Part shown: in pieces, positions 1 to 64,000 of the stretch
Layout: each line of letters starts with the position of its first letter
Numbering within the stretch: position 1 is the stretch's first letter
Source of the DNA: Archaeoglobales archaeon
GTDB taxonomy: Archaea > Halobacteriota > Archaeoglobi > Archaeoglobales > Archaeoglobaceae
Length of the DNA: 64,000 bases
Direction: 5' to 3'
NCBI GenBank assembly: GCA_030055525.1
Contig: JASFYJ010000001.1
Coordinates: 26,616 to 90,615, forward strand
Notes under the pieces: model-generated
What the model saw: only the letters and a program-made list of their open reading frames with translations
Database searches by the model: none
Told to the model about the DNA's origin: nothing
Program-made: the position numbers and the translations under genes

Positions 1-842
1 TTGATGAGGGTGTGCTTAGTAAGACTAGGAAGACCGATTATATAGTTGATCCAGACTACATGCTCGATGTTTTGGCAGAAGTTGCAGAATTTAAAGGAGA
101 AAACTTAGAGGTTCACCTTGATGGACAAGGAGAACCTGCATTGTATCCATACCTTGAGTACTTTGTGGAAAAAGTCTGGAAAATAAAAAACGTAAAGGTA
201 GTTTCAATCCAAACAAACGGTTTGGTTTTTAGCGAAGATAGGATCGATGCTTTGGAAAACTACATAACGAGAGTGAATTTATCGATAAGCGCTTTAGATG
301 AAGAACTTGCTAAAAAACTGCATGGTAAAAATTATCCAATCAAAAAAGTTCTCGAAGTTGCGGAGGCAATTGCAAACAGCAATATGGACCTACTGATAGC
401 TCCCGTTTGGGTACCTGGCTACAACGATGCTGAAATACCGAAAATAATCGAATTCGCTTTGAATATAGGTGCAGGCAAAAGATATCCTCCTTTGGGTATT
501 CAGAAGTACATACCTTATAAATTCGGAAGAAAGGCTGGAAGAAGAATATCTTTTGATGAATTTTATAAAAAACTTTCTGAATTGGAAAAAGAGTTCGGTG
601 TAAAGCTCATCCTCAAGCCAGAAGACTTCGGGATAGAAAAAAGACCAAGAATATTCAATCCTTTCAAGAAAGGGGATGTAGAAAAGGGCAAAATTGTTGC
701 TGAAGGGAGAATGCATGGTGAAAAGCTAGTGGTTGCGAGAGATAGAAGCGTCGCTGTATATACGGATAAGAATGTAGGCGATTACGTTGATTTTGAGGTT
801 GTATCAGCAAAAGATGGTATAATTGTTGGTGTGGAGAGATGA
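1..842 (+). CDS. radical SAM-family protein, C-terminal part (5' end lies outside the window)
   Basis: The frame is open from base 3 to the window edge, so the GTG at 12 is only the tracker's first start. It contains DGQGEPALYP (GGEP-type SAM-binding motif) and a small beta-rich C-terminal tail. The stop overlaps the next start (ATGA). Confidence 0.6.
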   Translation, partial: DEGVLSKTRKTDYIVDPDYMLDVLAEVAEFKGENLEVHLDGQGEPALYPYLEYFVEKVWKIKNVKVVSIQTNGLVFSEDRIDALENYITRVNLSISALDEELAKKLHGKNYPIKKVLEVAEAIANSNMDLLIAPVWVPGYNDAEIPKIIEFALNIGAGKRYPPLGIQKYIPYKFGRKAGRRISFDEFYKKLSELEKEFGVKLILKPEDFGIEKRPRIFNPFKKGDVEKGKIVAEGRMHGEKLVVARDRSVAVYTDKNVGDYVDFEVVSAKDGIIVGVER

Positions 843-1366
843 AACACCTTGAATTCTCTGGAAAGTACGAGAAGATGCTCTTAGATGGTGTAAAGAATAT
901 AACAATAAGAAAAAGAACAAATTTAAAGCCTGGAGATGAAGTTTACATTCACTGTGGTGGTAAGATAATAGGTAGAGCCAGAATAGAAGAAGTTTACACT
1001 AAGAATCTGGAAGAAATTACAGAGGATGAAGCGAGGCAGGATGGATTTGAAAGCAGATTTGAGATGTTGGATGAACTTAGAAGGATAGGTTACAAGGGAA
1101 AGGTTTACATAATTAAATTTAAATTAGAAAACTCTGAATTTTTAAATCCACATGAAATTCATTACGGAAAAGCAGAGCTCTTAGATATAGCAAAAAAAGC
1201 TCTTGAGTGTTTAAACTTAAGCAGATCAGATGTGGATCTGCTTAAAGCATTTTTAAAATATGGAAGCATAAGAAAGACATCTGCAAAGCTCAGAATAGGT
1301 AAAAACGATGTTCGCAGGTTGCTCAGAAAATGTTACGAAGAACTGAAGACAATGGGTATGATTTAA
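839..1366 (+). CDS. ASCH (PUA-like) domain protein with C-terminal helix-turn-helix-like tail
   Basis: LLDGVKNITIRK matches the GxKxxxxR ASCH signature. The C-terminus SIRKTSAKLRIGKNDVRRLLRK looks like an HTH. It is translationally coupled to the upstream gene. Confidence 0.6.
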   Translation: MKHLEFSGKYEKMLLDGVKNITIRKRTNLKPGDEVYIHCGGKIIGRARIEEVYTKNLEEITEDEARQDGFESRFEMLDELRRIGYKGKVYIIKFKLENSEFLNPHEIHYGKAELLDIAKKALECLNLSRSDVDLLKAFLKYGSIRKTSAKLRIGKNDVRRLLRKCYEELKTMGMI

Positions 1367-1372
1367 ATAGCT

Positions 1373-2011
1373 TTGGATTCATGGAAGGGCATGCTGGAGT
1401 TTGTTGCAAAGGTCGCTTTGATTAGCGCTACTGGAGCATTAACTCCGGGACCGCTTTCAGCAGTTGCTGCAGCTTCAGGTGTTGAAGGAAAATGGAAAAG
1501 TGGATTTTTGGTTAGCTTGGGTCATATGGCTGTTGAGTTACCGTTGATAGTTCTCATCTCACTTGGCGTTCTCAGCTTTTTAACTAGCGAAATTTTTATA
1601 AAAACTTCTAGTTTTCTTGGGGGGATCATGCTGATCCTGTTTTCCTATCTAACACTAAAAAGTGCCTTCTCCGATTTTGAAACTCAGAAAACAAGAAAAT
1701 CATCCCCTTTCTTTGCAGGAGTTTTGCTTACACTATTTAATCCCTTCTTTATGGTTTGGTGGGCAACAATTGGAATGGCTTTGATAGGCGAAGCTATAAT
1801 GCTTTTCGGATATACAGGAGTGCTTTTGCTTTTCTTTTCGCATATTTGGCTTGATTTTGGCTGGCTTTCTTTTTTGGCAGAAATGACGTCCTTCAGTAGA
1901 AGGGCGATTTTGGTTTACAGAACTGTATTGATACTTCTGGCCATCTTTGTTGCAGTTTTTGGGGTAGAATTTTTATACTTTGCAATATATGGAAAGCATT
2001 TAATTTTTTAG
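1373..2011 (+). CDS. LysE/RhtB-family amino-acid exporter
   Basis: About 6 TM segments, an N-terminal TPGP motif and a length of about 210 aa are typical of LysE-type translocators. Confidence 0.6.
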   Translation: MDSWKGMLEFVAKVALISATGALTPGPLSAVAAASGVEGKWKSGFLVSLGHMAVELPLIVLISLGVLSFLTSEIFIKTSSFLGGIMLILFSYLTLKSAFSDFETQKTRKSSPFFAGVLLTLFNPFFMVWWATIGMALIGEAIMLFGYTGVLLLFFSHIWLDFGWLSFLAEMTSFSRRAILVYRTVLILLAIFVAVFGVEFLYFAIYGKHLIF

Positions 2012-2214
2012 GAGGTAACTTCAAAATTTTTGTTAGCAAAGAAAAATTTCTTTTTGGCTTTGCAACCAAAATAAGGGTCTTAATATAATTTGAGTATTTA
2101 GAGAATGCAGCGATTCGCAGATATGTATACGAAAACGTGGAAAAAGATGAGAGACGAAGGAGTAAAAGAAAGCGAAAATACAAAAAGGTAGCCTACTTGA
2201 AAATAACGTAAAAT

Positions 2215-2346
2215 GGCTTTTTTCGATACTTGGATTTAAAGTTCAAAAATATTAAAACAGATGGACATGAAATCGACGTCTTAGTCAGCTACGGCAATAA
2301 AAAACTGCTGTATAATGCAAGCAGTATAAAAAATCGATCGCGATAA
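2215..2346 (+). pseudogene. start-less ORF fragment, possibly a remnant of a PD-(D/E)XK-type nuclease gene
   Basis: This is a 43-codon open frame with no start codon (GFFRYLDLKFKNIKTDGHEIDVLVSYGNKKLLYNASS...). It resembles the LGF-x-V...DGGIDxxA core of Mrr-like nucleases but lacks the E-x-K. It sits in a 755-bp non-coding gap. Confidence 0.2.
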
Positions 2347-2736
2347 GAAACTTCATTTAATAATGAAGCAAAAAAACACATTCTAAAAGTTGATAATGCA
2401 AGAGATGAGATGTTAGCATCGACCGGTTTGAAGGAGATGAAGCCAGAAAGTTCTGAAGCTTTCGAGGGTAAAAAAGACCTATTTGTTGAGAGAGAATTTC
2501 TGAAATTGTTCTAGGCAATTTAAGGCTTCTAAATTCGGAATTCTATCAAATTGGGCAATTTTATGATAGTTTTTTGTTTTTTGGCATTTTTTATCTGAAG
2601 CTCCCTTTCCCTCTATCCTTGCTTTTTTGGAATTGTAGTACTAGTTGATCGAAAAGATGGTAAAAATGGGGAATAGATGGTAACAGAGTTCTATGGAACT
2701 CTTAAGTGTTTGCTAAAAATTAGCTAATGCGCCAAG

Positions 2737-2746
2737 TTTAAATATA
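2737..2746 (+). promoter_or_regulatory. TATA box for rps17e (leaderless or near-leaderless mRNA)
   Basis: TTTAAATATA is centred about 26 nt upstream of the ATG at 2767. Confidence 0.5.
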
Positions 2747-2766
2747 GCGGCAAGAAAGTCCATCTC

Positions 2767-2964
2767 ATGGGCACAGTGAAGCCAGCTTATATAAAAGTGA
2801 TAGCGAACGAACTTTTGAAGAGGTATCCGGAACTGTTTACTAACAACTTCGATCAAAATAAGAAGATAGTTGCTGCAGTTACGAACATCCAAAGCAAGAC
2901 TGTTCGAAACAGGGTTGCTGGATATATAACAAGGAAGATAAACAGAGGGTTCGCGAATGTTTAA
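2767..2964 (+). CDS. rps17e: 30S ribosomal protein S17e
   Basis: MGTVKPAYIKVIANELLKRYPELFT... matches the archaeal S17e N-terminus and size (65 aa). Confidence 0.9.
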   Translation: MGTVKPAYIKVIANELLKRYPELFTNNFDQNKKIVAAVTNIQSKTVRNRVAGYITRKINRGFANV

Positions 2965-3832
2965 AGGTGTGATTCCAGCGATAGTTACGCCTTTCAAGGA
3001 AGATTCCAGCATAGACTATCGTGGACTGGAAAAAAATATCGAATTTCTTGAAAGATACGTCGATGCAATTGTTCCTGCAGGAACCACTGGAGAGGCGGCA
3101 ACTTTGAGCTATGAAGAACACATAGAGGTTGTGAAGTTCGTGGTTGAGACTTCAAATGTACCAGTAATCGCTGGTTCAGGTTCAAATTCGACAAAAGAGG
3201 CTGTATGGTTAACAAAAGAAGTTGAAAAGGCTGGAGCTGATGCGGCTTTGCTTATAACTCCTTACTACAACAAACCAAATCAGCAGGGGCTTTACGAACA
3301 TTACAAAATCATAGCGAAAGAAGTATCGCTGCCGCTGATAATATACAACGTTCCCAGTAGAACTGCAGTAAATATAGCCCCCGAAACAGTTGCCAAACTA
3401 TCGGAGATAGATAATTATGTAGGAATAAAAGAAGCAAGTGGAGATCTTAAGCAGATTTCTAAGATAATTCAGCTGACTGCTAGTAAAAATTTCGTAGTTC
3501 TCTCTGGAGACGATCTAATGACGTTGCCAATTCTAGCTATTGGTGGTGAAGGAGTAATCAGCGTTGCAGCAAATGTTGTGCCAAAGATGATGAAGGAAAT
3601 GGTTGATGCTTACAAAAGTGGGAATGTAAAGAAGGCTGCCGAGCTAAATCTTAGGCTTTTACCTCTGTTCGAGGTTTTGTTCATCGAAACGAATCCGATG
3701 CCAGTTAAAAAAGCTCTAGATCTTATCGGATTGGCAGGTGGGAAGCCAAGGCTACCGCTTGTTGAGCTGAGTGCAGATAAAACCGAAAAACTTAGAGCTG
3801 TTTTGAAGGAGCTGAATCTGCTCAATCCATAG
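2957..3832 (+). CDS. dapA: 4-hydroxy-tetrahydrodipicolinate synthase
   Basis: GVIPAIVTPF, GTTGE, IIYNVPSRT and GIKEASGD motifs are present. Length is 291 aa. Confidence 0.9.
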   Translation: MFKGVIPAIVTPFKEDSSIDYRGLEKNIEFLERYVDAIVPAGTTGEAATLSYEEHIEVVKFVVETSNVPVIAGSGSNSTKEAVWLTKEVEKAGADAALLITPYYNKPNQQGLYEHYKIIAKEVSLPLIIYNVPSRTAVNIAPETVAKLSEIDNYVGIKEASGDLKQISKIIQLTASKNFVVLSGDDLMTLPILAIGGEGVISVAANVVPKMMKEMVDAYKSGNVKKAAELNLRLLPLFEVLFIETNPMPVKKALDLIGLAGGKPRLPLVELSADKTEKLRAVLKELNLLNP

Positions 3833-3857
3833 ATGGCTCAATTTAAAAATTGGCCAT
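3833..3857. terminator. hairpin between convergent dapA and the pilin-like operon
   Basis: ATGGCTCAATTTAAAAATTGGCCAT forms a near-perfect inverted repeat (one bulged T) and is followed by T-rich sequence. Confidence 0.3.
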
Positions 3858-3891
3858 AGAAATATTTTATCGCTTTTATATAAATCTTCTA

Positions 3892-4854
3892 TTAAGATTT
3901 TAGCAGAACACTTTTGAAAACAACGATTAAGGTGGTTTGGTAATTTTCTGTGTCAATCATTGCCATCGGTATAAATGCCTTTTCGCATGTACAAACGCAG
4001 GGACTAATACCATAGCAATTGTGGCAATTTTCAGCTATTAGTGTTGTGTTCAAAAGCTCGAATCTGTCAAAGAACCTGCACCATGCACTCTGGTGTTCAG
4101 TGTCTCTTACCAAAACGTACGCATAATCGAAGTTTTTCCATTGATGATTGCTTCCTATATTCAAGTCATCGATCTTCGAAAATATGTTATCGAGTTCCTC
4201 AACTGTGAATTTGAATCTCCCCGAACCGCCTATCGAAAGATTTCCTTGCAAAGAAGGTATTGTGATCACGAGATACTTGCTTGTTCCAGCAGTAGTATTT
4301 AGGAGTATTCTTGGCTCATAGAGGAGCTTTGAATATTCCGCATTTGAATACTTCGAAAAAACCGCTCCAGCTTCCATCGATAAAAGCCAGTCCTTGTATT
4401 CATATCTCAGTTCTCCGGCTGTTGTGTTTAAAATGCAGGCAGTTCTGTTAAGCCCGACATTACAACTAGTAGTGTTGGGATAGATTAGTCCGGTCGAGAG
4501 ATTGAGACAGTAAAGCCTAAATTTTTCCCCTGAAGAAGTAATTTCATTGCAATCATCCTGCGAAATTGTGTTAGAGCTATTAACAAAAGCTACTATGAAT
4601 TCGGGGCCCTTACTTAAAAACATGTTACCTCCCTGAAGTTCTATTTCAGCAACTTGCGAAGGAACATCTCCGAAGGCTACAGAGTAAACTATGTACTGTA
4701 TCCTTTTGAAGCTCTTTTCAAGGCTCTGCGATAGAACGCTCCTCTTCATATCCTCAACCATGTTGTTTACCTGCACAAAAACGATTGCAAGCACTGCCAT
4801 CACGATGCCGAAGATGTAGATGTAGCCTGTTACTTCGGAAACAGCGTTCCTCAT
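3892..4854 (-). CDS. class III signal peptide (archaeal type IV pilin-like) protein F, 320 aa
   Basis: The N-terminus MRNA|VSEVTGYIYIFGIVMAVLAIVFVQV is a short charged leader followed by a hydrophobic helix. There are at least 8 N-X-S/T sequons. The start overlaps the upstream stop by 1 nt. Confidence 0.7.
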   Translation of the reverse strand: MRNAVSEVTGYIYIFGIVMAVLAIVFVQVNNMVEDMKRSVLSQSLEKSFKRIQYIVYSVAFGDVPSQVAEIELQGGNMFLSKGPEFIVAFVNSSNTISQDDCNEITSSGEKFRLYCLNLSTGLIYPNTTSCNVGLNRTACILNTTAGELRYEYKDWLLSMEAGAVFSKYSNAEYSKLLYEPRILLNTTAGTSKYLVITIPSLQGNLSIGGSGRFKFTVEELDNIFSKIDDLNIGSNHQWKNFDYAYVLVRDTEHQSAWCRFFDRFELLNTTLIAENCHNCYGISPCVCTCEKAFIPMAMIDTENYQTTLIVVFKSVLLKS

Positions 4855-5546
4855 CAGCTCACCTCTATTGAGACAATTAAAATACTTATTTCTCGCGGCA
4901 AAGCTGTTTCAACGACTATTTTTCGATCGCTACAATCGCTGTTCGCTAAAATACTCGAATCCATCTTTTCAATCGCCTTCTTCCATAGCTCGCAGAAGTC
5001 GCCTTCAATCTCAAGCTTCGTTGCGTTGAATTGCTCTGTTGCATTGTATCTCATGCTCATCGTCACCCTGCTACCGCCGGCGGAGAATTTGCCGATGAAG
5101 TTGTAGAAGGTAAAGTAAACAGTATCGTTTGTTGCAATAACCGAAGGCTCGGAAATTGGAATCGGGATAACCTCGCCATAGGCCTTCTCGAAAATTCCAG
5201 ATTCCAGAGTTACGATTCTACCGCTAACTTCGATGTTGAGGTTTTGCAGTTGTCTCTTTACATTTACACTGCCCAAATTAAAAGATAAATTAAGTCCAGC
5301 TGAGGTATAGATGCTACCCATGTTTAACTGGATAGTTTTAATCGTCGCTACCTCGCTACCGAACTTCATTCTCTCAACAAGCTCTTTTATTTCCGCCATC
5401 GTCTTTACGGCGTTTCTGTAATTGATGTTGTCTATGCCGGAAGATATCGTCGGATAGGACATCATGTAGATAATTCCGGCTGTAAAAACCATCACAAAGA
5501 TTACCAGCATCGCTCCAACGGTCTCGGATACGGCTTTTGAATTCAT
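4854..5546 (-). CDS. class III signal peptide (archaeal Pilin_N-type) protein E, 230 aa
   Basis: The N-terminus MNSKA|VSETVGAMLVIFVMVFTAGIIYMM resembles the archaeal pilin N-terminal consensus (K/R-A-V-S-x-V-I/G...). Confidence 0.75.
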   Translation of the reverse strand: MNSKAVSETVGAMLVIFVMVFTAGIIYMMSYPTISSGIDNINYRNAVKTMAEIKELVERMKFGSEVATIKTIQLNMGSIYTSAGLNLSFNLGSVNVKRQLQNLNIEVSGRIVTLESGIFEKAYGEVIPIPISEPSVIATNDTVYFTFYNFIGKFSAGGSRVTMSMRYNATEQFNATKLEIEGDFCELWKKAIEKMDSSILANSDCSDRKIVVETALPREISILIVSIEVS

Positions 5547-5548
5547 AA

Positions 5549-8443
5549 TTACCTCAGGATTATTCTAGCATCCTCGCCCGAAACAACGTTAACCTTGCTC
5601 TGCACGAATCCACAATCTTCTATGGGTATAATTATATTATCCAAGGGTTCGCCCCTGTTGTTAAGGGCAACATACTGAATGAAAGAGTTGCTGTTGTCGT
5701 TTATTTCGTATTCGCCGTAGGGAGCATCATCCTTAACTTTAAGCCTAATCACGAGGTCTATGACTTCATCTTTCTGGATTGAGGTTATGTTAAGCCTTAT
5801 TTCCGTCTTTGTATCGCGTTCAATTATCTCGGGTTGTGAAACTGAGGAATTTAATTTGTTCGAAGTAGCAGTAACACCTAGAACCTTAAAAGGTGATAAA
5901 AATGAAACGTTGAGGCTTTCTACAACTGAGATATTAGTTGCGGCTATCTGGAAAGCGTTGAAAATTGTTCTGTAAGCTTCAACAAGTTCCTCGCTTGTAG
6001 TGGCGAAGAAGTAGCATGGCTTGTTGTTGTCTGGGCGTATAGAGGCGATATCTCTAAGGAGTTGCTGTCCATCCCCACTTATATCCGTGCTAAAGCCGAT
6101 TGTGCAGATTGAAACGTTAAATCCGTTTACTTTTACTGTATTGTTGTTCTTTATGTAATTCGCTATACATCGGGCTTGACCAAACGCACCGAGTGACGTT
6201 GGACATCCGTAATTACTTCCTTCGCTCACAACTTGATTGGCATCTCCATCTGTTAACAATATCATTAGAGGTCTTAACCCCTGAATACAGGTTGTGCAGT
6301 TGTTTCCAGATTCGTTCCAGATCGGATAAACTTTAGAACCCCAATACAACCCACCAGCAATGTTTGTAGCGCTAAGAGGTTTAAAGTTAATAATGCTTAC
6401 ATTAACTGCAGATTTATCATTGGTCATGTATTTCAGAACACTTGAAGACGCATTCACCACAACTCTTTGAGCGCTCGTTGAAAAATTGGTCAAACCTACA
6501 AAATCCTTTTGTCCCAGCATGCCATTGAACGTTGTTCCAGCAAGCTTTGCTGCGTCAATACGCATCACAAACACCGTTGCGTTAAAAGTCACTGAGTCCT
6601 TGGTTGTTGGCACAACAACGAACTTATAAGTTCCGGGGTTCGGGTATGGTATAAATGCGTCAGCGCTCATGTTAAAGTACTCTCTTGAAATATCCCTATT
6701 GTCCTGTGCCACATACCAAGCGGTAGAATTCCAGTATGCATATCGTGTGCAACCACTCCAAGACCCTAGTATGCACCATCTTATTACTGTCTTGTTATTG
6801 CCCTTCACCAGAAACTCCTTTGTGTTATCTGCCTTCACAAACCAGACGTTCAACTTGTTATCGTTAAAGCTATTATATCCACAAGTGGAAAAGTTATATC
6901 GCCAGTAGTAATTGCCCTCAGAAGGTATAAATTTCCAATTGCTCCAGATTCTTTCACTCCACTCTGGCAGATTCTGAACACCTACAACTGCCAAAAATCC
7001 ATAACTACCGCCAGAGGGCAACGGTGGTAATTCAAATTCGACTTCTTGTTTGTTCACATATTGATAAGTTTTGTTCAGAATCTCAGTATTCTGGTGTTTA
7101 ACAACGATTGTCAGGTTTATCTGCTCTGGAGCTCTTGCAACAACTTCGATCGTGTAATTTCCAGCGGGAGCATTGTTTTGTGAATAATATTTTCCAATTT
7201 TTCCTCCAGAATTATAATCGCCGCCTGAGTCAACTCCGTTAACGTAGAGTTTAACGAAAGATTCATCGTAGCCAACGTTATACCACGGACAATTCCCTGT
7301 CGCATTACTGCATGCTTTACACGCTGAATTTGAATACCAACTCGTAAGCCTATCGCTCGTATAAGCCCAGATCTCAAGTTTCCCTGAGGAGTTCAGCGTA
7401 ACTGTTTCCTTTATAACATTCGGATTTACTGTAAAACTGTAATTCTTAAAGATCGTTGGCAAGATCATGCTCCCTGAGACGTCGATGACATGCACAACGC
7501 TTAAATTCGTTGAATTTAGCAGGAAACCTCTACCTTCAATGCGAAGATTGACATCAAATACATCTCCGGGGGAAACAATCCTTGGCTCGATCCATTTCTT
7601 GCAAACCAGATATGGATTCGATTCTTCCGGTTTCAGAGAAACGAGAAGTTTATTTGCATCGCTTGCATTGCAGTGAGGTAAATCGACAATTTCAGCCCTG
7701 ATCCATGCGTAACATTCGTAATCGTTGCTTGTATCATTTCTTTTCACGCATTGATTTTTTACTTCATTTTCATCGATCAATTTTAGTGCTACTATCTTAT
7801 CGATATCTGAACCGGAAATAACACTACCGTTCCAGAGCGTTACGTTCCACCGTATGCTTTTTGTGATCTCATCTTTATTGACAAAGCTAACCTTTAATCC
7901 GAAGTTATCTTCAATAGCAACGCTGCTCTGAATAAACTCTATTCTTGGTTTTGGAATGAACGGGCACTCTATGGATTTTTCGTACTCCACCTTCGGTTTC
8001 TCTTCTTTCTTTTCAGCTTCTACCTGAAAACTTATAATTTCTCCTCCAGTTCCTACAGATATTACTCCTGATTTTGATATAAATTTCGCTAAACCCAAGC
8101 CACTAGCTGCAGAGTATTTTCCCCCCTCGACTAATATGTAAGCAACATCTCCCGTTTTATTTAGCTTTGCAGAATATCCCAGCTTGCCTATCGTCGATGG
8201 CATCTCTATTTTCGTGCTAATTGATCCGTTATCTGGAAGAATTAGGACGTAGTCTGTGTAGATTGCAGAAATCTGCGATGCGACATCTGCAAAGTTGTTC
8301 TCCACAACCCTTGAAAGCTGAACCTCGCTTAGAGTATCGTGAATCTGAAGACTCATCACAACTACAAAAACGCTCAGAATTCCCATCAGAATCAGATATT
8401 CCACAAGCAAAGATACCCCTTTATCAGCACCCATCCCCATCAC
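5549..8443 (-). CDS. pilin-like vWA (MIDAS) domain protein D, 964 aa, putative adhesin / TadG-like
   Basis: The N-terminus is GADKG|VSLLVEYLILMGILSVFVVVMSL. MIDAS DVSGSM lies at aa 321-326 (nt 7466-7483, verified by back-translation). SATNIAGGL lies at about aa 691-699 and ILLTDGDAN at aa 728-736. A hand count gives about 30 N-X-S/T sequons. Confidence 0.8.
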   Translation of the reverse strand: MMGMGADKGVSLLVEYLILMGILSVFVVVMSLQIHDTLSEVQLSRVVENNFADVASQISAIYTDYVLILPDNGSISTKIEMPSTIGKLGYSAKLNKTGDVAYILVEGGKYSAASGLGLAKFISKSGVISVGTGGEIISFQVEAEKKEEKPKVEYEKSIECPFIPKPRIEFIQSSVAIEDNFGLKVSFVNKDEITKSIRWNVTLWNGSVISGSDIDKIVALKLIDENEVKNQCVKRNDTSNDYECYAWIRAEIVDLPHCNASDANKLLVSLKPEESNPYLVCKKWIEPRIVSPGDVFDVNLRIEGRGFLLNSTNLSVVHVIDVSGSMILPTIFKNYSFTVNPNVIKETVTLNSSGKLEIWAYTSDRLTSWYSNSACKACSNATGNCPWYNVGYDESFVKLYVNGVDSGGDYNSGGKIGKYYSQNNAPAGNYTIEVVARAPEQINLTIVVKHQNTEILNKTYQYVNKQEVEFELPPLPSGGSYGFLAVVGVQNLPEWSERIWSNWKFIPSEGNYYWRYNFSTCGYNSFNDNKLNVWFVKADNTKEFLVKGNNKTVIRWCILGSWSGCTRYAYWNSTAWYVAQDNRDISREYFNMSADAFIPYPNPGTYKFVVVPTTKDSVTFNATVFVMRIDAAKLAGTTFNGMLGQKDFVGLTNFSTSAQRVVVNASSSVLKYMTNDKSAVNVSIINFKPLSATNIAGGLYWGSKVYPIWNESGNNCTTCIQGLRPLMILLTDGDANQVVSEGSNYGCPTSLGAFGQARCIANYIKNNNTVKVNGFNVSICTIGFSTDISGDGQQLLRDIASIRPDNNKPCYFFATTSEELVEAYRTIFNAFQIAATNISVVESLNVSFLSPFKVLGVTATSNKLNSSVSQPEIIERDTKTEIRLNITSIQKDEVIDLVIRLKVKDDAPYGEYEINDNSNSFIQYVALNNRGEPLDNIIIPIEDCGFVQSKVNVVSGEDARIILR

Positions 8444-8735
8444 AGAAATCTACCTCCGCATTCTTGAATTCAACTTTGTTGATGCTGACATAACAAACCC
8501 AACCATTTTTGGCACAAAGTACCTTCAATTGTTCCTGAGCTTCAGAATTTATGTTTCTACTATCTCTTATTTCTATCAAATTTCTTAACTCCTCCTTCGG
8601 AAAAGCAAGCATTGTTCTTGAACTTTCAATTCCAGCAATTATATTCTGAGCATATATATATGAGAGGGAAAGAATTATTACAACCACCGCTGCAGCGAAC
8701 AACAGGATCATCTGGCCCCTATTATTCATCTCCAT
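8424..8735 (-). CDS. class III signal peptide (pilin-like) protein C, 103 aa
   Basis: The N-terminus MEMNNRG|QMILLFAAAVVVIILSLSYIYA has an R-G|Q prepilin-type site. It overlaps both neighbouring genes. Confidence 0.65.
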   Translation of the reverse strand: MEMNNRGQMILLFAAAVVVIILSLSYIYAQNIIAGIESSRTMLAFPKEELRNLIEIRDSRNINSEAQEQLKVLCAKNGWVCYVSINKVEFKNAEVDFCDGDGC

Positions 8736-9205
8736 AACGTCAATCTCACCTCCACAACTTTGGCATTAGAACAGGGGGAATTTGAGGGGTTAGCGATAAC
8801 AAATCTGCTAGCCCTTACAGCATTTGGAGTTGGATCTTTGTTAAAACCCGCAATGTTTAGCACCTCAATTTCACTGCCATTGACGCAAAGTATCTCAATT
8901 CTTCCGTGAGCCGTTAGGCTGCTCAATACGAGGGATAGATTACTGCTGAACTCTGCCGGAGCTATGCATGTGTTGTTATTGCAGCTAAGATTTGCTATCA
9001 TACCTATTAAAGATGCGTTTCCGCCTTGCGGGCTATCGAGAACCCTTAAAATGTCGTAGCCCAGTTGCTTCAACTGTACATTCTCAAATTCGCTCCATGA
9101 AGGTGCTAAGACTACAGTGCTTTGAAAAATTGTGTAAGTTGCTATCAAAAGTAAAAGCGACGCCGCAACGCCTTCGAGCGTGAAAGTTTGGGCTTTCAAG
9201 TCCAT
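8726..9205 (-). CDS. class III signal peptide (pilin-like) protein B, 159 aa
   Basis: The N-terminus MDLKA|QTFTLEGVAASLLLLIATYTIF contains an FTLE motif reminiscent of bacterial type IV pilins. Confidence 0.7.
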   Translation of the reverse strand: MDLKAQTFTLEGVAASLLLLIATYTIFQSTVVLAPSWSEFENVQLKQLGYDILRVLDSPQGGNASLIGMIANLSCNNNTCIAPAEFSSNLSLVLSSLTAHGRIEILCVNGSEIEVLNIAGFNKDPTPNAVRASRFVIANPSNSPCSNAKVVEVRLTLWR

Positions 9206-9804
9206 ATTCTAACCTCCAGCTTTGCAACACATCGATTTGCAATTAGATCGCAGTTATCAACAGATCTGTCGAGGTAAACGATTCTTTCAAACTTAATTAC
9301 CTGCGCACTCTTCTCTTGATCTCCGTGGTTTAAAGTTACTTCAGAATTGTTCGTTAAAATGGCACCAGATAAGTTTTTCAGAGATACGCTCATCCTGTAG
9401 ACAATCGGGGATCCGAAAGGTGATAAATTTAGACCTAAATACTTCTTTACCTCTTCTCTACAGGTCGTGTTGTTGAGAAGTTCAGCAAACTTTTCGACTT
9501 TAGTAAGGTTGAGGTTGTTGTAGCTCTTCCCACTACCAGCATTAAATACTATTAAACCTGGCCGAAATTCAACGCTTTTGCAGTTTGTTAAGTTTACTTC
9601 ACTCTCCCAATCCGAAGGATAACCTGGATCTTCGGCCAGCAGAGCAGCAATCCTATAAGCCTGATGGGCAAGGTTTATCTCATTTCTAACATCAGCAAAA
9701 ACGCCCGGCAAAAAGCTCGCTACAAAGATGAACGTGAACAGGAATATCGATAAGCCTACAAGCAGATCTAAACTCAACTTCCCTTTATTTACCGATTCAT
9801 CCAT
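9196..9804 (-). CDS. class III signal peptide (pilin-like) protein A, 202 aa, first gene of the operon
   Basis: The N-terminus is MDESVNKG|KLSLDLLVGLSIFLFTFIFVASFL. It carries several N-X-S/T sequons. Confidence 0.6.
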   Translation of the reverse strand: MDESVNKGKLSLDLLVGLSIFLFTFIFVASFLPGVFADVRNEINLAHQAYRIAALLAEDPGYPSDWESEVNLTNCKSVEFRPGLIVFNAGSGKSYNNLNLTKVEKFAELLNNTTCREEVKKYLGLNLSPFGSPIVYRMSVSLKNLSGAILTNNSEVTLNHGDQEKSAQVIKFERIVYLDRSVDNCDLIANRCVAKLEVRIWT

Positions 9805-9827
9805 TAATAATAGTTATGTGGGCAAAG

Positions 9828-9835
9828 TTATAAAT
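9828..9835 (-). promoter_or_regulatory. TATA box of the pilin-like operon (leaderless transcript predicted)
   Basis: The minus strand reads ATTTATAA, centred about 27 nt upstream of the ATG at 9804. It is flanked by two copies of TTTGCCCA (plus-strand TGGGCAAA at 9819-9826 and 9854-9861). Confidence 0.45.
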
Positions 9836-9863
9836 TTTTTCCAAAAAGGTTTTTGGGCAAATT

Positions 9864-11228
9864 TTAAATCCTCTCGTAATCATCTTCAATTCTCTCGATG
9901 TCATCTTCATGCAGATATTCGCCGATCTGGATTTCGATTATCTCCAAATCAACCTTTCCAGGGTTCTCTATTCTGTGCAAAACACCTATGGGTATGAAAG
10001 TGCTCTCTCCAGGCCTTAGCAGAACTTCTTTACCATCGTAAACTATCTTTGCGGTACCTTTGACAACAACCCAGTGTTCACTTCTATGATAATGTCTCTG
10101 CAAACTAAGCCTTTTTCCGGGCTTCACTGTTATCCTCTTGATCTTGTATCTGTCACCCTCCTCAAGCACAGTATAACTTCCCCAAGGTCTGTAGGCTGTT
10201 CTGTGGACTATAGCTCTAACGTCTTTCCTCTCTTCAAGCATTTTAAAGATGTTTTTTACTTTCTGGGTTTCTCCAAGCTTTGAAATTAGGATTGCATCGT
10301 CAGTGTCTATAACCACGAGATCCTCTACTCCGACAAGTGCCGTAAGCCTTGAGGCAATAATCAAGTTATTTCTAGATTCTAAAGTTATCGCTTCACCCTT
10401 TATGGCATTTTTATCTCCATTTTTATTCATTACCTCGTATATCGAATCAAAACTGCCTAAATCGTTCCAGTAAGTTTCAAGCGGAACTACAGCAACTTTG
10501 GAAGATCTTTCAAGTAGTCCATAGTCTATAGATATCTCCGGAACCATTTCGTAGGCTTTTTCGAGATCATTGGACTCGAAAGCTTCCGCAACTTCAGGTG
10601 CTTTTTCTTTGACTTCATCAATAAAAATTTTTGAGTCAAACAAAAACATTCCACTGTTCCAAAAACATCCTAAATTTAAATATTCTCTAGCTTTCTCTTC
10701 GGTTGGCTTCTCTTTGAATTCTCTCACTTCATAAGCTTCCTCAAGCTTTTTGCCCGGTAAGATGTATCCGTAGCCTGTATGGGGTTTTGTGGGTTTTACG
10801 CCGAAAGTGATCAGATATTTATCTGAAAGCTCCTCAGCGATTTTAAAAGCTTTTAAGTAACTCTCATTCACGTCAATTAAATGATCTGAAGGTAGGACAG
10901 CAACTTTTCCATTGCCAATTATTTTAATTCCATAATAAATTGCTGGCAGAGTGTTCTTCACTTTTGGTTCGAGAATTATATTTTCTTTTGGTATTTTAAA
11001 GCTGGCATCTTCGATATCATCTAATATCCGGAACTTGTACTCTTTGTTCGCAACTATGTATACTTCTTCGGGTTTCGAAAAAAGTAAGGCCCTTCTTAAA
11101 GTTTTTTGAAACAGACTCTCACCAAAAAGTCTTATGAATTGTTTAGGCATCTGCTCTCTGCTTAGGGGCCATAACCTTGTCCCCTTCCCACCGGCGAGGA
11201 TCAGCGTTTTCACAAAAAAGATCTGCAC
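9864..11228 (-). CDS. manC: mannose-1-phosphate guanylyltransferase / mannose-6-phosphate isomerase (cupin C-terminus)
   Basis: LILAGGKGTRLWPLS nucleotidyltransferase motif. The C-terminal cupin region reads LSLQRHYHRSEHWVVVKG. Confidence 0.85.
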   Translation of the reverse strand: MQIFFVKTLILAGGKGTRLWPLSREQMPKQFIRLFGESLFQKTLRRALLFSKPEEVYIVANKEYKFRILDDIEDASFKIPKENIILEPKVKNTLPAIYYGIKIIGNGKVAVLPSDHLIDVNESYLKAFKIAEELSDKYLITFGVKPTKPHTGYGYILPGKKLEEAYEVREFKEKPTEEKAREYLNLGCFWNSGMFLFDSKIFIDEVKEKAPEVAEAFESNDLEKAYEMVPEISIDYGLLERSSKVAVVPLETYWNDLGSFDSIYEVMNKNGDKNAIKGEAITLESRNNLIIASRLTALVGVEDLVVIDTDDAILISKLGETQKVKNIFKMLEERKDVRAIVHRTAYRPWGSYTVLEEGDRYKIKRITVKPGKRLSLQRHYHRSEHWVVVKGTAKIVYDGKEVLLRPGESTFIPIGVLHRIENPGKVDLEIIEIQIGEYLHEDDIERIEDDYERI

Positions 11229-11263
11229 TCTACTTTTTAATCTTACTGAACCAACAGATTTTA

Positions 11264-12208
11264 CTACCTGAGACTTCTTATCAGCGATGTTACGCTGAAG
11301 TTTACTGTTGCACTTCTCTTTCTTTCAATCAAAGCAATCTTTGGTAATTTTAATAGGGCTGAAAGTTTTTTGTTCCTCTGCAAATCTCTAACAAACTCGT
11401 GCTCTACTTCGATCCATTTAAAATTTTTCAAGACCCTCTTTTCATATTCCTCCAGCTCTGAGTTGTTTATGCAATCAGCAAGTATTTTGGCGCATTCGAG
11501 AGATGGAGCATTTCCTTCACCAAAACCACTAACGCAGCCTATAGCCTCTCCAACACCAAAGATGTTTTTGTAAACTATCGGCTTGCATTTCGATGGAGGG
11601 AGCATCCTTATCTTAGCTTTACAATAGCAAGATTTCTCAGAATAGCTAAAGCCGTAAAATTTTCTCATCTCTTCTACCAACTCCGCCGCCCTCTCGTAAT
11701 TCAAATCTCCCGCTCCTATGTGCCATCTTTTATCTCCAAGGGGAAAGGCCCAAGCGTAACCCGTTCTCCTTCCGTAGGCGTAGATGTTTTCATCGAAGTC
11801 GTGTTTTTCTATAGATTGAACGGTAAAATATATTGAATCCATCTCTATATTTGGAAGTAAAGCTCTTGAGGTACCTGTAGCATCAACTTGTATGTCTGCC
11901 TCTACATCTTTAAATTCGATCTCCTGCCATAGATCGCTCAAAAGTTTTTTTCTGTCAAAGGTCACGATATTTTTGTTTTTCATTTCAATTCCGTTTGCAA
12001 TAGCAAGTTTTGGTTTTGAAAGAACGTAATCGTCGAATTCTATTCCAACAAGATTGTACAGCTCTTTGGCTTGCTTATAGGCAATACCCCAAGCGCACCT
12101 GCAGTCAACAGCTTTGGATATCTCTTTAACTCCAACTTCTGCATGATCTCTGAGCAGCATGAATAGGTAACTTCCACCGATTCCTGCGCCATATATCTGA
12201 ACTCGCAT
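11264..12208 (-). CDS. FAD/NAD(P)-binding oxidoreductase, geranylgeranyl-reductase-like (short form)
   Basis: N-terminal YGAGIGGS dinucleotide fold. The GVGEAIGCVSGFGEGN motif resembles GDAAGxxxPxxGEG. Confidence 0.5.
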   Translation of the reverse strand: MRVQIYGAGIGGSYLFMLLRDHAEVGVKEISKAVDCRCAWGIAYKQAKELYNLVGIEFDDYVLSKPKLAIANGIEMKNKNIVTFDRKKLLSDLWQEIEFKDVEADIQVDATGTSRALLPNIEMDSIYFTVQSIEKHDFDENIYAYGRRTGYAWAFPLGDKRWHIGAGDLNYERAAELVEEMRKFYGFSYSEKSCYCKAKIRMLPPSKCKPIVYKNIFGVGEAIGCVSGFGEGNAPSLECAKILADCINNSELEEYEKRVLKNFKWIEVEHEFVRDLQRNKKLSALLKLPKIALIERKRSATVNFSVTSLIRSLR

Positions 12209-12342
12209 GAATGAAATTTTCTACAGTATATATTTTTGTTGCTTAAATGCGCCGATACACTTTCTCTATCTTATGGTAGGTCCTCAATACAACAGCACTA
12301 ATATACCATTACTGTTATTTGAAGTTCGCTGAAACTTTGATT

Positions 12343-13011
12343 ATGCGAAAACCGAAGGCTGTGGCAATCGATCTAGATGGCACCTTGACCAACAAAAAAA
12401 GGGCCTTGAACTGTAAAGCTATAGAAGCTCTGAGAAAATTGAAAATACCTGTTGTATTATCTACAGGTAACGCTGTATGCTTTGCAAGGGCCGCTGCAAA
12501 GCTCATAGGTGTTTCAGATATAGTCATAGCTGAAAACGGCGGTGTTGTTAGGTTCGAATATGATGGTGAAGATTTTGTACTTGGTGACAAGATGAAATGT
12601 GTAGATGCTTTGAGGGAGTTGGAAAAACACTTCAAAATAGAATTGCTGGATTTTAATGAAAGAAAGTCGGAAGTTTGTTTGAGAAGAACTTTTGATTTTG
12701 AGAAGGCAAAAGAAACTCTAAAAGGATTACCTGTGAAGCTGTTAGATTCGGGCTTCGCTTACCACGTCGTGGATGAAAAGGTTAGTAAAGGTAGAGCTTT
12801 AAAATTTGTTGCTGAAAAAATAGGTTTAGAAGTTGAAGATTTTGTTGCAATTGGCGATTCTCATAATGATATAGAGCTCCTCGAAGTTGCAGGGATAGGA
12901 GTTGCTGTTGCAAATGCAGATTTAAGGCTGAAAAAAATTGCGCACATCGTTACACCTTCGCCCGATGGAGACGGTGTTGTTGAAGCTCTGAAACTTTTAA
13001 ATCTGCTGTAA
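12343..13011 (+). CDS. HAD-IIB phosphatase (archaeal phosphoglycolate phosphatase type)
   Basis: AIDLDGTLT, STGN and GDSHNDIEL motifs. I prefer the ATG at 12343 over the tracker's TTG at 12319. Confidence 0.7.
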   Translation: MRKPKAVAIDLDGTLTNKKRALNCKAIEALRKLKIPVVLSTGNAVCFARAAAKLIGVSDIVIAENGGVVRFEYDGEDFVLGDKMKCVDALRELEKHFKIELLDFNERKSEVCLRRTFDFEKAKETLKGLPVKLLDSGFAYHVVDEKVSKGRALKFVAEKIGLEVEDFVAIGDSHNDIELLEVAGIGVAVANADLRLKKIAHIVTPSPDGDGVVEALKLLNLL

Positions 13012-13441
13012 GTTTTTTGGGCTGAGCAACTTCGCCAAGGTACAGTTTCACAGCCTCTTCAACAAGTGCACGTATTGAGTAGTTTTCACCGCTTTCTCTT
13101 CTCAGCTTTAAATTTGGACAAAATACATCTACGTAGACATAATACTCTTCTTTTTCGTACTCAAAAAGTGCATCTTCCTCTCCTCTCTTATACACTGAGA
13201 AAGGATAAATTTTGCATGCAAAAGGTTTCAGCTTATCTTGTAAGATACAGAGCCTATCAATTTGGAATGGGCAACTTCCTCTGATTTTTCTTATGAAAAA
13301 TCTTCCATTTTTCTCTTCAACAAAGCCCGTTTCTTTGAGTTTCAAGTATTCATAAGCGCTTAATCTTACTCTATATTCAGAGCAGCACTTTCCGCAAGCG
13401 TTACAGTGCCATGAAAAGACCTTCCTCCATGGCACCTTCAT
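12950..13441 (-). CDS. YkgJ-family (UPF0153) cysteine-cluster protein
   Basis: CNACGKCC ... GSCPF ... CILQ ... ACKIYPF pattern. The 3' end overlaps the convergent phosphatase gene by 62 nt. Confidence 0.65.
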   Translation of the reverse strand: MKVPWRKVFSWHCNACGKCCSEYRVRLSAYEYLKLKETGFVEEKNGRFFIRKIRGSCPFQIDRLCILQDKLKPFACKIYPFSVYKRGEEDALFEYEKEEYYVYVDVFCPNLKLRRESGENYSIRALVEEAVKLYLGEVAQPKKLTADLKVSELQQHRLHRAKV

Positions 13442-13473
13442 AACCTTACGACATACCTTGCGGAATTCAAATC

Positions 13474-13998
13474 TTACTTTATATCCCTGCCCAATATCCT
13501 CTCTTCAATACTTTTCTTTGTTGCGAAGGCCTTTTTGACATCAATCTTCATTAGATACCAGATTATAACCAAATTCAAAGCGACATCAAAGAAGATCAGG
13601 GGAAATACAAGTGATGCAAAGAATCCATAGGCTGCATTCAAGCCGCAAACCAGTATTGTCAAAATCCTCCCCCACTCCCTAAGTTTAAACAGTCCCCATC
13701 CTGCTAAGAGATATATAAAGCCAGAAAAGGCTAAGAAATAGCCAAAAGTTGTGTAGAAGTTTTTAAAGTCATCCATATTGAACTCAATTCCGAAGCTCTC
13801 ATTTAACATTTCTGAAATTTCTTTCGCCTCTTCCAAGCTGTAGTCTATAAGGATCAAAGATAGACCAGAAAGCAGTCCGAAAAATCCTATTAAGAACATG
13901 AATAGTCCTATCAAGGTTACTCCAACTGGACGCATAAATTTTGATAGCTTCGAAGTAATAAATTGATTGCGAATATTTTTATACGTTAGGTACAACAA
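13474..13998 (-). CDS. hypothetical membrane protein (about 4 TM)
   Basis: Hydrophobic segments only, with no recognisable motif. The start is uncertain (internal MRPVGV is possible). Confidence 0.45.
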   Translation of the reverse strand: MLYLTYKNIRNQFITSKLSKFMRPVGVTLIGLFMFLIGFFGLLSGLSLILIDYSLEEAKEISEMLNESFGIEFNMDDFKNFYTTFGYFLAFSGFIYLLAGWGLFKLREWGRILTILVCGLNAAYGFFASLVFPLIFFDVALNLVIIWYLMKIDVKKAFATKKSIEERILGRDIK

Positions 13999-14005
13999 TT
14001 AATGA

Positions 14006-14737
14006 ATGCGACAGAGATTCGTACTTGATACTACAGCCATAACCGACGCAGGTATGAGGGTGAAGGAAGGGTTCGAAAATCTATGCGACTGTGCAAACGA
14101 GATATTGAACCTGATAGCTCTTGCTAGATTAAATTTAGAAATAAGTTGCTACATCCCATATCCCTCAGTTTATGGAGAGCTTGTAAGTTTTTTGAGGCGA
14201 AACAATTGCAGTGAAGAAGTTTTCGTAAAGCTAGATACTTGGCTTGTAAAAAAAACTCCGAACAGATATGAGGTAAAAATACCGGCAGTTATTCTTTACG
14301 AGTATATACTTGCAGTCAGGCAGAAAATTAACAGAGGTAGACGGCTTGCAGAAGAGTATATTTGGGAAAGCTCAGCTATAACCACAAACTTCTCTGGTGG
14401 CAGTGAAGCGCTTGAAGTGGAGATAGGTAACCTGATATCGAAGTTTAGAGATAAGTACAGAACTGCAATGCGTCAGGGGCTACTCGATAGCGCCCCGGAT
14501 TTGGATGTTCTTCTGCTTGCAAAAGAGCTTGATGCAGCAGTCGTTAGCAGTGATGCTGGGATAAGAAGATGGAGTGAAAAACTTGGTTTAAGATACGTTG
14601 AAGCTTCAAAATTCCCAAGGATGCTTAAGGAATACCTCATATTAACGAAACCGAGTTTGAAGGTAACTGAGAAGTTTGTAGAGGAGGAAAGTTTGGAGAA
14701 TGAGAAGGAAAAAACGACTCAGCAGGACGAAAGTTGA
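14006..14737 (+). CDS. HARP-type protein-only RNase P homologue (PIN-like, UPF0278) with acidic C-terminal tail
   Basis: It is collinear with recalled Aquifex Aq_880: FVLDTT..., EVKIPAVILYEYILAVRQKINRGRRLAEEY, FRDKYRTAMRQGLLDSAPDLDVLLLAKELDAAVVSSDAGIRRWSEKLGL. Confidence 0.75.
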   Translation: MRQRFVLDTTAITDAGMRVKEGFENLCDCANEILNLIALARLNLEISCYIPYPSVYGELVSFLRRNNCSEEVFVKLDTWLVKKTPNRYEVKIPAVILYEYILAVRQKINRGRRLAEEYIWESSAITTNFSGGSEALEVEIGNLISKFRDKYRTAMRQGLLDSAPDLDVLLLAKELDAAVVSSDAGIRRWSEKLGLRYVEASKFPRMLKEYLILTKPSLKVTEKFVEEESLENEKEKTTQQDES

Positions 14738-14775
14738 GAAAAGAAAAAAATAAAAACCTGTAACCATCTTCAATC

Positions 14776-15735
14776 TTGGTGATTGGAATGGTGAGTGTGA
14801 ACGAAATCGCCTTGGAGATAGTAGAAGAGATGCTCGATTTTGAAGATGAACTTAAGATAGAGTCAAAAGTTCTTGAAAATGGTGCAACAATCGTTGACTG
14901 TGGAGTTAACGTTCCAGGAAGCTACGATGCAGGAATTTTGTACACAAAAGTCTGCATGGGTGGATTGGCAGAGGTTGGAATAGTGGTAGATACAATAAAA
15001 GATGTGCCCTTTGCCTTCATAACTGAATATACCGACTTCCCAGCGATTTCTTGTCTTGGAAGCCAAAAAGCTGGATGGCAGATCAAAGTCGAAAAATACT
15101 TCGCGATGGGCAGTGGGCCTGCAAGAGCTTTAGCATTAAAGCCGAAAAAGACTTACGAAAAAATAGAGTACGAGGATGATGCAGATGTGGCTGTTATTGC
15201 GCTAGAAGCGAGCAAGCTACCTGACGAGAAAGTTGTGGAATACATAGCCAAGGAATGCGAAGTAGATCCAGAGGATGTTTACGTTCTTGTAGCCCCCACG
15301 GCTTCAATCGTTGGAAGTGTTCAGATATCAGGCAGAATAGTTGAGACGGCAATTTACAAGATGACGGAGATCGGTTACGATCCAAAGCTCATAATAAGCG
15401 GTGCTGGAAGATGCCCCATAGCTCCCATACTCGAAAACGATCTAAAAGCTATGGGTGCTACGAATGATAGCATGATGTATTACGGTAGTGTCTACTTAAC
15501 AGTGAAGAAGTACGATGAGATTTTGAAGAACGTACCAAGCTGCACAAGCAGAGATTATGGGAAGCCGTTTTACGAGATTTTCAAGGCAGCCAACTACGAT
15601 TTCTACAAGATTGATCCGCACCTATTCGCTCCGGCTCAGATAGCTGTAAACGATGTATCGACCGGCAAAACTTACGTGCATGGAAAGCTGAACGCTGATG
15701 TACTCTTCAAATCCTATCAGCTCGTCCTAGAATGA
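14776..15735 (+). CDS. mch: methenyltetrahydromethanopterin cyclohydrolase
   Basis: Full-length resemblance to Mch ([12 protein letters not shown]..., GSGPARAL..., about 320 aa). The start may be the ATG at 14788. Confidence 0.85.
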
Positions 15736-15839
15736 TTTTTAAGTTCTTTTAAATTTTTGTTCGACATCTGCTGTTTTAGTCTTAAAATTTGCCAAAACTT
15801 TAAGCACTTAGCTTTTTAAGTTGAGAGTGAACTGAAAAC

Positions 15840-17027
15840 ATGTACTCTTTGCGTTGCATTGAATGTGGAAAAAAGGTCGATGAAAGTAGTTATACATGCG
15901 AATGTGGGGGATTGTTGGAGGTAATTTTTGATTTAAATGCTGTTGAGGTTGATTTCAGGCTTGATGGAAAAGATATGCACGTATGGAAATATAGAGCACT
16001 TTTGCCTGTAAGTATAGAACCAATTACACTTAAAGAAGGTGGAACACCGCTGTACAAAGCAAAAAAGCTCAGTGAAGTGGTAAAGGCAGAAGTTTATATA
16101 AAACATGAAGGATTAAACCCCTCAGGATCTTTTAAAGATAGAGGTATGACTGTTGGTATAACAAAAGCTCTGGAACTGAATAAAAAAGCTGTAGCCTGTG
16201 CCTCAACTGGTAACACTTCAGCATCTATGGCTATGTATGCAGCAAAAGCTGGAATCGATGCCTACGTTCTGCTACCGGCTGGAAAAGTTGCTTTGGGTAA
16301 GGTTGCACAGGCTTTGATGCATGGTGCTAAGGTTATAGGTATAAAAGGGAATTTTGATGATGCGCTAAGAATAGTCAGAGAAGTTTGCGAAATTGCAGAT
16401 ATATACTTATTGAATTCAGTAAATCCATTCAGACTTGAGGGACAAAAAACGATAGCTTATGAGATAGCGGACGAGCTTGGGGTGCCGGATAGAGTAGTAG
16501 TCCCAGTAGGAAACGCGGGCAACATATCTGCAATATACAAGGGATTCCATGAATTGTACAAGCTAGAAATGATTGATAGAATCCCAAAAATGGTTGGAAT
16601 ACAGGCAGAAGGGGCTGCACCAATCTACAAAGCATTTTTGCAAAAAAAGAATAATATTGAACCAGTAGAAAATCCTGAAACTATTGCAACAGCAATAAGA
16701 ATTGGAAATCCTGTTAGTGCAAAGAAGGCTCTAAGAGCTATATACGACTCCAAAGGTTTAGCTGAAGTAGTAAGTGATGCTGAGATAATTGAAGCTCAGA
16801 AGTTCTTAGCAGCTAAGGAAGGAATCGGAGTTGAACCGGCCTCAGCTGCAAGTGTGGCAGGCTTGATAAAGCTTGCAAAGAATGGAATGATAGAAAGAGG
16901 TGAGAAGGTAGTTTGTGTAACAACAGGAAATTTACTTAAGGACCCGGAGACCGTGTTGAAGGTATGCGGCAGTCCGGTAGTAGTAGGTGCTAGTGTTGAG
17001 GAGGTACTGAAGCTTGTTCGTAGATAA
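15840..17027 (+). CDS. thrC: threonine synthase
   Basis: N-terminal Cys-rich zinc ribbon, PLP motif SGSFKDRG, and ASTGNTSAS. Confidence 0.9.
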   Translation: MYSLRCIECGKKVDESSYTCECGGLLEVIFDLNAVEVDFRLDGKDMHVWKYRALLPVSIEPITLKEGGTPLYKAKKLSEVVKAEVYIKHEGLNPSGSFKDRGMTVGITKALELNKKAVACASTGNTSASMAMYAAKAGIDAYVLLPAGKVALGKVAQALMHGAKVIGIKGNFDDALRIVREVCEIADIYLLNSVNPFRLEGQKTIAYEIADELGVPDRVVVPVGNAGNISAIYKGFHELYKLEMIDRIPKMVGIQAEGAAPIYKAFLQKKNNIEPVENPETIATAIRIGNPVSAKKALRAIYDSKGLAEVVSDAEIIEAQKFLAAKEGIGVEPASAASVAGLIKLAKNGMIERGEKVVCVTTGNLLKDPETVLKVCGSPVVVGASVEEVLKLVRR

Positions 17028-17097
17028 TTGATGGTTTTTGAATTGGAATTAAAATATTTTAGGTGTCGAACTATAAAGGAAGTTTGGAATCGGATAA

Positions 17098-17543
17098 TTA
17101 AATATTCAAACCATAGATCTTTTTTATGAGCCCTCTAAGAACCTTTTCGGCTACCTCTATATCTTCGGTTTTTACTTCATTTCTTTTCGGACACATTTGA
17201 TCTACCACGACTTTATTTTTTTCTAAGTCGAAGACAACCGGGTATATCCTGCAACCTGTTGGGCGATGATAGTATATCTGGCATTCCTTATTGGCATTCA
17301 GAAAATACACCTTCCATTTATGTTTCTGAGTCTGAAAATTCCGTCAATTTTTATTGCAAAGTCTTTTCTTGAGTATCCAAGTGATTCGATACGCTTTATG
17401 TCTTCCTCGGTTAGAGGCATTTCTGTGGAGTAACAGCATTTACCGCAAAAACTACTGCCAATTTTACATTCAACTACTACCATCTTTTTTGGCATCAAAA
17501 TATCATTTAGACTTGAGATTACAAATTTTTCGTGGACGACCAA
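17098..17543 (-). pseudogene. YkgJ-family cysteine-cluster gene split by a 1-nt frameshift
   Basis: ORF 17298-17543 ends ...NGRCIF* and ORF 17098-17310 begins (V)YFLNANKECQIYYHRPTGCRIYP. Together they give the canonical C-x2-C-C...GxCxFL...CxIYxxRPxxCRxYP layout. The junction is an A4 run at 17302-17305. Confidence 0.7.
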
Positions 17544-17547
17544 AATT

Positions 17548-17952
17548 TTAACAGCAACTTCCTAAGGCCGCGATCACCGCTTCAACTATCAAATTCGCTG
17601 GTATTGCTTCATAAACTTCATTATCTATTTCGAGGTTCCTACATTCGTATGACTCGCAAACATTGCAGCAGCCACTTTTTCCAACCTTCGCGCCTAAGTA
17701 CTCCTCTATTGGCCTATCGTTGATGAATATCTGGTTCGATTTTAAAGGGTCTTTTTTGAATTCTTCGTAAGGTATTTCCACTTTTTCGACTTCAAACCTT
17801 ATACTTAAGGGCAGAAGCAATTTTAGTATTTCTAAAGCTTTATTTAATTCTTTTTCAGTTGAAGAGCATCTCTGGCAAGTCTCACCGTTTGTAACTAGCC
17901 TTTGCCATCTTATTCTTACAACTCTTTCTCTTCTTGGGCAGCACCCAGCCAT
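17548..17952 (-). CDS. Cys-rich small protein (recalled as DUF2703-like), possible metal(loid)-binding
   Basis: It has vicinal cysteines at both termini (MAGCC..., ...GSCC) plus CQRC and GCCNVCESYEC. The family name is from memory only. Confidence 0.5.
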   Translation of the reverse strand: MAGCCPRRERVVRIRWQRLVTNGETCQRCSSTEKELNKALEILKLLLPLSIRFEVEKVEIPYEEFKKDPLKSNQIFINDRPIEEYLGAKVGKSGCCNVCESYECRNLEIDNEVYEAIPANLIVEAVIAALGSCC

Positions 17953-17984
17953 GTGCAGTTATTTTTGAGAAAAGCATAAAAATC

Positions 17985-18836
17985 TTACTTCTTTGCAAAT
18001 TTTTTTCTTAGTCTGCAAAATGAGCACAACTCTGCACTGCTAACCTCTCCACATTCCAGGCAGTATTTCACATCTCCAAGACCTTTTGTTTTTGAAATCA
18101 AACCCCTCACGAAGTACTTTGTAAAACCCGGTTTTTTTCTTTCTATATCATAAACTATCTCCTTCCAGGTTTGTTCGGGAGCGTAAGGGCATTCAGAGTT
18201 TTTAAAGGGTAGACAGTTTGTTATTGAATAGATCATGTTCTCTTTTTCGCTCATTAAAATTAGTGGTTTAGCTTTTGCTACTACTTTTTCGTCGAATGGG
18301 TCCGTTCTTGGCAGAAGTTTATCGCTCCATTCAGAAGCTCCACTTGCAGTATTCTTCAAGAAAAAGGAAGCTATATCTTCAGCCGTATGTCCGGTGGCAA
18401 CTACTTGGAACTTATGTCTTGCAAAACTGTTCATTATGTACCTCTTAGCAGTACCACATGCCGAACAAGGCCTTTTTTTAACATCTGCTATTGTGAAACC
18501 GTAATTTTTCAGCTCTACGACGCTTAACGGAACATCTATCAGCTCACTCAGCTTTTCAACTTCTTTTTTACAATCTTTCGAATATTCCGGAATTCCAAGA
18601 TCTATGTATAGCATTTCAAAATCGTAACCCAATTTTTTTAAAACTAAAGCCATCGAAGCACTATCCTTACCTCCAGAAACTGCAGCAAGGATCTTTTCAT
18701 CCTTTTTCAGTATTCCAAAACGTTTTATTGTTTTTGAGACACTTGAAACGTAGTAGTTGCTGAAACAATCATTACAGAGAGGTCTTTTGACGTATCTAAG
18801 ATATACTATAGCTTCTTTACCGCATCTGCATTTCAT
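17985..18836 (-). CDS. PP-loop ATPase, TtuA/NcsA-like tRNA 2-thiolation protein
   Basis: SGGKDS PP-loop, N- and C-terminal CxxC zinc ribbons, central PCSACG and GHTAED. Confidence 0.7.
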   Translation of the reverse strand: MKCRCGKEAIVYLRYVKRPLCNDCFSNYYVSSVSKTIKRFGILKKDEKILAAVSGGKDSASMALVLKKLGYDFEMLYIDLGIPEYSKDCKKEVEKLSELIDVPLSVVELKNYGFTIADVKKRPCSACGTAKRYIMNSFARHKFQVVATGHTAEDIASFFLKNTASGASEWSDKLLPRTDPFDEKVVAKAKPLILMSEKENMIYSITNCLPFKNSECPYAPEQTWKEIVYDIERKKPGFTKYFVRGLISKTKGLGDVKYCLECGEVSSAELCSFCRLRKKFAKK

Positions 18837-20281
18837 AAGTTGAGGTTCGGTATCGCGATTGCTAAAATTATCGATGCGAATATGAAAGCTGAAAGGGCAG
18901 ACACTATCCTGCTTGCAGACTTCTCTTTTATAAAAATCCTTAAAATTTCATCCAAAACTCTCCCACCGTCGAGAGGTACTGCTGGTAGGCAGTTGAACAG
19001 GCCTACGTAGAAGTTGATCCATGCAATCCAGTAGAATAGATTTAGCAGATAGAAAACATAATCTGGAGCTTCAAACAACTTCAAGTATTCTTCAGCGAAT
19101 CCTTGAAAACTGAAAGGCATTGCTACAAGTAAAAACCAGTTTACAGGGTTCTTAGCTAATTCTGGAATTGAATTCAAATTTTTGAGAATTTCGTTGCTGT
19201 CGTATATATTTATTCCGCCAAGTGAATATCCTGTATAAAACACTGCTCCTATAAAAGCTCTGCCTTTAAGTTCGGCCAATTGAACTGTGAAGTTCAGGAT
19301 TTCTCCGTCTCTTAAAACAGTTACTTCAACCATATCACCAGGATTTTTTTGAGAAATGGCAGCTCTGAAATCGTTAAAATTTTCAGTTCTTTGCCCATCG
19401 AAGTAAATTATTAGATCCCCCCTTTTCAATCCTGCCTCTTCTGCAGGATAGATTTTATCGCCATCTCTTATAAGATTTAGTATCTTAACGCCCCAGATGT
19501 TACGGACTTCAAAAGTTCTGCCATCTCCATCGAAATTAACCGTCAAAACCAGTTTTTCAGCATCAAAACTCTTCAGGTCCTCTATGGAGCTAACTTTGAA
19601 ACCGTTGATTTCTGTTATCTTCCCAACTATCTTTCCGTTATCATCGACCATACTTAAAGTGGGATTTACGAGTGGAAGAATTGAGAAGAATGCTGCAAAA
19701 GCTAGAAAAGCTACGAGAAAATTTGCAACTATTCCTGAACTGAAAACTCTGATCTTTGTTTTCCTTGGAGCTGCTTTAAGTTCATCCTCATCCGGCTCAG
19801 CAAATCCGCCGATGGGTACCAAAGCTAGCAAAAGTCCAATTGACTTAACTTTTACGTTCTCCACCCTGCAAAGGATTGCATGACTAAATTCATGAACTAT
19901 CAGGGTTACGATTAGGCCAATAAGTCCCCATACGAGCGGTATGAACGGGTTTATGCCTGGAAGCAATAAAGCAGCTCTCAAGCTTGTAAATTCCGATGGT
20001 TGTGGCGGAGAAGTTAACATCACGTAGTCTACGAGTACTATCATAAAGAACATGAAAACCATACCGAAAAATATCGAAACCAGACCGATATCAGCGAAAA
20101 TTCTCCAGAATTTACGGAATTTTGCGAGTTTATCTATAAATTTATTTAGCCTGAAAGTTCTGACCATAAGGATTGGGCCATATGCTGTAATCTTTGCTTT
20201 TTCGAGATGGCCCTTCTTTTTTAGATATTCTACACTAGCCCAATATATTGCGAATATCGCCAAGATTAATAATTCGACCAT
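18833..20281 (-). CDS. site-2 protease family (M50) membrane metalloprotease with PDZ domain
   Basis: HEFSHAILC (HExxH) lies in a TM helix. There is a central PDZ-like region (GLKRGDLII) and a C-terminal LPAVPLDGG motif. Confidence 0.8.
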   Translation of the reverse strand: MVELLILAIFAIYWASVEYLKKKGHLEKAKITAYGPILMVRTFRLNKFIDKLAKFRKFWRIFADIGLVSIFFGMVFMFFMIVLVDYVMLTSPPQPSEFTSLRAALLLPGINPFIPLVWGLIGLIVTLIVHEFSHAILCRVENVKVKSIGLLLALVPIGGFAEPDEDELKAAPRKTKIRVFSSGIVANFLVAFLAFAAFFSILPLVNPTLSMVDDNGKIVGKITEINGFKVSSIEDLKSFDAEKLVLTVNFDGDGRTFEVRNIWGVKILNLIRDGDKIYPAEEAGLKRGDLIIYFDGQRTENFNDFRAAISQKNPGDMVEVTVLRDGEILNFTVQLAELKGRAFIGAVFYTGYSLGGINIYDSNEILKNLNSIPELAKNPVNWFLLVAMPFSFQGFAEEYLKLFEAPDYVFYLLNLFYWIAWINFYVGLFNCLPAVPLDGGRVLDEILRIFIKEKSASRIVSALSAFIFASIILAIAIPNLNL

Positions 20282-20364
20282 TGGGTTGAAGATAGGATCG
20301 ATGGATATAACTTTATTGCTTCACTTAACTTCACGATCGATGATTTCTAAAACAAAAAAGTTGA

Positions 20365-20538
20365 TCAACGATCAAGAATTGCTACTATTTCAGCTTTCAA
20401 ATCCCCCTTACCACCTGTGGGTATTGCCAGTGTCCTTCCGCAGATCGTACATTTTACGATGGTAGATGGGTGACTGAATATTATCTGTTCGTTTTCACAA
20501 TCTGGACACTTTACCTTTAAAAATTTGCTCTGTTTCAT
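20365..20538 (-). CDS. rps27e: 30S ribosomal protein S27e (57 aa, below the ORF-track cutoff)
   Basis: Hand translation gives MKQSKFLKVKCPDCENEQIIFSHPSTIVKCTICGRTLAIPTGGKGDLKAEIVAILDR*, with a C4 zinc ribbon. It lies directly downstream of rpl44e, as in many archaea. Confidence 0.9.
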   Translation of the reverse strand: MKQSKFLKVKCPDCENEQIIFSHPSTIVKCTICGRTLAIPTGGKGDLKAEIVAILDR

Positions 20539-20540
20539 AC

Positions 20541-20819
20541 TTATCCCACCAGTTCAAACCTCTTAACTCTCCAAGTTTTCCTTGTATAAGCTTTCTTGCA
20601 CTCTGTGCATCTGTATCTTATATTTACCCTCTTTGTCGGTTTATCTCCTCCGGGCACCTTACTGAATTTACCTAGGTTGCCCACTTTGCCTCTCCTCCTT
20701 TTCTGTCTGTTAATCCAATTCAAAGCGCCAGGCTTACCCTTTCCTACTTTTTCAACTTCGTGAACTGTATGCTTTCCACAGTATTTGCAGAACGTCTTTA
20801 CACGCTTAGGATACTTCAT
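20541..20819 (-). CDS. rpl44e: 50S ribosomal protein L44e
   Basis: MKYPKRVKTFCKYCGKHTVHEV...RYRCTECKKAY zinc-ribbon pattern. Length is 92 aa. Confidence 0.9.
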   Translation of the reverse strand: MKYPKRVKTFCKYCGKHTVHEVEKVGKGKPGALNWINRQKRRRGKVGNLGKFSKVPGGDKPTKRVNIRYRCTECKKAYTRKTWRVKRFELVG

Positions 20820-21348
20820 CTGTTTTCACCTCTATCTTTTCCGCAAATCCACCCTTTATTAGTGCATCAGCATTTAGTGCAGGCAGCGTAACGATGTCTT
20901 CCTTTCGCAACTTATATGTTTTTCCATCGACTCCCTGTATTTCAACATCCCTTTTAATTCTGACAAGCAAGTATTCAGATTTTTCAACTTTTCTGCCTTC
21001 TAAGATCTCTTTTTTATAGTCCCTTATGACTTCAACAATCTTTTGGAAGATATCTCTCTCTTTTTTGGTCATATTCTCCATATCTTCCCCCAAAGGCTGC
21101 CCACAAACCTCAGCCCATGCTGCATTTATTATTCTTCCTGTCCTTATCTCAAAAACTTTCCTTAGGAATTTTTTGTAAGACCTAATTATATCTTCCAACC
21201 TCGCAGCTTCACTTTCTTCAGCGTTCTTCTTCTGCTCTTCCAGCTCCTGAATTTTTAACCTAGCTTTTTCATAAAAATCCTCATCGAGTTTTGATAAAGT
21301 AAATTTATTTTTTTCGATGAGCATCAACAACTCATCTATTTCCATCAT
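20806..21348 (-). CDS. GINS complex subunit (Gins51/Gins15-like)
   Basis: A helical A-domain (...FEIRTGRIINAAW) is followed by a small beta B-domain (GKTYKLRKEDIVTLPALNADALIKGGFAEKIE). Its position upstream of L44e-S27e is typical. Confidence 0.55.
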   Translation of the reverse strand: MMEIDELLMLIEKNKFTLSKLDEDFYEKARLKIQELEEQKKNAEESEAARLEDIIRSYKKFLRKVFEIRTGRIINAAWAEVCGQPLGEDMENMTKKERDIFQKIVEVIRDYKKEILEGRKVEKSEYLLVRIKRDVEIQGVDGKTYKLRKEDIVTLPALNADALIKGGFAEKIEVKTDEVS

Positions 21349-21383
21349 AAATGATGCTCCCTAGCAAGGTATTAATCTTTTCA

Positions 21384-21896
21384 TCAGAACTCTTTAAGTT
21401 CTCTTTTTAACTCCTCGTAAAATTTTTTGAGGAACTCGTGTCTTTCTGCTGCAATTGCCTTTGCTGTATCAGTGTATAGAAGATCCTTAAGTTTTAACAG
21501 CTTCTCCTCGAAGTGCATTAAAGTTTCCTCAATACTTCTACCTTTCTCACCACTGTATAAAAAAGCTCTCGCAACTCCGATAGCACCTATAGCATCCAGC
21601 TTATCAGCATCGCTTAAAATCTTCGCCTCCAAAGTTCTTGGCTTTACATTTGAAGAAAAGGAGTGAGATTCAATGGCATGCACAACTGCGTCGATAAAGT
21701 CTTTACTGTAACCTTCAAAAGCTAAAATTTCAGCTGCAATTTTTGCAGAAGCTTTTGAATGATCTTCTTCATTTCTTGCTATGTCGTGAAGCTCAGCTGC
21801 CTTTGTAACAACTTCTATGTTAGCTTTCTCTTTCAACGCGATATATCGTGCTATTTTTAAAACCCTATCAACGTGGGATCTATCGTGGGAGCTCAC
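21384..21896 (-). CDS. HD-domain phosphohydrolase
   Basis: H...HDIAR...D motif set. Length is 170 aa. Confidence 0.7.
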   Translation of the reverse strand: MSSHDRSHVDRVLKIARYIALKEKANIEVVTKAAELHDIARNEEDHSKASAKIAAEILAFEGYSKDFIDAVVHAIESHSFSSNVKPRTLEAKILSDADKLDAIGAIGVARAFLYSGEKGRSIEETLMHFEEKLLKLKDLLYTDTAKAIAAERHEFLKKFYEELKRELKEF

Positions 21897-21927
21897 AATA
21901 AAAATGTTTAATGCCCTTATTCAAGAA

Positions 21928-22128
21928 TTACTTTTTCCTCTTCTTTATAACTTCTTCAAGTTTCTTCTCTAACGGTTCTTCATGAGTGTATGGACAAGAG
22001 AGATAATGTTCAACAGCCACAGCTATAGCATCTTTTGTCGCACTTTGACCTGTTTTTCTTTTCAACTGTTCGAGAACATCTTCTGGCAGTACAGTTTGAG
22101 CATGAACGATCTTCACCATTCCATTCAC
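21928..22128 (-). CDS. small hypothetical protein, possibly ribbon-helix-helix
   Basis: The beta-alpha-alpha pattern (VLPEDVLEQLKRKTGQSATKDAIAVAVEHYL) is weak evidence. Confidence 0.35.
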   Translation of the reverse strand: MNGMVKIVHAQTVLPEDVLEQLKRKTGQSATKDAIAVAVEHYLSCPYTHEEPLEKKLEEVIKKRKK

Positions 22129-22163
22129 CTCTAATGATAATGATCACAACACTTATTTAAAAC

Positions 22164-22817
22164 TTGCGTTGGATAAATGCTAAGATTTGCCAATTGTACT
22201 TGCAGCAGGTTAGAAAACAGTCTTTAAGCGGATTTTGGCTATTTTTAACTGACCCGAAAAGAATATATTGTCCTACAAATAATTGTCATGTGCTTAAAAC
22301 CAATTTAAAGAGAATCCTTGATCACGAATGTTGCAGGAATGTAGATGCGGCAGTGTTAATACCGATAACGGACTCTAAAAATCCGAAAATAGTTATGATA
22401 AAGAGAGCTGAGAATCTGAAAAGAAGTTCTGGACAAGTGGCTTTTCCAGGTGGAATGATAGAAGAGGGTGAAGACCCGGTTAAAGCGGCTTTAAGAGAGG
22501 CCAATGAAGAGCTGGGTATAGAGGGTGCAGAAGTCTTGGGTTTTTTAAGTCCGACCGAAGTGAGGTTCTACAACATATTGATCTGCCCCGTAGTTGGTAT
22601 GATTGATAGTCTCGAGTTCAAACCATGTAGCGGGGAAGTTGAGAAGGTTCTTGTGGATGATCTAAAAGAAGTTTTAGCTAGCAGAAGTTTTGCTTGTTCT
22701 GGAGTCATCTTCAAATGTGCAGGGGAGATAGTCTGGGGAGCTTCAAGCAGGGTGCTTGATGATCTGTTTATTAGAATAGTAAAAAATTATAAAAGTATTG
22801 AAAAATTTTTTTATTGA
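22164..22817 (+). CDS. NUDIX hydrolase (CoA pyrophosphatase-like)
   Basis: Nudix box GGMIEEGEDPVKAALREANEELGI. The tracker start is a TTG, and the GTG at 22290 is a more plausible start. Confidence 0.7.
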   Translation: MRWINAKICQLYLQQVRKQSLSGFWLFLTDPKRIYCPTNNCHVLKTNLKRILDHECCRNVDAAVLIPITDSKNPKIVMIKRAENLKRSSGQVAFPGGMIEEGEDPVKAALREANEELGIEGAEVLGFLSPTEVRFYNILICPVVGMIDSLEFKPCSGEVEKVLVDDLKEVLASRSFACSGVIFKCAGEIVWGASSRVLDDLFIRIVKNYKSIEKFFY

Positions 22818-24103
22818 ACCTTTTCCCATTTGTAGAGCTCAACAACATCGGCAAGCGTTCTACCTTTTTCCTCGATTTCTGCTCTAATCCTATCCTCAGA
22901 TTTTTTAACTTCTAAAGCTCTTTTTGCTATTTCGTAGGCTCTTGATTTGGGGATAACCATCACTCCATTCTCATCAGCAACTATCCAGTCACCCGGATTC
23001 ACCTCAACACCGCCGCAGATTACCTTTACATTTATCTCACCAAACCCCTTTGGTTCTCCAGCATTGGGTACGGATTTTTTAGCGCAAAGAGGAAAATCTA
23101 GGGCTTTTATATCGTCTATATCCCTAACCGCTCCATCTATAACCACTCCCTCTATTTTTCTGTTTATACAGCTCCTCGTTGCCAGTTCTCCCCAAACTGC
23201 AGCAGTATCTCCTGAAACTTTTATAACCAGAACATCTCCTTTGCCTGCGACATTTATCGCTTCAACAGGTTTTGCCCAATCTCCATCTATAGTGCTTACA
23301 GTTACAGCCTTTCCAACGAATTTTTTTCCACTAAGAAGTTTGATTCCATCCATAGCTCGTGCCCTGTGCATAGCGTCACTTATGTTTGGTGTTGACACTT
23401 TCAGGAGAATTTCCCTTATCTCTTCATCGATGTTTTTTTTGCTTAAAGATATAGCTCTCTGTTTTGCACTGTCTATTGCATTCCTTATTTTTTTGGCTGA
23501 AAGCGTAACATCTTTGGATTTTACTATGTTGCTGCCAACTATAACTATCTCAGCACCCAAAGCCACACATGCAGCAGCCTTTTCAGCATCAAGCCCTCCA
23601 GCAACTGCTATTGGTACATTAACAGACTCGACAACATCTTTTAAAACATCCAACGGATCTTTGCCAAGCATCTGCTGATCTATACCAACATGAACACAGA
23701 TGTAATCTACTCCAATCTCTTCAAGCCTTTTTGCCCTCTCAACAGGATTTGGAACATTTATCAAATCGACCATGATCTCGCATCCATACTTTTTAGCAGC
23801 TCTTATTGCTTCGGCTATTGTACTGTCATCTGACAAGCCTAGAACGATCACGATATTTGCTCCACTTTTTGCTGCCATCTCAACTTCAATAGCTCCAGTA
23901 TCTATCGTCTTCATGTCAGCTAGGATCTTTTGGTCTCTGTAAGTTCTTTTAAGCTCTCTTACGGCGTTCATACCTTCACTTTTTATTAGCGGAGTTCCAG
24001 CTTCGATCCAATCTACTCCACCTTTTATAGCTTCTCCAGCAATTTCTATGGCCCTCTTAAGCTCTGTAAGATCGAGTGCTACTTGAAGAATTGGTCTATC
24101 CAT
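22811..24103 (-). CDS. 3-hexulose-6-phosphate synthase fused to an RraA-like domain
   Basis: The N-terminal half is an OMPDC-fold HPS (ILQVALDL..., DWIEAGTPLI, ADMKTID). The C-terminal half is RraA/DlpA-like (ISDAM..., VWGELAT..., GVVIDGAVRD). I prefer the start at MDRPIL (24103). Confidence 0.75.
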   Translation of the reverse strand: MDRPILQVALDLTELKRAIEIAGEAIKGGVDWIEAGTPLIKSEGMNAVRELKRTYRDQKILADMKTIDTGAIEVEMAAKSGANIVIVLGLSDDSTIAEAIRAAKKYGCEIMVDLINVPNPVERAKRLEEIGVDYICVHVGIDQQMLGKDPLDVLKDVVESVNVPIAVAGGLDAEKAAACVALGAEIVIVGSNIVKSKDVTLSAKKIRNAIDSAKQRAISLSKKNIDEEIREILLKVSTPNISDAMHRARAMDGIKLLSGKKFVGKAVTVSTIDGDWAKPVEAINVAGKGDVLVIKVSGDTAAVWGELATRSCINRKIEGVVIDGAVRDIDDIKALDFPLCAKKSVPNAGEPKGFGEINVKVICGGVEVNPGDWIVADENGVMVIPKSRAYEIAKRALEVKKSEDRIRAEIEEKGRTLADVVELYKWEKVQ

Positions 24104-24162
24104 ATTTACAGTTTTTGTGCTTAAATAAAAAAGTTGTTTTTCAGAAAAACAAATAAAGTTCA

Positions 24163-25479
24163 ATGCATATTAGTTCTGTGAGAAAGGTATTACTGTTTGT
24201 GCTTGTAGTACTCTTGATCCAAGCAGCTTCGGCAAAGGTAGTACTCGTCAACATAGAGGGAACGATAACAGAGGGAACGTACATAACTCTACAAAGAGCA
24301 GTTGAAGTAGCTGAAAAGCAGGGTGCTGTATTATTCGTCGAATTAAATACACCAGGTGGGTTACTTACTTCAACTCAAAAAATTGTTCAGATGTTTTTGA
24401 GTACAAAAGTTCCAGTAGTTGTTTACGTCCCCAAAGGGGCTCTTTGTGCATCTGCTGGAACGATAATTCTGCTTTCTTCTGACGTTGCAGCGGTTGCAAA
24501 CGGTACAGCTATTGGTGCTGCAACTCCAATAAGTGCAATTGGCGGAGAAGCTGAAGAAAAAACGGTAAAATACTTTGCAAGTTATTTAAAAAGCATAGCC
24601 GAAGAGAGAAACAGAAATCCAGAGCTTGCGGAGAAAATAGTAACCGAAGCTTTGAGTTTAACTGCTGAAGAAGCTTACAAAGCTGGTTTGATAGATTACA
24701 TAGTTGATTCTAGATCAGAACTTCTGAAAAAAATAGATGGAACTGAGATTAGGGGAAAAAGGATTGAGGTGAAAGACTACGATATAATCTACGTTGAGGA
24801 GAACATACAATCGAAGCTCATGAACTACATTTCTGACCCAATCTTTGCATCCATATTACTTCTTTTAGGTATATACTTGTTGATATTTGGTCTTACATCG
24901 CCAGGAGTTCTTCCAGAAACTTTGGGAGCGATATGCTTAGTTTTGGCTTTGTATGGGTTGGGTGTTATACAAAATATAGATTACCTCGGAATATTGTTGA
25001 TTTTGCTTGGAATCATACTACTTATCGCAGAACTTATGACCCCAACTTACGGCGTTTTAGGTTCGGCATCTGTGATTTGTATAGTGTTGGGGATGTTGCT
25101 GATGTTTAAGGAGCCCTTCATGCCGATAGATTTTTATGGGAATTTCCTAAAGTTTATTTTAGGAGTAGGATTGGGATTTGCAGCACTGATGACGTTTGCG
25201 GTGATTAAAGTGGTGCAGAGTAAGAGAAGGAAGAGTCCCGTTGGAGAGGTTGTAGGTGAGATGGGAGAGGTTATTGAATTTAGTGGAGGAAAAGGTTTTG
25301 CCAAGGTTAGGGGTGAAATTTGGAAGATCGAAAGTAAGGATGATTTGAAAAAGGGAGATGAAGTCTTGGTGTTAGAGCGTCATGGACTTACGCTTAAGGT
25401 GAAGAAACTTGAAGCTAGAGGAGGAGCTGAAAGCGGAGACGCTAAAGTGGCTAGAGAGGATAAAAAAGAGAACAGTTGA
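24163..25479 (+). CDS. NfeD-family membrane-bound ClpP-class serine protease (long form)
   Basis: Signal peptide, ELNTPGG and CASAGT protease motifs, about 5 TM segments, and a C-terminal NfeD OB domain (GFAKVRGEIWKIES). Confidence 0.8.
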   Translation: MHISSVRKVLLFVLVVLLIQAASAKVVLVNIEGTITEGTYITLQRAVEVAEKQGAVLFVELNTPGGLLTSTQKIVQMFLSTKVPVVVYVPKGALCASAGTIILLSSDVAAVANGTAIGAATPISAIGGEAEEKTVKYFASYLKSIAEERNRNPELAEKIVTEALSLTAEEAYKAGLIDYIVDSRSELLKKIDGTEIRGKRIEVKDYDIIYVEENIQSKLMNYISDPIFASILLLLGIYLLIFGLTSPGVLPETLGAICLVLALYGLGVIQNIDYLGILLILLGIILLIAELMTPTYGVLGSASVICIVLGMLLMFKEPFMPIDFYGNFLKFILGVGLGFAALMTFAVIKVVQSKRRKSPVGEVVGEMGEVIEFSGGKGFAKVRGEIWKIESKDDLKKGDEVLVLERHGLTLKVKKLEARGGAESGDAKVAREDKKENS

Positions 25480-25690
25480 TGGAGATAAAAGATTTGTAGA
25501 AAACATAAAAGCCTACGTAGCTGATTCAGAGTACTTTTTGTTAAAGGGAGATCTGATAAGGGCTTTTGAATGTTTAATCTGGGCTTGGGCTTGGTTGGAG
25601 ATTGGTCTGGAGATTGGAAAAGTCTATGAGACTCGGTCAACACATGTTGGTGGAGAAAAATTTGCTGAAGAGGATAGTGAGTTACGCTGA
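25409..25690 (+). CDS. DUF357-like small helical protein
   Basis: [31 protein letters not shown] pattern. It overlaps both the NfeD 3' end and the rsmA 5' end. Family assignment is from memory. Confidence 0.5.
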
Positions 25691-26360
25691 GCTTAGCGAA
25701 GCTGACGTTGTACTAGAAGTAGGTTGTGGAACAGGAAATCTAACGGAGTTTCTTCTGAAGTATGCGGGAAAAGTTATTGGGATAGAAAAAGATAGAAAAT
25801 TTGTAGAGGTTCTTAAAAAAAGGTTTTATGAAAAAATCAAGTCTGAAAAGTTCGTCCTGATTGAAGGAGATGCTTTAAGGGTTGATTTTCCGGAATTCAA
25901 CAAGTTCGTTTCTAACATACCCTACAACATATCCTCTCCGCTGACTTTCAAGCTTTTTAATTACGATTTCGATTTGGCTGTGGTTATGTATCAAAAAGAG
26001 TTCGCAGAAAGGCTTGTTAAAGAAGATAACAGATTGGGGATAATATCTAAAGCTTACTGCATGGCTGAGATCCTCGAAATTGTAAAACCAAAAGTTTTTC
26101 ACCCAAAACCAAAGGTTGAGTCAGCGATAGTTAGAATTTTTAAAAAAAGTTCTCTAGAGGTTGAAGATATAGAAATGTTTAGCAAATTCGTAACCTTTGC
26201 ATTCAGTATGAGAAGAAAGAAGATGAAAAATGTAGTAGCTGAATTTGAAAGAAGGTTTGGAATCAAACTGGAGATAGATGAAGATGATGCAGAAAAAAGA
26301 CCTGAAGAACTTGGGGCAAGAAAATTTGCAGAAATTTGTTTACGAGCCAGCAGAAGATAG
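25626..26360 (+). CDS. rsmA: 16S rRNA (adenine-N6,N6)-dimethyltransferase (KsgA/Dim1)
   Basis: [18 protein letters not shown] and [10 protein letters not shown] motifs. I prefer the ATG at 25626. Confidence 0.9.
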
Positions 26361-26865
26361 TGAGTTATTGGCAGAGGTTGCATTGCGTGAAGTTGAAGAG
26401 GGCGATGAAGTCATCGAAATAGGTGCTGGAAGTGGATTTGTTGCTGAGAAGCTGTTGAATAAGTGCAGATCGATAACTGTTACGGAGATATCACCAATAG
26501 CGGCAAAGGTTTTGAAGGCAAAAAATTTCGATGTGATTGTTACAGATATAGCTGCTGGAATAAAAAAGAAGTTCTCTTTAGTTCTTTTCAACCCACCTTA
26601 CGTTGAAATGGAGGAGGAAATAAAAAAGGGAGATTTGGTAGATTTGGCAATTGATGGGGGCAAGCATGGAGTAGAGGTGATAGCAAAGTTTCTCAGGCAA
26701 CTTCCGAATTTTTTAAAAGAAGACGGAAGGGCAATCCTTATAGCATCTTCCATTAACGAACCTTACGTTTTTGATCTCATAAAAGATATGAAGCTGAAGT
26801 TTGAAGTAGTCGGAATGAAAAAATTGTTTTTTGAGCGGCTTTACGCGATCAAGATAACTTTTTGA
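26278..26865 (+). CDS. HemK/Mtq2-type N5-glutamine (release factor) methyltransferase
   Basis: [18 protein letters not shown] and FNPPY motifs. The start is uncertain (ATG 26278/26284 or TTG 26326), and it overlaps the rsmA end. Confidence 0.7.
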
Positions 26866-27421
26866 GTACTATAAAACGAGAAATAGTTTTGGAAATGTCG
26901 ATCTCCAATTCATCGATAAAAGTTCTGCCATCGATAACCTTTAATACAACTCCTGGCTTTACTATTGGAGACAGACTGGATGGAGAAGCAATTACTACAT
27001 ATTCTCCATCTTCCGCGTTTATTAGAGATCTTGTTCTTGCAGAACACTCTTCACAGGCGGTGCAAAAATCTGAAACGAGTTCACATAATCTTGAAGCTAT
27101 CTCGTCGTTTAGATGGTGTTCAAGTTCACACGCCAGATGTTCAGCTACCTCATCTTCAATTCCGAGAGACTTAAAAAAGCTTAGAGAGAGATCATGAAAG
27201 CGTTTTATTTTTTTTGCGATTTTTTCCCCTTCTCTCGTGAGTATAGCACCTTTGTAAGGTTGGTAATCTACGTAACCCATCTCCTTAAGTTTTGTGAGCA
27301 TCTCTGTAACACTTGGAGGTTTTATATTGAGATGCTTTGCAATATCTCCAGTTTTAGCAGATCTTTTCTCTTTCGTCTGTATGTCGTAAATTGTTTCTAG
27401 ATACTCCTCCACTCTCTCCAC
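26849..27421 (-). CDS. DtxR/MntR-family metal-dependent transcriptional regulator with C-terminal FeoA/SH3-like domain
   Basis: [10 protein letters not shown]..., an HTH ([22 protein letters not shown]), and a metal-site region (ELEHHL). Confidence 0.8.
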
Positions 27422-27462
27422 GATGTCAATATTCTTTGGTGTTAAAATTGTTTTCGTAAAAA

Positions 27463-28815
27463 CTAAGAACTTTGTTTTTCAAATAGACAAGCTATTACGT
27501 ATGTCAGTACTGAAATTGTAATCACGAATGCACTGCCTGGAATAGCAGCTATGCTTACCTTCCAAAATACAATTGATGTCGTAAATCCTGCTATGAGTGT
27601 CAAAATTCCAGAAAATTTTCCTCCCCTATTCCAGTGGAAGTAGCCAATTATCAATGGTAGCTGACAGAGTAAAATTGTAGAAGACAAAACAGACAACTCG
27701 ACTATGTATTCCAACCTTCTTGCAGCAAAGATTGCGACGATTGCCGTTAGTATTATTATACTTATTTTCCCGACTTTTATTCCTCTTTCGCCAACTATGT
27801 CTCTCGAAACCATTGAAGATAGGCTTAGAATTATAGAGTTAGCCGTCGTTATTGAGGCCATAAGAATGCTTAAACAGACTAAAAGCGCAATCCAAGTTGG
27901 GACCATCTGCATCAATGTTGGCGTTACCTTGTCTCTATCTGATACATAGGGAAATGAACCATCCAAGCTTAAAATACGCAGTTCCATTCCTAAGAACGTG
28001 ACTATGAAAGTGTAAATCAATCCAAAAAGTCCGAAATATATCACCATCCTCTTCAAAGCTTTCTCATCTCTTGGGATGAATATTCTCTGAAAAACCTGGG
28101 GGTTTGTTAAAGCGAAGAAAAACCATGGTATTACAAGTGCGGCAAATCTTGTGTAGTTCCAGTAGCTATTTGGAACATATAAAATTTCCCCAAGTTCGTT
28201 TAATCTGCTGAAGTCTGTTTTAATTGTTACGTAGCTAAGAAGAGCTAAAGCAGCGAACAGCATAAAGAGTCCCTGTATAGCGTCGGTTAAAGCAACACCC
28301 CTCAAACCACCTATAAACGCCCATAATGCAATCAAGAAGGCTGCAATTGCTATACCTGTATAGAACTCTATTCCAGAGATCTCCAAGATAAGAGCTACTC
28401 CAATAAGTTGTGCTGAGATGTAAGGTACTAAGGCAATCAAGCATATAATGGCTGCCAATCTTGCAGTTTCTTTACCATACCTCAAACTTAAAAACTCAGT
28501 TGGAGAGACAACGTTGCATTCTTTTCCAGTCTTCCATATTTTTGGCGCATAAAATGAGAGTAAAAAAAGAGTGCCGACAAGATACATCAATTCAAAACCA
28601 GCAGCTCCTACACCGCTCGCATAGCTTAAACCGACAAGTCCAACCATCATAAATGCAGAGTAAGTTGTGGCTGCGTAAGTTAAAGCTGAAACCAGACCAC
28701 CTATGTTTCTACGTCCTATGAAGTAATCTTCCTGAGTTTTTGCACCCTTTGCATAGAACGCTATTGCCGTTCCTATCGCCATGTAAATAGCAAGTGCCAG
28801 GATAACCTCATTCAA
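27463..28815 (-). CDS. sodium:solute symporter family (SSS) transporter
   Basis: About 13 TM segments and an SSS-like N-terminal pattern (FIGRRNIGG..., GGLRGVALTDAIQG). Confidence 0.75.
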   Translation of the reverse strand: MNEVILALAIYMAIGTAIAFYAKGAKTQEDYFIGRRNIGGLVSALTYAATTYSAFMMVGLVGLSYASGVGAAGFELMYLVGTLFLLSFYAPKIWKTGKECNVVSPTEFLSLRYGKETARLAAIICLIALVPYISAQLIGVALILEISGIEFYTGIAIAAFLIALWAFIGGLRGVALTDAIQGLFMLFAALALLSYVTIKTDFSRLNELGEILYVPNSYWNYTRFAALVIPWFFFALTNPQVFQRIFIPRDEKALKRMVIYFGLFGLIYTFIVTFLGMELRILSLDGSFPYVSDRDKVTPTLMQMVPTWIALLVCLSILMASITTANSIILSLSSMVSRDIVGERGIKVGKISIIILTAIVAIFAARRLEYIVELSVLSSTILLCQLPLIIGYFHWNRGGKFSGILTLIAGFTTSIVFWKVSIAAIPGSAFVITISVLTYVIACLFEKQSS

Positions 28816-28978
28816 GTTCCCACCTCCTAAAAGAGATGTACAGAAGGTAGATCGCCGCTAGTAGATTCCAATACACAAAAACCAATATATTAGTATTTTT
28901 TGGAGCTAAAAACGGTAGTAACATTAGTACTACGACGATTAGAATTTCCAACAATCTTTTCGAACTTCTGTTCGGCAT
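28808..28978 (-). CDS. small membrane protein preceding the symporter (DUF3311/YhdT-like accessory subunit)
   Basis: Two TM helices and an 8-nt overlap with the symporter start. I prefer the internal ATG at 28978 because the TATA box at 29001-29008 is then at -26. Confidence 0.5.
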   Translation of the reverse strand: MPNRSSKRLLEILIVVVLMLLPFLAPKNTNILVFVYWNLLAAIYLLYISFRRWELE

Positions 28979-28994
28979 CGAACATGTGTTCGAT
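28977..28994. promoter_or_regulatory. 18-bp palindromic operator candidate between TATA box and start site
   Basis: ATCGAACA-TG-TGTTCGAT is a perfect 8-2-8 inverted repeat. The TATA box (minus-strand TTTTTAAA) lies at 29001-29008. Confidence 0.5.
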
Positions 28995-29145
28995 ACAAGA
29001 TTTAAAAACATTTCGGTTTAGAGTAGCTCGGAATACCTCGCGCAGCCTTTTCCTTAGACTCCACTGGGGATCAAGGAAGTCAGAGAAAAATACAATCACA
29101 GAAATGAACAAGTAGTAAATAACTTACTTAGTCCAAAAACAAAAG

Positions 29146-29220
29146 CGGACCCGGCGGGATTTGAACCCGCGATCTACGGCTTAGAAGGCCGTCGCTCTGT
29201 CCTGGCTGAGCCACGGGCCC
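29146..29220 (-). tRNA. tRNA-Arg (anticodon TCT)
   Basis: Hand-folded cloverleaf: acceptor GGGCCCG/CGGGTCC, anticodon arm ACGGC-CTTCTAA-GCCGT, T arm GCGGG-TTCAAAT-CCCGC. No encoded CCA. Confidence 0.9.
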
Positions 29221-29258
29221 AAGCTCTGAGCTCTTAAACTCTTCGACTTATAAAGATT

Positions 29259-31283
29259 ATGAGTGCAAGCAATGAAAAGGTTATCTATCCTTCTTCTGTT
29301 AACCCTACTATGAAGCTTGTGACTTGCGGTCTTCCGTATGCTAACGGTAAAGCACATATTGGGCACCTGAGAACCTACATTCCAGCAGATGTGTATGTTA
29401 GATATCTCAGAATGCTCGGAGAGGATGTTATTTTCGTTTGCGGAAGTGATTGTCATGGGACTCCGATAGTTGTAAACGCTGAAAAAGAAGGCATGACCCC
29501 AAAGGAGTTTGTAGAAAAATACCATGAACACTTTAAGAACGTACTTAAAGCAGTTGGTGTTGATTTCGACTTTTACGGAAAAACTGCCGAAGAATATCAT
29601 CATGAAATGACTAGAGAGATCGTAAGGAGGATGATCGATGGTGGTTATATATATCCTGCAGAGGTTGAGCTCGCTTACTGTACGAGATGTGATAGATTTT
29701 TGCCAGATAGATACGTTGAAGGTATATGCCCCTACTGCGGCGCTATGGCGAGGGGAGATGAGTGCGATCAGGGATGTGGAAAACATTTAGAGCCTGGAGA
29801 GATAAAAGATCCGAGATGCAAGATATGTGGAAATCCAGCATCGTTCAGAAAACAAAAACATTACTTCTTTAAGTTAACGGCCTTTAAAGAATTTCTAACT
29901 CAGTATCTTGAAAATCTGAAAGCTACTGAAAACGCTCTGAACTATGCAAAGGAGTGGGTAAAAAATTTGCGTGACTGGTGTATAACAAGAGATCTTGAGT
30001 GGGGTGTTAGATTTCCAGGAGATGAGAGGTTTGTAGTTTATGTATGGGTAGATGCTCCAATAGGATACATCAGTTTTACAAAAAAGGCATGTGAAAACAG
30101 ATGCGATTGGGAAGCTATATGGAAGAGAGGGGAAGCCGAAATTATCCACTTCATAGGTTTAGATATCGTCTATCATCACTGCATTTTTTGGCCTGCAATG
30201 CTTAAGGCTGCAAATTTTTCTTTACCAACTGCGATCGTTGCAAGTGGGATGGTGAAAGTTGAAGGAAAGACTTTTTCTAAAAGCAGAGGATACGTTGTTT
30301 GGGTAGAAGAGGATTATCTAAAGCAAGGATTTAATCCGGACTATCTAAGGTACTACATTCTGAGCTACACAAGTCATCAGAAGGATCTTAACTTCTCTTG
30401 GAGAATTTTCAAGGATAAGGTGAACAATGAGCTCCTTGCAACTTTTGGTAATTTCCTCTACCGTGTTCTTCACTTTTCATGGAAGAACTTTGGAGAGGTA
30501 GAAATGGAGGTTGACGACGAGGTAATTGTAAAGATAAAAGAGACGAGGGAGAAGATAATCGATGCTCTGAACAAATGGGAATTCAAAATGGTCTGCGATG
30601 CATTTATGGAACTTGCTGCCTTTGGAAACTCCTATTTCCAGAGCGAAAAGCCTTGGGATTTAATAAAGCAAGACAAAAATGCTGCAAGGAAGGTTATTTC
30701 GAACTCATTGCAGTTAGCGAAGGCACTAATGATATTTGCATACCCTGTAATGCCAGAAAGCATGAAAAAGGTTGCAAAAGCTCTAGAATTAGATTTAACA
30801 AGTTGTTCTCTCGATGATGCTGCTAAGATCGACGAAAAAATGAAAGTTAGAAAGCCAGATCTACCATTTGAAAAAATAGACGAAAAGGTAATCGAAAGCC
30901 TAGAAAGAATGATGGAAAACAGATTTAAAGAAGCTGAAAAAAAAGTCGAAACTAAAGAGGAAGAGATCGGCTTGGAAGATTTCAAAAAGCTTGACATAAG
31001 AGTTGGAAGAGTTTTAAAGGCTGAAAAAGTTCAAAAAAGCAAGAAACTGCTAAAGTTGGAGGTAGATGTAGGTAACGAAGTAAGACAGATAGTTGCAGGA
31101 ATTGCAGAAAACTATGAACCTGAAGAACTCGTGGGAAAAAGCGTCGTTGTGCTAGTAAATATAAAGCCAACAAGGATCATGGGGTTGGAAAGCAGAGGGA
31201 TGCTTTTGGCAGCGGATGTGGATGGGAAAGCTGTACTTCTGATGCCAGAGAGAGACGTTGAGGCTGGAACTAAAATAAAGTGA
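29259..31283 (+). CDS. metG: methionine--tRNA ligase with C-terminal tRNA-binding (Trbp111/EMAP) domain
   Basis: PYANGKAHIGH (HIGH), a zinc knuckle (CPYCG...CDQGC), TFSKSRG (KMSKS), and a C-terminal DIRVGRVLKAEKV. An alternative start at 29310 fits the TATA at 29248-29255 better. Confidence 0.9.
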   Translation: MSASNEKVIYPSSVNPTMKLVTCGLPYANGKAHIGHLRTYIPADVYVRYLRMLGEDVIFVCGSDCHGTPIVVNAEKEGMTPKEFVEKYHEHFKNVLKAVGVDFDFYGKTAEEYHHEMTREIVRRMIDGGYIYPAEVELAYCTRCDRFLPDRYVEGICPYCGAMARGDECDQGCGKHLEPGEIKDPRCKICGNPASFRKQKHYFFKLTAFKEFLTQYLENLKATENALNYAKEWVKNLRDWCITRDLEWGVRFPGDERFVVYVWVDAPIGYISFTKKACENRCDWEAIWKRGEAEIIHFIGLDIVYHHCIFWPAMLKAANFSLPTAIVASGMVKVEGKTFSKSRGYVVWVEEDYLKQGFNPDYLRYYILSYTSHQKDLNFSWRIFKDKVNNELLATFGNFLYRVLHFSWKNFGEVEMEVDDEVIVKIKETREKIIDALNKWEFKMVCDAFMELAAFGNSYFQSEKPWDLIKQDKNAARKVISNSLQLAKALMIFAYPVMPESMKKVAKALELDLTSCSLDDAAKIDEKMKVRKPDLPFEKIDEKVIESLERMMENRFKEAEKKVETKEEEIGLEDFKKLDIRVGRVLKAEKVQKSKKLLKLEVDVGNEVRQIVAGIAENYEPEELVGKSVVVLVNIKPTRIMGLESRGMLLAADVDGKAVLLMPERDVEAGTKIK

Positions 31284-31289
31284 AGTATC

Positions 31290-31832
31290 TTAAAATTTTA
31301 ATCCACTCAGCTTTTCTATTTCTTCTTTCATCTTCAAAGCCCTTTTGATCGTTTCTTCAGTCAACCACTTCATTTCATTGCTGCTCAACTCGTCAATTCT
31401 CTTCAAAAAATCTTCGAAGGATACAACCCTCTCTCCAAACACGAGGTTATCGGCAAAACTCACTATCTTCTCCTCAAGCGTTTCAGGTATATAGTCCTTG
31501 GCTTCTAATCCCAACTTTAATGCATCATCTCTCGACAAACCAGCACTGAAGTGCCTCTCTGCTATTCTTACGATCCTCTCCTCGAAGCCGGCGTTTTTTA
31601 AAATTTTTGCAGACTCAATGAAATGCTGAAAGGGATCGTTGGTTATTGCTCTGCCAATATCGTGTAGCAAAGCGCCAAATTTTATCGATTCTATATCCAG
31701 CTCTTTTCCATTCTTTTTTATTTGTTCAGCTATCCTTAAAGCAAGCTCAGCCACAGCGATACAATGCTTTCTCACTCTTTCGGGCAAATTGTAGTTGTTC
31801 CAAAGAGCTTTAACTTCGTCTGGTATTTCCAT
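31290..31832 (-). CDS. HDIG-domain phosphohydrolase
   Basis: LLHDIGR motif. Length is 180 aa. Confidence 0.7.
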   Translation of the reverse strand: MEIPDEVKALWNNYNLPERVRKHCIAVAELALRIAEQIKKNGKELDIESIKFGALLHDIGRAITNDPFQHFIESAKILKNAGFEERIVRIAERHFSAGLSRDDALKLGLEAKDYIPETLEEKIVSFADNLVFGERVVSFEDFLKRIDELSSNEMKWLTEETIKRALKMKEEIEKLSGLKF

Positions 31833-31835
31833 AGC

Positions 31836-32258
31836 TCAGTCTATACTTCCCTTAAACAGTACATCCATCTTTGAAAGCACAGCCTTTGCTTTTTCAATGT
31901 CATTTACTCTCATTATAATTAATGCTTTATGTTTTCCCGAAGTGAATGCGTAGCAGTACTCGATATTCACATTTGCATCTCCGAGAGATTTTGCAATCTC
32001 ATACAAGGCTCCTGGCCTATCTTCCACCTCGACTGCAATAACATCCGTTAAACTAACTGTAAAACCGGATTTTTTCAGCACTTCGTAAGCTTCCTGTGTT
32101 TTGTCAACTACCATCCTTATAATACCAAAATCTCCCGCTTCTGCAATCGTAAAGGCTCTTATGTTCGTCTTTACCTCATTAAGCTTTTCAGTTACTGCCG
32201 CAAGTCTTCCTGGTTTATTTTCTACAAATACAGAAATTTGTTTCAACATATTTTTCAC
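31836..32258 (-). CDS. tandem ACT-domain protein
   Basis: Two ACT-like beta-alpha-beta-beta-alpha-beta repeats. It lies directly downstream of the phenylacetate-CoA ligase. Confidence 0.7.
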   Translation of the reverse strand: MKNMLKQISVFVENKPGRLAAVTEKLNEVKTNIRAFTIAEAGDFGIIRMVVDKTQEAYEVLKKSGFTVSLTDVIAVEVEDRPGALYEIAKSLGDANVNIEYCYAFTSGKHKALIIMRVNDIEKAKAVLSKMDVLFKGSID

Positions 32259-32283
32259 CCCTTTTATTTATCTGTATCTGCTA

Positions 32284-33585
32284 CTATATTTTTCTTCTGT
32301 CGAGAACCCTCTTAGCCTTACCCTCAAACCTCTGTAAAGTGCCTGGGTTTACGACCTCCACTTTCGCCCATACATTCAAGACGGATTTTAGCTCATCAGC
32401 CACTCTTTTTTCCAGCTCTATTATATCTGAGATCCTATCCACCTTGAATTTCTCACTCAGCTCAACCTGTACTGTCATCTCATCAAGTCCATCCTCTTTC
32501 CTATCGAGGATTATCATGTAGTGTTCTCCAAGTTCGGGAAATCTCATTAATACATGCTCAACTTGACTTGGGAATACGTTTATCCCTCTTACTATGACCA
32601 TATCATCTGTTCTACCAAGGATCCTCATGATCCTAGGATGTGTTCTGCCACAGCTGCATTTCTCCATCTCTATGTAGGTAAGATCGCCCGTTCTCCATCT
32701 TACGAGAGGTAAAGCTTCTTTGCTTAAAGTTGTGACTACTAGCTCACCCTTTTCCCCTTCCCCGAGCTGTTCTCCCGTCTTTGGATCGACAACTTCTATC
32801 AAAAAGTGATCAGCCCAAACATGGAGTCCACACTTTTCTAGGCATTCAGTAAAAAGTGGTCCACTGAGTTCCGAAGTTCCGTATACATCAAACGCCGATA
32901 TACCTGTTTTCTTTTCGATTCTTTTCCTAGTCTCTTCACTCCAAGGCTCGGCTCCAAATATTCCAACTCTCAATTTTGTATCGCTTGCGATATCCACTCC
33001 CATCTTCGCAGCAAACTCGGCAAGATATAGCATGTAAGATGGTGTACACGCTATTACAGTACTTCCAAGATCCCTCATCAATTCTATTTGTCTTTGTGTA
33101 TTTCCTGCGGAAATCGGTAGTACTGCAGCCCCAATTTTTTCTGCAGCATAATGAAAACCAAGCCCACCAGTAAACAATCCATAGCCGTATGCTATCTGCA
33201 CAATATCTTTATTACTTACTCCGCAACTTACCAGACCTCTGCAAAGGCTCTCTATCCAGACGTTGATATCGTTTGTGGTGTACCCAACTACGGTCGGTTT
33301 TCCAGTAGTTCCGCTTGATGCATGAAACCTCACAACTTGGCTAAGCGGTACAGCAAACATACCGAAAGGATAGGTATCCCTTAAGTCACTCTTCTTCGTG
33401 AAAGGTAGCTTACTAAGATCCTCAAGGCTTTTTATATCATCAGGCGTAATCCCTGCTGCTTTGAACCTCTCTCTATAGAATTGCGAGTAATCGTAGACTG
33501 TTCTCACCAATGCTCTAAGCTTTCTCTCCTGTATCAGCCTTAAATCGTCTTGGCTCATCCTTTCTATGCTTGGGTTCCAGTACAT
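32284..33585 (-). CDS. paaK: phenylacetate--CoA ligase (PaaK / coenzyme F390 synthetase family)
   Basis: SSGTTGKPT AMP-binding motif, YGTSE and RTDDM motifs. Length is 433 aa. Confidence 0.85.
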   Translation of the reverse strand: MYWNPSIERMSQDDLRLIQERKLRALVRTVYDYSQFYRERFKAAGITPDDIKSLEDLSKLPFTKKSDLRDTYPFGMFAVPLSQVVRFHASSGTTGKPTVVGYTTNDINVWIESLCRGLVSCGVSNKDIVQIAYGYGLFTGGLGFHYAAEKIGAAVLPISAGNTQRQIELMRDLGSTVIACTPSYMLYLAEFAAKMGVDIASDTKLRVGIFGAEPWSEETRKRIEKKTGISAFDVYGTSELSGPLFTECLEKCGLHVWADHFLIEVVDPKTGEQLGEGEKGELVVTTLSKEALPLVRWRTGDLTYIEMEKCSCGRTHPRIMRILGRTDDMVIVRGINVFPSQVEHVLMRFPELGEHYMIILDRKEDGLDEMTVQVELSEKFKVDRISDIIELEKRVADELKSVLNVWAKVEVVNPGTLQRFEGKAKRVLDRRKI

Positions 33586-33685
33586 GCATAAAGGGCTCGA
33601 ATCGTGCTATTTAATTTTTCCCTCGTCATAACATAGCATGCTCATAGTAGTGAGAAGCTTTTAATACGACCCGTAAACTCCAACT

Positions 33686-34012
33686 ATGCTACCGATGAAT
33701 TCAAAGCAGATGAAAAAGATGATGAAGCAGATGGGCATCGACATGGAAGAAATAGAAGCTACCGAAGTCATCATAAGAACTGGAACGGAAGATCTGATTT
33801 TTAAGAATCCTTCAGTTACGAAGATATCTGCAAAGGGAGTGGAAACTTTCCAGATAGTTGGAAGTTACGAAGTGATAAAGAAGTTTGAGATCAAAGAGGA
33901 GGATTTAAAGTTGATCATGGAGCAGGCGAATGTTGATAGAGAAACAGCTTTGAAAGCGTTGAAAGAGGCAAATGGGGATCTGGCGGAAGCTTTATTAAAA
34001 TTGCAAAGCTGA
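33686..34012 (+). CDS. nac: nascent polypeptide-associated complex protein (NAC + UBA)
   Basis: KKMMKQMGIDMEEI N-terminus, NAC beta-barrel, and UBA tail (ALKEANGDLAEALLKL). Confidence 0.85.
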   Translation: MLPMNSKQMKKMMKQMGIDMEEIEATEVIIRTGTEDLIFKNPSVTKISAKGVETFQIVGSYEVIKKFEIKEEDLKLIMEQANVDRETALKALKEANGDLAEALLKLQS

Positions 34013-34013
34013 T

Positions 34014-34754
34014 ATGAAGCCACCAGTGGTATTGTATCATAAAAAAGGTAGTTTTCTGGTTGAAAAGTTTGAGGGGGAGCTTCATACTCATCATGGCATA
34101 ATAAAGCTCGATGAATTAAAAAATAAAAATTATGGAGACACAATTTTAACTCATCTTGGTGTAAAGTATACTATTTTGCCTTTCAAGTCTCCAGACTTCT
34201 TCAAATATTTTAAAAGGGCGCCCACACCTATAATGCCCAAAGATATCGGAGCGATAATCGTTTACACTGGCTTATCCCCAGATTCTTTCATATTCGATGC
34301 CGGAACTGGTAGTGGTGTGATGGCAGCTTATTTAGCTTACTATAACAAGTACGGAGAAGTTGTTACTGTGGAAAATAGAGAAGAGTTTGCCAAGGTTGCG
34401 AGGAAGAACTTTGAAATGGCTGGGCTAAAGAACATACACCAGATAATAGGCGACGCTGTAGAGATTGCAGACTGTTTCAAAAAAGAGTTTGATCTTGCAG
34501 TCATAGATATGAAAAACGATGTAGAATTTGTCAGAAAGGCGAAAAATATATTGAAAACTGGAGCTTATTTGGCGGTTTACAACCCCTACATCGAGGCAGC
34601 TCGGGCAGTCTATGAAGAGATGCAAAAAAACGGCTTCAAAGAGATAGAGGCTTTTGAAATGATAAAACTCGATTTAGATATAAAAAGGGTTGGAACAAGA
34701 ATATCTACAACAGTTTGGCATACTGGTTACATCGTCATAGGGCGAAAGCCTTAG
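34014..34754 (+). CDS. trmI: tRNA (adenine-N1)-methyltransferase TrmI/Gcd14 family
   Basis: PKDIGAII, DAGTGSG and AVIDM motifs in TrmI-like order. Confidence 0.65.
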   Translation: MKPPVVLYHKKGSFLVEKFEGELHTHHGIIKLDELKNKNYGDTILTHLGVKYTILPFKSPDFFKYFKRAPTPIMPKDIGAIIVYTGLSPDSFIFDAGTGSGVMAAYLAYYNKYGEVVTVENREEFAKVARKNFEMAGLKNIHQIIGDAVEIADCFKKEFDLAVIDMKNDVEFVRKAKNILKTGAYLAVYNPYIEAARAVYEEMQKNGFKEIEAFEMIKLDLDIKRVGTRISTTVWHTGYIVIGRKP

Positions 34755-34801
34755 GGAGAATTTCAACAATCAATATATACGCGCTTCCCGTTTAGTATGC
34801 T

Positions 34802-35347
34802 ATGGAAAGGTTAGTTTCTAAGATCCTTGCTGTTGGTGCTGATGTTAGCACAAGGAATGCCTTAAAGAAAGTCTTGAACTTTCTTGGAGAAGATGAAAAT
34901 TCTGTAGATTTAGTATACCTAGCTGTTAAAAATGTTGCGTTTAGGATGGATTGGGAGAGATGCGTTGTTAAAAAGAGAGCAGTATTCCTTCCACAATGTC
35001 TCAGAAGTTCCGAAAAATGCGAGGCTAAATTGAGTGAGAAAGGGTACCTATGTAAAAAATGCGGAAATTGTGTAGTAGGAGAGATAGTCGAGTATGCGGA
35101 AAGTTTAGGGTACAAACACATCTACATAGTTCCGGGAGGGAGCTTGGTTTTAAGAATTCTTAAGTCGATAGAATGCGAAGCTGTACTTGGCGTAGCATGC
35201 GTTCCAGAGTTATGTGAAGCTTTGGAAAGAATAAAAATTCCTGCCCAAGTGGTTCCGTTGACTAAGGCTGGATGCATAAATACTGAAGTTGATGTGAAGA
35301 AAGTTAAAGAAATTTTGGGGGCGGGTTTATCTGAAAAGGAAGATTGA
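34802..35347 (+). CDS. DUF116-family Cys-rich protein
   Basis: LPQCLRS...CKKCGNC...GVACVPEL...AGC pattern is typical of DUF116. Confidence 0.6.
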   Translation: MERLVSKILAVGADVSTRNALKKVLNFLGEDENSVDLVYLAVKNVAFRMDWERCVVKKRAVFLPQCLRSSEKCEAKLSEKGYLCKKCGNCVVGEIVEYAESLGYKHIYIVPGGSLVLRILKSIECEAVLGVACVPELCEALERIKIPAQVVPLTKAGCINTEVDVKKVKEILGAGLSEKED

Positions 35348-35363
35348 GCTGATCCTAGAAAAG

Positions 35364-35921
35364 TTGGATGGTTTTTCAAATCCGAAAGTACATCTTGAGC
35401 AATATGTAACTCCACCAAAGCTTGCAGCATTCATATTATCTCAGGCCGAACTTTTTGAAGATTTAAAGAAGGTTTTAGATCTTGGATGCGGAACTGGGAT
35501 ACTTGCCGTAGGTTCAGCACTGTTAGATGCAGAGGCAATTGGTGTGGATATAGATGGAGAGGCAATAAAAATTGCGAGAAGGAATGCCAAAAAGCTGGAT
35601 GTTTTCGTGGAATTCCTAGTTTGCGATGTTAAGGATCTATGTTTAAAAGAGAAGGACTTTACAACGATAATGAATCCCCCCTTTGGAATTCAGAGAAAAC
35701 ACGCTGATAGAATTTTTTTGGAAAAAGCTTTCAAAGTTTCCAAGGTGGTTTACACGATACATTCTGCCGGTAGCGAGGTTTTTGTAAAAAAATTGGCAAT
35801 TGAAAAGGGATTTGAAATAACACACCTGTGGAAGTTTCTTGTACCACTTAAGAGGACTTATTCGTTCCATGAAAAAGAATATAAGGAGATAGCAGTAGAA
35901 GTCTTCAGGTTGAGAAGATGA
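35364..35921 (+). CDS. METTL5-like N6-adenine RNA methyltransferase
   Basis: LEQYVTPP, DLGCGTG and MNPPFG motifs. Confidence 0.65.
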   Translation: MDGFSNPKVHLEQYVTPPKLAAFILSQAELFEDLKKVLDLGCGTGILAVGSALLDAEAIGVDIDGEAIKIARRNAKKLDVFVEFLVCDVKDLCLKEKDFTTIMNPPFGIQRKHADRIFLEKAFKVSKVVYTIHSAGSEVFVKKLAIEKGFEITHLWKFLVPLKRTYSFHEKEYKEIAVEVFRLRR

Positions 35922-36427
35922 AGTTCGTGTTGCCTGGAGATAGAATCGGTAGTAGTGAAGAGTTTTTTAAAGGTAATGGAGTTTATGAAGAACAAGGGGA
36001 ACTCTATGCAGCAATTGCAGGATGGTTGGTGGTAAATGACAAGAGAGTTGAGGTCAAAGGAATAAACAGGTTGGCAGAACTTGAAGAAGGAGACGTTGTG
36101 CTTGGGAAGGTTGTAGATGTTAGACAAAAATTTGCTTTAGTGGAGATAGATAGGAAAAAAGGTGTCGATAGAGATCTAGTCCGAAAGGAGGTTATAACAT
36201 TCATTGCTCCAAATCTCAGGGATTTTGTGGGGCTGCATGACGTTGTTAAGGGGAGGGTTAGGGGAAACAGACTTTTATTTGAAGACTCAGAAATGGGTGT
36301 TTTAAAAGCAATCTGCAGTTTTTGCAGATCAGAAATGATTTTTGAAGACGACAAACTTAAATGTCCTGTTTGTGGTAATATAGAGAAGCGGAAAATTTCA
36401 AAAGACTATAGAAGAGGTGTATGGTAA
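35918..36427 (+). CDS. csl4: exosome RNA-binding subunit Csl4
   Basis: N-terminal domain (PGDRIG), an S1 domain (GDVVLGKVVDV), and a C-terminal zinc ribbon (CSFC...CPVCG). Confidence 0.85.
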   Translation: MKFVLPGDRIGSSEEFFKGNGVYEEQGELYAAIAGWLVVNDKRVEVKGINRLAELEEGDVVLGKVVDVRQKFALVEIDRKKGVDRDLVRKEVITFIAPNLRDFVGLHDVVKGRVRGNRLLFEDSEMGVLKAICSFCRSEMIFEDDKLKCPVCGNIEKRKISKDYRRGVW

Positions 36428-36687
36428 TGGAAATAAAAGTCTTAGAAGTTGGAAAGGATTTTGCAAAGCTTCTGATAAAAGGTGAAGACCATACCTTTCT
36501 GAATTTGCTGCAGCACTATCTCGTGGAAGACAAAAATGTGGTCTTTGCGAAGTACCACATATCTCATCCGCTAAATCCTGAAGCAGAGCTATATGTAAAA
36601 ACCGTGGATGCCGCCCCACTGGAGGTAATAAAGAGGGCGAACGAAAAAATAGTTGAAGATTGTGATCAACTTTTGGGCCAGATATGA
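36421..36687 (+). CDS. rpoL: DNA-directed RNA polymerase subunit L (Rpo11)
   Basis: GEDHTFLNLL...YHISHPL motifs. Length is 88 aa. Confidence 0.9.
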   Translation: MVMEIKVLEVGKDFAKLLIKGEDHTFLNLLQHYLVEDKNVVFAKYHISHPLNPEAELYVKTVDAAPLEVIKRANEKIVEDCDQLLGQI

Positions 36688-36715
36688 CATCAGAACTCAA
36701 AACCCTCATCACTGT

Positions 36716-38182
36716 TCAGAGGGGCCCTTTCATCATCTGATTCTCCTTAACCTTTGGAGATTTTAATCTTACTACAAAAACAGTTCCAGCGGGTTTGTTA
36801 TCTTCAACCCAAACCCGGCCATTGTATCTTTCGACGAGCTTCTTTACGATATACAATCCAAGCCCACTTCCACTGCTTGGACCGTACTTGATACCTTCTT
36901 CAAATATCTTGGATTTTATCTCTGCGGGGATTCCTCTCCCATAGTCAGAAACACGAATTTCACATTCGTCATCAAACTCTGCAAGGGCTATACTTACGAT
37001 GTCACTTCCTGAATGTTTTACAGCGTTGGAAAGTAGATTCTCGACTATAGAATACAGTCCCTCATCAGCTAAAGCTGTACAGTTGCCGTTTACGTTTATC
37101 TTTACCTTATCCTCATACTTTCGAACGATATCTTCAACTACCTCTCTTACTACCATCACTTTAAGGCTGCTTTTTTCCGAGGTTACGATCTTTTCAAGTT
37201 CTCTGATCTTTTCTATGTATATTCCACAATCTTTAACAGCCTCCTTTGCTTTTTCCAATAATTCCGAATTCCTATTTTCCTGATAGAGCTCTATGTAGCT
37301 TAAAACTATCTGAAGTTTGTTTAGAATGTCGTGGCGGAGCATCTTGTTTATGGTCCCCAAAACATCCTTCAGCTCTTTTAAATGATAATAAAGTTCTTCA
37401 TATCTTCTCTTCTGTTCTTCAAGCTCCCCAAGACTTAGGATGATCAGGTTTTCTTTGTAGATAGCATACAATCCAGAAGTGAGGGAAACGATGGAAAGGT
37501 TGTAGAAAAGTGCAGGATAGGCTGATATGGGCTCTTTGAGGCATTGGGCTTTACTTAAAGAAATAAATCCAAAACAAAAGAATACATAATACCCCAAAAC
37601 CGAGATCCAGTAGCTTGAAGATTCATGGTTAGCGTAGATTCCCAATAGTAACGAGTATACTGCTACGGAAACTAAACAAAGCACAACTCCAATTTGATTG
37701 CTCTCTCTTATCTCGCAGGGCATTTCTGTTATTGCTAGATAGCCGACGAGGATCACAGCTGCCGGAATTGATAAAAAAGTTAAAACACTTGGTTTTAAGA
37801 ATTTTGAATCTTTAAGCAACTTTTGGAAACCAAAAATTAGTAGTGGGATCGTTGAAGCTACAAAAATGGATTCGTAGATTTCCTTTAGATACTCGAAGGT
37901 CAAAGGAAAACCTACTATATCATAGGAAACGAAAATCATGTTTAAAGTTAGTAGAGTGAGTAGAGTTAAAGAACATAACCCAAACAACTTTTTCTCGCCA
38001 TGAGAATTTACAAATATGGCGGCTGATATTACTAAAGCTAGTATTGTGAAGAGGGCACCGTAAGTTAGGGAGAAAGGTTCGAACAAATTTGATGAAACAA
38101 GCTCCGATAGAATGTAGGGTGTCAAAGCTACGAGGAACAGCAAAAGTACTGTGACTACTTTCTTCATAATCGTTATAAGCAT
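36716..38182 (-). CDS. sensor histidine kinase with polytopic membrane sensor domain
   Basis: About 7 N-terminal TM helices, a coiled linker, an H-box (LRHDILNKL), and HATPase N/G boxes (LLSNAVKH, DYGRGI, GSGLGL). Confidence 0.8.
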   Translation of the reverse strand: MLITIMKKVVTVLLLFLVALTPYILSELVSSNLFEPFSLTYGALFTILALVISAAIFVNSHGEKKLFGLCSLTLLTLLTLNMIFVSYDIVGFPLTFEYLKEIYESIFVASTIPLLIFGFQKLLKDSKFLKPSVLTFLSIPAAVILVGYLAITEMPCEIRESNQIGVVLCLVSVAVYSLLLGIYANHESSSYWISVLGYYVFFCFGFISLSKAQCLKEPISAYPALFYNLSIVSLTSGLYAIYKENLIILSLGELEEQKRRYEELYYHLKELKDVLGTINKMLRHDILNKLQIVLSYIELYQENRNSELLEKAKEAVKDCGIYIEKIRELEKIVTSEKSSLKVMVVREVVEDIVRKYEDKVKINVNGNCTALADEGLYSIVENLLSNAVKHSGSDIVSIALAEFDDECEIRVSDYGRGIPAEIKSKIFEEGIKYGPSSGSGLGLYIVKKLVERYNGRVWVEDNKPAGTVFVVRLKSPKVKENQMMKGPL

Positions 38183-38221
38183 CTACACTTATAAAAAATT
38201 GACTTTTGTAGGGTAAAGTTT

Positions 38222-40498
<2,277 letters not shown>

Positions 40499-40508
<10 letters not shown>

Positions 40509-42529
40509 GTTGGTTGATTATAGCGGAGAAGGATGATGCTGCAAGAAGGATAGCCAGTATACTATTCAAAGATTTCAGAACTCTAAAAGAGGGAAAGATC
40601 AACTACTATTATTCGGAGAAAAATGATTCTTATGTGGTTGGGTTGAAGGGACATATAGTGGAGCTAGATTTTCCTAAAGAACTCAAAAATTGGTTGAAAA
40701 CACCGCTAAATGAACTTTTAAATGCTGAATTTGTGAAGAAAGTGAAAGAGAAGACGATATACAATTTGATTAAAAAACTTGCCGAAAAAGTCGATAGAGT
40801 CACAATAGCAACGGACTATGACAGAGAGGGAGAATTGATAGGGGTGGAAGCGCTAGAAATTTTAAAAAGTACCAATCCGAATATAAAAGTAGACAGAGCT
40901 AGATATAGTGCCATAACAAAGGAGGAAATAACCAAGGCTTTTGCAAAAACGACAAACGTTGACTTCAACCTCGCAAAAGCTGCGCTTGTGAGGCAAAAGA
41001 TAGATCTTGTATGGGGAGCCGCTTTAACCCGAATGATCTCTGTTCATTCCGGAAGGCTGGGTAAAGATTTTCTGAGTGTTGGAAGAGTCCAAACGCCAAC
41101 TCTGCGCATAATAGTTGAAAGGGAAGAAGAGATCAGAAACTTTAGACCTGAAAAGTATTACGAAATTTCGGCAAAATTTGAAAGTTTCGAAGCTAAGCAT
41201 CCGAAGAAATACAAGGAAAGACCGGAAGCTGAAAAAGTTTTCTCCAATATTGGAGATTTCGGAGTTGTAAAATTTTTTACGAGAAAAAGCATAGAAGAAG
41301 CTAAGCCGATCCCGTTTAATACAACAGAGTTTCTGAGGGAGGCTTCAAAGTTCATGAGTCCTTACAAAGCTATGCAGGTTGCAGAATTCTTATACATGAA
41401 CGGATACATCAGCTATCCAAGAACGGACAATACAGTTTATCCAAAATCTATCGATCTTTTAGGAATTGCAAGAAGCTTTCTAAACAGTCCCTTTGAAAAG
41501 GAAGCTAAGATCGTTTTATCGCAGGAAAAGATTGAAGCATCAAGTGGTAAAAAAGAAAGCAAGGACCACCCACCCATATACCCTACAGCCATCGCAACAA
41601 GAAAAGATTTAAAAGATGATGAATGGATCATCTATGAGCTCGTTGTTAGAAGATTTTTAGCTACCTTAGCTCCAAGAGCCGTCTGGGACATAAGGAGGGC
41701 TGAAATTGATTGCAATGGTGTGAACTTTATCGCGAATGGAAGAAAAATTATTAGTGCAGGTTGGAGAGAAATTTACATTTATTCAAAAGCTGAAGAAGTT
41801 GAGCTACCAATTCTTAAAGCAGGTCAAAAAATTAGGTTGATCGAAAAGAAACTTGAGGAGAAAAAGACGAAACCACCAGCGAGGTTTTCAGCTTCAGCTT
41901 TAATAAAGTTGATGGAAAATCTAGGCCTAGGAACAAAATCTACGAGACATGAAATTATAAAGAAGCTTGTAAGCAGAGGCTATATAAGCGGAAATCCATT
42001 TTCTCCAAGTGAAACAGCTTTTTCAGTGATAAGTGTCTTAAAAAAAGTTGCTGAAACAATAACATTGCCAGATATGACTGCAAAACTTGAAAAAGAGATG
42101 GACGAAGTTGCAGAAGGTAAGAAGAAGGAAGAAGAGGTATTTGAAGATTCTAAAAAAATGCTTGAGAGCATCCTATCTAAAATAGACTACTCTCAATTGG
42201 CTTCCGAGTTGAAAGATGGGATAAAAAGAGACAAGGTTGTAGGCAAATGTCCCGAATGTGGGGCAGATATAGTTGTAAGAAAATCAAAGAATAAAAAGAG
42301 GTTCTTAGGCTGCACGAGTTATCCTAAATGTAATTTTACTCTACCCCTTCCGCAAAAAGGTACAATAGTCTTAACGAAAAAGGTTTGTCAAAAGCATGCG
42401 ATAAGGGAAATTAAGATCAAAGACAAAAAAACTTGGAATCTTGGATGCCCTTACTGCAACTACATAGAGTGGAAGAAAGCTCAGAACTGTAGCCCGGAGA
42501 GTAAACTCAACTCTTCATCGAAAGCTTAG
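40499..42529 (+). CDS. topA: type IA DNA topoisomerase with C-terminal zinc ribbons
   Basis: Toprim ATDYDREGE, active-site GYISYPRTDN, and C-terminal CPECG...C and C..C ribbons. Confidence 0.9.
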
Positions 42530-42544
42530 CTCTCTCAGAGTTGA

Positions 42545-42706
42545 TGACCCTTTCCGGGCCATTGTCCCATGCCCGGGTTGCTCCGGAATCATAGTAAGGT
42601 CCGCTCCTCACTCATCCGAAGACCTATCGGCATGGTGTATCCCCGAACTTGCAGAGAGACTTCATCGCCCAGCTTAAGCCGCCTCAGCCTCCTCCCCATC
42701 GGGGAT
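42545..42706 (-). ncRNA. double-hairpin H/ACA box guide sRNA (plus a short 3' hairpin)
   Basis: Hairpin 1 has lower stem AUCCCCGA/UCGGGGAU followed directly by ACA (42636-42638). Hairpin 2 has lower stem CCAUGCC/GGCAUGG then G-ACA (42563-42565). Both have 7-bp upper stems, K-turns (tandem GA with a 3-nt bulge), and 15-16 nt from upper stem to ACA. A TATA box (TTTTATT, 42727-42733) sits at about -25. Confidence 0.8.
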
Positions 42707-42808
42707 ATGAATAGTGGTCTTGGAGCAATAAAACCCTTCTGTCAGAATTAATAAGATTATTTTCGAGAAAATCAAATTTTTTAAACTGTTTATATTTAGA
42801 TTACTACA

Positions 42809-43258
42809 ATGGCAAAAGTTGCTGTTGGAGGTACATTTGAACCGTTTCACGAGGGACATAAAAAGCTATTAGACACAGCGATAAAACTTGGCGGCAAGGA
42901 TGTTACAATTGGAATAACAAGTGATAAAATGGCTAGAGTCAGACATAGAAGCGTGCTTCCTTTCAAGGTTAGGGCTGAAAACGTCAGAAATTACGTTAGA
43001 AAAGTCTACGGTTTCGAACCAGAGATCGTTCAGATATGTGATCCTTACGGTAAAACGCTCGAAATAGATTTTGATTACCTCGTAGTCTCCCCTGAAACAT
43101 ACCAAAATGCAATCAAGATAAATGAAAAGAGACTGGAGCTCGGAAAGAAAGCTATACAGATAATTCGCGTGGAATGGGTTGAGGCAGAAGATGGAAAACC
43201 GATTTCCTCAACAAGGATAAAGAAAGGTGAAATAGATAGATACGGCAAAAAAATTTAG
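42809..43258 (+). CDS. coaD: archaeal phosphopantetheine adenylyltransferase (cytidylyltransferase fold)
   Basis: VAVGGTFEPFHEGHKKLL (HxGH) motif and ISSTRIK. Confidence 0.8.
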   Translation: MAKVAVGGTFEPFHEGHKKLLDTAIKLGGKDVTIGITSDKMARVRHRSVLPFKVRAENVRNYVRKVYGFEPEIVQICDPYGKTLEIDFDYLVVSPETYQNAIKINEKRLELGKKAIQIIRVEWVEAEDGKPISSTRIKKGEIDRYGKKI

Positions 43259-44211
43259 AGGCTTTCAACCTCCTTCAGAGGTTTTCCATCTTTAGTTTCT
43301 GGAGCTACGTAGTCTAAAAAGCGAATAAACGATACGTTCTGAAGTCTGAAAGTTACTTTTATTGGAGATAGCGTTGCATCCTCTTCAGTGAAGTTGATCT
43401 TCGAAACGGTTGCAGTCTGTTTGTTTAGATAAATCGTTATTTTATCACCTTTTTTGCCCTTAGTAAGTTCACTTCTGGCGGTATCTAATATCTTCTGTCT
43501 TCTAAGTAACTCTCTAAAGCTGTTAAGATCTTTTGCTCTGGCCGTAAGTTTACCACGTTCGATTTTTACCTCTGCATCTGAAAAGATGTTCTTAACAGCA
43601 TTCACAACTTTCTCCTCGCTTTCTGTGGGATGGATATCTGTTTCAATTAGAATTTCAACGTATTTCAAGAATTCAGACATTAAAGCTTTTATCTTCTCTT
43701 CAAAATCTTTGATGTCTCCGATGTTCTCTATCGTGTAGTTTGCCATCTCCATCGCATCTTTAAGCCCCCAACTCTCTTCTCTTCTGTCTCTTGCTCTTAG
43801 TTCATCTATCGTTAGCATATCATCACTTCGCATCCTCTTCTTAGCTCTCTCCAGTCGTATTTCTTCTGGACATTCTATTGCAATTAATAGAAAATCATCC
43901 CCAAACTCTTTTTTGAACCTTTCAACTTCTTCTATACTTCTTACACCATCGACAACGACTATACCTTTCTCAGCGCCAGCATCTCTGATTTTAGGTAAGC
44001 ATAAAACTGCTATTGCATCTTTTCCATATTTTCTTCTGAGTTCCTCAGCTATCTTTCCTAAGTTCTCGTTGTTCATTGGTAACTTGCGTTTTATTGCTTC
44101 TTCTCTAACCACGTCTCCCATGACAACTACTGGAATACCCATGGATCTCGCTATCTCGGCAGCAGTTGTTTTCCCGCTAAGTGGGTAGCCTACAAATGCT
44201 ACAATCCGCAT
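43255..44211 (-). CDS. P-loop nucleotide kinase-like domain (UPF0200-like) fused to a UPF0201/DUF54-like domain
   Basis: N-terminal GYPLSGKTT Walker A and a kinase-like half. The C-terminal half (~140 aa: IETDIHPTESEEKV...) resembles the stand-alone archaeal UPF0201 family. Family names are from memory. Confidence 0.55.
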   Translation of the reverse strand: MRIVAFVGYPLSGKTTAAEIARSMGIPVVVMGDVVREEAIKRKLPMNNENLGKIAEELRRKYGKDAIAVLCLPKIRDAGAEKGIVVVDGVRSIEEVERFKKEFGDDFLLIAIECPEEIRLERAKKRMRSDDMLTIDELRARDRREESWGLKDAMEMANYTIENIGDIKDFEEKIKALMSEFLKYVEILIETDIHPTESEEKVVNAVKNIFSDAEVKIERGKLTARAKDLNSFRELLRRQKILDTARSELTKGKKGDKITIYLNKQTATVSKINFTEEDATLSPIKVTFRLQNVSFIRFLDYVAPETKDGKPLKEVESL

Positions 44212-44395
44212 ATCATCACCTTTTAGATGTAAACCACATCAAAACTGATTTTATTTGTTTCGACAAGACTTTTGAAGTTAAGGTTGTGCTTTTTAATAAA
44301 AGTTGCCCTTTTTATAAGCAACATATCAGACAGTAGAAGAAAGGCTGCAGAAGTTTTCTTAACAAAACTTAATATGCGAAAAATCTCCAGATTTA

Positions 44396-44800
44396 ATGGC
44401 TATGGGTAGTGAGGAAAAGGAATACTACACGATCTCCGAACTTGCAAGTGAGTTTGAGATAAGCACGAGAACTATAAGGTACTATGAGGAAATTGGACTT
44501 TTATCACCAAAAAGAACTTCAGGAAATCAGAGGATATTCACAAAAAAAGATAGAGCCAAACTTAAGCTAATATTAAGGGGTAAGAGGCTCGGTTTCTCTC
44601 TTGAGGAGATAAAGGAGATGATAGAAATATACGATACAGCCGGAGAACCAGAACAAATAAGATTGGCCCTAAAATACGGTGAAAAAAAGCTCAAAGAAAT
44701 AGATGAAAAAATTAACGAGCTCCAGCTACTTAAAGAAGATCTGCTTACCCTTAGAGATATGTTGCTAAATAGACTTAAAGAACTTGGAGTTGATACATGA
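44396..44800 (+). CDS. MerR-family transcriptional regulator
   Basis: YTISELASEFEISTRTIRYYEEIGLL HTH plus a C-terminal coiled coil. Confidence 0.85.
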   Translation: MAMGSEEKEYYTISELASEFEISTRTIRYYEEIGLLSPKRTSGNQRIFTKKDRAKLKLILRGKRLGFSLEEIKEMIEIYDTAGEPEQIRLALKYGEKKLKEIDEKINELQLLKEDLLTLRDMLLNRLKELGVDT

Positions 44801-44818
44801 CGTTAACGTAAACGTTAA
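44800..44818. promoter_or_regulatory. inverted repeat between the MerR gene and the acyl-CoA dehydrogenase gene
   Basis: TTAACGT-AA-ACGTTAA (44803-44818) overlaps the palindrome ACGTTAACGT (44800-44809). It lies 32 bp upstream of the ATG at 44851, which has a GGTGAT RBS. Confidence 0.4.
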
Positions 44819-44850
44819 GTATATCGGATGCAACTAGCCTTGGTGATGTT

Positions 44851-46095
44851 ATGCTTGAAAACAACTGCCTGCTTAGCGAAGAGGAAGTCAGGCTTAGAGA
44901 AGAAGCGAAAGATTTTGTAGCAAGTATAGATCCGGAATTGATCAGAAAAATGGACAGAAACGAAGTAGATTATCCCTTTGAGTTTGTAAGAGCCGCTGCA
45001 GATAAAAATCTTTTGGGTTTAAGATTTTCCAAGGATTACGGTGGAAGAAATTTAACTTGGACTGCTGAAAGCGTCGTTCTTGAGGAGATAGGAACACTTG
45101 GAATGGGACTTGGATGCGCATATTCGATGGTGAGTATAGTTGGGGAAGCCCTAAACCGCTTTGGAAACGAATGGCAGAAGGAAGAGTTCTTAAAACCAAT
45201 AATAAAAGGTAAAAAAATATCCGCAGAGGGTCTTACCGAGCCCAGAGGTGGTAGTGATTTTTTTGGGACAACAACAAAGGCTGAAAAGAAGGGAAACGTT
45301 TGGGTGCTTAACGGACAGAAGAGGTTTATCGCAGGAGGAAAGGTGGCAGATTTCTATCTCATCTATGCCCGTACAGATCCAAATGCCCCCAACCACAAAG
45401 CTTTGACGGCGTTTATTGTTGAGAGAGACATGGGTGTTGAAATCGAAGAGCTGTACAATTTGATGGGTTTCAGAGGGATGGGGACTGCTAGGATCGTCTT
45501 TAAGAACGTAGAAGTTCCAAAAGAATATGTTTTAGGACAGTTGAACAATGCAAGAGAAATATTCAACAGAATGATGATTCCAGAAAGGTTAACTTCCGCT
45601 GCTGGAGCTGTTGGTCTTGCAAGAGCAGCTTTAGAAGTTGCAATAAAGTATTCAGAAAAAAGAAAGGCTTTTGGTTTGAAAATCAGAGATTTTCAGGGTG
45701 TAAACTTCATGGTTGCAGAATCTATAACCAAGTTGGACGCGGCTAGGGCCCTCGTTTACAACGCAGCAAAAGCAGCAGATTTGCATGATGCAGGAAAATT
45801 TGGAGATCCAAGAAGGCTTGTTAGTGAAGCTAAGTATTTTGCAACGGATGTAGGATGGGATGTTGTAAATAAGGCGATGCAAATACTTGGTGGAATAGGC
45901 TATACTCAAGTTTACCCAGTTGAAAGAATGCTTAGAGACATGCGTCTAGCTCCGATATGGACAGGAAGCAACGAGATTATGAAAGTCCTTATTCAGCATG
46001 AGACTTACAAGTTGATGGGTTCTGAAGTTAGAGAGAGGGACTACGAGAAAGATGCAATGGACTGGTATAAGGAGTGGGAAAAGGTTTACGAATGA
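44851..46095 (+). CDS. acyl-CoA dehydrogenase
   Basis: GLTEPRGGSD and IWTGSNEI motifs. Length is 414 aa. Confidence 0.85.
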   Translation: MLENNCLLSEEEVRLREEAKDFVASIDPELIRKMDRNEVDYPFEFVRAAADKNLLGLRFSKDYGGRNLTWTAESVVLEEIGTLGMGLGCAYSMVSIVGEALNRFGNEWQKEEFLKPIIKGKKISAEGLTEPRGGSDFFGTTTKAEKKGNVWVLNGQKRFIAGGKVADFYLIYARTDPNAPNHKALTAFIVERDMGVEIEELYNLMGFRGMGTARIVFKNVEVPKEYVLGQLNNAREIFNRMMIPERLTSAAGAVGLARAALEVAIKYSEKRKAFGLKIRDFQGVNFMVAESITKLDAARALVYNAAKAADLHDAGKFGDPRRLVSEAKYFATDVGWDVVNKAMQILGGIGYTQVYPVERMLRDMRLAPIWTGSNEIMKVLIQHETYKLMGSEVRERDYEKDAMDWYKEWEKVYE

Positions 46096-46145
46096 CGTTT
46101 AAAACTTTCGGATAAAACAAAAATTCTCTGCTGTAAATTTTTTAG

Positions 46146-47216
46146 ATGAAAATTTGTTTATTGGTGCATGGGGCTGAAGCTTTTTATAGTGGAGAGGTTG
46201 CAAAAGTAGCTGAGAAGTTGAAAAATCTTGGAGATATTAAAATATTCGTCACAGGTGCTATTTCAAGAACAGCAGCGATCGATGAGAAGATCAACCTTGA
46301 ATTTTGGAAGGGTCTGCCATCTACTTTACTGAAAAGTAACGAGAAAGACTTCGATGTTTTCATTCTGCTGACGTACTCAAAAAGTGCAGTAAGCGGTTAT
46401 ACCTACGCAAAAACAGTATTGGAGAGGAGTAAAATCAAAAAACCAGTTTTACAGCTTGAAATTTCGAACAAAACAGCTAAAATTTGGAATTCAAAAAATT
46501 TTGATTTTAAAGATGTTTTGGAGCTTTTAAGATTTGAGCTCGTAGATCCTGATATCGAAGTGAAAAACTTCTGGAAAGAAGGTTCTAGAGAATACAGAAG
46601 AGTTTTGGCAATAGAAAAGGGGGAATTGCTTCTTATCGATGGATTAGTAGTTGGTAGAGCAAAGGATGAGGACGTAGTGATCGTTGCTGAAAATGGTAAG
46701 ATAGTGGAAATTAGGGGCTTAGAATTGAAAAGGCATGGGATCGAGAAGCTCATGAAAAAGCATGAAAAAATCGATCTTGAGAAGATAAAAGTTTGTTCTT
46801 TGAGAAGGTTCGAGTTGAAGAGTGTAGAGGCGGTTAAAAAAAAGGGCTTCGGTGTGGCTTTCATAGATCACTCCGGATACGAAGTTTACGATTTTGCTGA
46901 AAATTGTGAAGGAATTGTTTGTGTAGGTGATGACACAACTTTCATAACTTCGGAGATCCTTTTCAGATTTGGCAAGCCGGTTTTAGGGATAGTTGATGGA
47001 GATCTGGATATCGTCATTAATAAGAAAAACGTGCACCCAATTTCAGAGATCTTTATAACTAAGCACGACGATCTTGCCGGAGAAATCGTTTTTAAGAGAG
47101 TTTTTTGTGAAAGAAACTATGTTCAGCAAAATTTTGAAGAGATTAGATACAAAATAGTGGAATTGTTAAAAAGTAGCGGCCTTTTAATTCAAAGAAGAAA
47201 GCTTTCTGAAATTTAA
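46146..47216 (+). CDS. conserved hypothetical protein (possible Toprim-like C-terminal region)
   Basis: No firm motif. The C-terminal GIVCVGDDTT...LGIVDGDLD has an acidic DxD-like pattern. It lies immediately upstream of the Lhr-type helicase. Confidence 0.4.
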   Translation: MKICLLVHGAEAFYSGEVAKVAEKLKNLGDIKIFVTGAISRTAAIDEKINLEFWKGLPSTLLKSNEKDFDVFILLTYSKSAVSGYTYAKTVLERSKIKKPVLQLEISNKTAKIWNSKNFDFKDVLELLRFELVDPDIEVKNFWKEGSREYRRVLAIEKGELLLIDGLVVGRAKDEDVVIVAENGKIVEIRGLELKRHGIEKLMKKHEKIDLEKIKVCSLRRFELKSVEAVKKKGFGVAFIDHSGYEVYDFAENCEGIVCVGDDTTFITSEILFRFGKPVLGIVDGDLDIVINKKNVHPISEIFITKHDDLAGEIVFKRVFCERNYVQQNFEEIRYKIVELLKSSGLLIQRRKLSEI

Positions 47217-47268
47217 TATTAAATCCATCGAATGGCTTAAATTGCGTTTCATCGGAGTAGTATTTGCG

Positions 47269-49866
47269 ATGCTTAGTCGGATTTTGGATGCACTAAAAGA
47301 GATAGGGATACAAAAACTAACGGAGTTTCAGATAAAAGCAAGAGAGTTGATTTTGTCAGGGAAAGATGTGATACTCGTCGCTCCTACAGGCAGCGGTAAA
47401 ACCGAAGCTGTAATAGTTCCTATCTTTGAAAAAATTCTTTGCTCTGAAAGAAAAGGTGTGTCACTTTTATACATAACTCCTCTTAGAGCTTTAAATAGAG
47501 ATATGCTCAGAAGATTATTAAAACTAGCCAATAGGTTGGGGATAAGTGTAGATGTAAGACATGGTGATACACCGAGCAGTAGGAGAAGTAAACAGTCAAA
47601 AAACCCTCCTGAAGTTATGATAACGACTCCCGAAACTTTTCAGATACTTTTTTTGGGAAAAAGATTAAAAGAAATAATAAAAAATGTTCGTTTTGTGGTT
47701 ATAGATGAAATTCACGAACTTGCCGACAGCGAGAGGGGAGCTCAGTTGACTGTTGCTTTGGAAAGACTTAAAGAGTATACAAAATTTCAAACGATTGCTT
47801 TATCTGCTACTGTGAGTGATGCCAAAAAGATAGCAAAATTTTTCGGAATGACAGCCGAAATTTTATATGGAGAAGAAGATAAATTTTACGAATTTTTTAT
47901 TTTGAGCAGTGAAGACGATATTGCAAAGATAAAAGAACTAATTGAAAAGAACCACTCAACTCTAGTTTTTGTGAACACTCGACAAACGGCAGAAGCTTTA
48001 GGAGTGAAACTAAAAGAGTTTTGCAAGGTAGAGGTTCACCATGGAAGTCTTTCGAGAGAGGCAAGGGAAGAAGCTGAAGAAAAATTTACGAAAGGGGAAC
48101 TAAAAGCTCTAATCTGCACTTCTTCAATGGAGCTCGGCATAGATGTAGGGCATGTGGATGCTGTGATACAATACAACAGTCCTAGGCAAGTGGTTAGATT
48201 ACTTCAGCGAGTCGGAAGAAGTGGACACAAGATTGGACAAGTTTCCAGAGGATTCATAGTTGCAAGCAACTTTGATGAGATAATTGAATCTGCAGCGATA
48301 GTAGATTTTGCGAAAAAAGGCATTCTTGAAGATCCGGAATTTCACTATTCAAGTTTAGACGTTATAGCAAACCAGATTTCAGCTATAGCACTTGAATATG
48401 GAAGGATAGGGGTTGAAAAACTCTACAGTATAATAAGAAGGGCAGAACCATTTAAAAATATAACGTTTGAAGATTTCGATGAGATCTGTAAATTTTTAAA
48501 CGATATTGGAAGGATATTCTACGATGGGGAGCTTGTTGCAGCAAGAAGAGCTACAAGAAAGTATTTCTATGACAATATTTCGATGATCCCAGATGAAAGG
48601 CATTACAGAGTTGTCAACATTATAAACGGTAAAAGCATAGGTGTTCTGGATGAAAGTTTTCTTTCAACATTCAGCGGAGAAGTATTTGCAATGAAGGGCG
48701 AGCTTTGGAGGGTTGTAAGTGTTGAAGACGTCGTTAAAGTTGAACCCTACACCGGAGAAGGGCAAATTCCCTCATGGGCTGGAGAAGAGATACCAGTTCC
48801 ATTTGAGATAGCACAGAGGGTTGGGGAGCTAAGAAAAGAAGTAGCAGAAAAAGGTGGTAAATTTTTAAAGGAATATGGATTGAACGATAAGGCCATTGAA
48901 AAGGTTGAAGAAGTGATAGAAGAGCACAAAAAATCCTTTCCGTTACCCACAAACAACCACATCACGATTGAGGGAGTTGGAGAGGTGGTTATAAACGCTT
49001 GCTTTGGTCATAAGGTGAACGAGGCTTTAGGAAGAATTTTGGCTCTATTGATATCTTTGAAAAAGGGCAAGAGTGTTTCAGTTGAGATAGATCCTTACAG
49101 GATCAAGCTTACACCAACAAACGCTTTGGAAGTCAAAAATATTTTGATAGATATAAAACCTGAGGATGTTGAAAGTTATGCTGAAAGAGCTTTAGTTGAT
49201 ACAAAACTGATGCAGTGGAAAGTAGTAAACGTGGCTAGAAAGTTCGGGATATTGGATAAATCAGATGATATCAGCAGGATCAATCTGAAGAACTTGGTTT
49301 TAAAGCTTAGAGATACTCCAGCCTATAGGGAGGCACTTAGAGAAATCTTTCTGGAAAAACTAGATATTAAAAGGCTTAAAACCATTTTGGAAAAGCTAGG
49401 TAGTGAAATAACTTTTTCTGTACATGAAAAGCTAAGTCCGATAAGTCTGGTAGAGCGCTCTGCCGCTTACGATATACTTTCCGTAAGATCTAACGAAGCA
49501 ATTCTTAAAGCTTTTAAAGAAAGGATAGAGAATGAAATTACAAGAGTTCGCTGTGTGAACTGTGGATCGACTTACGCTGAAAGGGTTGGCAGTTTCAGTA
49601 GATTCAGCTGTGTAAAGTGTGGTTCAAAAATGATAGCCGTCTACAACTCAAAAAGAGAGGAGCCAAAGAGGGGTGAGCTTTTAAGGATAGCAAACTTGGT
49701 AATGTGCTATGGAAAAAAGGCTGTTTACGCTTTGAACACCTACGGCATTGGAGCTGAGACTGCCGCGAGGATACTTTCGAAACATTACAGCAGCGATGAG
49801 GATTTCTTTAAAGCTTTGCTAAAGGCTGAGAGAGATTTTATCAGAACAAGAAAGTTTTGGGATTAA
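47269..49866 (+). CDS. lhr: Lhr-family ATP-dependent DEAH helicase with C-terminal zinc ribbon
   Basis: APTGSGKTEA, DEIHEL, SAT, HHGSLS and QRVGRSGH motifs. C-terminal CVNCG...CVKCG. I prefer the ATG at 47269. Confidence 0.8.
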   Translation: MLSRILDALKEIGIQKLTEFQIKARELILSGKDVILVAPTGSGKTEAVIVPIFEKILCSERKGVSLLYITPLRALNRDMLRRLLKLANRLGISVDVRHGDTPSSRRSKQSKNPPEVMITTPETFQILFLGKRLKEIIKNVRFVVIDEIHELADSERGAQLTVALERLKEYTKFQTIALSATVSDAKKIAKFFGMTAEILYGEEDKFYEFFILSSEDDIAKIKELIEKNHSTLVFVNTRQTAEALGVKLKEFCKVEVHHGSLSREAREEAEEKFTKGELKALICTSSMELGIDVGHVDAVIQYNSPRQVVRLLQRVGRSGHKIGQVSRGFIVASNFDEIIESAAIVDFAKKGILEDPEFHYSSLDVIANQISAIALEYGRIGVEKLYSIIRRAEPFKNITFEDFDEICKFLNDIGRIFYDGELVAARRATRKYFYDNISMIPDERHYRVVNIINGKSIGVLDESFLSTFSGEVFAMKGELWRVVSVEDVVKVEPYTGEGQIPSWAGEEIPVPFEIAQRVGELRKEVAEKGGKFLKEYGLNDKAIEKVEEVIEEHKKSFPLPTNNHITIEGVGEVVINACFGHKVNEALGRILALLISLKKGKSVSVEIDPYRIKLTPTNALEVKNILIDIKPEDVESYAERALVDTKLMQWKVVNVARKFGILDKSDDISRINLKNLVLKLRDTPAYREALREIFLEKLDIKRLKTILEKLGSEITFSVHEKLSPISLVERSAAYDILSVRSNEAILKAFKERIENEITRVRCVNCGSTYAERVGSFSRFSCVKCGSKMIAVYNSKREEPKRGELLRIANLVMCYGKKAVYALNTYGIGAETAARILSKHYSSDEDFFKALLKAERDFIRTRKFWD

Positions 49867-49870
49867 AAAA

Positions 49871-51706
49871 TTAAGGAATTTCTAGTTCTTTCAGTTTTTC
49901 TTTTGTTGGTACTCCATCTTTCCATCCTCTTAATCTGTAATATTCCTCTTTTAGCCTACCTATGTCAATCACCTGTCCTTTTCCAACTCCGCTTGGAAGA
50001 GGTTCGGAGAGAAGCCTTCTTGGCAAAGTATCATCTTTCCCGTCGAAGCCTAGGGAGTTTATTATCACTCTTTCTAGGTTGTAAATTCTCTCTCCGATTT
50101 TCATCAATTCTTTAGCATCTAAATTCCATCCGGTTATAGCCGAAAGCAGTTTTGCATAATCCTCAGCCCCCAAGGCGAAGGTTGTAAATAAACAATTTAC
50201 TGTCGAATTTACGACACATGTGAAGTCTTGGAATATTTTTGCAAGTTCAGCTTTTCCGTTGTAGCTTAGAGGATCATACTTCTGTGGCAATCCTACGATT
50301 TCTGCAGCGATTGTGTATCCACTAACATGGCAACCACCTCTGTTGGCAGTTGCATAGTTTATACCTATACCCTTGACTGCCCTTGGATCGTATGCGGGCA
50401 TTTCAAGAGCTTTGACGCTCATCGAAAGTTCTGGAGCTCCAAATATTTCGGCAAGCCTTTTACTTCCTAAAGCAAGATATTTCCCGAAACCAACCCTATA
50501 AGCTGTTCTCCATACTGCCTCAACAACCGCAGCAGCATTTCCAAACGATAGATCCAGACCCTGAAGCTCTTCCTTCTTTACGTAACCCTTTTCGTAAAGT
50601 TCCATTGCACATGCAATCGTCGAACCCATAGTTATGGTATCCATCCCAAATTCATCACAAAGATGGTTCGCCTTTATTATTGCTGCCAAATCCATAACGC
50701 CTGTATCATTTCCCAATGCCCAGATGCTCTCATACTCTGGCCCTTCTGTATCTAGAACTTTAAATGGTCCATCTTTTACCTCCGTAGCTCTGCCACAACC
50801 TATGCTGCATCCCCAACAAGCTACCCTTTTTCTTAAATACTTTTCAGCTAGAACTTCTCCGCTTATCTCTTCAGCCTTCTCGTTATAAGATTCTTGCCAG
50901 TTTTTGAACGGTAAAGCTCCAGAGTTGTTTATTATATTTACAAGAACGGCAGTACCGTACTTTGGCAAACCCTCTCCAGTAACCGGGTTCTTTTTAAGTT
51001 TTTCAAGTGCCTCTCTTGAATAAGCTTTAAATTCTTCCGGTTTTGCGACCTCTGGTCTTCTCTTCCCAGAAACAACTATAGCCTTCAACATCTTTGCTCC
51101 CATTATAGCTCCAACACCCGTTCTGCCCGCAGCTCTGTGCTTTTCATTTATTATGCATGCAAAATTTACTAAGTTCTCTCCAGCTGGACCAATGCATGCA
51201 ACGCTACAGTCCCCATATTTTTCAGTCAGTATACTTGTTGTATCGAAGGTATTCATTCCCCAGAGATGGGAAGCATCCTTAATTTCGGCTTTTCCATCTA
51301 CAATTTCCAAGTAAACGGGATCCTCACTGCACCCCTCGAATACTATTAAATCAAAACCGGCAAACTTCATGTAAGGTCCAAATTTTCCTCCACTGTTCGC
51401 TGATGCTATGCTTCCTGTCAATGGGCTCTTTAAAGCCATTACGTGATATCTCCCAGACTCTGGAAATCCAGCAACACCTGTTGCTGGGCCGGTGGCAAAT
51501 ATCAGAACATTTTCTTCACCTAAAGCGTCTATATCTCTCGCAGCCAATCCCTTTTTCTGGTAAGAAAGCAAATAGTCGTACAAAATTCTTAATGCATACC
51601 CTTTTCCACCCAAATACTTTCTTGCAATCTCCTCTTGCAAGGGAACCTCTTTTACAGTTCCGTCACTGAGGTTCACCTTCAAAATTTTACCAACATATCC
51701 AAACAT
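49871..51706 (-). CDS. aor: tungsten-containing aldehyde:ferredoxin oxidoreductase family enzyme
   Basis: MFGYVGKILKVNLSDG N-terminus, ACWGCSIGCG cluster region, and a size of about 610 aa. I prefer the start at 51706. Confidence 0.85.
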   Translation of the reverse strand: MFGYVGKILKVNLSDGTVKEVPLQEEIARKYLGGKGYALRILYDYLLSYQKKGLAARDIDALGEENVLIFATGPATGVAGFPESGRYHVMALKSPLTGSIASANSGGKFGPYMKFAGFDLIVFEGCSEDPVYLEIVDGKAEIKDASHLWGMNTFDTTSILTEKYGDCSVACIGPAGENLVNFACIINEKHRAAGRTGVGAIMGAKMLKAIVVSGKRRPEVAKPEEFKAYSREALEKLKKNPVTGEGLPKYGTAVLVNIINNSGALPFKNWQESYNEKAEEISGEVLAEKYLRKRVACWGCSIGCGRATEVKDGPFKVLDTEGPEYESIWALGNDTGVMDLAAIIKANHLCDEFGMDTITMGSTIACAMELYEKGYVKKEELQGLDLSFGNAAAVVEAVWRTAYRVGFGKYLALGSKRLAEIFGAPELSMSVKALEMPAYDPRAVKGIGINYATANRGGCHVSGYTIAAEIVGLPQKYDPLSYNGKAELAKIFQDFTCVVNSTVNCLFTTFALGAEDYAKLLSAITGWNLDAKELMKIGERIYNLERVIINSLGFDGKDDTLPRRLLSEPLPSGVGKGQVIDIGRLKEEYYRLRGWKDGVPTKEKLKELEIP

Positions 51707-51787
51707 AAAATCACCTATAATATTACGATTACGCATTTATAAACTTTGGCGCTCAGATTTTTATAGGGTCAAGACTAAGAGTAGAAC

Positions 51788-52054
51788 GTGAAGGTAAGGA
51801 TAGAGTTTTATGCAACTTTGCGGGAAAAGTTTGGAAGGGCGATAGAGATAGAGTGTGATGGGACCCTTTATGGAGCTTTGAAAGCAGCTGCTGAAAAGCT
51901 TGGTAAAGATTTTGAGAAGGAAGTTTTTAAGGATGACAAGATAAGAGATGATAGGATAATACTCGTGAACGGTAGAAATATAAAAGATGAAAAGATTGAA
52001 AATCTGAATGAAAATTCAAAGATTGCGATTTTCCCACCGGTGGCTGGAGGATGA
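51788..52054 (+). CDS. moaD: MoaD/ThiS-family ubiquitin-like small protein (C-terminal GG)
   Basis: 88 aa, ending ...FPPVAGG. The stop overlaps the next start. Confidence 0.75.
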   Translation: MKVRIEFYATLREKFGRAIEIECDGTLYGALKAAAEKLGKDFEKEVFKDDKIRDDRIILVNGRNIKDEKIENLNENSKIAIFPPVAGG

Positions 52055-53151
52055 AAGTTCAAATTGAGGTTACTACGAAATGCAATTTAAGTTGCGAATA
52101 CTGTTTCAGAACTGGAGAAAACGAGTTAAGTTTGGAGATAGTTGAAAAGTTGCGGGGTTTTGATGAATACGTAGTTTACGGCTATGGTGAACCATTTATG
52201 CACAAAAATATAAAAAAGATTCTTGAAAATTTAGATGGCCGGATAATTTTGAGTACAAATGGTATGTTTGATGTTTCAAATATAGCTGATTTTGCAGACG
52301 TTGTTGCCGTATCTCTTGACGTTGACAGCTCTTTAAGGAAGGGTTTTATTTACGACCTTGCTATTAAAAATTTGAAAAAGCTTGAGGGGAAAGGATTAGC
52401 CCAGATCGTTTTAACCAGAGAAAACATTTTCAGGATCAAAGATTTCTTAAGTGAGGTTGCGAGGTTTGGAGATGTTATGCTCACAAACGTCGTTGCGAAA
52501 GATGAACGGATATACGAAAAGGCTCTTTACTTCGAGATTAGTAGAAAAGTTTACGAGATTTGTAAAAACCTTGAAGAGGACTTCCTACTGAAAGTTTTAA
52601 GTGATTTTGAGTATAGAAGAAAATTTAGTATGATGCTGGAGGACATCTATGGTTGCGGCTATTCTTTAAATTTGCATCGAATAGTTGATGAAAAGAGAAG
52701 GGGTGCTGTTGCGGAGAAAGCTGAGAGATTTATTGAAGAACTCGAAGAAGTCGTCAAAATTTACGGGTCGGAGCTAATAAAACCTGAATTTTTTGGAGAC
52801 TCTAATACAAGAGAGTGCCCCTACCGGAGTTCGATATTTATTAGAGCAGATGGATCTGTTGCACCATGCATGAGTTTTGCTTACGATCATGAAGAGTTCG
52901 TAAATTCTCATCAAAAAACTGTAAAGAGTTACCTGGTTGGAAACTTGTACCATGAGGATTTTGATGAAATATACAGCAGACTTAGAGATTTTGAAAACTT
53001 TAGAAGCTCAATTAAATCCTTTCCATGGTGTTCTGATTGTCCCTATGTTGTTGGCTGTTGGTATGCGACAAGAAACATCGATTGTTACAACAATTTTCCA
53101 TCTTGTAGTGAATGTCTCTACAGTGCAAGAATTGCAAGATGCTTTTTATGA
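52051..53151 (+). CDS. radical SAM / SPASM-domain protein (putative tungsten-enzyme maturase)
   Basis: CNLSCEYC (Cx3Cx2C) at the N-terminus. The Cys-rich C-terminus (CPYRS...APCMSF...CSDCPYVVGC...CSEC) is typical of SPASM. Confidence 0.7.
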   Translation: MKVQIEVTTKCNLSCEYCFRTGENELSLEIVEKLRGFDEYVVYGYGEPFMHKNIKKILENLDGRIILSTNGMFDVSNIADFADVVAVSLDVDSSLRKGFIYDLAIKNLKKLEGKGLAQIVLTRENIFRIKDFLSEVARFGDVMLTNVVAKDERIYEKALYFEISRKVYEICKNLEEDFLLKVLSDFEYRRKFSMMLEDIYGCGYSLNLHRIVDEKRRGAVAEKAERFIEELEEVVKIYGSELIKPEFFGDSNTRECPYRSSIFIRADGSVAPCMSFAYDHEEFVNSHQKTVKSYLVGNLYHEDFDEIYSRLRDFENFRSSIKSFPWCSDCPYVVGCWYATRNIDCYNNFPSCSECLYSARIARCFL

Positions 53152-53191
53152 TTTTTGAAAAGCTTTAAAAGATTTTCCGAGTCCATTCTTC

Positions 53192-54265
53192 GTGCTTAAG
53201 ATAGCGATTTCAACACCCTACTACCCACCACATATAGGCGGCGTGGAAGTACATGCAAAAAATCTGGCTGAAAATTTAAGGAGGAAAGGACATGATGTAG
53301 TCGTAGTATCCTCTTTAGGCTCTGATTTAGTGGTTAAATGTCTTAAAATCCCCTACTCCCCAATTCCTCTAAATTTTCCAACAGTAAAAGCTGAAGTGTA
53401 CCATTCTCACATACCATCTCCTTTTTTTGCGAGGAAGTTTGCTGAAATCGCAGAAAAGGAAAGAAAACCACACGTTATTACTTACCACAACGATGTTTTA
53501 GTTCCAACAAAAGTAAATGGATATTTGGTGCCTTTTTTTGTCGCTAGGAGTATAGAAAAAATAAACGAATCGATAGTGCTAAAGTTGCTCGATAAGGCTG
53601 ATTTGATCATAGCTACAACAAAGAGTTACGCTGAAACATCTCCAATTCTCTCAAAGTTCATGGAAAAAGTTAAAATTGTTCCAAACGCTGTAAATTTGAA
53701 TGAATTCAAGCCTGGAATCGATGCAGGGCTTAGAAAGCCAACGGTCCTTTACGTTGGAAGACTCGTAGCTTACAAGGGTGTTTCAATGCTTATAAAGGCG
53801 ATGGCTGAGGTTCAGAAAGAAATTGATGCGAAGCTTGTAGTTGTAGGTGATGGCGAAGATAGGGCAGCATTTGAAAAGCTCGCTGAGAGGTTGAAAGTGA
53901 AAGCTATCTTTACTGGAAAAGTGTCAAAGCAAGAGGTTTTAAACTGGATGCAGAAAGCAAGAGTACTTGTATTGCCATCTTTTTCGAGACTTGAAGCGTT
54001 TGGAATAGTCTTGATTGAGGCTATGGCTTGTTCAACACCAGTTATTGCAGCAAACACGCCTGGTGTTTCAGAGGTTGCATTACATGGAGGTTTTGTTTTT
54101 AACGACCTTCCAGAACTTGTTGAAAAAATCAAAGAAGTCCTTTTTAAAGACACAACTGCAACAAAACTTGGTAAGTTAGGAAGGATGGCTGTAGAGCAAA
54201 AGTTCAACTGGGAAATCGTAACGAATCAAATAGAGCAGCTGTATTTTGAAGTCGCTGGTGTTTAG
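53192..54265 (+). CDS. GT4-family glycosyltransferase
   Basis: N-terminal PHIGGVEVH and C-terminal EAFGIVLIEAMACSTPVIA (E-x7-E). Confidence 0.8.
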   Translation: MLKIAISTPYYPPHIGGVEVHAKNLAENLRRKGHDVVVVSSLGSDLVVKCLKIPYSPIPLNFPTVKAEVYHSHIPSPFFARKFAEIAEKERKPHVITYHNDVLVPTKVNGYLVPFFVARSIEKINESIVLKLLDKADLIIATTKSYAETSPILSKFMEKVKIVPNAVNLNEFKPGIDAGLRKPTVLYVGRLVAYKGVSMLIKAMAEVQKEIDAKLVVVGDGEDRAAFEKLAERLKVKAIFTGKVSKQEVLNWMQKARVLVLPSFSRLEAFGIVLIEAMACSTPVIAANTPGVSEVALHGGFVFNDLPELVEKIKEVLFKDTTATKLGKLGRMAVEQKFNWEIVTNQIEQLYFEVAGV

Positions 54266-54266
54266 A

Positions 54267-54608
54267 CTAAACTCTGATCTCTGCCCACTTGTCAGCGTTT
54301 TCCGCAACTCTTACTCTTACAACGTTCAGGCCGATCTTTTTCAGTTCTTTAAAGATGTAGATCGCTATGTTCTCCGAGGTTGGAACATCTATCACTTCAT
54401 TTATAAGGCTGTGATCAAACTTCTCTATAACTTCTCTGAGCACCTTCTTTAGATCAAAAAAGTCTATGACCATTCCATTTTTTAGCTCTCCTTCAACTTC
54501 TACACTAACTAAGAAGTTATGTCCATGTATTTTTCCACATTTCTTATGCCCGGGAATGGAATGGGCAGCGCTGAAACTTTCTGTAACCCCTACAACGACT
54601 TTCATCAT
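54267..54608 (-). CDS. queD: 6-carboxy-5,6,7,8-tetrahydropterin synthase
   Basis: SAAHSIPGH...CGKIHGHNF motif. Length is 113 aa. Confidence 0.85.
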   Translation of the reverse strand: MMKVVVGVTESFSAAHSIPGHKKCGKIHGHNFLVSVEVEGELKNGMVIDFFDLKKVLREVIEKFDHSLINEVIDVPTSENIAIYIFKELKKIGLNVVRVRVAENADKWAEIRV

Positions 54609-55297
54609 CTCACCCCTATCAACTTGTGAACCTGTGGAATCACTCGCACATCTGCGAACTCCATCATCTCCTTCTGCAGTTTAAAAATTTTTTCAAGTCT
54701 AGAGCCAAAAACAGGTTGTAAAACGAAGCAGACAACATAGTCCTTTATCTGCATAGCCGAATTCTTTACTTCCTCTAAATCGAATTCTGATGGCAGAACG
54801 ATCTTACAGAACGTTAACCTGTTTCTTCTGTTTCTCAGAATTTTAAAACATCTAAAGGTGTTCTCGAGCAATTTTTCATAGTTTTTTACTCCAGACTCCC
54901 TAACTTTAAGGTCTCCAGCCACAAAATCGAAAAATTTCAGCTTTTTTGCGTTTTCTGGCAAACTCATGTTCGATTCAAGATAGAACGGCTTACTTTTATT
55001 TATTTTTTTTATGAAATCTGCGTGAAGTAAAGGTTCTCCACCGGTGAAGCTTACGGAATGCACTTTTGCAGAATCTATAACCTTTTGTATGTATCCCAAG
55101 GAAATGGGATTTTTTATGACCTCTCCGTTGGTATGGTTAACACAAAAATCTGATTCCTTGATCGTATCGCAGTAGTAGCAGTTCAGATTGCAGCCGCAGA
55201 ACCTTAAAAAGAGCTGTCTAACTCCAACTAATATCCCCTCACCCTGTATCGATTCGAAGATCTCACTCAGGCGGGTTCCTATATCTTCATTTTTCAC
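54605..55297 (-). CDS. queE: 7-carboxy-7-deazaguanine synthase (radical SAM)
   Basis: ESIQGEG and CNLNCYYCDT motifs. It overlaps the queD start. Confidence 0.85.
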   Translation of the reverse strand: MKNEDIGTRLSEIFESIQGEGILVGVRQLFLRFCGCNLNCYYCDTIKESDFCVNHTNGEVIKNPISLGYIQKVIDSAKVHSVSFTGGEPLLHADFIKKINKSKPFYLESNMSLPENAKKLKFFDFVAGDLKVRESGVKNYEKLLENTFRCFKILRNRRNRLTFCKIVLPSEFDLEEVKNSAMQIKDYVVCFVLQPVFGSRLEKIFKLQKEMMEFADVRVIPQVHKLIGVR

Positions 55298-55563
55298 GTT
55301 AGATCTCCGAGCTCTAGTTATATTAATCTCGCCTTCGAACTTGAGAGATTAAGGCTTGGTTTGTAATCGAGAGGTCTTGAGGTTTTGAATTTCGTCTCTT
55401 GAAAGTTCAGTTAAAGATTTACAACAACTTCTTCGAATTCTATATTGAAACTGTTCAAAATTTAGGATCTTTTAGCAAATTTAATTTCTCGGATTTTTAA
55501 AATCCAATGCGCATTTGAGTTAGGGGAAAGATTGAAATATCCTGAGTTCTTACAAAAACTTGA

Positions 55564-55638
55564 AGCGGGGTGGGGTAGTCAGGTGATCCCGGCGGGCTCA
55601 TAACCCGCAGATCCGTGGTTCAAATCCACGCCCCGCTA
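55564..55638 (+). tRNA. initiator tRNA-Met (anticodon CAT)
   Basis: A1:U72 acceptor pair (AGCGGGG/CCCCGCU), discriminator A, three G:C pairs closing the anticodon loop (GCGGG-CUCAUAA-CCCGC), and T arm CGUGG-UUCAAAU-CCACG. Confidence 0.9.
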
Positions 55639-55711
55639 TGAGCTTTGCATCCTCCCACCCCCTATTTTAAACCTTAGAAACAAATTTAAGCAGCTGCTCG
55701 ACATAAGTTTA

Positions 55712-56977
55712 ATGATTAAAACCAAAGAATTTGAAGAATGTAAGAGAGCTCTAATATCAGCTGTACTCTCAGGCTACAGCTGCTCTTCGAGGTTTGGAGA
55801 ATATCTTTTCTCAGATCCGAAGCTTTTAGTTATTGAAGAGGCTGAACAGTTGGGTTATGAGGAGGATTACTTTAGAGATGTTTACATGCGGAGACTGCAG
55901 GAAGTTTTCAAAAAAGCCGCTGAAAAACTAAAAAGGACTCCTTATACTAGGAGAGTTTCTATACCCATCTGGAGGCCTGAAGACCATTTATCTAAAAATC
56001 CGCCGGCAATTACAGAGATATCTTTTTTATACGACGAAAAGCTGCATTTAACCGCTTATCTAAGATCTCTTGACGTTTTCAACTATTTTGAACACAACTT
56101 CGATTTTTTATCCTTTATTCTCGAGAAAATGAGCTTGGAGACAGAGCTGGAAGCTGGAAGTATAGCTATGCTCGTAGCTGTGCCTCACATATACAGAAGA
56201 GATTTAAAGAGGGCTGAAAAAGAGGCAAAACCTATTGAAGAGTTTTTTGGATACACTGAGTTGGCGACACATATAGTGGATGATTACATTTCAAGTGCCT
56301 GGCATTCGGCTTTGGAAACAATTTACAGAATGGGTAAAAAAAAGAGAACAGAATGGGATATATTTAGCGGTCAGGAAACTTCAAATTTTGTTCATAGGTT
56401 GTTTATAGAAGTCAGAAAACCGGAGGAAAACAGGATCCATGACAAAGCACCGTTTACAGAGAAATATGGTCTTGAGTATGCACACAGCTACGTTATCGGT
56501 GGTGAGGGGATCGACGTTGAACTGGAGCGTAACATACTGAAGGATGGAGAAGAGTATAGCTACGCTGAAAGGGCGAGATATTGTCTAAAGGATGAATTTA
56601 AAGTTGATCAGCTCTTTAAGGCTGTAAAGAAGCTGAAAGAAAATTGCAGAAGAGATTGCTATGTTGCAATTTCAAGACCTTGGGATATCGAAAGCTCTGA
56701 ACCACCCTGCTTGAGAGGATATCATTTTGTTAAAAAAAATGCCAAGATACTTGGCATATTTTACATGCGCTCCAACGACGCTTATGGGGCGATGCATGCA
56801 AATATGTTTGCATTCTCTTTACTAACCAAATACGCCGCTGAAGCCTGCGGGATTAGAGATTATGAGTACAATCATTTTGCAGTGGATGCACACATCTATT
56901 CTGGGTTTATGAAAGCTGTCGAAGACATTCTCTACCCTAAATCACCAAAATTTACAGATTTTATGAAAACTACTTGA
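55712..56977 (+). CDS. tandem thymidylate-synthase-fold protein (N-terminal degenerate half plus C-terminal Cys-bearing half)
   Basis: The C-terminal half has RRDCYVAISRPWD...EPPCLRGYHF...YMRSNDAYGAMHANMFAF...VDAHIY. The N-terminal half has RRVSIPIWRPED...NPPAITEISF...YLRSLDVFNYFEHNFDF...VPHIY, with Ala replacing the nucleophile Cys. Confidence 0.65.
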   Translation: MIKTKEFEECKRALISAVLSGYSCSSRFGEYLFSDPKLLVIEEAEQLGYEEDYFRDVYMRRLQEVFKKAAEKLKRTPYTRRVSIPIWRPEDHLSKNPPAITEISFLYDEKLHLTAYLRSLDVFNYFEHNFDFLSFILEKMSLETELEAGSIAMLVAVPHIYRRDLKRAEKEAKPIEEFFGYTELATHIVDDYISSAWHSALETIYRMGKKKRTEWDIFSGQETSNFVHRLFIEVRKPEENRIHDKAPFTEKYGLEYAHSYVIGGEGIDVELERNILKDGEEYSYAERARYCLKDEFKVDQLFKAVKKLKENCRRDCYVAISRPWDIESSEPPCLRGYHFVKKNAKILGIFYMRSNDAYGAMHANMFAFSLLTKYAAEACGIRDYEYNHFAVDAHIYSGFMKAVEDILYPKSPKFTDFMKTT

Positions 56978-57626
56978 AGTAAGCTTTTATATCTATTTCA
57001 TCTATACATCCTTCGTACGTTATTCTTCCGGATGAAAGGATGTAACATCTCTCTGCAATATCACTTGCAAGCTGCATATTTTGCTCAACCATCAGAATCG
57101 AAACGTCTTTGGATATGGAATTTATAACTTCTGCCAAACTCTCAACTACTATCGGTGCCAAACCCATTGAAGGTTCATCTAGAAGTAAAAGTTCTGGTTT
57201 TAGCAATAAAGCTCTTGCTATCGCAAGCATCTGCTGCTCTCCACCGCTTAGGTTTTTAGCCTTTTCCCTCCTTTTGCTCCTGAGCTGGGGAAAAAGCTCG
57301 TAAGCTAGGTTTGTATCTCTGTTTACAATTGAGAGGTTATCTTCAACACTCAACCTTGAGAAGATCCTTCTTCCCTCCGGGCAGATTGCAATTCCTCTCT
57401 TTATTCTCTCGTAAGGCTTCAGTCTGTTAAGGTTGAATCCTTTAAATTCTATATCTCCCTTGTAGCTCACAAGCCCACAAATGGCTTTTAACAAAGTTGT
57501 CTTCCCAGCCCCGTTTGGTCCGAGAACAGCCACTCTTTCTCCCTTTTCAATTTTCAGCGAAACATTGTGAAGTACTTCCAGCTTGTCGTAGTAAGCATTT
57601 AAGTTACTTACAGAGAGAATTGGCAT
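56970..57626 (-). CDS. livF: branched-chain amino acid ABC transporter ATP-binding protein (LivF-type)
   Basis: GPNGAGKTT, LSGGEQQ and LLLDEPS motifs. I prefer the ATG at 57626. Confidence 0.85.
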   Translation of the reverse strand: MPILSVSNLNAYYDKLEVLHNVSLKIEKGERVAVLGPNGAGKTTLLKAICGLVSYKGDIEFKGFNLNRLKPYERIKRGIAICPEGRRIFSRLSVEDNLSIVNRDTNLAYELFPQLRSKRREKAKNLSGGEQQMLAIARALLLKPELLLLDEPSMGLAPIVVESLAEVINSISKDVSILMVEQNMQLASDIAERCYILSSGRITYEGCIDEIDIKAYFK

Positions 57627-58293
57627 ACTTTCTTCCGAGGTAAGCTTCTCTAACTTCTCTGCTTTCAAATACATCTTCCGGCAAACCATCGAAGATTATC
57701 TTACCCGCGTTTAAAACGAGCACTCTTTCAGCTACACCAAAAAGCTCGGCTAATCTGTGTTCGATTATTATCATTGCCATCTTTCCATCTAAGCTTTGAA
57801 TTGTTTGAGCAAGCTGGGCAGAATCTTGAAAGTCCAATCCAGAGAACGGTTCATCGAGTAGAAGGATCTTTGGATCTAAACATAAAGCCATCGCAATACT
57901 CAATCTCCTCATCTCACCCTGTGAGAGATTCTTAGCAATTTCGTTTCTTTTTGCCCATAGATTCATTTCTTTCAGAATCTCAACATCTCCTCCCGCAGCT
58001 TCGATGTTTTGCGCTACTGTAAGGTTTTCAAAAAGTTTTATTATCTGAAAAGTTCTTACAATCCCGATTTTCGCTATCCAGCTTGGTTTTTTAGCTGTTA
58101 TTCGGACTTCTTTATATATAATTTCACCGCTGTCGGGTTTTAAAAAGCCAGAAATTATATTGAATAGAGTAGTTTTTCCTGCCCCGTTTGGACCTATGAT
58201 ACCAACTTTTTCACCGTTTTTTACATCAAAGCTTATATTTGTGAGTACCTGGAAGTTCCCGAACCTTTTTGAGACCTCTGCAACCTTTAGCAT
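57604..58293 (-). CDS. livG: branched-chain amino acid ABC transporter ATP-binding protein (LivG-type)
   Basis: GPNGAGKTT, LSQGEMRRL and LLLDEPFSGL motifs. Confidence 0.85.
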   Translation of the reverse strand: MLKVAEVSKRFGNFQVLTNISFDVKNGEKVGIIGPNGAGKTTLFNIISGFLKPDSGEIIYKEVRITAKKPSWIAKIGIVRTFQIIKLFENLTVAQNIEAAGGDVEILKEMNLWAKRNEIAKNLSQGEMRRLSIAMALCLDPKILLLDEPFSGLDFQDSAQLAQTIQSLDGKMAMIIIEHRLAELFGVAERVLVLNAGKIIFDGLPEDVFESREVREAYLGRKYANSLCK

Positions 58294-58345
58294 GGTATGT
58301 AGTTGCTCGGCAAAGCTTAAATATTTTGCTGTGACAGTTCAAAAC

Positions 58346-59647
58346 ATGCGGAAAATTGTGTTATTTGCCATCTTATGGCTATCTATAAGCTGTGTGAACG
58401 CTGGAGAGATAGTTGTCGGTGTACTTGGGCCAATGGATGTTCCAGAAGGTTATTCGCAACTTAAAGCTGTACAATTGGCTGCTGAGGAGATAAACGCTGC
58501 TGGTGGTATATTAGGAAATAAAATAAAAGTTGTCTATGGGGATGACAAACTCAAACCTGATGTAGGTGCAAGTGAATTCAGAAGACTTGCCGAAATAGAG
58601 AAAGCTAAAGTTATAATTGGCGGTTTTTCAAGCGGAGTAATGCTAGCTACGATGGAAGTTATGGCCGAAACTAAAACATTATTTTTAGCAGACTCGTCGA
58701 CACCTCAAGCATCGGCGAAAGTTGCTGAGAACTATGAGAAGTACAAGTACTGGTTCAGGTTGCAGAACAATGCAACCACCTTCGCCTACGATACCGAAGA
58801 TATGATAAGATATTTGATCAGCAAGGGTTACGAAGTGAAGAAGGTTTACATCATAAAGGATGAACACATCTGGACGGAAGATGTTACGAAGGCACTATAT
58901 CCAATACTTGAAAAACTCGGAGTGCAGGTTGTAAAGGATGTTAAAATTCCAAGGGGTTACAGCGAATTTGAAAAGCTGATAATCGAAGCTGAAAAGCTTG
59001 ATGCCGACCTTATAATTCCTATTCTGGCTTTAACTGGTACTGATGATGTTCTTGTAAAGCAGTGGGCCACTTTAAAACCAAAAATCCTACTTGCTGGCCA
59101 CACAATCACTGCAATTGATGCAGACTTTTACGAAAGAACAAACGGTGCTGCAAACTATCTGATATTTTCAGCTCACGGAGGTGTTGTTGTCACCTCTCCT
59201 CCAACGCAGATGTGTAAACATTTCATAGAGGCTTATCGTTCTAAATACGGGAAATATCCGGAAGCGCATCAGGCATATGGTGCGTACGATGCACTCTATC
59301 TCTATAAGACTGCTGTAGAGAATGCATTCAAAGCGGGAGAGAAAGATCCATTCGATCCAGAGGTCGTTGTTAAGTATTTGGAAATGTTCAACGAATCGAA
59401 CCCCATCGAACTTACAAGAAAAATAGCCTTTACATCAAATCATGACCTTGCGTGGGGAGATAAGTACGTCAAGAACTGGGTATCTCAGTGGCAGGATGGT
59501 AAACAATATATACTCTACCCAGAAAAAATGGCAACAGCAGAATTAAAGCTTCCACCATGGTTTAAAGAGGAAAAGAAGACACCCGGATTTGAGCTGCTGT
59601 TGGCTATGATTGCAATCGTCGCAGTTGCGTTAAGGTTAAGAGGATGA
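58346..59647 (+). CDS. Liv-type (PBP1) substrate-binding protein with C-terminal PGF-type membrane anchor
   Basis: Signal peptide (MRKIVLFAILWLSISCVNA), a PBP type 1 pattern (VVGVLGPM...), and a C-terminus KKTPGFELLLAMIAIVAVALRLRG. The tracker's upstream extension is antisense to livG. Confidence 0.8.
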   Translation: MRKIVLFAILWLSISCVNAGEIVVGVLGPMDVPEGYSQLKAVQLAAEEINAAGGILGNKIKVVYGDDKLKPDVGASEFRRLAEIEKAKVIIGGFSSGVMLATMEVMAETKTLFLADSSTPQASAKVAENYEKYKYWFRLQNNATTFAYDTEDMIRYLISKGYEVKKVYIIKDEHIWTEDVTKALYPILEKLGVQVVKDVKIPRGYSEFEKLIIEAEKLDADLIIPILALTGTDDVLVKQWATLKPKILLAGHTITAIDADFYERTNGAANYLIFSAHGGVVVTSPPTQMCKHFIEAYRSKYGKYPEAHQAYGAYDALYLYKTAVENAFKAGEKDPFDPEVVVKYLEMFNESNPIELTRKIAFTSNHDLAWGDKYVKNWVSQWQDGKQYILYPEKMATAELKLPPWFKEEKKTPGFELLLAMIAIVAVALRLRG

Positions 59648-60486
59648 GCGCAGTAGCATCTCTTGTAATATACGGAGCTGTAATCGGAGGAATCTGGGCT
59701 TTGGTAGCCGCAGGTTTCTCCCTTATTTTTGGGGTAATGAGGGTTTTGAATTTCGGGCATGGAGCTATATTTATATCAGCAGCCTACGCAACAGTGGCGT
59801 TTGCAGCGTTCGGTATGCACATCGCTTTTGTTGGATCTCTCCTCATAGGATTAGCGGTAGGGCTTATCATCTATTTTCTGATAAAGCCCGTCAGAAAGAA
59901 AGAAATCACGGCAGTAATCGTGACTTTAGCCTTCGCGTTGCTAGTTCAGCATCTTTTACTGCTTATCTTTGGAAATAGAGGCCTTACAGTTCAACCGGTT
60001 GTAGATGGGTTGTTTGAAGTCTTTGGTGCCAAATTTGCAGCTATAAGGGTTGTAACGCTAATTGCGGCTATCTTGGTTTTGTTGGCGCTTGAGACAGTTA
60101 TGCGTACAAGCTTTGGAAAACAGATCACGGCTGTTAGTGAAGATAGCGATGCAGCAATGCTTTTAGGTATAGATGTTGAGAGAGTTTACCTGCTAGTGAT
60201 TCTCATCTCTTCTCTTCTAGCAGCAATCGCAGGCTACTTCTACGTACAGGTTTTCTCGGTAAATCCTGAACTAGGTTTGAAAGTTCTGATTTACGCATTT
60301 GCAATAGTCATCTTGGGCGGTTTGGGGAGTATAAAGGGAAGTGTTATATCTTCATTCATCCTCGGCTATATAATAGCAGCGACGATACTCTTTCTAAGCC
60401 CAAGGTGGAGTGAGCTTGTTATGCTGCTTGCGATAGTCCTAACGCTAATAATCAGACCTTATGGCATATTCGGGGTGAAAGAGTGA
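59644..60486 (+). CDS. livH: branched-chain amino acid ABC transporter permease (LivH-type)
   Basis: About 8 TM segments, NFGHGA motif, and an overlapping stop/start with its neighbours. Confidence 0.8.
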   Translation: MSAVASLVIYGAVIGGIWALVAAGFSLIFGVMRVLNFGHGAIFISAAYATVAFAAFGMHIAFVGSLLIGLAVGLIIYFLIKPVRKKEITAVIVTLAFALLVQHLLLLIFGNRGLTVQPVVDGLFEVFGAKFAAIRVVTLIAAILVLLALETVMRTSFGKQITAVSEDSDAAMLLGIDVERVYLLVILISSLLAAIAGYFYVQVFSVNPELGLKVLIYAFAIVILGGLGSIKGSVISSFILGYIIAATILFLSPRWSELVMLLAIVLTLIIRPYGIFGVKE

Positions 60487-61412
60487 AATTAGCGTTCATA
60501 TACTTCTTGACAGGTTTGTTAGCTTATTTTATATTACCTGAAGCCTACCTTTATACTGTAGGTTTTGCGATGCTCTTTGCTGCACTTTCTGCAAGCTGGG
60601 ATTTGACAGTTGGCTACACTGGACAAGTGAACTTAGGTCACACAACATTCGTAGGTCTTGGAGCTTACATTTTTGCAGTACTTTTAGCTGGAAGATTAGG
60701 ATTCGAGTTTAATATATATGTAGCGTTTTTAGCAGCAATTTTAGTTTCAGCATCTTTAGGAGCTGCCTTTGGGGCTATAGCTTTAAGGCTAAGAGGGTAC
60801 TACTTTGCACTAATAACAGCAATTTTACCGTTAGTTTTTATGCAAACAGTTTTTATTTTCAGTGAAGTTTTTGGGGGAGAAGAGGGTTTCTCCATTGGGC
60901 TGGAAAGAGGTGTGACTCCGGAGTGGAGGTATCTTTTTGCATTGCTGGTCTCTTTTGCAGTACTATCAATTCTGCTTCTGATCGTAAGAAGTAGATTTGG
61001 AGTGAGGTTCATGGCTATCAGAGATAATGAAGAACTTGCTGAAGCCATTGGAATAGACACTACTAAATATAAAGTACTATCTTTTACAATAAGCTCAGCC
61101 ATGGCTGGTTTTGTTGGGGCTGCAATAGTTTTGTATAGAATAACTGTCTCGCCAGATCTTTACAGCGTAGATCTGATGCTTATGATCATCCTAGCTTCGG
61201 TTGTGGGAGGGATAGGTACAATATATGGGCCTTTCTTTTTCGGTCTGCTGGTATATTTGCTCAAGGTTTTCGTCGTGAGAGAATTTCTACTGAGTTTTGG
61301 TTTAAGGATGAGCGATGAAATAATACTTTATGCAATTTTAATAATTGCAGCGATCATGATGCCCAACGGTATAGCGGCGATGTTCAAAAGACATATTAAA
61401 CGTATTGATTAG
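60483..61412 (+). CDS. livM: branched-chain amino acid ABC transporter permease (LivM-type)
   Basis: TGQVNLGH motif and a polytopic membrane profile. Confidence 0.8.
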
Positions 61413-61420
61413 TTAAAGGT

Positions 61421-61942
61421 ATGGAAGATTGTCTGAAACTTTTATTTGAGAGGGTGTCGATAAGAAAGTTCAAAAGTTTGGACATCGAAGAAGAAAAGAT
61501 CAGAAAAATCCTTGAAGCAGGTAATGCCGCCCCATCTGCGGGTAATTTGCAGGCAAGAGATTTTATCGTTGTTAGAAGCGAGAAAAATAAGTCTGAGTTG
61601 GCTAAGGCTGCTTTAAACCAGATGTTTATATATGAGGCACCCGTTGTTGTGGTTGTGTGCGCAAACTATTCGAGAAGCATGCGTGTATATGGTAGTAGAG
61701 GGAAGCTTTACGCAGAGCAAGATGCCACAGCTGCTGTAGAAAATATACTACTGGCTGCAACAGCTTTAGGGTTTGGAGCTGTTTGGGTTGGGGCTTTTGA
61801 TGAGAAGAGAGTTTCTGAGATTTTAAAGTTACCGGAGAATGTTAGGCCGATGGCTATAATACCTATAGGCTACCCAGCCGAGAAGCCAGAAAGGAGAAGT
61901 AGGTATCCAATCGACTATCTAACTCATCATGAAAAATGGTGA
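61421..61942 (+). CDS. nitroreductase-family flavoprotein
   Basis: [15 protein letters not shown] and P.GYPA motifs. Length is 173 aa. Confidence 0.8.
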
Positions 61943-61979
61943 AAGAAAATTTTAATAGGTTCGTTGATAAAGCTATCTT

Positions 61980-62036
61980 GCCCACCCGCCATGCGTCCCC
62001 TGACCGAATGATGGGGATTCCACAGGGTGGGCTACA
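61980..62036 (+). ncRNA. single-hairpin H/ACA box guide sRNA
   Basis: Lower stem GCCCACCC/GGGUGGGC (8 bp) followed by U-ACA (62034-62036). Upper stem UCCCC/GGGGA is capped by a K-loop (U-GA-CCGAAU-GA-U). Pockets are GCCAUGCG and UUCCACA. The TATA box TTTTAATA (61950-61957) is at about -26, and a T-run follows. Confidence 0.75.
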
Positions 62037-62059
62037 GGTTTTAAAACACCATTTTTAAA

Positions 62060-63853
62060 TTAAAAAATCAGGTAAATTGCAAGATAAAAGAGCATGAAGA
62101 TCAGAATTATCAGTAGTGCTCCGCCAGTACTTATTTTGATTGTATTTTGGTTTTTAAAGTTAATTTTCGTATCTTTTGTGTTTAAAACCTGCATAGAGCC
62201 ATAATTTGCACCAAAAATGTGTTCGGGGTTTGTAAATGTCATCTTAATCTTCTTGGCCATATTACTGAACTTTCTGTCGATAAAACTCGCAAAATTCATT
62301 AGCGACCCCTCGCAGAAGCTAATGAATCTACTTCCTAGAACTCTGCCAAACCAGTCGAGGTCAAGAACGATCTTGTCTTCTCCCTCGAACTTGTTTTTGA
62401 ATAAAATGAACGCAAGTGTTATGAACATGAAGAACTCCAGCGTTTCAACAACCCTCAAAGGTTCGTATGGTTCAAATTCGACCGGATATGGTAGGATACC
62501 ATATAGTATATGGTATCCTGGATAGTTTCCGAAGAATATACAAAGGAAGGCCATTAAAGCCATTCCAACAAGCATATTTTTTGGCGGTTCTTTTGCCGTG
62601 AGTTCAATTTTTCTCTCTTTAAACCAAACATTCCACGGCAGTTTTAATGCTATGCAGGCAAAGGTACCTATCGTAGCGCCCTCAAGTAAAAACCATACTA
62701 TTGGCTGATGAAGTTCGGCAGAAGCATATACAGTCATAGTTTTGCTGACAAAACCGCTGAACAACGGTAAACCAGAAATTGATAGTGCTCCAACCATGTA
62801 TAAATAGAAAGTCATTGGCATATACTTGTAGAGGCCTCCAAGATCTGTTAACTTGCTTCTTCCAGTTATCTCGATTATAGCCCCCATCCCCATGAAAAGC
62901 AGAGCCTTGTAGAGTATATGGCAAAAAGCATGAGCTACAGCTCCATTCAAAGCGAGATAAGTACCCATTCCAACACCGCAAACCATGTAACCAACCTGTG
63001 AAACGATATGGTACGACAGAAGTCTCCTTCCATCGTTCTGGATCATTGCAAATACAACTCCATACATTGCCATTATAGCTCCAAGCCACATCAATACTTC
63101 TGCTCCAGGAAAAGCCCTTGCCAGCGTGTATACTGCACATTTCGTTGTGAAGGCAGTCATGTATACAGCTCCAGTAACTGTAGCCTCAGGATAAGCATCA
63201 GGCAGCCAAGCGTGCAATGGTGGAACAGCTGCGTTCAGCATGAAACCAATGAGCATCAAATAGTAAGGTATGCTATCAAAACCCTTACCGAGGTAACTTA
63301 AAAAGTTTGTAAATTCAGTGGAGCCGGTGTTAATTACATGCATAACTATTCCTGAAAGCAGGCAAGCCCCACCGAATATATGCCAAAGCAGATATCTAAA
63401 CCCGGCATCGTGAGCAGCTTTAGTACGCCTGAACCACACGAGAAAAAGAGAAGAGATAGCCATTGTTTCCCAAAAGATGTACAATGTAAAGAGATCTCCA
63501 GCGAAGGTTGCACCCAGTGTACTTCCAACGTAAAGCATCGCCGCAACATGCTCCCAATCTCTTTCCACATGCAAAGAATAGATATTCATGCATATTGCAG
63601 CTATTACAAAAACGTAAGCAAAAACCATACTTAATGCGTCGATTCTACCGAATACCAGTTCTTTCCCTAGCACAGAAACTTTCCAAGTTACAAAAGGTAA
63701 GCTTCCAAAGTAGCCGAATGATGTCATTAACAATATAAAGAAAGCTAAAACTGGAAGCAGGACGAAGATTGTTTTTTTAGCGGTTTTCCATCTAATTAAG
63801 GGAATCAGAAAAGCTCCAAAAATTATCAAAACTCCAGGATGCAGCCAAATCAT
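62060..63853 (-). CDS. Mrp/NuoL-M-N-family proton-conducting antiporter-like subunit (MrpD/MnhD-like)
   Basis: About 14 TM segments with a typical pattern (WLPDAYPEA...). A GGAGG RBS lies upstream. Confidence 0.75.
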   Translation of the reverse strand: MIWLHPGVLIIFGAFLIPLIRWKTAKKTIFVLLPVLAFFILLMTSFGYFGSLPFVTWKVSVLGKELVFGRIDALSMVFAYVFVIAAICMNIYSLHVERDWEHVAAMLYVGSTLGATFAGDLFTLYIFWETMAISSLFLVWFRRTKAAHDAGFRYLLWHIFGGACLLSGIVMHVINTGSTEFTNFLSYLGKGFDSIPYYLMLIGFMLNAAVPPLHAWLPDAYPEATVTGAVYMTAFTTKCAVYTLARAFPGAEVLMWLGAIMAMYGVVFAMIQNDGRRLLSYHIVSQVGYMVCGVGMGTYLALNGAVAHAFCHILYKALLFMGMGAIIEITGRSKLTDLGGLYKYMPMTFYLYMVGALSISGLPLFSGFVSKTMTVYASAELHQPIVWFLLEGATIGTFACIALKLPWNVWFKERKIELTAKEPPKNMLVGMALMAFLCIFFGNYPGYHILYGILPYPVEFEPYEPLRVVETLEFFMFITLAFILFKNKFEGEDKIVLDLDWFGRVLGSRFISFCEGSLMNFASFIDRKFSNMAKKIKMTFTNPEHIFGANYGSMQVLNTKDTKINFKNQNTIKISTGGALLIILIFMLFYLAIYLIF

Positions 63854-64000
63854 CTATTTTCCCCTCCTTTCGTAGTATTCTGGATCTTTCATCAAAATTT
63901 TATGTCCCAAGCTCTTTGATGCATAGACTAAAAATATACAACCTACAAATCCAAACAAAGCGTGGAATCCCGGAATCGTTTCCCACAAAAAGTGTGGAGC
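63854..64000 (-). CDS. small membrane protein, C-terminal fragment (5' end outside the window)
   Basis: The frame is open to the window edge (...FGFVGCIFLVYASKSLGHKILMKDPEYYERRGK*). The stop abuts the start of the antiporter-like gene. Confidence 0.4.
   Translation of the reverse strand, partial: APHFLWETIPGFHALFGFVGCIFLVYASKSLGHKILMKDPEYYERRGK

Follow-up and report, generated by a model that had tools for sequence, protein, structure and literature searches.

Does an archaeal operon in which every product resembles a type IV pilin, and near which no assembly machinery is encoded, belong to a known pilus system, and what might it build? We followed up such an operon in a 64-kb window (the whole 64,000-nucleotide stretch of DNA that was analyzed) from a member of the Archaeoglobales. 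The first-pass annotation had described six coupled genes behind their own TATA box, each product with a prepilin-type N-terminus. It had interpreted them as a pilin-like set with a large adhesin, served by machinery encoded elsewhere and matching no characterized archaeal system.

Operon layout and predicted N-termini

The six minus-strand ORFs (3892-9804) are listed in Table 1, and their sizes and junctions were as first described. Reading from ORF1 to ORF6, successive genes overlap by 10, 10, and 20 nt, are then separated by 2 nt, and finally overlap again by 1 nt. The overlap of 20 nt between ORF3 and ORF4 presupposes GTG as the start codon of the 964-aa ORF4, and the public annotation places the start there as well (P0001; 100% identity and coverage). 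The TATA box could be confirmed in the sequence. Its last base precedes the ATG of ORF1 (9804) by 24 nt, and a TATA-like box with this spacing occurs in each of the 14 orthologous loci that were examined. A dedicated promoter yielding a leaderless or near-leaderless transcript is therefore well supported by the conserved position of the box. At the other end of the operon, a 59-bp gap separates ORF6 from the convergent dapA gene, and an oligo-T run inside this gap is a possible archaeal terminator. Scans of the window for tRNAs and Rfam families returned two ordinary tRNAs and nothing else. A mobile island was ruled out, as the composition is unremarkable and the housekeeping flanks vary from genome to genome.

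Table 1. Positions of the operon features and of the predicted ORF4 modules in the window
Feature	Coordinates	Strand	Description	Evidence
TATA box ATTTATAA	9828..9835	-	A-rich BRE-like run precedes	Sequence read
ORF1	9196..9804	-	202 aa; DUF7287 / arCOG06117; predicted site NKG/KLSLD	Pfam DUF7287, E = 1.4e-13
ORF2	8726..9205	-	159 aa; DUF7288 / arCOG04652; predicted site DLKA/QTFTLEG (+1 Gln, +6 Glu)	Pfam DUF7288, E = 1.2e-10
ORF3	8424..8735	-	103 aa; arCOG06552 position; predicted site NNRG/QMILL	Weak DUF7261, E = 9e-4, below cut-off
ORF4	5549..8443	-	964 aa; DUF7266 / arCOG03926 (weak DUF7266, below cut-off); predicted site ADKG/VSLLVEY	Alignment, AF2 model
ORF4 pilin module	8039..8443	-	Residues 1-135: class III-type N-terminus, helix 6-66, small beta-sheet 74-129	AF2 model
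ORF4 first vWA strand	7469..7504	-	Residues 314-325: MIDAS D321-x-S323-x-S325	Invariant in 23 homologues
ORF4 beta-rich insertion (~300 residues)	6563..7459	-	Residues 329-627: splits the vWA domain	Model secondary structure and alignment
ORF4 rest of vWA Rossmann fold	5954..6562	-	Residues 628-830: MIDAS Thr693 and Asp732	Model: alternating helices and strands
ORF4 C-terminal beta-sandwich domain	5585..5947	-	Residues 833-953	AF2 model
ORF5	4854..5546	-	230 aa; DUF7289 / arCOG02911; predicted site NSKA/VSETVG	Pfam DUF7289, E = 2.3e-11
ORF6	3892..4854	-	320 aa; DUF7289 / arCOG02911; predicted site MRNA/VSEVTG	Pfam DUF7289, E = 7.5e-13
Oligo-T run TTTTT	3845..3849	-	~43 nt downstream of the ORF6 stop; possible terminator	Sequence read

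We searched for prepilin-type N-termini with a crude rule that requires [KRN][GA] within 35 residues and a hydrophobic stretch of 17 residues after it. Among the 223 window ORFs of at least 50 aa, the rule selected five of the six operon ORFs and a single other one, a 50-aa junk ORF. The remaining product, ORF2 (MDLKA/QTFTLEG), falls narrowly short of the hydrophobicity cut-off, and its motif is kept in 14 orthologues. In alignments of all six families (24 to 96% identity), the residue at -1 was G or A in every orthologue N-terminus, preceding family-specific motifs and a hydrophobic helix. Two products depart from the usual pattern. ORF6 carries N at -2 instead of K/R, and the ORF1 site is conserved yet atypical ([GA]/K-L-S-L-D, with Lys/Arg at +1 and Asp at +5). 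The ORF1 orthologues of Archaeoglobus fulgidus and A. profundus are FlaFind negative in the table of Makarova et al. (PMC4858521), and that of A. veneficus is PilFind positive rather than FlaFind positive. Because the site is atypical (+1 Lys) and two orthologues are FlaFind negative, ORF1 may escape peptidase processing. FlaFind-positive orthologues number four of six in A. fulgidus (among them those of ORF2, ORF3, and ORF6) and five of six in A. veneficus. With these caveats for ORF1 and ORF6, the conserved motifs support the view that all six products are pilin-like proteins with predicted class III-type N-termini. N-glycosylation sequons are denser in the operon products (2.73 per 100 aa) than in 25 other window proteins (0.38 per 100 aa), which counts in favor of the predicted location of these products at the cell surface.

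ORF1 shares 52% identity with P0045, the DUF7287 protein of A. fulgidus. Its AF2 model (pLDDT, 92.5) consists of a helix at residues 5 to 58 and an alpha/beta head. The head has no significant fold match in the PDB (no Foldseek match better than E = 0.2), so no minor-pilin fold could be assigned to ORF1, the one small subunit whose model was compared with known minor pilins. ORF3 has four C-terminal Cys and a helix without an acidic residue, and its orthologues occupy the matching operon position in 14 of the fetched loci. ORF6 is a paralogue of ORF5, and their family, arCOG02911, has been proposed as a minor pilin common to both clade-2 system types (Makarova et al. 2016, PMC4858521). The six proteins had no match in an NCBIfam scan, exact-sequence look-ups of ORF5 and P0001 gave no record, and a full-text literature search on the DUF numbers gave no paper.

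A cataloged pilin set and its predicted machinery

A Pfam search placed the products, in operon order, in DUF7287, DUF7288, DUF7261, DUF7266, DUF7289, and DUF7289. DUF7287, DUF7288, and both DUF7289 matches lie above the cut-offs; those to DUF7261, DUF7266, and Pilin_N (on ORF6; E = 0.009, 17.3 bits, cut-off of 25.2) are below threshold, and TadE, a model suggested in the first-pass annotation, was not detected. The operon of A. fulgidus matches ours gene for gene, with products of 190, 162, 105, 959, 258, and 305 aa. This locus (DSM 4304; NC_000917 678040..683939) is the exemplar of the clade-2 pilin set, and its six genes without machinery were already tabulated in 2016 by Makarova et al. 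(PMC4858521). Table S4 of that study lists it as arCOG06117-04652-06552-03926-02911-02911, all clade_2 pilins. Families, order, and N-terminal motifs are alike in the two loci, sizes are near identical, and neither has adjacent machinery; nothing of substance differs apart from the flanking genes.

Our operon shows the clade-2 gene set and order (arCOG06117, 04652, 06552/07777, 03926, and 02911 twice). By gene content and order, then, it is the pilin set of the euryarchaeal clade-2, or PilB4-type, type IV pilus, a system known from genes and now named System 2 (Sivabalasarma and Albers 2026 preprint). The earlier statement that it matches no archaeal system thus holds for the characterized ones (archaellum, Aap, Ups, bindosome, and Epd) and fails for this cataloged set (PMC4858521). 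The 2026 preprint already notes that System 2 loci encode large adhesin-like proteins and that this subsystem has a PilY-like adhesin. The link from the operon to Haloferax volcanii PilB4 is that drawn by Makarova et al. (PMC4858521).

The six-gene synteny was present in 13 of 13 fetched loci long enough to show it, in differing genomic contexts. A contig scan with the vWA-pilin alignment found 14 loci, of Archaeoglobi type only; it says little on distribution outside the Archaeoglobi because two C-terminal peptide patterns were required. A DUF7287 profile search gave at least 100 matches, and among the matches listed, nearly all were of Archaeoglobi type and none was haloarchaeal.

Searches of the 64-kb window gave no candidate for a pilus ATPase, a platform protein, or a prepilin peptidase, in line with the first description. 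The Walker A motif is absent from all window proteins larger than 320 aa. Seven multi-pass membrane proteins all belonged to other Pfam families in a scan that left out two 9-TM ORFs at 59644-61412, which follow two ABC-type ATPases. A tblastn search of the window with PilB and TadC from a related locus yielded nothing, the best match (E = 0.12) falling on an ABC-type P-loop. Most Archaeoglobi likewise have a six-gene set that stands alone, away from ATPase/TadC genes. In Archaeoglobus sp. JdFR-41, however, the operon adjoins genes for a T2SSE ATPase with a PilB3_C domain and a T2SSF/TadC protein; the pilin set of A. profundus adjoins TadC and FlaI, and that of A. veneficus adjoins at least the FlaI ATPase. 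At other sites, A. fulgidus carries two ATPase/TadC pairs that lack pilin genes, a single FlaK peptidase, and a PilA-family major pilin encoded on its own. For the source organism, from which the 64-kb window was read, genes for the ATPase, TadC, the peptidase, and PilA are extrapolated from these other Archaeoglobi.

The characterized archaeal filaments (the archaellum, Aap, Ups, and bindosome of Sulfolobus, Epd of Methanococcus maripaludis, and PilA1-6/PilB3C3 of H. volcanii) share class III-type N-termini with the operon products. They need a PilB/FlaI ATPase, a TadC/FlaJ platform, and a prepilin peptidase, and their pilins may be supplied in trans. The Gln at +1 in ORF2 and ORF3 is typical of EppA substrates, and the [GA]/VSE motif of ORF5 and ORF6 resembles the RA/VS site of haloarchaeal PilA. 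Beyond the subthreshold Pilin_N match on ORF6, the operon products had no match in the pilin and archaellin families of these filaments. A vWA modular pilin and this six-gene set are likewise absent from all of them.

ORF4, a predicted modular pilin with a vWA domain

The AF2 model of ORF4 (pLDDT, 78.9) and a 23-sequence alignment delimit the modules in Table 1. The Glu at +6 is invariant, as are the MIDAS residues D321, S323, S325, and T693; D732 is at least 90% conserved among the 23 homologues. Several Cys are conserved in the insertion. Foldseek matched the model to vWA proteins (best E = 5.6e-10), as well as to the sortase-pilus tip adhesins SpaC, PitA, and GBS104 and to the type IV minor pilin PilB of Streptococcus sanguinis. 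A PDB profile search matched the vWA domains of ITIH4 and alpha2-delta, and Pfam VWA was detected on more distant homologues. Identity to the vWA pilins of cultured Archaeoglobus species is about 47%. The model contains both a pilin module (a helix on a beta-sheet) and a vWA fold with a complete MIDAS, and ORF4 is predicted to be a modular pilin in which a pilin module is joined to a split, MIDAS-bearing vWA adhesin module. These features agree with the large adhesin of the first-pass annotation, as do the Pfam families, the predicted pilins of A. fulgidus, and the T2SSE/TadC linkage in a relative with its claim of a pilin-like set whose machinery lies elsewhere. An ArnB-like regulatory vWA protein was considered for ORF4 and ruled out by the pilin-type N-terminus, the many N-glycosylation sequons, and the lack of an FHA or MoxR partner gene.

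When the pilin module was used as the sole query, 41 cluster representatives were retrieved. They include stand-alone DUF7266 pilins of ~150 aa and fusions of 750 to 1,620 aa to PKD, PA14, VWA, or DUF11 domains.

Two bacterial proteins offer the closest comparisons. In Caulobacter CpaL, as in ORF4, a pilin-like module at the N-terminus precedes a vWA domain that is split by a beta-rich insertion just after the MIDAS DxS/TxS strand (PMC11870444). SpaC is the top structural match for CpaL and among the top matches for ORF4. CpaL is encoded beside small minor pilins and predicted to reside at the pilus tip (PMC11870444). The archaeal ORF4 differs from it in having five accompanying pilin-like proteins instead of two and extra beta-sandwich domains. 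S. sanguinis PilB (PDB 7B7P; PMC8179133) likewise consists of a pilin module onto which a vWA adhesin module with a MIDAS is grafted, and was matched to ORF4 by Foldseek at E = 1e-5 to 4e-5, whereas the 7b7p profile match was weak (E = 0.01, vWA part only). Unlike ORF4, it is 426 aa long, carries Glu at +5 in a class III motif of the bacterial type, and bears two protruding arms on its vWA domain in place of a splitting domain of ~300 residues; the likeness is confined to the vWA part. ORF4 did not match the Tad, TadE, or Pilin-family Pfam models even at E values up to 1, and TadG also went undetected. As modeled, the resemblance of ORF4 to CpaL/TadG and S. sanguinis PilB is one of architecture, with no sequence homology detected. 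The operon products as a whole had no Pfam or NCBIfam match to GspH-K, PilVWX/FimU-PilY1, or TadE/F/G. This lack of matches runs against reading the operon as a tip complex, as do the atypical site of ORF1 and its head without a minor-pilin match.

Possible roles of the six products

We lean toward reading the operon as the dedicated pilin set of a clade-2/System 2 type IV pilus-like machine, most likely a low-copy minor-pilin tip or priming complex that carries a vWA adhesin. The gene overlaps and the single promoter would lead to roughly equal synthesis of the six products; with a 964-aa modular pilin as the largest of them, a low-copy minor-pilin complex is therefore the most likely arrangement. 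Bacterial precedents for tip or priming complexes with a vWA protein are CpaJ/K/L, PilA/B/C, and PilVWX-PilY1. In the mechanism that we infer, which covers signal-peptide cleavage, complex formation, tip location, priming, and the identity of the shaft pilin, the six products would enter the membrane via their N-terminal hydrophobic helices, and most or all would be trimmed after the conserved G/A by a FlaK/PibD-type prepilin peptidase. Pulling them from the membrane would then fall to a PilB-type ATPase and a TadC platform whose genes lie at other genomic sites. The resulting complex would nucleate filament assembly and end at the tip, where it would present the vWA domain for metal-dependent adhesion, and the shaft would consist of a small PilA-type pilin encoded elsewhere.

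Alternatively, the products may form a short pseudopilus or a membrane-proximal platform, comparable to a bindosome or a type II secretion system, that holds the vWA protein at the surface or pushes it through the S-layer. Pilin-type N-termini and linkage to machinery fit this reading equally well. The Sulfolobus bindosome consists of class III proteins without long filaments, and in H. volcanii the visible pili are all pilB3C3 dependent, though the PilB4/C4 locus is expressed. We nevertheless regard it as rather unlikely, given that the operon has no secretin-like or extra membrane component and no linked substrate gene, even if nothing in the present data distinguishes it from a tip complex.

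In the model of Makarova et al. (2016, Fig. 4B), the six proteins build a dedicated, PilA-independent filament whose major subunit is arCOG03926, here ORF4, with the remaining five copolymerized as structural components. In its favor are the annotation of arCOG03926 as a predicted major pilin distantly related to PilA (PMC4858521), the existence of stand-alone DUF7266 pilins, and an arCOG03926 protein of ordinary pilin size in A. profundus (130 aa only). The model fits the 964-aa modular form poorly: about 830 aa of ORF4 are adhesin modules, and the tip is considered the only place in a filament that can accommodate such modular pilins. Moreover, the ORF4 gene lies mid-operon and is translationally coupled, not separately and highly expressed, and A. 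fulgidus has a separate PilA-family major pilin. We judge a filament built chiefly of ORF4 to be improbable in this operon. Ordinary uncleaved membrane anchors of a surface complex unrelated to type IV pili would suit the noncanonical site of ORF1 and the distance between operon and ATPase/TadC genes in most Archaeoglobi, but are highly improbable in view of the G/A at -1 and the motifs conserved across six divergent families, the four to five FlaFind-positive orthologues in A. fulgidus and A. veneficus, the PilB and TadC genes adjoining the set in JdFR-41 and A. profundus (the ATPase gene in A. veneficus), and modeled N-terminal helices of 54 to 61 residues, typical of pilins.

The locus is thus another orthologue of a gene set cataloged in A. 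fulgidus in 2016. Clade-2/System 2 PilB4-type loci are widespread in Euryarchaeota, and only PilA/PilB3C3 pili have been seen in Haloferax. If the operon encodes a tip complex, the Archaeoglobi version would predict that five small pilin-like proteins and one vWA modular pilin form an adhesive tip or priming complex, with motors and shaft pilin provided in trans. More speculatively, and with considerable reservation, the set might be a portable, self-contained cassette, a counterpart and possibly a relative of bacterial Tad CpaJ/K/L (TadE/F/G), with which generic PilB/TadC motors start PilA-type filaments in trans and provide them with a MIDAS-dependent adhesin as a cap; the DUF7266 module would then serve as a grafting point for interchangeable vWA, PA14, PKD, and DUF11 adhesin modules across Euryarchaeota. 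A tip or priming role, if confirmed, would extend the minor-pilin tip-complex principle and the bacterial "modular pilin" strategy to archaea and would be relevant to the archaeal origin that has been proposed for the bacterial Tad pilus.

Operon layout, promoter and conserved gene order

The six coupled minus-strand ORFs described in the first-pass annotation were all found exactly as claimed, including their sizes and junctions. In transcription order, the first three junctions overlap by 10, 10, and 20 nt, ORF4 and ORF5 lie 2 nt apart, and ORF5 and ORF6 share 1 nt. The operon had also been credited with its own TATA box and a leaderless mRNA. In the aligned upstream regions of 14 orthologous operons, a TATA-like box lies at a constant distance from the start codon in all 14, and no obvious Shine-Dalgarno sequence was seen. 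As the box keeps its position and no clear Shine-Dalgarno sequence accompanies it, phylogenetic footprinting supports both the promoter and a leaderless or near-leaderless transcript.

Features of the operon and of the ORF4 AlphaFold2 model (positions in the window or, where marked, residues; slash, predicted processing site in the orthologous family)
Feature	Position	Strand	Description	Pfam	Conserved N-terminal motif
TATA box ATTTATAA	9835-9828	-	after A-run; first ATG 24 nt downstream		
ORF1	9804-9196	-	202 aa	DUF7287	[GA]/KLSLD
ORF2	9205-8726	-	159 aa	DUF7288	[GA]/QTFTLEG
ORF3	8735-8424	-	103 aa	DUF7261, weak	[KR]G/Q[MVI]
ORF4	8443-5549	-	964 aa, GTG start	DUF7266, weak, N-terminus only	mostly [KR]G/VS..VEY, Glu invariant
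ORF5	5546-4854	-	230 aa	DUF7289	mostly [GA]/VSE
ORF6	4854-3892	-	320 aa	DUF7289; Pilin_N below threshold	[GA]/VSE
T5 run	~43 nt beyond ORF6 stop	-	inside 59-bp gap ahead of convergent dapA		
ORF4 helix	residues 6-66		N-terminal helix, 61 residues		
ORF4 sheet	residues 74-129		small beta-sheet completing pilin module		
ORF4 beta domains	residues 151-305				
ORF4 vWA strand	residues 314-321		first vWA strand		
ORF4 insertion	residues 329-627		beta-rich insertion		
ORF4 vWA remainder	residues 628-830		rest of vWA fold		
ORF4 C terminus	residues 833-953		C-terminal beta-sandwich		

A second perfect TATA-like octamer (TTTATATA; window 3877-3884, minus strand) lies 8 nt beyond the ORF6 stop, before the convergent dapA. 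It is followed by no credible minus-strand gene and is probably mere AT-rich spacer. Structured RNA detected in the window comes down to two ordinary tRNAs, tRNA-Arg(TCT) (29145-29220, minus strand) and tRNA-Met(CAT) (55564-55638, plus strand).

An NCBIfam search with the six products returned no match. The six-gene order is kept in every retrieved locus of sufficient length; the loci with the full order are those of Archaeoglobus neptunius and A. fulgidus, a Geoglobus-type contig, and 10 of 14 Archaeoglobi-type genome loci. ORF4 itself matches a hypothetical protein from an Archaeoglobales MAG (locus tag QFX40_00210) at 100% identity, and its homologues, with identities down to 27%, come from Archaeoglobaceae genomes and MAGs, several being named "vWA domain-containing protein." In the two most distant loci (L013, 6898-7788; L014, 8054-9118), the DUF7287 orthologues have 296 to 354 aa rather than the usual ~200 aa, owing to a 100- to 160-residue insertion ahead of the conserved C-terminal strand. 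Long DUF7287 forms (330 to 360 aa) are numerous in metagenomes.

A catalogued pilin set and its N-termini

Supplementary Table S4 of Makarova, Koonin and Albers (2016; PMC4858521) lists a locus of A. fulgidus DSM 4304 (NC_000917, 678040..683939) with the order arCOG06117-arCOG04652-arCOG06552-arCOG03926-arCOG02911-arCOG02911. All six products are labelled "clade_2" pilins there, four of the six are FlaFind positive, and no ATPase/TadC gene adjoins them. Matching gene lengths and flanking genes identify our retrieved A. fulgidus locus, in which the counterpart of ORF4 has 959 aa, as this one. Among clade-2 euryarchaeal type IV pili, the same authors place the set in the second type, exemplified by the Haloferax volcanii PilB4 locus, and regard ATPase/TadC modules and pilin sets as evolving independently and able to work in trans (PMC4858521). 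A 2026 preprint (Sivabalasarma and Albers) renames the group System 2 and describes several pilins, some without class III motifs, as well as loci holding large adhesin-like proteins and a PilY-like adhesin in the same subsystem. Haloferax PilB4/C4 is expressed and regulated, and PilB4 of H. volcanii is detected during growth in glycerol minimal medium. That our operon is the pilin set of a clade-2/System 2 pilus-like machine, orthologous to the A. fulgidus locus, is firmly supported; it is a further copy of a locus type known from computational cataloguing. Since the A. fulgidus locus had been tabulated in 2016, the earlier claim of no match among characterised archaeal systems holds only where "characterised" is taken to mean studied by experiment.

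A crude rule for class III-like N-termini selected five of the operon's six ORFs and just one other among the 223 window ORFs of at least 50 aa, which excludes chance clustering. In all six families, every aligned orthologue (24 to 96% identity) has G or A just before the hydrophobic helix, and each family keeps its own motif, in keeping with the proposal of pilin-type N-termini on all six products, with ORF1 atypical. ORF2 and ORF3 have a +1 Gln, as known from EppA substrates, and the ORF5 and ORF6 sites are similar to the haloarchaeal PilA site RA/VS. The ORF1 site has Lys/Arg at +1 and Asp at +5; in Makarova's table, its orthologues are FlaFind negative in A. fulgidus and A. profundus and PilFind positive in A. 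veneficus. With its basic +1 and acidic +5 residues, this DUF7287/arCOG06117 site (window 9781-9804; orthologues in L001 to L018, loci retrieved for comparison) looks bacterial.

N-glycosylation sequons number 2.73 per 100 residues in the operon products versus 0.38 in 25 other window proteins, a predicted-site density that fits an extracellular location. The AlphaFold2 model of ORF1 (pLDDT, 92.5) combines an N-terminal helix of 54 residues with an alpha/beta head for which a PDB fold search gave no significant match; the modelled outline is pilin-like, and a known minor-pilin fold is not assignable. Cysteines are frequent in parts of the set: ORF3 ends in a four-Cys segment (C..C...C...C; window 8424-8510), ORF4 has 18, many of them conserved, and ORF6 has 10. 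They may form extracellular disulfides or metal sites in a host that is presumably a thermophilic anaerobe.

ORF4 as a modular pilin

All 23 sequences of an ORF4 alignment keep the MIDAS residues D321, S323, S325, and T693, and nearly all keep D732. Between the DxSxS strand and the remaining vWA domain lie some 300 residues, and this split is probably why Pfam VWA models miss ORF4. Its sequence profile reached only vWA domains, with marginal E values. A Foldseek search of the PDB with the AlphaFold2 model (mean pLDDT, 78.9) matched vWA proteins; the sortase-pilus tip adhesins SpaC, PitA, and GBS104 rank high in the list, as does PilB, a type IV minor pilin of Streptococcus sanguinis (7B7P/7BA2).

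A search with the pilin module alone (residues 1 to 135) matched 41 cluster representatives among 1.8 billion, with a bimodal length distribution: stand-alone DUF7266 pilins of ~150 aa on the one hand and proteins of 750 to 1,620 aa on the other. The long proteins join the module to PKD+VWA, PKD+PA14+VWA, or PKD+DUF11-type repeats. Two retrieved proteins from other organisms, P0154 (1,623 aa) and P0156 (1,394 aa), carry fusions to PKD plus DUF11/DUF7507 repeats or to PKD+PA14+VWA. The A. profundus arCOG03926 protein has only 130 aa (PMC4858521). As the module is joined to quite different surface modules, it may be a general grafting platform for adhesins. This pattern of lengths and fusions is that of bacterial "modular pilins" (PMC8179133), and Caulobacter CpaL is likewise reported to combine a pilin module with a vWA domain that a beta-rich insertion interrupts after the MIDAS strand. 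Pfam revealed no sequence-level homology to Tad families, so the resemblance to CpaL is architectural. The evidence firmly supports ORF4, the largest product of the set, as a modular pilin with a MIDAS-intact vWA adhesin.

Pilus machinery and possible roles of the set

The window was confirmed to lack pilus machinery. No window protein above 320 aa has a Walker A motif, and tblastn with PilB and TadC of a related locus gave no match in the window or the other retrieved loci. Seven multi-pass membrane proteins, a count that leaves out two 9-TM ORFs at 59644-61412, all belong to non-pilus Pfam families (LysE, M50 protease, NfeD, SSF, histidine kinase, Mrp-type antiporter, and DUF7144). Archaeoglobus sp. 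JdFR-41 (L008) has an orthologous operon whose vWA pilin is 40% identical to ORF4; immediately ahead of the operon are genes for a T2SSE ATPase that carries a PilB3_C domain, a T2SSF/TadC protein with 9 TM segments, and an extra DUF7289 pilin. This divergent 406-aa DUF7289-like protein (L008 3545-4765, minus strand), encoded between TadC and the six genes, has no counterpart in the window. In A. profundus, according to Makarova's table (PMC4858521), the same set has TadC, FlaI, and a KaiC-like ATPase as neighbours; in A. veneficus, its neighbour is a FlaI ATPase. Elsewhere in the A. fulgidus genome are genes for two ATPase/TadC pairs that lack pilins, a single FlaK-type peptidase, and a PilA-family major pilin that stands alone. 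A functional link of the set to type IV pilus machinery is well supported because of this gene neighbourhood in relatives; for the present genome, the link is an extrapolation.

We infer that the six proteins would form a low-copy minor-pilin complex that primes filament assembly and ends up at the tip, on a shaft of PilA-type pilin encoded elsewhere. This reading draws on how tightly translation of the genes is coupled behind one promoter, on how large and modular ORF4 is, on the presence in A. fulgidus of a separate PilA pilin as well as pilin-less motors, and on bacterial precedents. It largely agrees with the first-pass interpretation, apart from the claim of an unmatched operon, given the catalogued A. 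fulgidus set. The main alternative follows the published model, which casts arCOG03926 as the "predicted major pilin" and arCOG02911 as a minor pilin (PMC4858521), and has the six proteins form a filament of their own, whose major subunit is arCOG03926; set against the size and modularity of ORF4 and the separate PilA pilin, we regard it as improbable. A nonfilamentous pseudopilus or platform seems about as improbable. Uncleaved membrane anchors without relation to pili are unlikely in view of the conserved N-termini and the neighbourhood in relatives. The operon would be a reasonable starting point for asking whether adhesive tip complexes of minor pilins form part of archaeal pili.

The gene next to the operon on its upstream side, 59 bp away and on the same strand, encodes a ManC-like mannose-1-phosphate guanylyltransferase (window 9864-11228, minus strand), assigned from an N-terminal start that fits the nucleotidyl-transferase motif. 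The stand-alone PilA-family gene of A. fulgidus lies directly downstream of, and on the same strand as, the ManC orthologue (arCOG02427, "fused to cupin domain"). This adjacency may point to a connection of GDP-mannose supply with pilin glycosylation, or it may be coincidence.

Follow-up and report, generated by a model that had tools for sequence, protein, structure and literature searches.

The gene at nt 5549-8443 (minus strand) encodes a 964-residue modular pilin-like protein in which residues 314-326 and 628-830 form, with strong support, a single vWA domain that is interrupted between the MIDAS DxSxS loop and helix alpha1. Positions refer to the window, i.e. the whole 64-kb stretch of DNA that was analyzed. 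The protein is 100% identical to P0001 (MAG Archaeoglobales QFX40_00210). It is probably a large minor-pilin-like component of an archaeal type IV (PilB/TadC-type) pilus that would carry its split vWA domain as a tip adhesin.

A vWA Domain Interrupted after the MIDAS Loop

The first-pass annotation had placed the sequence VVHVIDVSGSM at aa 316-326, and this position was confirmed (nt 7466-7498, with DVSGSM at nt 7466-7483). Strand beta1 and the MIDAS loop together span aa 314-326 (nt 7466-7504, minus strand) and include D321, S323, S325, and M326. This assignment was based on a strand at aa 314-321 in the AF2 model, on residue invariance, and on split-match and deletion tests. The DxSxS loop itself comprises aa 321-325, and helix alpha1 begins at aa 628; the gap, previously estimated at about 300 residues, is exactly 301 residues long (aa 327-627, nt 6563-7465). 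The rest of the fold, alpha1-alpha6 and beta2-beta6, was assigned to aa 628-830 (nt 5954-6562, minus strand) by AF2, Foldseek, and Pfam. Here, RIDAAKLAGTTFNGML (aa 628-643), PLSATNIAGGL (aa 689-699), and MILLTDGDAN (aa 727-736) were found where they had been reported. DFVGLTNFSTSA was also present, at aa 647-658, and the earlier end at residue 659 was incorrect. The MIDAS Thr is T693 (nt 6365-6367), and the MIDAS Asp is D732 (nt 6248-6250). The protein therefore has the order DxSxS ... T ... D that is expected for a MIDAS. The pattern D-x-[ST]-x-[ST] occurs only once more in the 964 residues, at aa 916. An assembly or frameshift artefact was rejected, the same uninterrupted architecture being found in ~29 homologues from independent assemblies.

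Alternatively, DVSGSM could occur by coincidence in a beta-sandwich further upstream, and a vWA domain of its own, with a degenerate metal site, could be formed by aa 618-830. The strand at aa 618-627 runs straight into alpha1 and could in principle serve as beta1. We consider this reading extremely improbable. In the family profile, DVSGSM occupied positions 317-322, and R628 occupied position 598 (hmmsearch). At least 42 canonical vWA proteins matched the profile in two pieces that are contiguous there and ~275 profile positions apart here, which argues against two unrelated segments. Among the 73 proteins in which both pieces could be paired, the spacing from DxSxS-M to alpha1 was ≤15 residues in 42 (hmmsearch, family profile). 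The solved vWA domain of ITIH4 likewise gave a two-piece match. A profile search of the PDB returned weak matches to the ITIH4 and alpha2delta vWA domains only, and a PDB sequence search with the single 964-residue protein returned nothing relevant.

Neither the native protein nor the C-terminal piece alone matched vWA in Pfam at E ≤ 1. NCBIfam gave no vWA match for the native protein either. Addition of aa 300-326 to the C-terminal piece produced a Pfam vWA match that started at profile position 1-2, speaking once more against a separate C-terminal domain. Upon in silico deletion of aa 327-627, Pfam VWA was matched with E = 3.3e-4 over profile positions 2-168 of 174, and VWA_2 was matched from position 1; even so, the score of 21.4 bits did not reach the Pfam vWA cut-off of 23.8 bits. 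Three homologues showed the same gain of a vWA match when the insertion was deleted. VWA_2 was matched at E ≤ 0.01 by 13 of the 22 family members, P0028 attaining 45 bits (cut-off 27 bits). In the homologues, the Pfam VWA and VWA_2 matches began at profile positions 8-36, i.e. without beta1 and DxSxS. The insert-bearing relatives all retained DxSxS upstream, and their strong VWA matches (E down to 1.7e-26) began at profile position ≥15, as is not to be expected if the upstream motif were fortuitous.

Across 22 homologues, with overall identities as low as 30%, D321, S323, S325, M326, and T693 were invariant, and D732 was nearly so. This family-wide invariance suggests that the split is more than a chance arrangement, and it is hard to reconcile with a fortuitous DVSGSM. 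A few relatives possess a degenerate MIDAS, e.g. P0032, in which the motif reads DKSEK and the TDG Asp is missing, so that metal binding may not be a requirement in all cases.

The full-length AF2 model had a pLDDT of 78. Strand 314-321 is followed, after the insertion, by helix 628-642, strands 648-654 and 658-660, helices 677-685 and 695-703, strand 724-731, helix 749-765, strand 778-784, helix 790-799, strand 811-814, and helix 817-830. This order fits the Rossmann-like vWA fold, beta1-alpha1-beta2-beta3-alpha2-alpha3-beta4-alpha4-beta5-alpha5-beta6-alpha6. From homology and chain connectivity, we infer that beta1 (aa 314-321) pairs into the vWA sheet. Foldseek matched the model to the vWA structure 4fx5 (E = 3e-10), SpaC (5e-9), GBS104 (4e-7), and the vWA pilin PilB (8e-5). 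Thus, the original proposal of one vWA/MIDAS domain with an interruption was borne out by two-piece profile matches, in silico deletion, and homologue conservation. A separate complete C-terminal vWA domain next to a fortuitous DVSGSM was not what the HMM and conservation analyses revealed.

The Insertion Is Folded into Two All-beta Modules

Insertion module A (aa 327-450, nt 7094-7465, minus strand) is all-beta, bears a cysteine-containing CKAC loop at aa 375-378, and terminates in the hairpin PAGNYTIEVVARAPEQINLTIVV. Module B (aa 451-627, nt 6563-7093, minus strand) is likewise all-beta, with many Trp and Tyr residues, and its conserved end hairpin, NPGTYKFVVVPTTKDSVTFNATVFV, leads directly into alpha1. 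The two module ends noted before, at aa 426-448 and aa 602-626, were correctly positioned. When the insertion was predicted alone, AF2 returned two all-beta modules with a pLDDT of 89.6 and a pTM of 0.88. Values for module A were mostly 89-98, and module B contained a lineage-specific loop of low confidence (pLDDT < 50 at aa 551-570 and 584-588). The full-length and insertion-alone models both agreed with the suggestion of a folded insertion made of two beta-sandwich-type modules. A disordered linker between the vWA pieces, named beforehand as an outcome that would contradict this suggestion, was ruled out by the pLDDT values.

Foldseek searches of PDB and BFVD with the insertion alone yielded no more than generic tandem Ig/CnaB-like matches (TM ≤ 0.25), and no lectin-like match was among them. 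The modules, as modeled, appear to be without a close solved relative. In the full-length profile search, no strong insertion-only matches occurred beyond the vWA protein family. The insertion had been described as rich in Trp, Tyr, Asn, and Cys. This was correct for Trp (4.0% versus 0.9% outside the insertion) and Tyr (7.6% versus 3.0%), whereas Asn was only mildly enriched (11.0% versus 7.7%) and Cys was not (2.0% versus 1.8%).

The proposed internal duplication was only marginally detectable. Profile-profile comparison of the insertion halves aligned 30 columns, the ones pointed out originally, with a probability of 4.5% and P = 0.009, and an HMM of the hairpin preceding alpha1 found the first copy at aa 420-443 (i-E = 4e-3). 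Because only this 30-column hairpin was aligned, at 4.5% probability, we do not endorse a clear duplication; an origin of the two modules by duplication is weakly suggested. That the modules may present ligands is hinted at by their richness in aromatic residues and by the PA14 lectin that one relative carries at this site.

The Same Site Is Used in Many Relatives

Pilin-like relatives harbor 116-788 residues at the same vWA site, comprising PA14 and NPCBM_assoc domains in P0049 and a PPC domain in P0051. In addition, at least 13 Sec-secreted vWA proteins carry an insert of ~100-120 residues at exactly this site (P0061, P0067, P0075, P0097, P0098, P0106, P0114, P0160, P0161, P0163, and others). 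They share with the window protein the identical insertion point (DxSGSM-x-[WR]Y ... PxGxYxVxA ... [KR]-I-D-A-A-K), a homologous last hairpin before alpha1, and the same DUF11-type sandwich around the vWA domain. They differ from it in that only one module is inserted and that a Sec signal peptide stands in place of the pilin module. A published function was not found for these same-site Sec-secreted proteins. We infer that the MIDAS loop site is a hot-spot for the gain or exchange of beta-sandwich or lectin modules.

The N-terminus Resembles a Pilin, and the Surrounding Domains Are beta-Sandwiches

The protein begins with a class III signal-like leader, MMGMGADKG, followed by VSLLVEYLILMGILSVFVVVM, which starts VSLLVEY; the short polar leader ends in Gly, and ~20 hydrophobic residues come after it. 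Leader and pilin module (DUF7266) occupy aa 1-130 (nt 8054-8443, minus strand). DUF7266 was matched with E = 0.001 in the window protein and with E down to 3.6e-10 in relatives (Pfam). In the AF2 model, a 63-residue helix (aa 6-68) precedes a beta-sheet (aa 73-129) at modest confidence (pLDDT 40-73); the long N-terminal helix plus beta-sheet expected of archaeal type IV pilins is thus present in the model. The vWA protein contains 30 N-glycosylation sequons as compared with 11.9 ± 3.0 expected, and this excess points to a surface location.

A beta-sandwich spacer domain with conserved Cys residues follows at aa 159-270 (nt 7634-7969, minus strand; homologue alignment and AF2). The relatives P0044, P0049, and P0051 have a PKD domain at the equivalent position; aa 141-275 of the window protein had no Pfam match. 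The first strands of a DUF11-type beta-sandwich with nested vWA were assigned to aa 271-313 (nt 7505-7633, minus strand), and the C-terminal beta-sandwich, aa 831-964 (nt 5552-5953, minus strand), would complete this domain around the vWA fold. In canonical relatives, profile positions ~263-316 of A1 (aa ~270-320) stand before the vWA domain. Relatives show a BatD/DUF11-like match before the vWA domain, and their DUF11 matches after it start at profile position 25-31. A chimera of aa 266-314 and 831-964 had no Pfam match. Because chimera and spacer of the window protein are both without Pfam match, the nesting of vWA in a DUF11-type sandwich appears from the relatives and not from the window protein itself.

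A Conserved Cassette of Six Pilin-like Genes

The vWA gene belongs to a conserved six-gene pilin-like cassette, all of it on the minus strand. Genes 1 (DUF7287, 202 aa, nt 9196-9804; Pfam E = 1.4e-13) and 2 (DUF7288, 159 aa, nt 8726-9205; Pfam E = 1.2e-10) are syntenic in L001-L004. Gene 3 encodes a small pilin-like protein of 103 aa with a weak DUF7261 match (nt 8424-8735) and shares 20 nt with the beginning of the vWA gene. On the other side of the vWA gene lie two DUF7289 genes, gene 5 (230 aa, nt 4854-5546; Pfam E = 2.3e-11) and gene 6 (320 aa, nt 3892-4854; Pfam E = 7.5e-13, with a weak Pilin_N match at E = 0.009). All six cassette proteins have pilin-like leaders. Besides Archaeoglobus neptunius (protein P0019), further Archaeoglobales and members of the Methanocellales retain the cassette. 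The literature, when searched by the names of the DUF families, yielded no papers.

In the relative L002, the cassette lies directly downstream of genes for a T2SSE ATPase and a T2SSF platform protein. Such genes are absent from L001, L003, and L004, and tblastn with the L002 ATPase and platform proteins found none within the 64-kb window. Pilin sets encoded apart from the ATPase have been described for euryarchaea (PMC4858521).

The lack of an ATPase or platform gene in the window would also agree with a protein that is not part of a pilus at all, i.e. a cell-surface (S-layer-spanning) adhesin or receptor held by an uncleaved membrane-anchor helix. The same applies to the DUF7266 score, which at 19.3 bits was under the Pfam cut-off of 27.6 bits, and to a size that is very large for a pilin. 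We regard a membrane-anchored protein as very unlikely, however. The K-G/V-S-L-L leader (the slash marking the putative cleavage site), the ~20 hydrophobic residues, and the long helix with beta-sheet are as in pilins. Five further pilin-like genes always accompany the gene, the whole group following immediately on T2SSE and T2SSF in L002, and modular pilins of similar size exist in bacteria (PilB and CpaL).

Comparison with Known vWA Adhesins

The likeness to pilus-associated vWA proteins such as TadG that was drawn in the first-pass annotation is apt in view of the pilin-like N-terminus, the cassette, and the adjacency to pilus genes in L002. The accompanying statement that the adhesin architecture is unusual overstated its novelty, because split vWA pilins (CpaL/TadG) and vWA domains with arms (RrgA, GBS104, and SpaC) have already been described, and Bd0875 and the at least 13 same-site Sec-secreted proteins are further precedents. 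Bacterial pilus adhesins of this kind are already known, and the window protein is an archaeal variant of them.

CpaL of Caulobacter crescentus (Tad/type IVc pili; PMC11870444 and PMC12607857), a TadG orthologue, combines a pilin-like N-terminal module with a MIDAS vWA domain that is split by two consecutive beta-barrels (PMC11870444). As in the window protein, the PDB contains no strong structural match to the beta-rich region, small minor pilins are encoded alongside, and SpaC is the top structural analogue. The TadG/CpaL-type layout, in which a pilin-like module is joined to a vWA domain that a beta-rich insert divides, is thus present here; the native protein did not match TadE/G-like PF13400 or NCBIfam TadG at E ≤ 1 (Pfam and NCBIfam). 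The N-terminal vWA section of CpaL (residues 148-203) extends ~39 residues past DxTxS (D160-S164), and its insert reportedly points away from the MIDAS, whereas the insert of the window protein begins one residue after DxSxS and before alpha1. The window protein also comes from an archaeon and has a pilin module of the DUF7266 family. Since the published split ranges of CpaL, by which the two were compared, differ from those of the window protein, the insertion sites appear to differ, and the insertion was probably an independent event.

PilB of Streptococcus sanguinis (PDB 7ba2; PMC8179133) is likewise a modular type IV pilin with a MIDAS vWA domain and a proposed tip position. It is bacterial, its pilin module is of the IPR012902 type, and its vWA domain is continuous, lacking a large insert after DxSxS as well as an enclosing DUF11-type sandwich. 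RrgA, GBS104, and SpaC (PDB 2WW8, 3txa, and 6m3y/6m48; PMC7893114) have a pilus-tip vWA/MIDAS domain nested in Ig-like domains, and two arms inserted in the vWA domain flank the MIDAS and are the most variable part between the proteins. These arms are hairpin or loop extensions and not two complete beta-sandwich domains, and the proteins belong to another pilus system with LPXTG sortase anchoring. The window protein, which ends in ...VSGEDARIILR, has no LPXTG motif or C-terminal membrane anchor. Among the Bdellovibrio MIDAS adhesins Bd0875 and Bd1483 (PMC11003981), Bd0875 possesses an extra cap projecting from the MIDAS domain; both are lipoproteins and not pilins, and the cap is much smaller. 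PilY1 had been mentioned as a further parallel. The PilY1 beta-propeller had no Pfam match in the window protein, whose C-terminus is a beta-sandwich, and NCBIfam gave no PilY1 match.

Proposed Role

The window protein is most likely a metal-dependent adhesin of the pilus tip. A prepilin peptidase would cleave it at the class III signal-like leader, and it would take its place at the tip alongside the operon's five small pilin-like proteins. The MIDAS metal would bind a ligand. The insert, a rigid 301-residue unit of two modules interrupting the vWA domain directly after the DxSxS-M loop and before alpha1, is likely to sit beside the metal site, because both its ends join the rest of the chain at the MIDAS loop. 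There it might provide a Trp/Tyr-rich platform that sets or extends ligand specificity.

The same architecture could serve mainly in priming of pilus assembly or in mechanosensing rather than in adhesion, which we consider rather unlikely. Together with the five small pilins, the protein would then nucleate the filament or cap it, a function that has been proposed for TadG/CpaL and PilY1, and vWA domain and insert would be a force-sensitive element. In Caulobacter, both piliation and surface sensing are influenced by CpaL, which has a pilin module and a split vWA domain (PMC11870444). The cassette, with its five small pilin-like proteins, recalls minor-pilin initiation complexes. Furthermore, the insert is wired between the MIDAS loop and alpha1, the elements whose movement switches integrin I domains. 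On the other hand, membership in TadG is without sequence support (no PF13400 or NCBIfam match), and the variable, lectin-containing inserts of the relatives suit ligand recognition better than a conserved assembly role. Such a role would also be compatible with adhesion.

A more far-reaching and decidedly unlikely idea extends the adhesin reading. In archaeal pilus-tip adhesins, the DxSxS-alpha1 loop might be an evolvable socket for specificity and force that exchanges entire beta-sandwich or lectin modules (116-788 residues in the relatives). As the insert is wired to two elements of the vWA open/closed switch, ligand capture or pilus tension could gate the metal site. If true, the MIDAS would be regulated mechanically or allosterically, in a manner unlike that of integrins or CpaL.

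Little is known about the adhesins that archaeal type IV pili carry. In the main census of archaeal pili, vWA proteins are named only as regulators or by analogy to TadG (PMC4858521). The apparent insertion hot-spot at the MIDAS loop, used also by many Sec-secreted vWA proteins, was previously undescribed. Because of it, standard HMMs miss or truncate the vWA domain, and annotation pipelines under-call vWA in such proteins. The vWA protein family is a concrete, testable tip-adhesin candidate in Archaeoglobales and Methanocellales, and the pilin module plus vWA design of bacterial PilB and CpaL/TadG exists in archaea too.

Interruption of the vWA domain at the MIDAS loop

The vWA gene is a 964-codon open reading frame on the minus strand (5549-8443) of the window, the G+C content of which is about 40%. 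Its product was 100% identical to P0001, a hypothetical protein from an Archaeoglobales MAG; positions 5954-7483 encode residues 321-830. The vWA domain of this protein is split by an insert. The first-pass annotation had claimed this arrangement, and all motifs on which it relied were confirmed at their residues: VVHVIDVSGSM (316-326), RIDAAKLAGTTFNGML (628-643), DFVGLTNFSTSA (647-658), PLSATNIAGGL (689-699), MILLTDGDAN (727-736), and two hairpins (426-448 and 602-626). The gap between the DxSxS piece and the remaining fold measured 301 residues (327-627, nt 6563-7465). Both the observation and its structural interpretation were correct, as follows from the evidence below.

Because searches of Pfam, NCBIfam, and PDB sequences found no vWA match for the native protein, the assignment of both pieces to one domain needed independent tests; alternatively, DVSGSM would be fortuitous and the C-terminal motifs would belong to a separate, complete vWA domain. 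Homology searches found 29 proteins, the named ones mostly from Archaeoglobaceae or Archaeoglobales, and 22 of them were aligned (alignment A1). D321, S323, S325, M326, and T693 did not vary among the aligned proteins, the identity of which fell as low as 30%, and D732 hardly varied; the insert was present in all family members with a length of ~255-307 residues. Pfam VWA_2/VWA matches of the homologues began at profile position 8-36, i.e. beta1 and DxSxS were missing from the match, and the homologue P0022 showed a separate weak vWA-TerF match on its DxSxS piece. A profile search against 1.8 billion representative proteins was followed by an hmmsearch domain table, in which DVSGSM occupied profile positions 317-322 and R628 position 598. 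The pieces were ≤15 residues apart in 42 of the 73 proteins in which both could be paired. In the related protein P0168, residues 23-87 matched profile positions 261-325 and residues 88-176 matched 598-704; the solved vWA domain of ITIH4 was matched in the same two pieces. When residues 300-326 were joined in silico to residues 628-840, the construct matched Pfam VWA (E = 3.3e-4, profile 2-168 of 174) and VWA_2 from position 1. Neither the native protein nor residues 628-840 by themselves gave a match in this Pfam test. Deletion likewise raised the scores of the relatives P0021, P0028, and P0007. Conservation, match starts, split matches, and deletion together excluded a fortuitous DVSGSM next to a separate vWA domain.

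Composition and predicted fold of the insert

Of the residues thought to be abundant in the insert, Trp (4.0% versus 0.9%) and Tyr (7.6% versus 3.0%) were enriched and Asn slightly so (11.0% versus 7.7%), whereas Cys was not (2.0% versus 1.8%). The full-length AF2 model (22 sequences) had a mean pLDDT of 78 and a pTM of 0.63. Residues 327-550 and 590-627 mostly reached pLDDT 81-95, with 67-78 in three 10-residue blocks; confidence within the insert was low only at residues 551-570 and 584-588. Modeled alone (16 sequences), the insert attained pLDDT 89.6 and pTM 0.88 and formed two all-beta modules (residues 327-450 and 453-627), in agreement with the two beta-sandwich modules proposed initially. 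A disordered intervening region is thereby ruled out. The low-confidence part coincided with an extra segment of ~25 residues in module B, VIRWCILGSWSGCTRYAYWNST... (residues ~551-575, window ~6719-6793, minus strand), which the window protein shares with none but its two nearest relatives, P0002 and P0003. The Foldseek matches of the insert were all weak and of a generic tandem Ig/CnaB-like kind (EbpB, 7e-4 in PDB; TM ≤0.25 in PDB and BFVD), and no fold family was assignable from these databases.

The supposed internal duplication was traceable in the module ends, which are similar over 30 columns; a clear duplication was not demonstrated. Profile-profile comparison of the insert halves aligned these 30 columns only (probability 4.5%, P = 0.009). 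An HMM of just the hairpin preceding alpha1, built from 25 proteins, re-found residues 596-626 (i-E 2e-10) as well as 420-443 (i-E 4e-3) and detected two to three copies in the relatives P0049, P0051, and P0052. The modules are of the same general beta-sandwich type and possibly of common origin.

The insert and the vWA piece each contain a CxxC pair, CKAC (residues 375-378, nt 7310-7321) and CTTC (716-719, nt 6287-6298), respectively, with a possible role in disulfide formation or metal binding; C375, C716, and C719 were nearly invariant in A1 and C378 was less conserved. Most other aligned members carry a Cys-rich loop, C..C...C....WC, just after the MIDAS Asp (alignment columns 860-895). 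It is missing at residues ~737-755 (window ~6179-6235, minus strand) of the window protein and from P0002, which, judged from the alignment, looks like a lineage-specific loss beside the metal site.

Insertion site in related proteins

Proteins related to the family profile were classed by the distance from DxSxS-M to alpha1. The canonical class (≤15 residues, n = 42) lacks an insert. A single module (99-123 residues, n = 14) is accompanied by the recurrent motif DxSGSM-x-[WR]Y and by a final hairpin shared with the window protein; except for the pilin-like P0037, these proteins have no pilin module, and most start with Sec-type signal peptides. The multi-module class (168-788 residues, n = 11 after removal of two mis-paired multi-vWA proteins) consists entirely of pilin-like (DUF7266) relatives. 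The largest insert, 788 residues with PA14 and NPCBM_assoc inside, was found in P0049 (9001-13185 of locus L003, a Methanocellales MAG), whose gene lies within a DUF7287-DUF7288-x-vWA-DUF7289 cassette; P0051 has a PPC domain in its insert. These distance classes and domain matches indicate that the site recurrently takes up modules, predicted to be of beta-sandwich or lectin type. P0061, P0067, P0075, P0114, and others are Sec-secreted vWA proteins with a single-module insert of ~100-120 residues at the identical position. Strong Pfam VWA matches of such proteins begin only at profile 15-25, so that standard annotation truncates the domain.

Architecture of the protein and its operon

In the AF2 model, a pilin-like DUF7266 module (one long helix, residues 6-68, then a small sheet, 73-129) precedes a beta-sandwich spacer (159-270), where relatives have a PKD domain. 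Further beta strands (271-313) lead to beta1 with DxSxS (314-326), the insert (327-627), alpha1-alpha6 with beta2-beta6 (628-830), and a C-terminal beta-sandwich (831-964). The DUF7266 match was weak in the window protein and reached E-values of 4.5e-8 to 3.6e-10 in relatives. Because BatD/DUF11-like matches cover the strands before the vWA in relatives and DUF11 matches, from profile 25-31, follow it, a DUF11-type sandwich appears to enclose the vWA. With the equivalent chimera made from the window protein, Pfam returned no match. Nesting of that kind has been described for Bd0875 (PMC11003981). Foldseek of the whole model matched vWA 4fx5 (3e-10), the pilus tip adhesins SpaC (5e-9) and GBS104 (4e-7), the vWA pilin PilB (8e-5), integrins, and alpha2delta. 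The 30 N-x-S/T sequons (11.9 ± 3.0 in 2000 shuffles; 0-8 in the other cassette proteins) suggest a heavily N-glycosylated surface protein.

The vWA gene is the fourth in a tightly packed six-gene cassette (3892-9804, minus strand) with Pfam matches, in order, to DUF7287, DUF7288, DUF7261 (weak), DUF7266-vWA, and twice DUF7289. Neighboring frames overlap by 1-20 nt, one pair being 2 nt apart, consistent with one translationally coupled operon. All six proteins have a short polar leader ending in Gly/Ala and then a hydrophobic stretch. The order is repeated in Archaeoglobus neptunius (L001), two Archaeoglobales-type contigs (L002 and L004), and L003. In L002, genes for a T2SSE-family ATPase (PilB3_C match) and a T2SSF/TadC-type platform directly precede the cassette; neither was found in the 64-kb window. 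Pilin sets encoded away from the ATPase have been reported for euryarchaea (PMC4858521). Directly upstream of the cassette lies a gene for a bifunctional mannose-1-phosphate guanylyltransferase/mannose-6-phosphate isomerase (9864-11228, minus strand), which may be linked to glycosylation of cassette proteins and is not cassette-adjacent in L001-L004. Upstream of this ManC-like gene, a 314-aa open reading frame (11264-12208, minus strand) had no Pfam match at E ≤ 0.001.

Comparison with known systems and putative role

Among described systems, Caulobacter CpaL comes closest; in it, a pilin module is combined with a vWA (residues 148-203 and 384-626; MIDAS D160, T162, S164, T470, and D515) separated by two six-stranded beta-barrels (PMC11870444). 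The CpaL insert starts ~39 residues past DxTxS and is said to point off the MIDAS, whereas that of the window protein starts one residue past DxSxS. By the published residue ranges the insertion loops therefore appear to differ, and the events were probably independent. PilB of Streptococcus sanguinis joins a pilin to a vWA that, unlike the interrupted one here, is continuous (PMC8179133). SpaC, by structural similarity, has a two-arm vWA; RrgA and GBS104 carry two inserted arms on either side of the MIDAS (PMC7893114). The window protein lacks the PF13400 of TadG, the propeller of PilY1, and the LPXTG of sortase pilins.

The MIDAS is complete and conserved, the N terminus is pilin-like, and the pilin cassette is conserved. 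The insert was shown to be rigid, to consist of two modules, and to exit and re-enter the chain at the MIDAS loop. The protein would be processed as pilins are, sit at a type IV pilus tip with five small pilins, and bind a ligand via the metal of its MIDAS. Next to this metal, the insert with its many aromatic residues would set or broaden the specificity, and glycans are possible ligands. As the principal alternative, the protein would serve in priming or mechanosensing, as proposed for CpaL/TadG and PilY1, with which the same anatomy is compatible. A function as a MIDAS-dependent pilus-tip binding protein is plausible, and the architecture represents, in a new archaeal form, a design known from bacterial proteins.

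Follow-up and report, generated by a model that had tools for sequence, protein, structure and literature searches.

A predicted three-hairpin H/ACA guide sRNA of the HgcG/Pab40 family at the 3' end of topA in an uncultured Archaeoglobaceae relative

The locus and the extent of the RNA

In the window (the whole 64,000-nt stretch of DNA analyzed here), topA (Toprim/Topoisom_bac/Zn_ribbon_Top1; ORF 40499..42529) and a CTP_transf_like gene both lie on the plus strand, and the sRNA gene lies between them on the minus strand. The gene forms a GC-rich island at 50-58% G+C, whereas the flank toward topA has about 36-41% and the 42700-42850 flank 27-29%. The first-pass annotation had proposed a two-hairpin H/ACA guide sRNA at this position, and much of its description was borne out when the window was re-read. 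The minus-strand sequence quoted for 42706-42563 matched exactly, hairpins 1 and 2 were found where they had been placed, each with the tandem G.A/3-nt-bulge signature of a K-turn, the ACA boxes were at 42638-42636 and 42565-42563 on the minus strand, and TTTTATT was present at 42733-42727. The two-hairpin architecture had to be replaced: three hairpins were found, and the element runs about 57 nt beyond the end proposed for it, reaching into the 3' end of topA. What had been placed after the second ACA as a short hairpin, UGGCCC-GGAAA-GGGUCA (42561-42545), is not a separate structure; it forms the 5' lower-stem strand and the 5' guide of hairpin 3. The features of the locus are listed below; L002 is an uncultured archaeon genome whose topA is 95% identical to that of the window.

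42727..42733, minus strand: TATA-like box TTTTATT, read from the sequence; falls in the conserved A/U-rich upstream block when aligned with the HgcG model; identical in L002
42639..42706, minus strand: hairpin 1 (motif 1), from the sequence, the HgcG alignment and folding (z -3.67)
42706-42699/42646-42639, minus strand: lower stem of hairpin 1, plus U42698.U42647
42698-42694, minus strand: 5' guide of hairpin 1, UGGGG
42693-42686/42661-42653, minus strand: upper stem of hairpin 1, with U42655 bulged
42685-84 (GA) and 42666-62 (GAUGA), minus strand: K-turn or K-loop of hairpin 1
42652-42647, minus strand: 3' guide of hairpin 1, GCAAG(U)
42636..42638, minus strand: ACA box 1, from the sequence, aligned to the ACA of the HgcG model; 14 nt from the upper-stem base
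42567..42635, minus strand: hairpin 2 (motif 2), from the sequence and folds (z -4.71)
42635-42629/42573-42567, minus strand: lower stem of hairpin 2
42628-42622, minus strand: 5' guide of hairpin 2, GAUAGGU
42621-42615/42587-42581, minus strand: upper stem of hairpin 2, plus U42614.U42588
42613-12 (GA), 42611-06/42599-94 (C-stem) and 42593-89 (bulge plus GA, UAUGA), minus strand: K-turn of hairpin 2
42580-42574, minus strand: 3' guide of hairpin 2, CAACCCG
42563..42565, minus strand: ACA box 2, from the sequence and the HgcG alignment; 15 nt from the upper-stem base
42491..42560, minus strand: hairpin 3 (motif 3), overlooked in the first pass, from the sequence, the HgcG alignment and folding (z -6.54)
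42560-42553/42498-42491, minus strand: lower stem of hairpin 3, GGCCCGGA/UCCGGGCU, continued by A42552.C42499 and 42551-50/42501-00
42551-42545, minus strand: 5' guide of hairpin 3, (AG)GGUCA
42544-42537/42514-42507, minus strand: upper stem of hairpin 3, 8 bp, UCAACUCU/AGAGUUGA
42536-35 (GA), 42534-29/42525-20 (6-bp C-stem) and 42519-15 (GAUGA), minus strand: K-turn of hairpin 3
42506-42500, minus strand: 3' guide of hairpin 3, GUUUAC(U)
42488..42490, minus strand: ACA box 3, from the sequence and the HgcG alignment; 16 nt from the upper-stem base
42488..42529, plus strand: end of the topA ORF (~42 nt, stop included), antisense to hairpin 3
42471..42487, minus strand: 3' trailer with the U-rich tract GCUUUCUUCC, from the sequence

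The stability of the RNA was compared with that of shuffled sequences. A 243-nt stretch folded at -105.3 kcal/mol and was more stable than 200 of 200 dinucleotide shuffles (z = -4.57). Both the minimum-free-energy and the centroid folds contained three hairpins with a lower stem, a pocket, and an upper stem, and hairpin 3 alone gave the best z-score (-6.54, versus -3.67 for hairpin 1 and -4.71 for hairpin 2). The K-turn signatures, taken from the sequence only, are GA/GAUGA in hairpins 1 and 3 and GA/UAUGA in hairpin 2, and in every hairpin 8 layers and two G.A pairs, 10 in total, lie between the K-turn and the pocket. The published 10/5-6/9 rule, as set out in PMC4652768, comprises a 9-layer lower stem, a 3' guide of 5-6 nt, and 8 bp plus two G.A pairs up to the K-turn, followed by ANA; the same paper places the ANA box 14-16 nt from the pocket. 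All three hairpins conform to this geometry, hairpin 2 in a 10/6/9-like form and hairpin 3 with one A.C layer in its lower stem. Hairpin 1 conforms, as a 10/5/9 fold, only when the upper stem is closed by A42693-U42653 and G42692-C42654 and U42655 is bulged; the Rfam alignment places this bulge identically. These two pairs lengthen the upper stem, so that the pocket first drawn for hairpin 1 was 2 nt too long on its 3' side and the 3' guide reads GCAAG(U) in place of CUGCAAGU. Because of this misplacement, the ACA distances and targets predicted in the first pass were partly off. The ACA spacing of 15-16 nt stood for hairpin 2 (15 nt), whereas hairpin 1 has 14 nt; the third hairpin has 16 nt. 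The C-stem of hairpin 1 is imperfect, as had been recognized, and this hairpin is therefore K-loop-like; Pab40.1 is labeled as a K-loop in the PMC4652768 supplement.

The center of the TATA-like box precedes the first base of hairpin 1 by about 24 nt. Acting as a putative promoter, it would probably direct transcription to start about 24 nt downstream, and the Pab40 transcript in P. abyssi begins at the first base of the H/ACA motif, according to PMC4652768. At the other end of the gene, GCUUUCUUCC is a possible archaeal oligo-U termination site. Mechanical ORF calling produced two reading frames across the sRNA gene, 42569-42751 (+) and 42674-42859 (-), of 60 and 61 aa, which are probably spurious.

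The overlap with topA was examined in related genomes. MAGs of hot-spring type, among them GCA_038887895.1, are available for the organism, and its topA protein is 61-64% identical to Archaeoglobaceae MAG proteins. In the Archaeoglobaceae homologues L001 and L003, query residues 1-654 were matched and the last ~22 aa were unmatched, which suggests that the C-terminal tail of topA is encoded where the reading frame continues into the sRNA gene as far as the first stop codon. L002 retains the convergent overlap of topA with hairpin 3. No HgcG-like RNA was found within 5 kb of topA at any of four Archaeoglobaceae MAG loci (L001, L003, L004, and L013), suggesting that the synteny of the sRNA with topA is lineage-specific.

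Family membership and covariation

Rfam matched the element to RF00064, HgcG (Pab40), at 42483-42760 on the minus strand over the full model (1-276/276), with 70.6 bits and an E value of 5.6e-19 in a 601-nt search or 5.9e-17 in a search of the whole window. The gathering score of RF00064 is 77, so the window copy lies below it, and at the Rfam gathering thresholds the window yielded two tRNAs only. The L002 copy also covered the full model (1-276) and scored above the gathering score, with 78.5 bits and an E value of 1.6e-19. The three tandem H/ACA motifs are collinear with the HgcG model.

Covariation supported the stems in comparisons with both the HgcG consensus and L002. Against the HgcG model, whose consensus we take to have been built from Thermococcales sequences, the 57 consensus pairs of the window RNA comprised 23 unchanged pairs, 3 kept with a one-sided change, 22 kept with two-sided changes, 6 broken pairs, and 3 in gaps. 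Five of the six broken pairs belong to the inner portion of motif 2, a region in which Pab40 also folds atypically. In hairpin 1, 8 of 15 pairs were changed on both sides, and hairpin 3 showed 11 two-sided changes and no broken pair. The window and L002 RNAs were 93% identical, with 20 differences. Six substitutions fell in paired columns and affected five pairs, all of which remain standard pairs; among them, U42537-A42514 of hairpin 3 is compensated to C-G. One further difference was an indel within an A-run. The guide strands are the same in L002 except for 42698 U to C, the stems and guides of hairpin 2 are unchanged, and all three ACA boxes and all K-turn G.A pairs are kept, whereas flanks and loops differ. 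L002 was the only diverged close homologue found; five other contigs of the same organism (L022-L026) were 99.7-100% identical and hence uninformative for covariation.

Pab40, Pf7, Pho40, and Afu4 have been described as one family of three-motif H/ACA sRNAs (PMC2377435; PMC2584109), and Pab40 is expressed in P. abyssi and active in reconstituted sRNPs (PMC2377435). The element in the window is a member of this HgcG/Pab40/Pf7/Afu4 family, and among the features that could be checked only the Rfam bit score of the window copy fell short. The first-pass annotation was right about the class, an H/ACA RNA with K-turns on the minus strand, as indicated by the full-length HgcG/Pab40 match, the covariation, and the rRNA complementarity at sites known for the family. 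It had regarded the element as hidden; as an orthologue of a known family, whose members direct pseudouridylation at functional centers of 23S rRNA, it is not novel. Like the window RNA, HgcG/Pab40 (Pyrococcus abyssi), Pf7 (P. furiosus), and Pho40 (P. horikoshii), represented by RF00064, consist of three H/ACA hairpins arranged in tandem and in the same order; every hairpin has an ACA and either a K-turn or a K-loop, and a conserved A/U-rich box lies upstream. Pab40 and the window RNA also share the motif 2 guide blocks GGUC and AACCC, which are common to the HgcG consensus, and their pockets match the same helix 89 site in motif 1 and the same helix 69 site in motif 3 (PMC2377435). The two RNAs differ in host, an uncultured Archaeoglobaceae relative versus Thermococcales, and in several details. 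Relative to HgcG, compensatory changes have replaced 22 stem pairs of the window RNA, and its score is just under the Rfam gathering value. The 3' guide of motif 1 is GCAAG in the window RNA and GCGAC in Pab40, motif 2 is a regular K-turn hairpin instead of the irregular Pab40 fold with its long guide strand, and the guides of motif 3 show one additional U on the 3' side and a C in place of U on the 5' side.

Predicted targets in 23S rRNA

From the known properties of the family, L7Ae would bind the K-turn or K-loop of each hairpin, and Cbf5-Nop10-Gar1 would dock on the lower stem and the ACA box. The two strands of each internal loop would base-pair to the 23S rRNA sequences flanking an unpaired U-N, whose U would then be isomerized to pseudouridine by Cbf5. 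By analogy with studied members of the family, this organism is expected to express the sRNA, to form the sRNP, and to carry the corresponding pseudouridines.

Pairing was tested on a heterologous haloarchaeal 23S rRNA (Natronorubrum, L028) rather than the host's own, and helix 89 differs among lineages. This rRNA comes from a plasmid operon of Natronorubrum bangense, in which Rfam confirmed archaeal SSU and LSU rRNA. The record (NZ_CP031309.1, 115 kb, filed as a plasmid) contains a complete 16S-tRNA-23S-5S-5S operon at 26500-33500, and the PLSDB gene table has no features in that interval. On the Natronorubrum 23S rRNA, pocket complementarity flanking an unpaired U-N was found for hairpins 1 and 3; for hairpin 2, it was found under relaxed junction rules only, at a chance level of 2-10%. 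The bipartite targets predicted in the first pass were only partly right. The two tRNAs in the window showed no complementarity to any of the three pockets.

In hairpin 1, GCAAGU and UGGGG form 6+5 contiguous bp with GGCUUGC-UA-CCUCG at U2526 of Natronorubrum 23S rRNA. Shuffled hairpin 1 pockets reached at least 11 bp anywhere in 16S and 23S rRNA in 11 of 500 trials, and the Pab40.1 consensus pocket selected the same site, U2526. Because CCUCG corresponds to E. coli positions 2498-2502, the predicted target is the equivalent of C2496 in helix 89. The U-to-C change at 42698 in L002 converts a U.G pair with the G of the target to C-G. The target first proposed for this hairpin, ACUUGCAG-UN-UCCCCA, gives way to CUUGC-UA-CCUCG as the pairing partner. 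A collection-wide metagenome scan for a site of the former type, joined to the universal CCUCGAUGUCGGCU, found no rRNA; its pattern, RYTTGYRGTNCCTCGATGTCGGCT, is 2 nt out of register, and the single match (L027) lies inside a protein-coding gene and is attributed to chance. A scan of viral contigs for an archaeal 23S motif found nothing.

In hairpin 3, the 5' guide AGGGUCA makes 7 of 7 Watson-Crick pairs with UGACCCU of archaeal helix 69 (Natronorubrum 23S rRNA), and the 3' guide GUU(U)AC pairs with GUAAC around U1951, which is E. coli U1915 in the helix 69 loop. The pairing at U1951, GGGGGUAAC-UA-UGACCCU, comprises 3+7 contiguous bp, or 8+7 if one guide U is bulged. The Pab40.3 consensus pocket also selected U1951. 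The match is qualified by the bulged U needed in the 3' guide and by the ACA distance of 16 nt.

[quoted passage not shown] Muller et al. located psi2016 (Pab40 motif 3) in the helix 69 loop and listed psi2588 (Pab40 motif 1) among domain V pseudouridines in helices 89, 90, and 93 (PMC2377435). We assign psi2588 to helix 89 because the Pab40.1 consensus pocket matches there. Hairpin 1 would guide modification in the 3' strand of helix 89, at the equivalent of E. coli C2496 and P. abyssi psi2588, and hairpin 3 would act on the helix 69 loop, at E. coli U1915 or P. abyssi psi2016. The mapping of Afu and Pab positions to E. coli and Natronorubrum positions uses offsets derived here, not from the Afu or Pab sequences; in domain V, the offset of Pab minus 92 to the E. 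coli number is consistent at two independent sites, 2588/2496 and 2678/2586. The 2678/2586 agreement draws on H. marismortui numbering. Earlier hits on E. coli rRNA (23S U2039, U2257, U2698, U1344, and U1956; 16S U429) did not recur on archaeal rRNA and are ascribed to bacterial sequence differences and the pocket boundaries first drawn. These include U1344, which was attractive through an old Afu4.3-L1364 proposal and was not reproduced on Natronorubrum 23S rRNA.

For hairpin 2, no canonical site with at least 9 contiguous bp was found in the E. coli or Natronorubrum rRNAs or the two tRNAs of the window, and CGGGUUG-UN-ACCUAUC, the target proposed in the first pass, was absent from the same set. 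A relaxed search of Natronorubrum rRNA, permitting 0-2 unpaired junction nt and 2-3 unpaired target nt, gave two best sites: one in the A-loop at U2584/2585 (E. coli U2554/2555), where GGUUG-UUC-GCCUAUU offers 12-13 bp, and the other at U2616, the counterpart of E. coli U2586, where GGGUU-UA-GACC offers 10 bp. Shuffled hairpin 2 pockets reached at least 13 bp in 2% of trials and at least 12 bp in 10%. By the derived offsets, the two sites are L2601 and L2632 of A. fulgidus, both proposed as candidate targets of Afu4 motif 2 (PMC2377435 and PMC4652768). The most likely target of hairpin 2 is the A-loop (U2554/2555, Afu L2601), U2586 (Afu L2632), or both, with a noncanonical junction being needed. 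This targeting is the weakest step of the explanation. In the fold of the free RNA, the hairpin 2 pocket is partly self-paired, GGU with ACC. A more elaborate proposal is that hairpin 2 serves both U2554/2555 and U2586 through a switch in junction pairing that opens the C42621-G42581 closing pair, and that the overlap of hairpin 3 with topA couples the expression of the sRNA and topA; we consider this combination unlikely.

Afu-4 of Archaeoglobus fulgidus, which belongs to the cultured family nearest to this organism, also has three H/ACA motifs (Tang et al. 2002, following the accounts in PMC2377435 and PMC4652768). Its reported or proposed targets are L1970 in helix 69 (motif 3) and either L2601 or L2632 (motif 2); by the derived offsets, they coincide with the best sites obtained above for hairpins 3 and 2. 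The sources differ on motif 1, which is directed to 16S 1167 in PMC4652768 and to the 23S site equivalent to that of Pab40.1 in PMC2377435. Orthology with Afu-4 is drawn through Pab40 and target identity, Afu-4 having been compared by description rather than direct alignment. Haloarchaeal HP1/HP2 (Hvo1/Hvo2) and eukaryotic snR191/U19 guide pseudouridines of the helix 69 loop, as predicted for hairpin 3, and have been described as homologues of Pf7 stems III and II (PMC2584109). The haloarchaeal hairpins also act near the peptidyl-transferase center, the pseudouridines that they guide in all being Hma psi1956, psi1958, and psi2621 (PMC2584109), and the eukaryotic snoRNAs have an H-box/ACA two-hairpin layout without a K-turn.

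Alternative readings and other RNA genes of the window

Altogether, we estimate a probability of about 0.93 that the minus-strand gene of ~220-230 nt (about 42706 to 42480) encodes a three-hairpin archaeal H/ACA guide sRNA orthologous to HgcG/Pab40, Pf7, and Afu4. An HgcG-type relic in decay, which still folds and has lost guiding in at least hairpin 2 or the bulged-guide hairpin 3, would account for the subthreshold Rfam score, the missing canonical target and partly self-paired pocket of hairpin 2, and the extra U in the hairpin 3 guide. However, L002 conserves the ACA boxes, the K-turn G.A pairs, and, apart from 42698, the guide strands while flanks and loops vary, and every stem substitution in L002 keeps pairing. 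In addition, hairpins 1 and 3 match the experimentally known sites of the family, and motif 2 of P. abyssi is likewise atypical yet active (PMC2377435). Decay is therefore very improbable.

Slightly less probable again is a two-hairpin H/ACA sRNA that ends at the second ACA (42563) and is followed by a terminator-like hairpin (42561-42545). This reading rightly includes hairpins 1 and 2 with their ACA boxes, and UGGCCC and GGGUCA are able to pair locally, but in the minimum-free-energy and centroid folds GGCCCGG is paired instead with CCGGGCU, which lies 60 nt downstream. The third hairpin so formed has the best z-score, its own K-turn, and its own ACA; it fits HgcG motif 3 with no broken pair, carries a compensatory change in L002, and matches archaeal helix 69 with all 7 nt of its 5' guide. 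The least probable reading is a cis-antisense regulator of topA with H/ACA guiding as a secondary function, the 3' part of the RNA being the complement of the final ~42 nt of topA mRNA: the overlap is real and kept in L002, but a topA frame running on into the sRNA gene is a simpler account of it. The last ~22 aa are unconserved in L001 and L003, the sRNA is not beside topA in four Archaeoglobaceae MAGs, and all the constraint observed on the sequence is of the H/ACA guide type.

The three-hairpin guide sRNA is of value mainly for annotation. A gene scoring just under the Rfam gathering value would be missed in this lineage by standard pipelines, and gene callers could report spurious small ORFs or an overlong topA in its place. 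With this assignment, another thermophile lineage joins those that carry the Pab40/Pf7/Afu4 family and its targets in helices 89 and 69, and a further, independent case is added of guides that follow conserved functional sites in 23S rRNA. No new question is raised for H/ACA biology.

Other RNA genes were observed in the window. Two archaeal-type tRNA genes lie at 29146-29220 (-) and 55564-55638 (+), with 64-68% G+C compared with ~38% for the genome. At 36687-36740 (-), Rfam snoPyro_CD gave 39.6 bits (gathering score, 45) with an E value of 9.7e-5. This segment, whose boxes read AUGAUGA (C), CUGA (D'), GUGAUGA (C'), and CUGA (D) with 10- and 12-nt spacers, is likely an archaeal C/D box sRNA. 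The candidate is also present at L002:1191-1244, and in the window it overlaps the last ~25 nt of a 488-aa ORF (36716..38182) on the same strand.

Follow-up and report, generated by a model that had tools for sequence, protein, structure and literature searches.

The open reading frame at positions 55712..56977 of a 64,000-nucleotide stretch from an Archaeoglobales archaeon (the window) probably encodes a thymidylate synthase (TS, ThyA) in which two subunits have been merged into one chain. The product would be a single-chain pseudo-heterodimer whose one active site is completed in trans by arginines of the N-terminal half. This tandem ThyA-ThyA frame lies on the forward strand, as do all features of the gene given below, and is complete, running from an ATG start to a TGA stop and specifying 421 aa plus the stop. 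The start codon is backed by the near-invariance of M1 and I2 in the alignment of relatives, and full-length homologues in Archaeoglobi measure 411-456 aa. Tandem proteins of this kind currently carry the annotation 'thymidylate synthase' or 'hypothetical protein', and their architecture goes unmentioned; the literature searched contained neither a published description of a tandem ThyA protein nor an activity assay for the present one.

ThyA, one of the best-conserved and best-studied of all enzymes, is regarded as an obligate symmetric homodimer. Its half-the-sites reactivity and the communication between its subunits have been debated for decades and have been approached with mixed heterodimers that are laborious to prepare and unstable. 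A review of the field wishes explicitly for covalently locked TS heterodimers (PMC5981203). If the pseudo-heterodimer reading is true, one live site per dimer is sufficient in vivo, a cultured hyperthermophile lineage offers a stable asymmetric TS for structural and NMR work, and the H4MPT-dependent thymidylate synthases of archaea, so far uncharacterised, become more accessible to study.

The presence of two ThyA domains is documented at several levels. A first-pass annotation of the window had recognised the ThyA motif series in both halves of the product, and all the motifs that it quoted are found in the translation. On the Pfam family PF00303 (Thymidylat_synt) the whole protein scores 95.1 bits in two stretches. 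Each half also exceeds the gathering cutoff of 24.3 bits separately, aa 1-177 with 43.6 bits (E 2.6e-11) and the C-terminal half with 54.6 bits (E 1.1e-14), so the expected pair of hits in a single chain was obtained. With the family profile of the N-terminal half alone, 90 different TS sequences of known structure are hit. Compared directly, the two halves share 25% identity over 110 aa in BLASTP (E 9e-5) and align end to end in hhalign (98.4%, E 7e-14, 175 columns); judged from their sequences, their homology is far beyond chance. The best-scoring NCBIfam family for the whole protein is TIGR03283 (thy_syn_methano), with 137.8 bits in two stretches. Since this lies under the equivalog cutoff of 174.55, we class the protein as a divergent relative with a variant architecture and not as a member of the equivalog; the sub-cutoff score also counts against the pseudo-heterodimer reading.

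Structure models were made for the N-terminal half and for the full chain. Modelled alone with AF2, from an alignment built from the proteins of the homology search, the N-terminal half reaches a pLDDT of 91.4 and, in Foldseek, a TMq of 0.74-0.84 to TS, the CMP hydroxymethylase MilA and phage dCMP hydroxylase (0.84 to 9iqu, 0.76 to E. coli TS 1tys), which speaks for the ThyA fold claimed for it and not for a different one. The full-length AF2 monomer model forms one compact unit (pLDDT 94.0, pTM 0.93), and its top PDB matches in Foldseek are all ThyA-fold proteins, MilA and the phage enzyme again included. An ordered linker joins the halves (aa ~165-186, 56204..56269), with a pLDDT of 94-98 and near-invariant E177 and G180. 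From the conservation logic and the pTM we infer that the halves may pack within the chain like two ThyA subunits, in a way that would allow Arg80 and Arg81 of the N-terminal half to be donated in trans. Alternatively, the N-terminal half of one chain could pair with the C-terminal half of another, and the resulting dimer or oligomer would carry two active sites. A run on a monomer is blind to such swapping and hence compatible with it, but we think this arrangement unlikely, since the pTM and the ordered, well-conserved linker indicate a confident intrachain arrangement and since the tandem thymidine kinases, which are cited below as analogues, are monomeric pseudodimers (PMC9190010).

By its Pfam and PDB matches and its AF2/Foldseek model, the N-terminal half (aa 1-176, 55712..56239) is a trimmed and catalytically degenerate ThyA-fold domain. 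Ala99 stands at the position of the catalytic cysteine (Cys146 of E. coli TS, whose residues are hereafter marked Ec). The replacement had been proposed from the codon GCA at 56006..56008, which was verified, and in an alignment of 40 sequences this position is occupied by Ala in 37 and Ser in three, never by Cys. Retention of the arginine pair in this half, also claimed earlier, is equally well supported: Arg80-Arg81 (AGG AGA, 55949..55954), equivalent to Ec Arg126/Arg127 by alignment to the SRR of E. faecalis TS, are both invariant (40/40 each). Other parts of the former site persist as well. Arg118-Ser119-Leu120 (56063..56071) represents the RSxD motif (Ec Arg166/Ser167), its first two residues being invariant in all 40 sequences despite the dead site, and His159-Ile-Tyr161 (56186..56194) provides invariant equivalents of Ec His207 and Tyr209. 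Y58 is also invariant, and R27, which aligns at the DRTG-type Arg21 position, is found in 33 of the 40. The base-recognising N129, the equivalent of Ec Asn177, is relaxed (N32/D7/V1), and the equivalents of Ec Asp205 and Gln165 are hydrophobic.

The first-pass annotation had also taken most of the fold's N-terminal part to be missing from this half. Residues are indeed missing, about 48 of them, but the N-terminal helix and strands are present: aa 1-45 align with aa 187-235 of the C-terminal half, and the motif Y58..R61 aligns with Y284..R287. According to the hhalign gaps, the loss mostly concerns an internal segment corresponding to aa ~243-282 of the C-terminal half. An origin of the N-terminal half from a pre-existing Cys-less ThyA-like subfamily was considered and found unsupported, the best matches of its profile all having the Cys.

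The C-terminal half (aa 177-421, 56240..56974) is a complete methanogen-type ThyA domain with an active site, as indicated by Pfam, TIGR03283 and matches to TS structures in the PDB; on TIGR03283 it scores 101.7 bits and covers positions 5-195 of the 201 in the profile. The segment present only in this half (aa ~243-282, 56438..56557), delimited by the hhalign gaps and by secondary structure, comprises a helix at 250-262 and an HDKAPF motif in which A246-P247-F248 are invariant columns. The assignment of Cys333 in PPCL as the nucleophile (Ec Cys146) stands, its codon TGC at 56708..56710 having been verified and the residue being invariant (40/40). Arg353-Ser354-Asn355-Asp356 (56768..56779; Ec Arg166/Ser167/Asp169) are likewise invariant, with Arg353 in 40/40, and the same holds for Asn364 (56801..56803), the counterpart of the uracil-recognising Ec Asn177, and for His394 and Tyr396 of the His394-Ile-Tyr396 motif (56891..56899; Ec His207/Tyr209). 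The Ec Asp205 equivalent is Asp in 37 sequences and Asn in three. In the column aligned to Ec Arg21 the C-terminal half has E214, and K211 or R229 are candidates for this role. Its own arginine pair, Arg313-Arg314 (56648..56653), was located by HMMER alignment to the SRR of L. casei TS and would face the dead N-terminal site; Arg313 is relaxed (R28/S4/T3/A2/D2/K1) and Arg314 is found in 40/40.

The phosphate-binding cluster of ThyA consists of four arginines, Ec Arg21 and Arg166 acting in cis and Arg126' and Arg127' in trans. In E. coli TS the latter two come from the partner subunit, and both the four-Arg cluster and Asn177, which serves in uracil recognition, are essential (PMC6514825). We propose that an ancestral archaeal (methanogen-type) thyA underwent tandem duplication and that the copies were fused. 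The working site would reside in the C-terminal half only, with Cys333 as nucleophile, Arg353/Ser354/Asp356, Asn364 for the uracil and His394/Tyr396 for the deoxyribose. The N-terminal half would have lost its nucleophile (Ala99) together with some 48 residues, including the segment that bears the invariant motifs of the C-terminal half, and would have been kept to form the second face of the interface on which the obligate dimer depends, from where Arg80/Arg81 would complete the C-terminal phosphate-binding site in trans. The outcome would be a half-the-sites dimer that nature has locked covalently and reduced to one site. The active/dead asymmetry is under selection: the N-terminal RR pair and the C-terminal Cys are invariant, while the N-terminal Cys is lost and Arg313 is relaxed. 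Purifying selection of equal strength on both halves (dN/dS about 0.065) also speaks for this reading.

On the other hand, the dead site retains more than a pure scaffold needs, which counts against this reading: R118, S119, H159, Y161, Y58 and, from the other half, R314 are all invariant, and R27 is mostly kept. These residues fit a variant of the same architecture in which the N-terminal pocket is a non-catalytic phosphate-ligand site, regulatory or allosteric, that communicates with the C-terminal half. Such an N-terminal half would be a fixed form of the inter-subunit communication of homodimeric TS, and dUMP, dTMP, another nucleotide or part of the pterin cofactor would be its putative ligands. 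R314 (Ec R127) is expected to point into this pocket, and purifying selection on the N-terminal half equals that on the C-terminal half (dN/dS of 0.066 and 0.063, respectively), as would suit a pocket still in use. However, the base-recognising Asn is relaxed, the Ec Asp205 and Gln165 equivalents are hydrophobic, R313 varies, a portion of the pocket wall of about 48 residues is absent, and the residues that persist are located on core strands, where they could serve folding or the interface. We therefore regard an allosteric pocket as possible but doubtful. Similarly tentative is a joint reading in which the protein would be the sole TS of Archaeoglobi, a covalently locked, 'frozen' half-the-sites enzyme whose dead pocket (R118/S119/H159/Y161/R314') acts as an allosteric ligand sensor, the whole recurring in other archaea. 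The recurrence would involve Ca. Alkanophaga and Aenigmatarchaeota, mostly from thermophilic settings, and would include a cytosine-type (Asp177-like) version.

An Asp in place of Ec Asn177 is the mark of cytosine recognition and is found in dCMP/CMP hydroxymethylases and dCMP methylases. Asn364 is invariant across the Archaeoglobi and Alkanophaga family, with no cytosine-type Asp there, and the reaction of the fusion protein is most likely the conversion of dUMP to dTMP. Archaeoglobi use H4MPT, so the C1 donor is probably methylene-H4MPT. In the first-pass annotation both substrate and donor had been open questions; the substrate is less so now, since the invariance of Asn364, His394 and Tyr396 favours dUMP. 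In A. fulgidus, dTMP synthesis has been assigned to the ThyA route (PMC2690999; PMC5654409). According to the literature, these genomes have no thyX and no second thyA, and a scan of the 64-kb window for the ThyX motif RHRxxS...SxRY gave no match.

The tRNA-Met(CAT) gene at 55564-55638 adjoins the fusion gene, and this tRNA and the QueD (PTPS) and QueE-like neighbours are positioned as the first-pass annotation described. The adjacency, however, is not conserved among relatives. In a tblastn search with the neighbours from the window, queD/queE accompanied the gene only in L001, a 93%-identical relative, and were not seen at the other 33 of the 34 related loci; tRNA-Met lay upstream in three of the 22 loci scanned (L001, L002 and L011), and livFG lay downstream in four loci. 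The neighbourhood thus carries no functional signal, and a functional tie to queD/queE and tRNA-iMet was ruled out for lack of conserved adjacency. This bears on whether the protein is a TS at all or another pyrimidine C5-modifying enzyme of the ThyA family, be it a hydroxymethylase or an enzyme with a ribonucleotide or an RNA- or tRNA-related substrate, for which tRNA-iMet and queD/queE next door might have been a hint. Such a role would also suit the TIGR03283 score under the equivalog cutoff, the rank of MilA and phage dCMP hydroxylase among the top fold matches, and the Asp that P0175, a distant tandem protein from Aenigmatarchaeota, has at the Asn177 position. Moreover, the biochemistry of methanogen-type ThyA is poorly known, enzymology being largely lacking (PMC9012536). 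Nevertheless, throughout the Archaeoglobi family Asn364 is of the uracil type and, like His394/Tyr396, invariant; A. fulgidus requires a ThyA homologue if its dTMP is to come from the ThyA route; and the nearest named single-domain relatives (Methanosphaera, Hydrothermarchaeota) are annotated as thymidylate synthase. Together with the scarcity of the que and tRNA neighbours at related loci, this makes a role other than thymidylate synthesis very unlikely.

Full-length fusions in an uninterrupted frame make up 109 homologue clusters and occur in 34 species genomes, drawn from NCBI isolates (among them A. fulgidus, A. veneficus, A. sulfaticallidus and Geoglobus spp.), JGI, ENA and Logan. The phyletic map called for earlier thus shows full-length homologues in Archaeoglobi wherever they are named, and divergent tandem forms in Ca. 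Alkanophaga and in a single MAG of Aenigmatarchaeota. The polarity, a dead N-terminal half with RR followed by a live C-terminal half, is also seen in the Ca. Alkanophaga-type and Aenigmatarchaeota proteins. The first-pass annotation had raised the possibility that two adjacent thyA genes were joined artificially by sequencing or assembly. One MAG of the closest cluster does show the gene as two calls, of 67 and 347 aa, on the same contig, but this lone split sits inside the N-terminal half and not at the domain boundary, and so looks like a local assembly frameshift; with clusters and genomes of independent origin in such numbers, an artefact is already refuted and its chance is negligible.

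One of the nearest known systems is the methanogen/archaeal-type ThyA (TIGR03283, ~209-217 aa, homodimeric), which the C-terminal half resembles in profile coverage and in possessing all the catalytic motifs. An exhaustive search of 1.84 billion representatives returned as closest single-domain proteins sequences of 209-217 aa, assigned to Methanosphaera or Hydrothermarchaeota whenever a name is given, that match this half only. The fusion protein differs in consisting of two joined copies, the first trimmed and devoid of the nucleophile. With canonical homodimeric ThyA (E. coli or L. casei TS) it has in common the fold and the motifs PPC, RSxD, Asn177, DxHxY and RR, whereas it probably uses H4MPT in place of folate as cofactor. 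The engineered WT/R126E-R127E TS heterodimers, as a review summarises them (PMC5981203, citing Maley 1995 and Falk 2016), have one functional site, to which one subunit contributes the Cys and its partner the RR. In contrast to these, the asymmetry of the archaeal protein is a natural one, covalent and fixed in the gene across the lineage, and the dead half is without some 48 residues. The thymidine kinases of Trypanosoma brucei and Giardia intestinalis are built of two homologous halves of which one is active, forming a monomeric pseudodimer (PMC9190010). They are likewise enzymes of dTMP supply, but with a TK1 fold, an unrelated reaction and a home in eukaryotic parasites, so that the analogy is one of evolutionary logic only.

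The nearest relatives of both halves include the ThyA-like domain of proteins that combine it with MtrA-like and PterinBD-DUF4346 domains (P0116, P0126, P0127, P0138 and others). These differ from the fusion in having a single ThyA-like domain, with the Cys kept (PPCL), between unrelated flanking domains, and are not tandem. Matches of 430-520 aa, considered as further tandem ThyAs, proved instead to be single Cys-bearing ThyA domains with MtrA-like and DUF4346 parts. P0243 is a ThyA with an intein, and P0175 is the sole tandem ThyA among the matches of this length in the exhaustive search.

The 421-codon open reading frame at 55712-56977 on the forward strand (ATG start, TGA stop) had been read as a protein that contains the thymidylate synthase (TS) motif series twice, and domain searches bear this out. 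The Pfam model Thymidylat_synt (PF00303) matches the whole tandem ThyA in two stretches (95.1 bits), and each half separately exceeds the gathering threshold of 24.3 bits: the N-half (aa 1-177) scanned alone reaches 43.6 bits (E 2.6e-11, profile positions 111-220) and the C-half 54.6 bits (E 1.1e-14, positions 94-223). Among NCBIfam models, TIGR03283 (methanogen-type thymidylate synthase) scores best; of its 201 positions the C-half covers 5-195 and the N-half 79-200. The score of the whole protein, 137.8 bits, lies below the equivalog cutoff of 174.55 bits. The halves are also homologues of one another: BLASTP aligns them with 25% identity over 110 residues (E 9e-5), and profiles of the N-half and C-half families align end to end (98.4% probability, E 7e-14, 175 columns).

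The first-pass annotation also held that the N-half lacks most of the N-terminal part of the fold, a view that has to be corrected. In the end-to-end profile alignment, its first helix and strands (aa 1-45) pair with aa 187-235 of the C-half, and its "GExYxxR" motif (Y58 invariant, R61 near-invariant) aligns with "YSYAERAR" (Y284, R287). What the N-half lacks amounts to about 48 residues, most of them in one internal stretch that the C-half has at aa ~243-282 and that comprises a helix and the HDKAPF motif (A246, P247 and F248 invariant; H243, D244 and K245 conserved in 90% or more). The N-half family profile by itself matches 90 distinct solved TS sequences, and an AlphaFold2 model of the N-half alone (pLDDT 91.4, pTM 0.87) finds 396 matches at E <= 1e-3 among solved structures, with TM-scores of 0.74-0.84 against ThyA folds when normalised to N-half length (0.76 for E. 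coli TS, 1tys). Since the N-half thus passes PF00303, matches TS sequences and models as a ThyA fold, the possibility of a single significant ThyA match beside a differently folded N-half falls away. The top PDB match of the N-half is 9iqu/9iqc, whether ranked by sequence profile (E 1.5e-9) or by fold (TMq 0.84 for 9iqu). These entries are the flavin-dependent dCMP hydroxylase of phage HY126, a compact ThyA-fold protein of 217-234 aa; minimal ThyA folds near the size of the N-half therefore exist as stand-alone enzymes.

The full-length tandem ThyA is modelled by AlphaFold2 as one confident unit with an ordered linker (mean pLDDT 94.0, pTM 0.93). Foldseek matches this model in the PDB to ThyA-fold proteins only, each with a TMq of about 0.4 and spanning roughly half the chain; no tandem ThyA structure has therefore been solved. 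We infer that the halves pack as a ThyA dimer, since the pTM is high, the conservation pattern fits such an arrangement and members of the family are obligate dimers.

An assembly join can be dismissed as the origin of the fusion. Among 5.8 billion proteins searched, homologues form 109 clusters, full length (about 411-456 aa) except for two truncated ones and, where named, belonging to Archaeoglobus fulgidus, A. neptunius, A. veneficus, A. sulfaticallidus, Geoglobus acetivorans, G. ahangari and numerous Archaeoglobaceae MAGs. The search also gave three distant versions of 457-493 aa, the sole named one being from Ca. Alkanophagales, a group linked by cluster look-up to Ca. Alkanophaga volatiphilum. 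A scan of one genome per species shows 34 with an unbroken copy of the gene, every one of them from Archaeoglobi; nearest is a MAG with 93% identity. One NCBI MAG has its orthologue called as ORFs of 67 and 347 aa on the same 19-kb contig (P0284/P0285, in the closest cluster, that of P0001); because the break falls inside the N-half, this is probably a local frameshift in the assembly rather than a gene that is truly split. Exhaustive HMMER with the family profile against 1.84 billion representatives left just six proteins at E <= 1e-30. Below these come proteins of 209-217 aa that match the C-half only; the named ones are ThyAs of Methanosphaera and Hydrothermarchaeota. In a separate 499-aa ThyA homologue, P0243, an intein splicing domain (PF14890) interrupts the ThyA domain.

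Aligned by HMMER to numbered TS structures, both halves show counterparts of the catalytic residues of E. coli TS (Ec). Ec C146 corresponds to A99 in the N-half and C333 in the C-half, and the codons, GCA and TGC, read as the first-pass annotation had claimed. Likewise R166/S167/D169 correspond to R118/S119/D121 and R353/S354/D356, N177 to N129 and N364, H207/Y209 to H159/Y161 and H394/Y396, and R126/R127 to R80/R81 (AGG AGA) and R313/R314. The asymmetry proposed for the two halves is conserved across 40 diverse family members. C333, R353, S354, D356, N364, H394 and Y396 of the C-half are each present in 40/40, while the N-half nucleophile position holds Ala in 37, Ser in three and Cys in none; the N-half is relaxed at the N177 equivalent (N32/D7/V1) and hydrophobic at those of Ec D205 and Q165. 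R80 and R81 of the N-half are nevertheless retained in 40/40. In canonical TS, the dUMP phosphate at each site is held by the arginine pair of the partner subunit (PMC6514825; PMC5981203), and the invariant pair together with the lost nucleophile is therefore what is expected of an arginine donor to the live site. The C-half's own pair would face the dead site, where it is partly relaxed: R313 is kept in 28/40 (otherwise S, T, A, D or K).

The N-half is the more divergent (mean pairwise identity 0.455 vs 0.643 for the C-half). However, between the window gene and its 93% identical relative the N-half has a dN/dS of 0.066 and the C-half one of 0.063, indicating purifying selection as strong on one as on the other. 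The N-half is a maintained component and no relic. Its dead pocket keeps more residues than a scaffold role obviously requires: R118, S119, H159, Y161 and Y58 are invariant, R27 is found in 33/40, and R314 of the C-half, expected to face this pocket, in 40/40. These residues may be structural; that they still bind a phosphate-bearing ligand, making the pocket a regulatory site, would accord with the same set but seems rather unlikely.

As to the substrate, Asn364, His394 and Tyr396 are invariant, which points to dUMP rather than dCMP; what Asn177 does in TS has been described (PMC6514825). According to two comparative-genomics papers, A. fulgidus, like the methanogens, makes dTMP by way of ThyA (PMC2690999; PMC5654409). 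A motif scan of the 64-kb window found no ThyX motif. A very divergent tandem ThyA, P0175 (RLJ01209.1, 414 aa, "hypothetical protein"), comes from a Ca. Aenigmatarchaeota MAG and is collinear with the family across both halves (hhalign 98.7%, 24% identity). It has the same polarity, its N-half being dead but retaining RR and its C-half keeping the Cys, and carries Asp at the position of Asn364/Ec Asn177. This Asp is the cytosine-specific signature, and P0175, from a DPANN archaeon, may modify dCMP as a single-chain enzyme.

Archaeoglobus uses H4MPT. Little is known of the biochemistry of methanogen-type ThyA, for which H4MPT is presumed to be the carrier (PMC9012536). Multidomain proteins in which a ThyA-like domain is fused to H4MPT- and pterin-related domains rank among the closest relatives of either half. 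Many of them (P0116, P0126, P0127, P0138, P0143, P0149, P0204, P0219, P0238, P0244; 426-521 aa) combine MtrA-like (PF04208), ThyA-like (PF00303) and PterinBD-DUF4346 (PF14251) parts and retain the Cys in PPCL; P0117, P0173 and P0253 lack the MtrA part, and P0129 has 837 aa. A full-text literature search found no papers on "DUF4346".

Literature searches found no published description of a tandem ThyA, and in databases these proteins go by "thymidylate synthase" or "hypothetical protein". Three kinds of protein come closest. The methanogen-type homodimeric ThyA has the same catalytic domain without the fusion. Engineered one-site TS heterodimers work on the same principle, but they are artificial and not covalently joined. 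The tandem thymidine kinases of trypanosomes and Giardia, monomeric pseudodimers of which only one part is active (PMC9190010), share the evolutionary logic; their fold is unrelated to that of ThyA. For TS enzymologists, the tandem ThyA would be a TS that is asymmetric and covalently locked by nature, and it comes from a lineage with hyperthermophiles in culture; it bears directly on the half-the-sites question.

The gene's neighbours include a GT4 glycosyltransferase, QueD (PTPS family), a QueE-like radical-SAM protein and a Liv-type ABC transporter. The queD/queE genes and initiator tRNA noted earlier beside the gene are indeed present, but the arrangement is poorly kept elsewhere: the queD/queE adjacency recurs only in the 93% identical relative, tRNA-Met lies upstream in 3/22 loci scanned and livFG downstream in 4/34. 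Since its members are not conserved, the neighbourhood is silent on function. The tRNA-Met(CAT) (55564-55638, forward strand) ends 73 nt upstream of the open reading frame and has A1:U72 at its acceptor end and an anticodon stem closed by GGG/CCC, both hallmarks of archaeal initiator tRNA; the A-T-rich, TATA-like stretches TATTTTAAA and AAATTTAAG lie between it and the ATG. A convergent livF-like ABC ATPase gene (56970-57689, reverse strand) overlaps the 3' end of the tandem thyA by 8 nt (56970-56977). Further upstream, a SPASM-domain radical-SAM protein of 366 aa (52051-53151, forward strand) is immediately preceded by an 88-aa open reading frame (51788-52054, same strand) whose C-terminal GG makes it look like a ThiS/MoaD-type or ubiquitin-like small protein, and the two may form a small-modifier or peptide-maturation pair.
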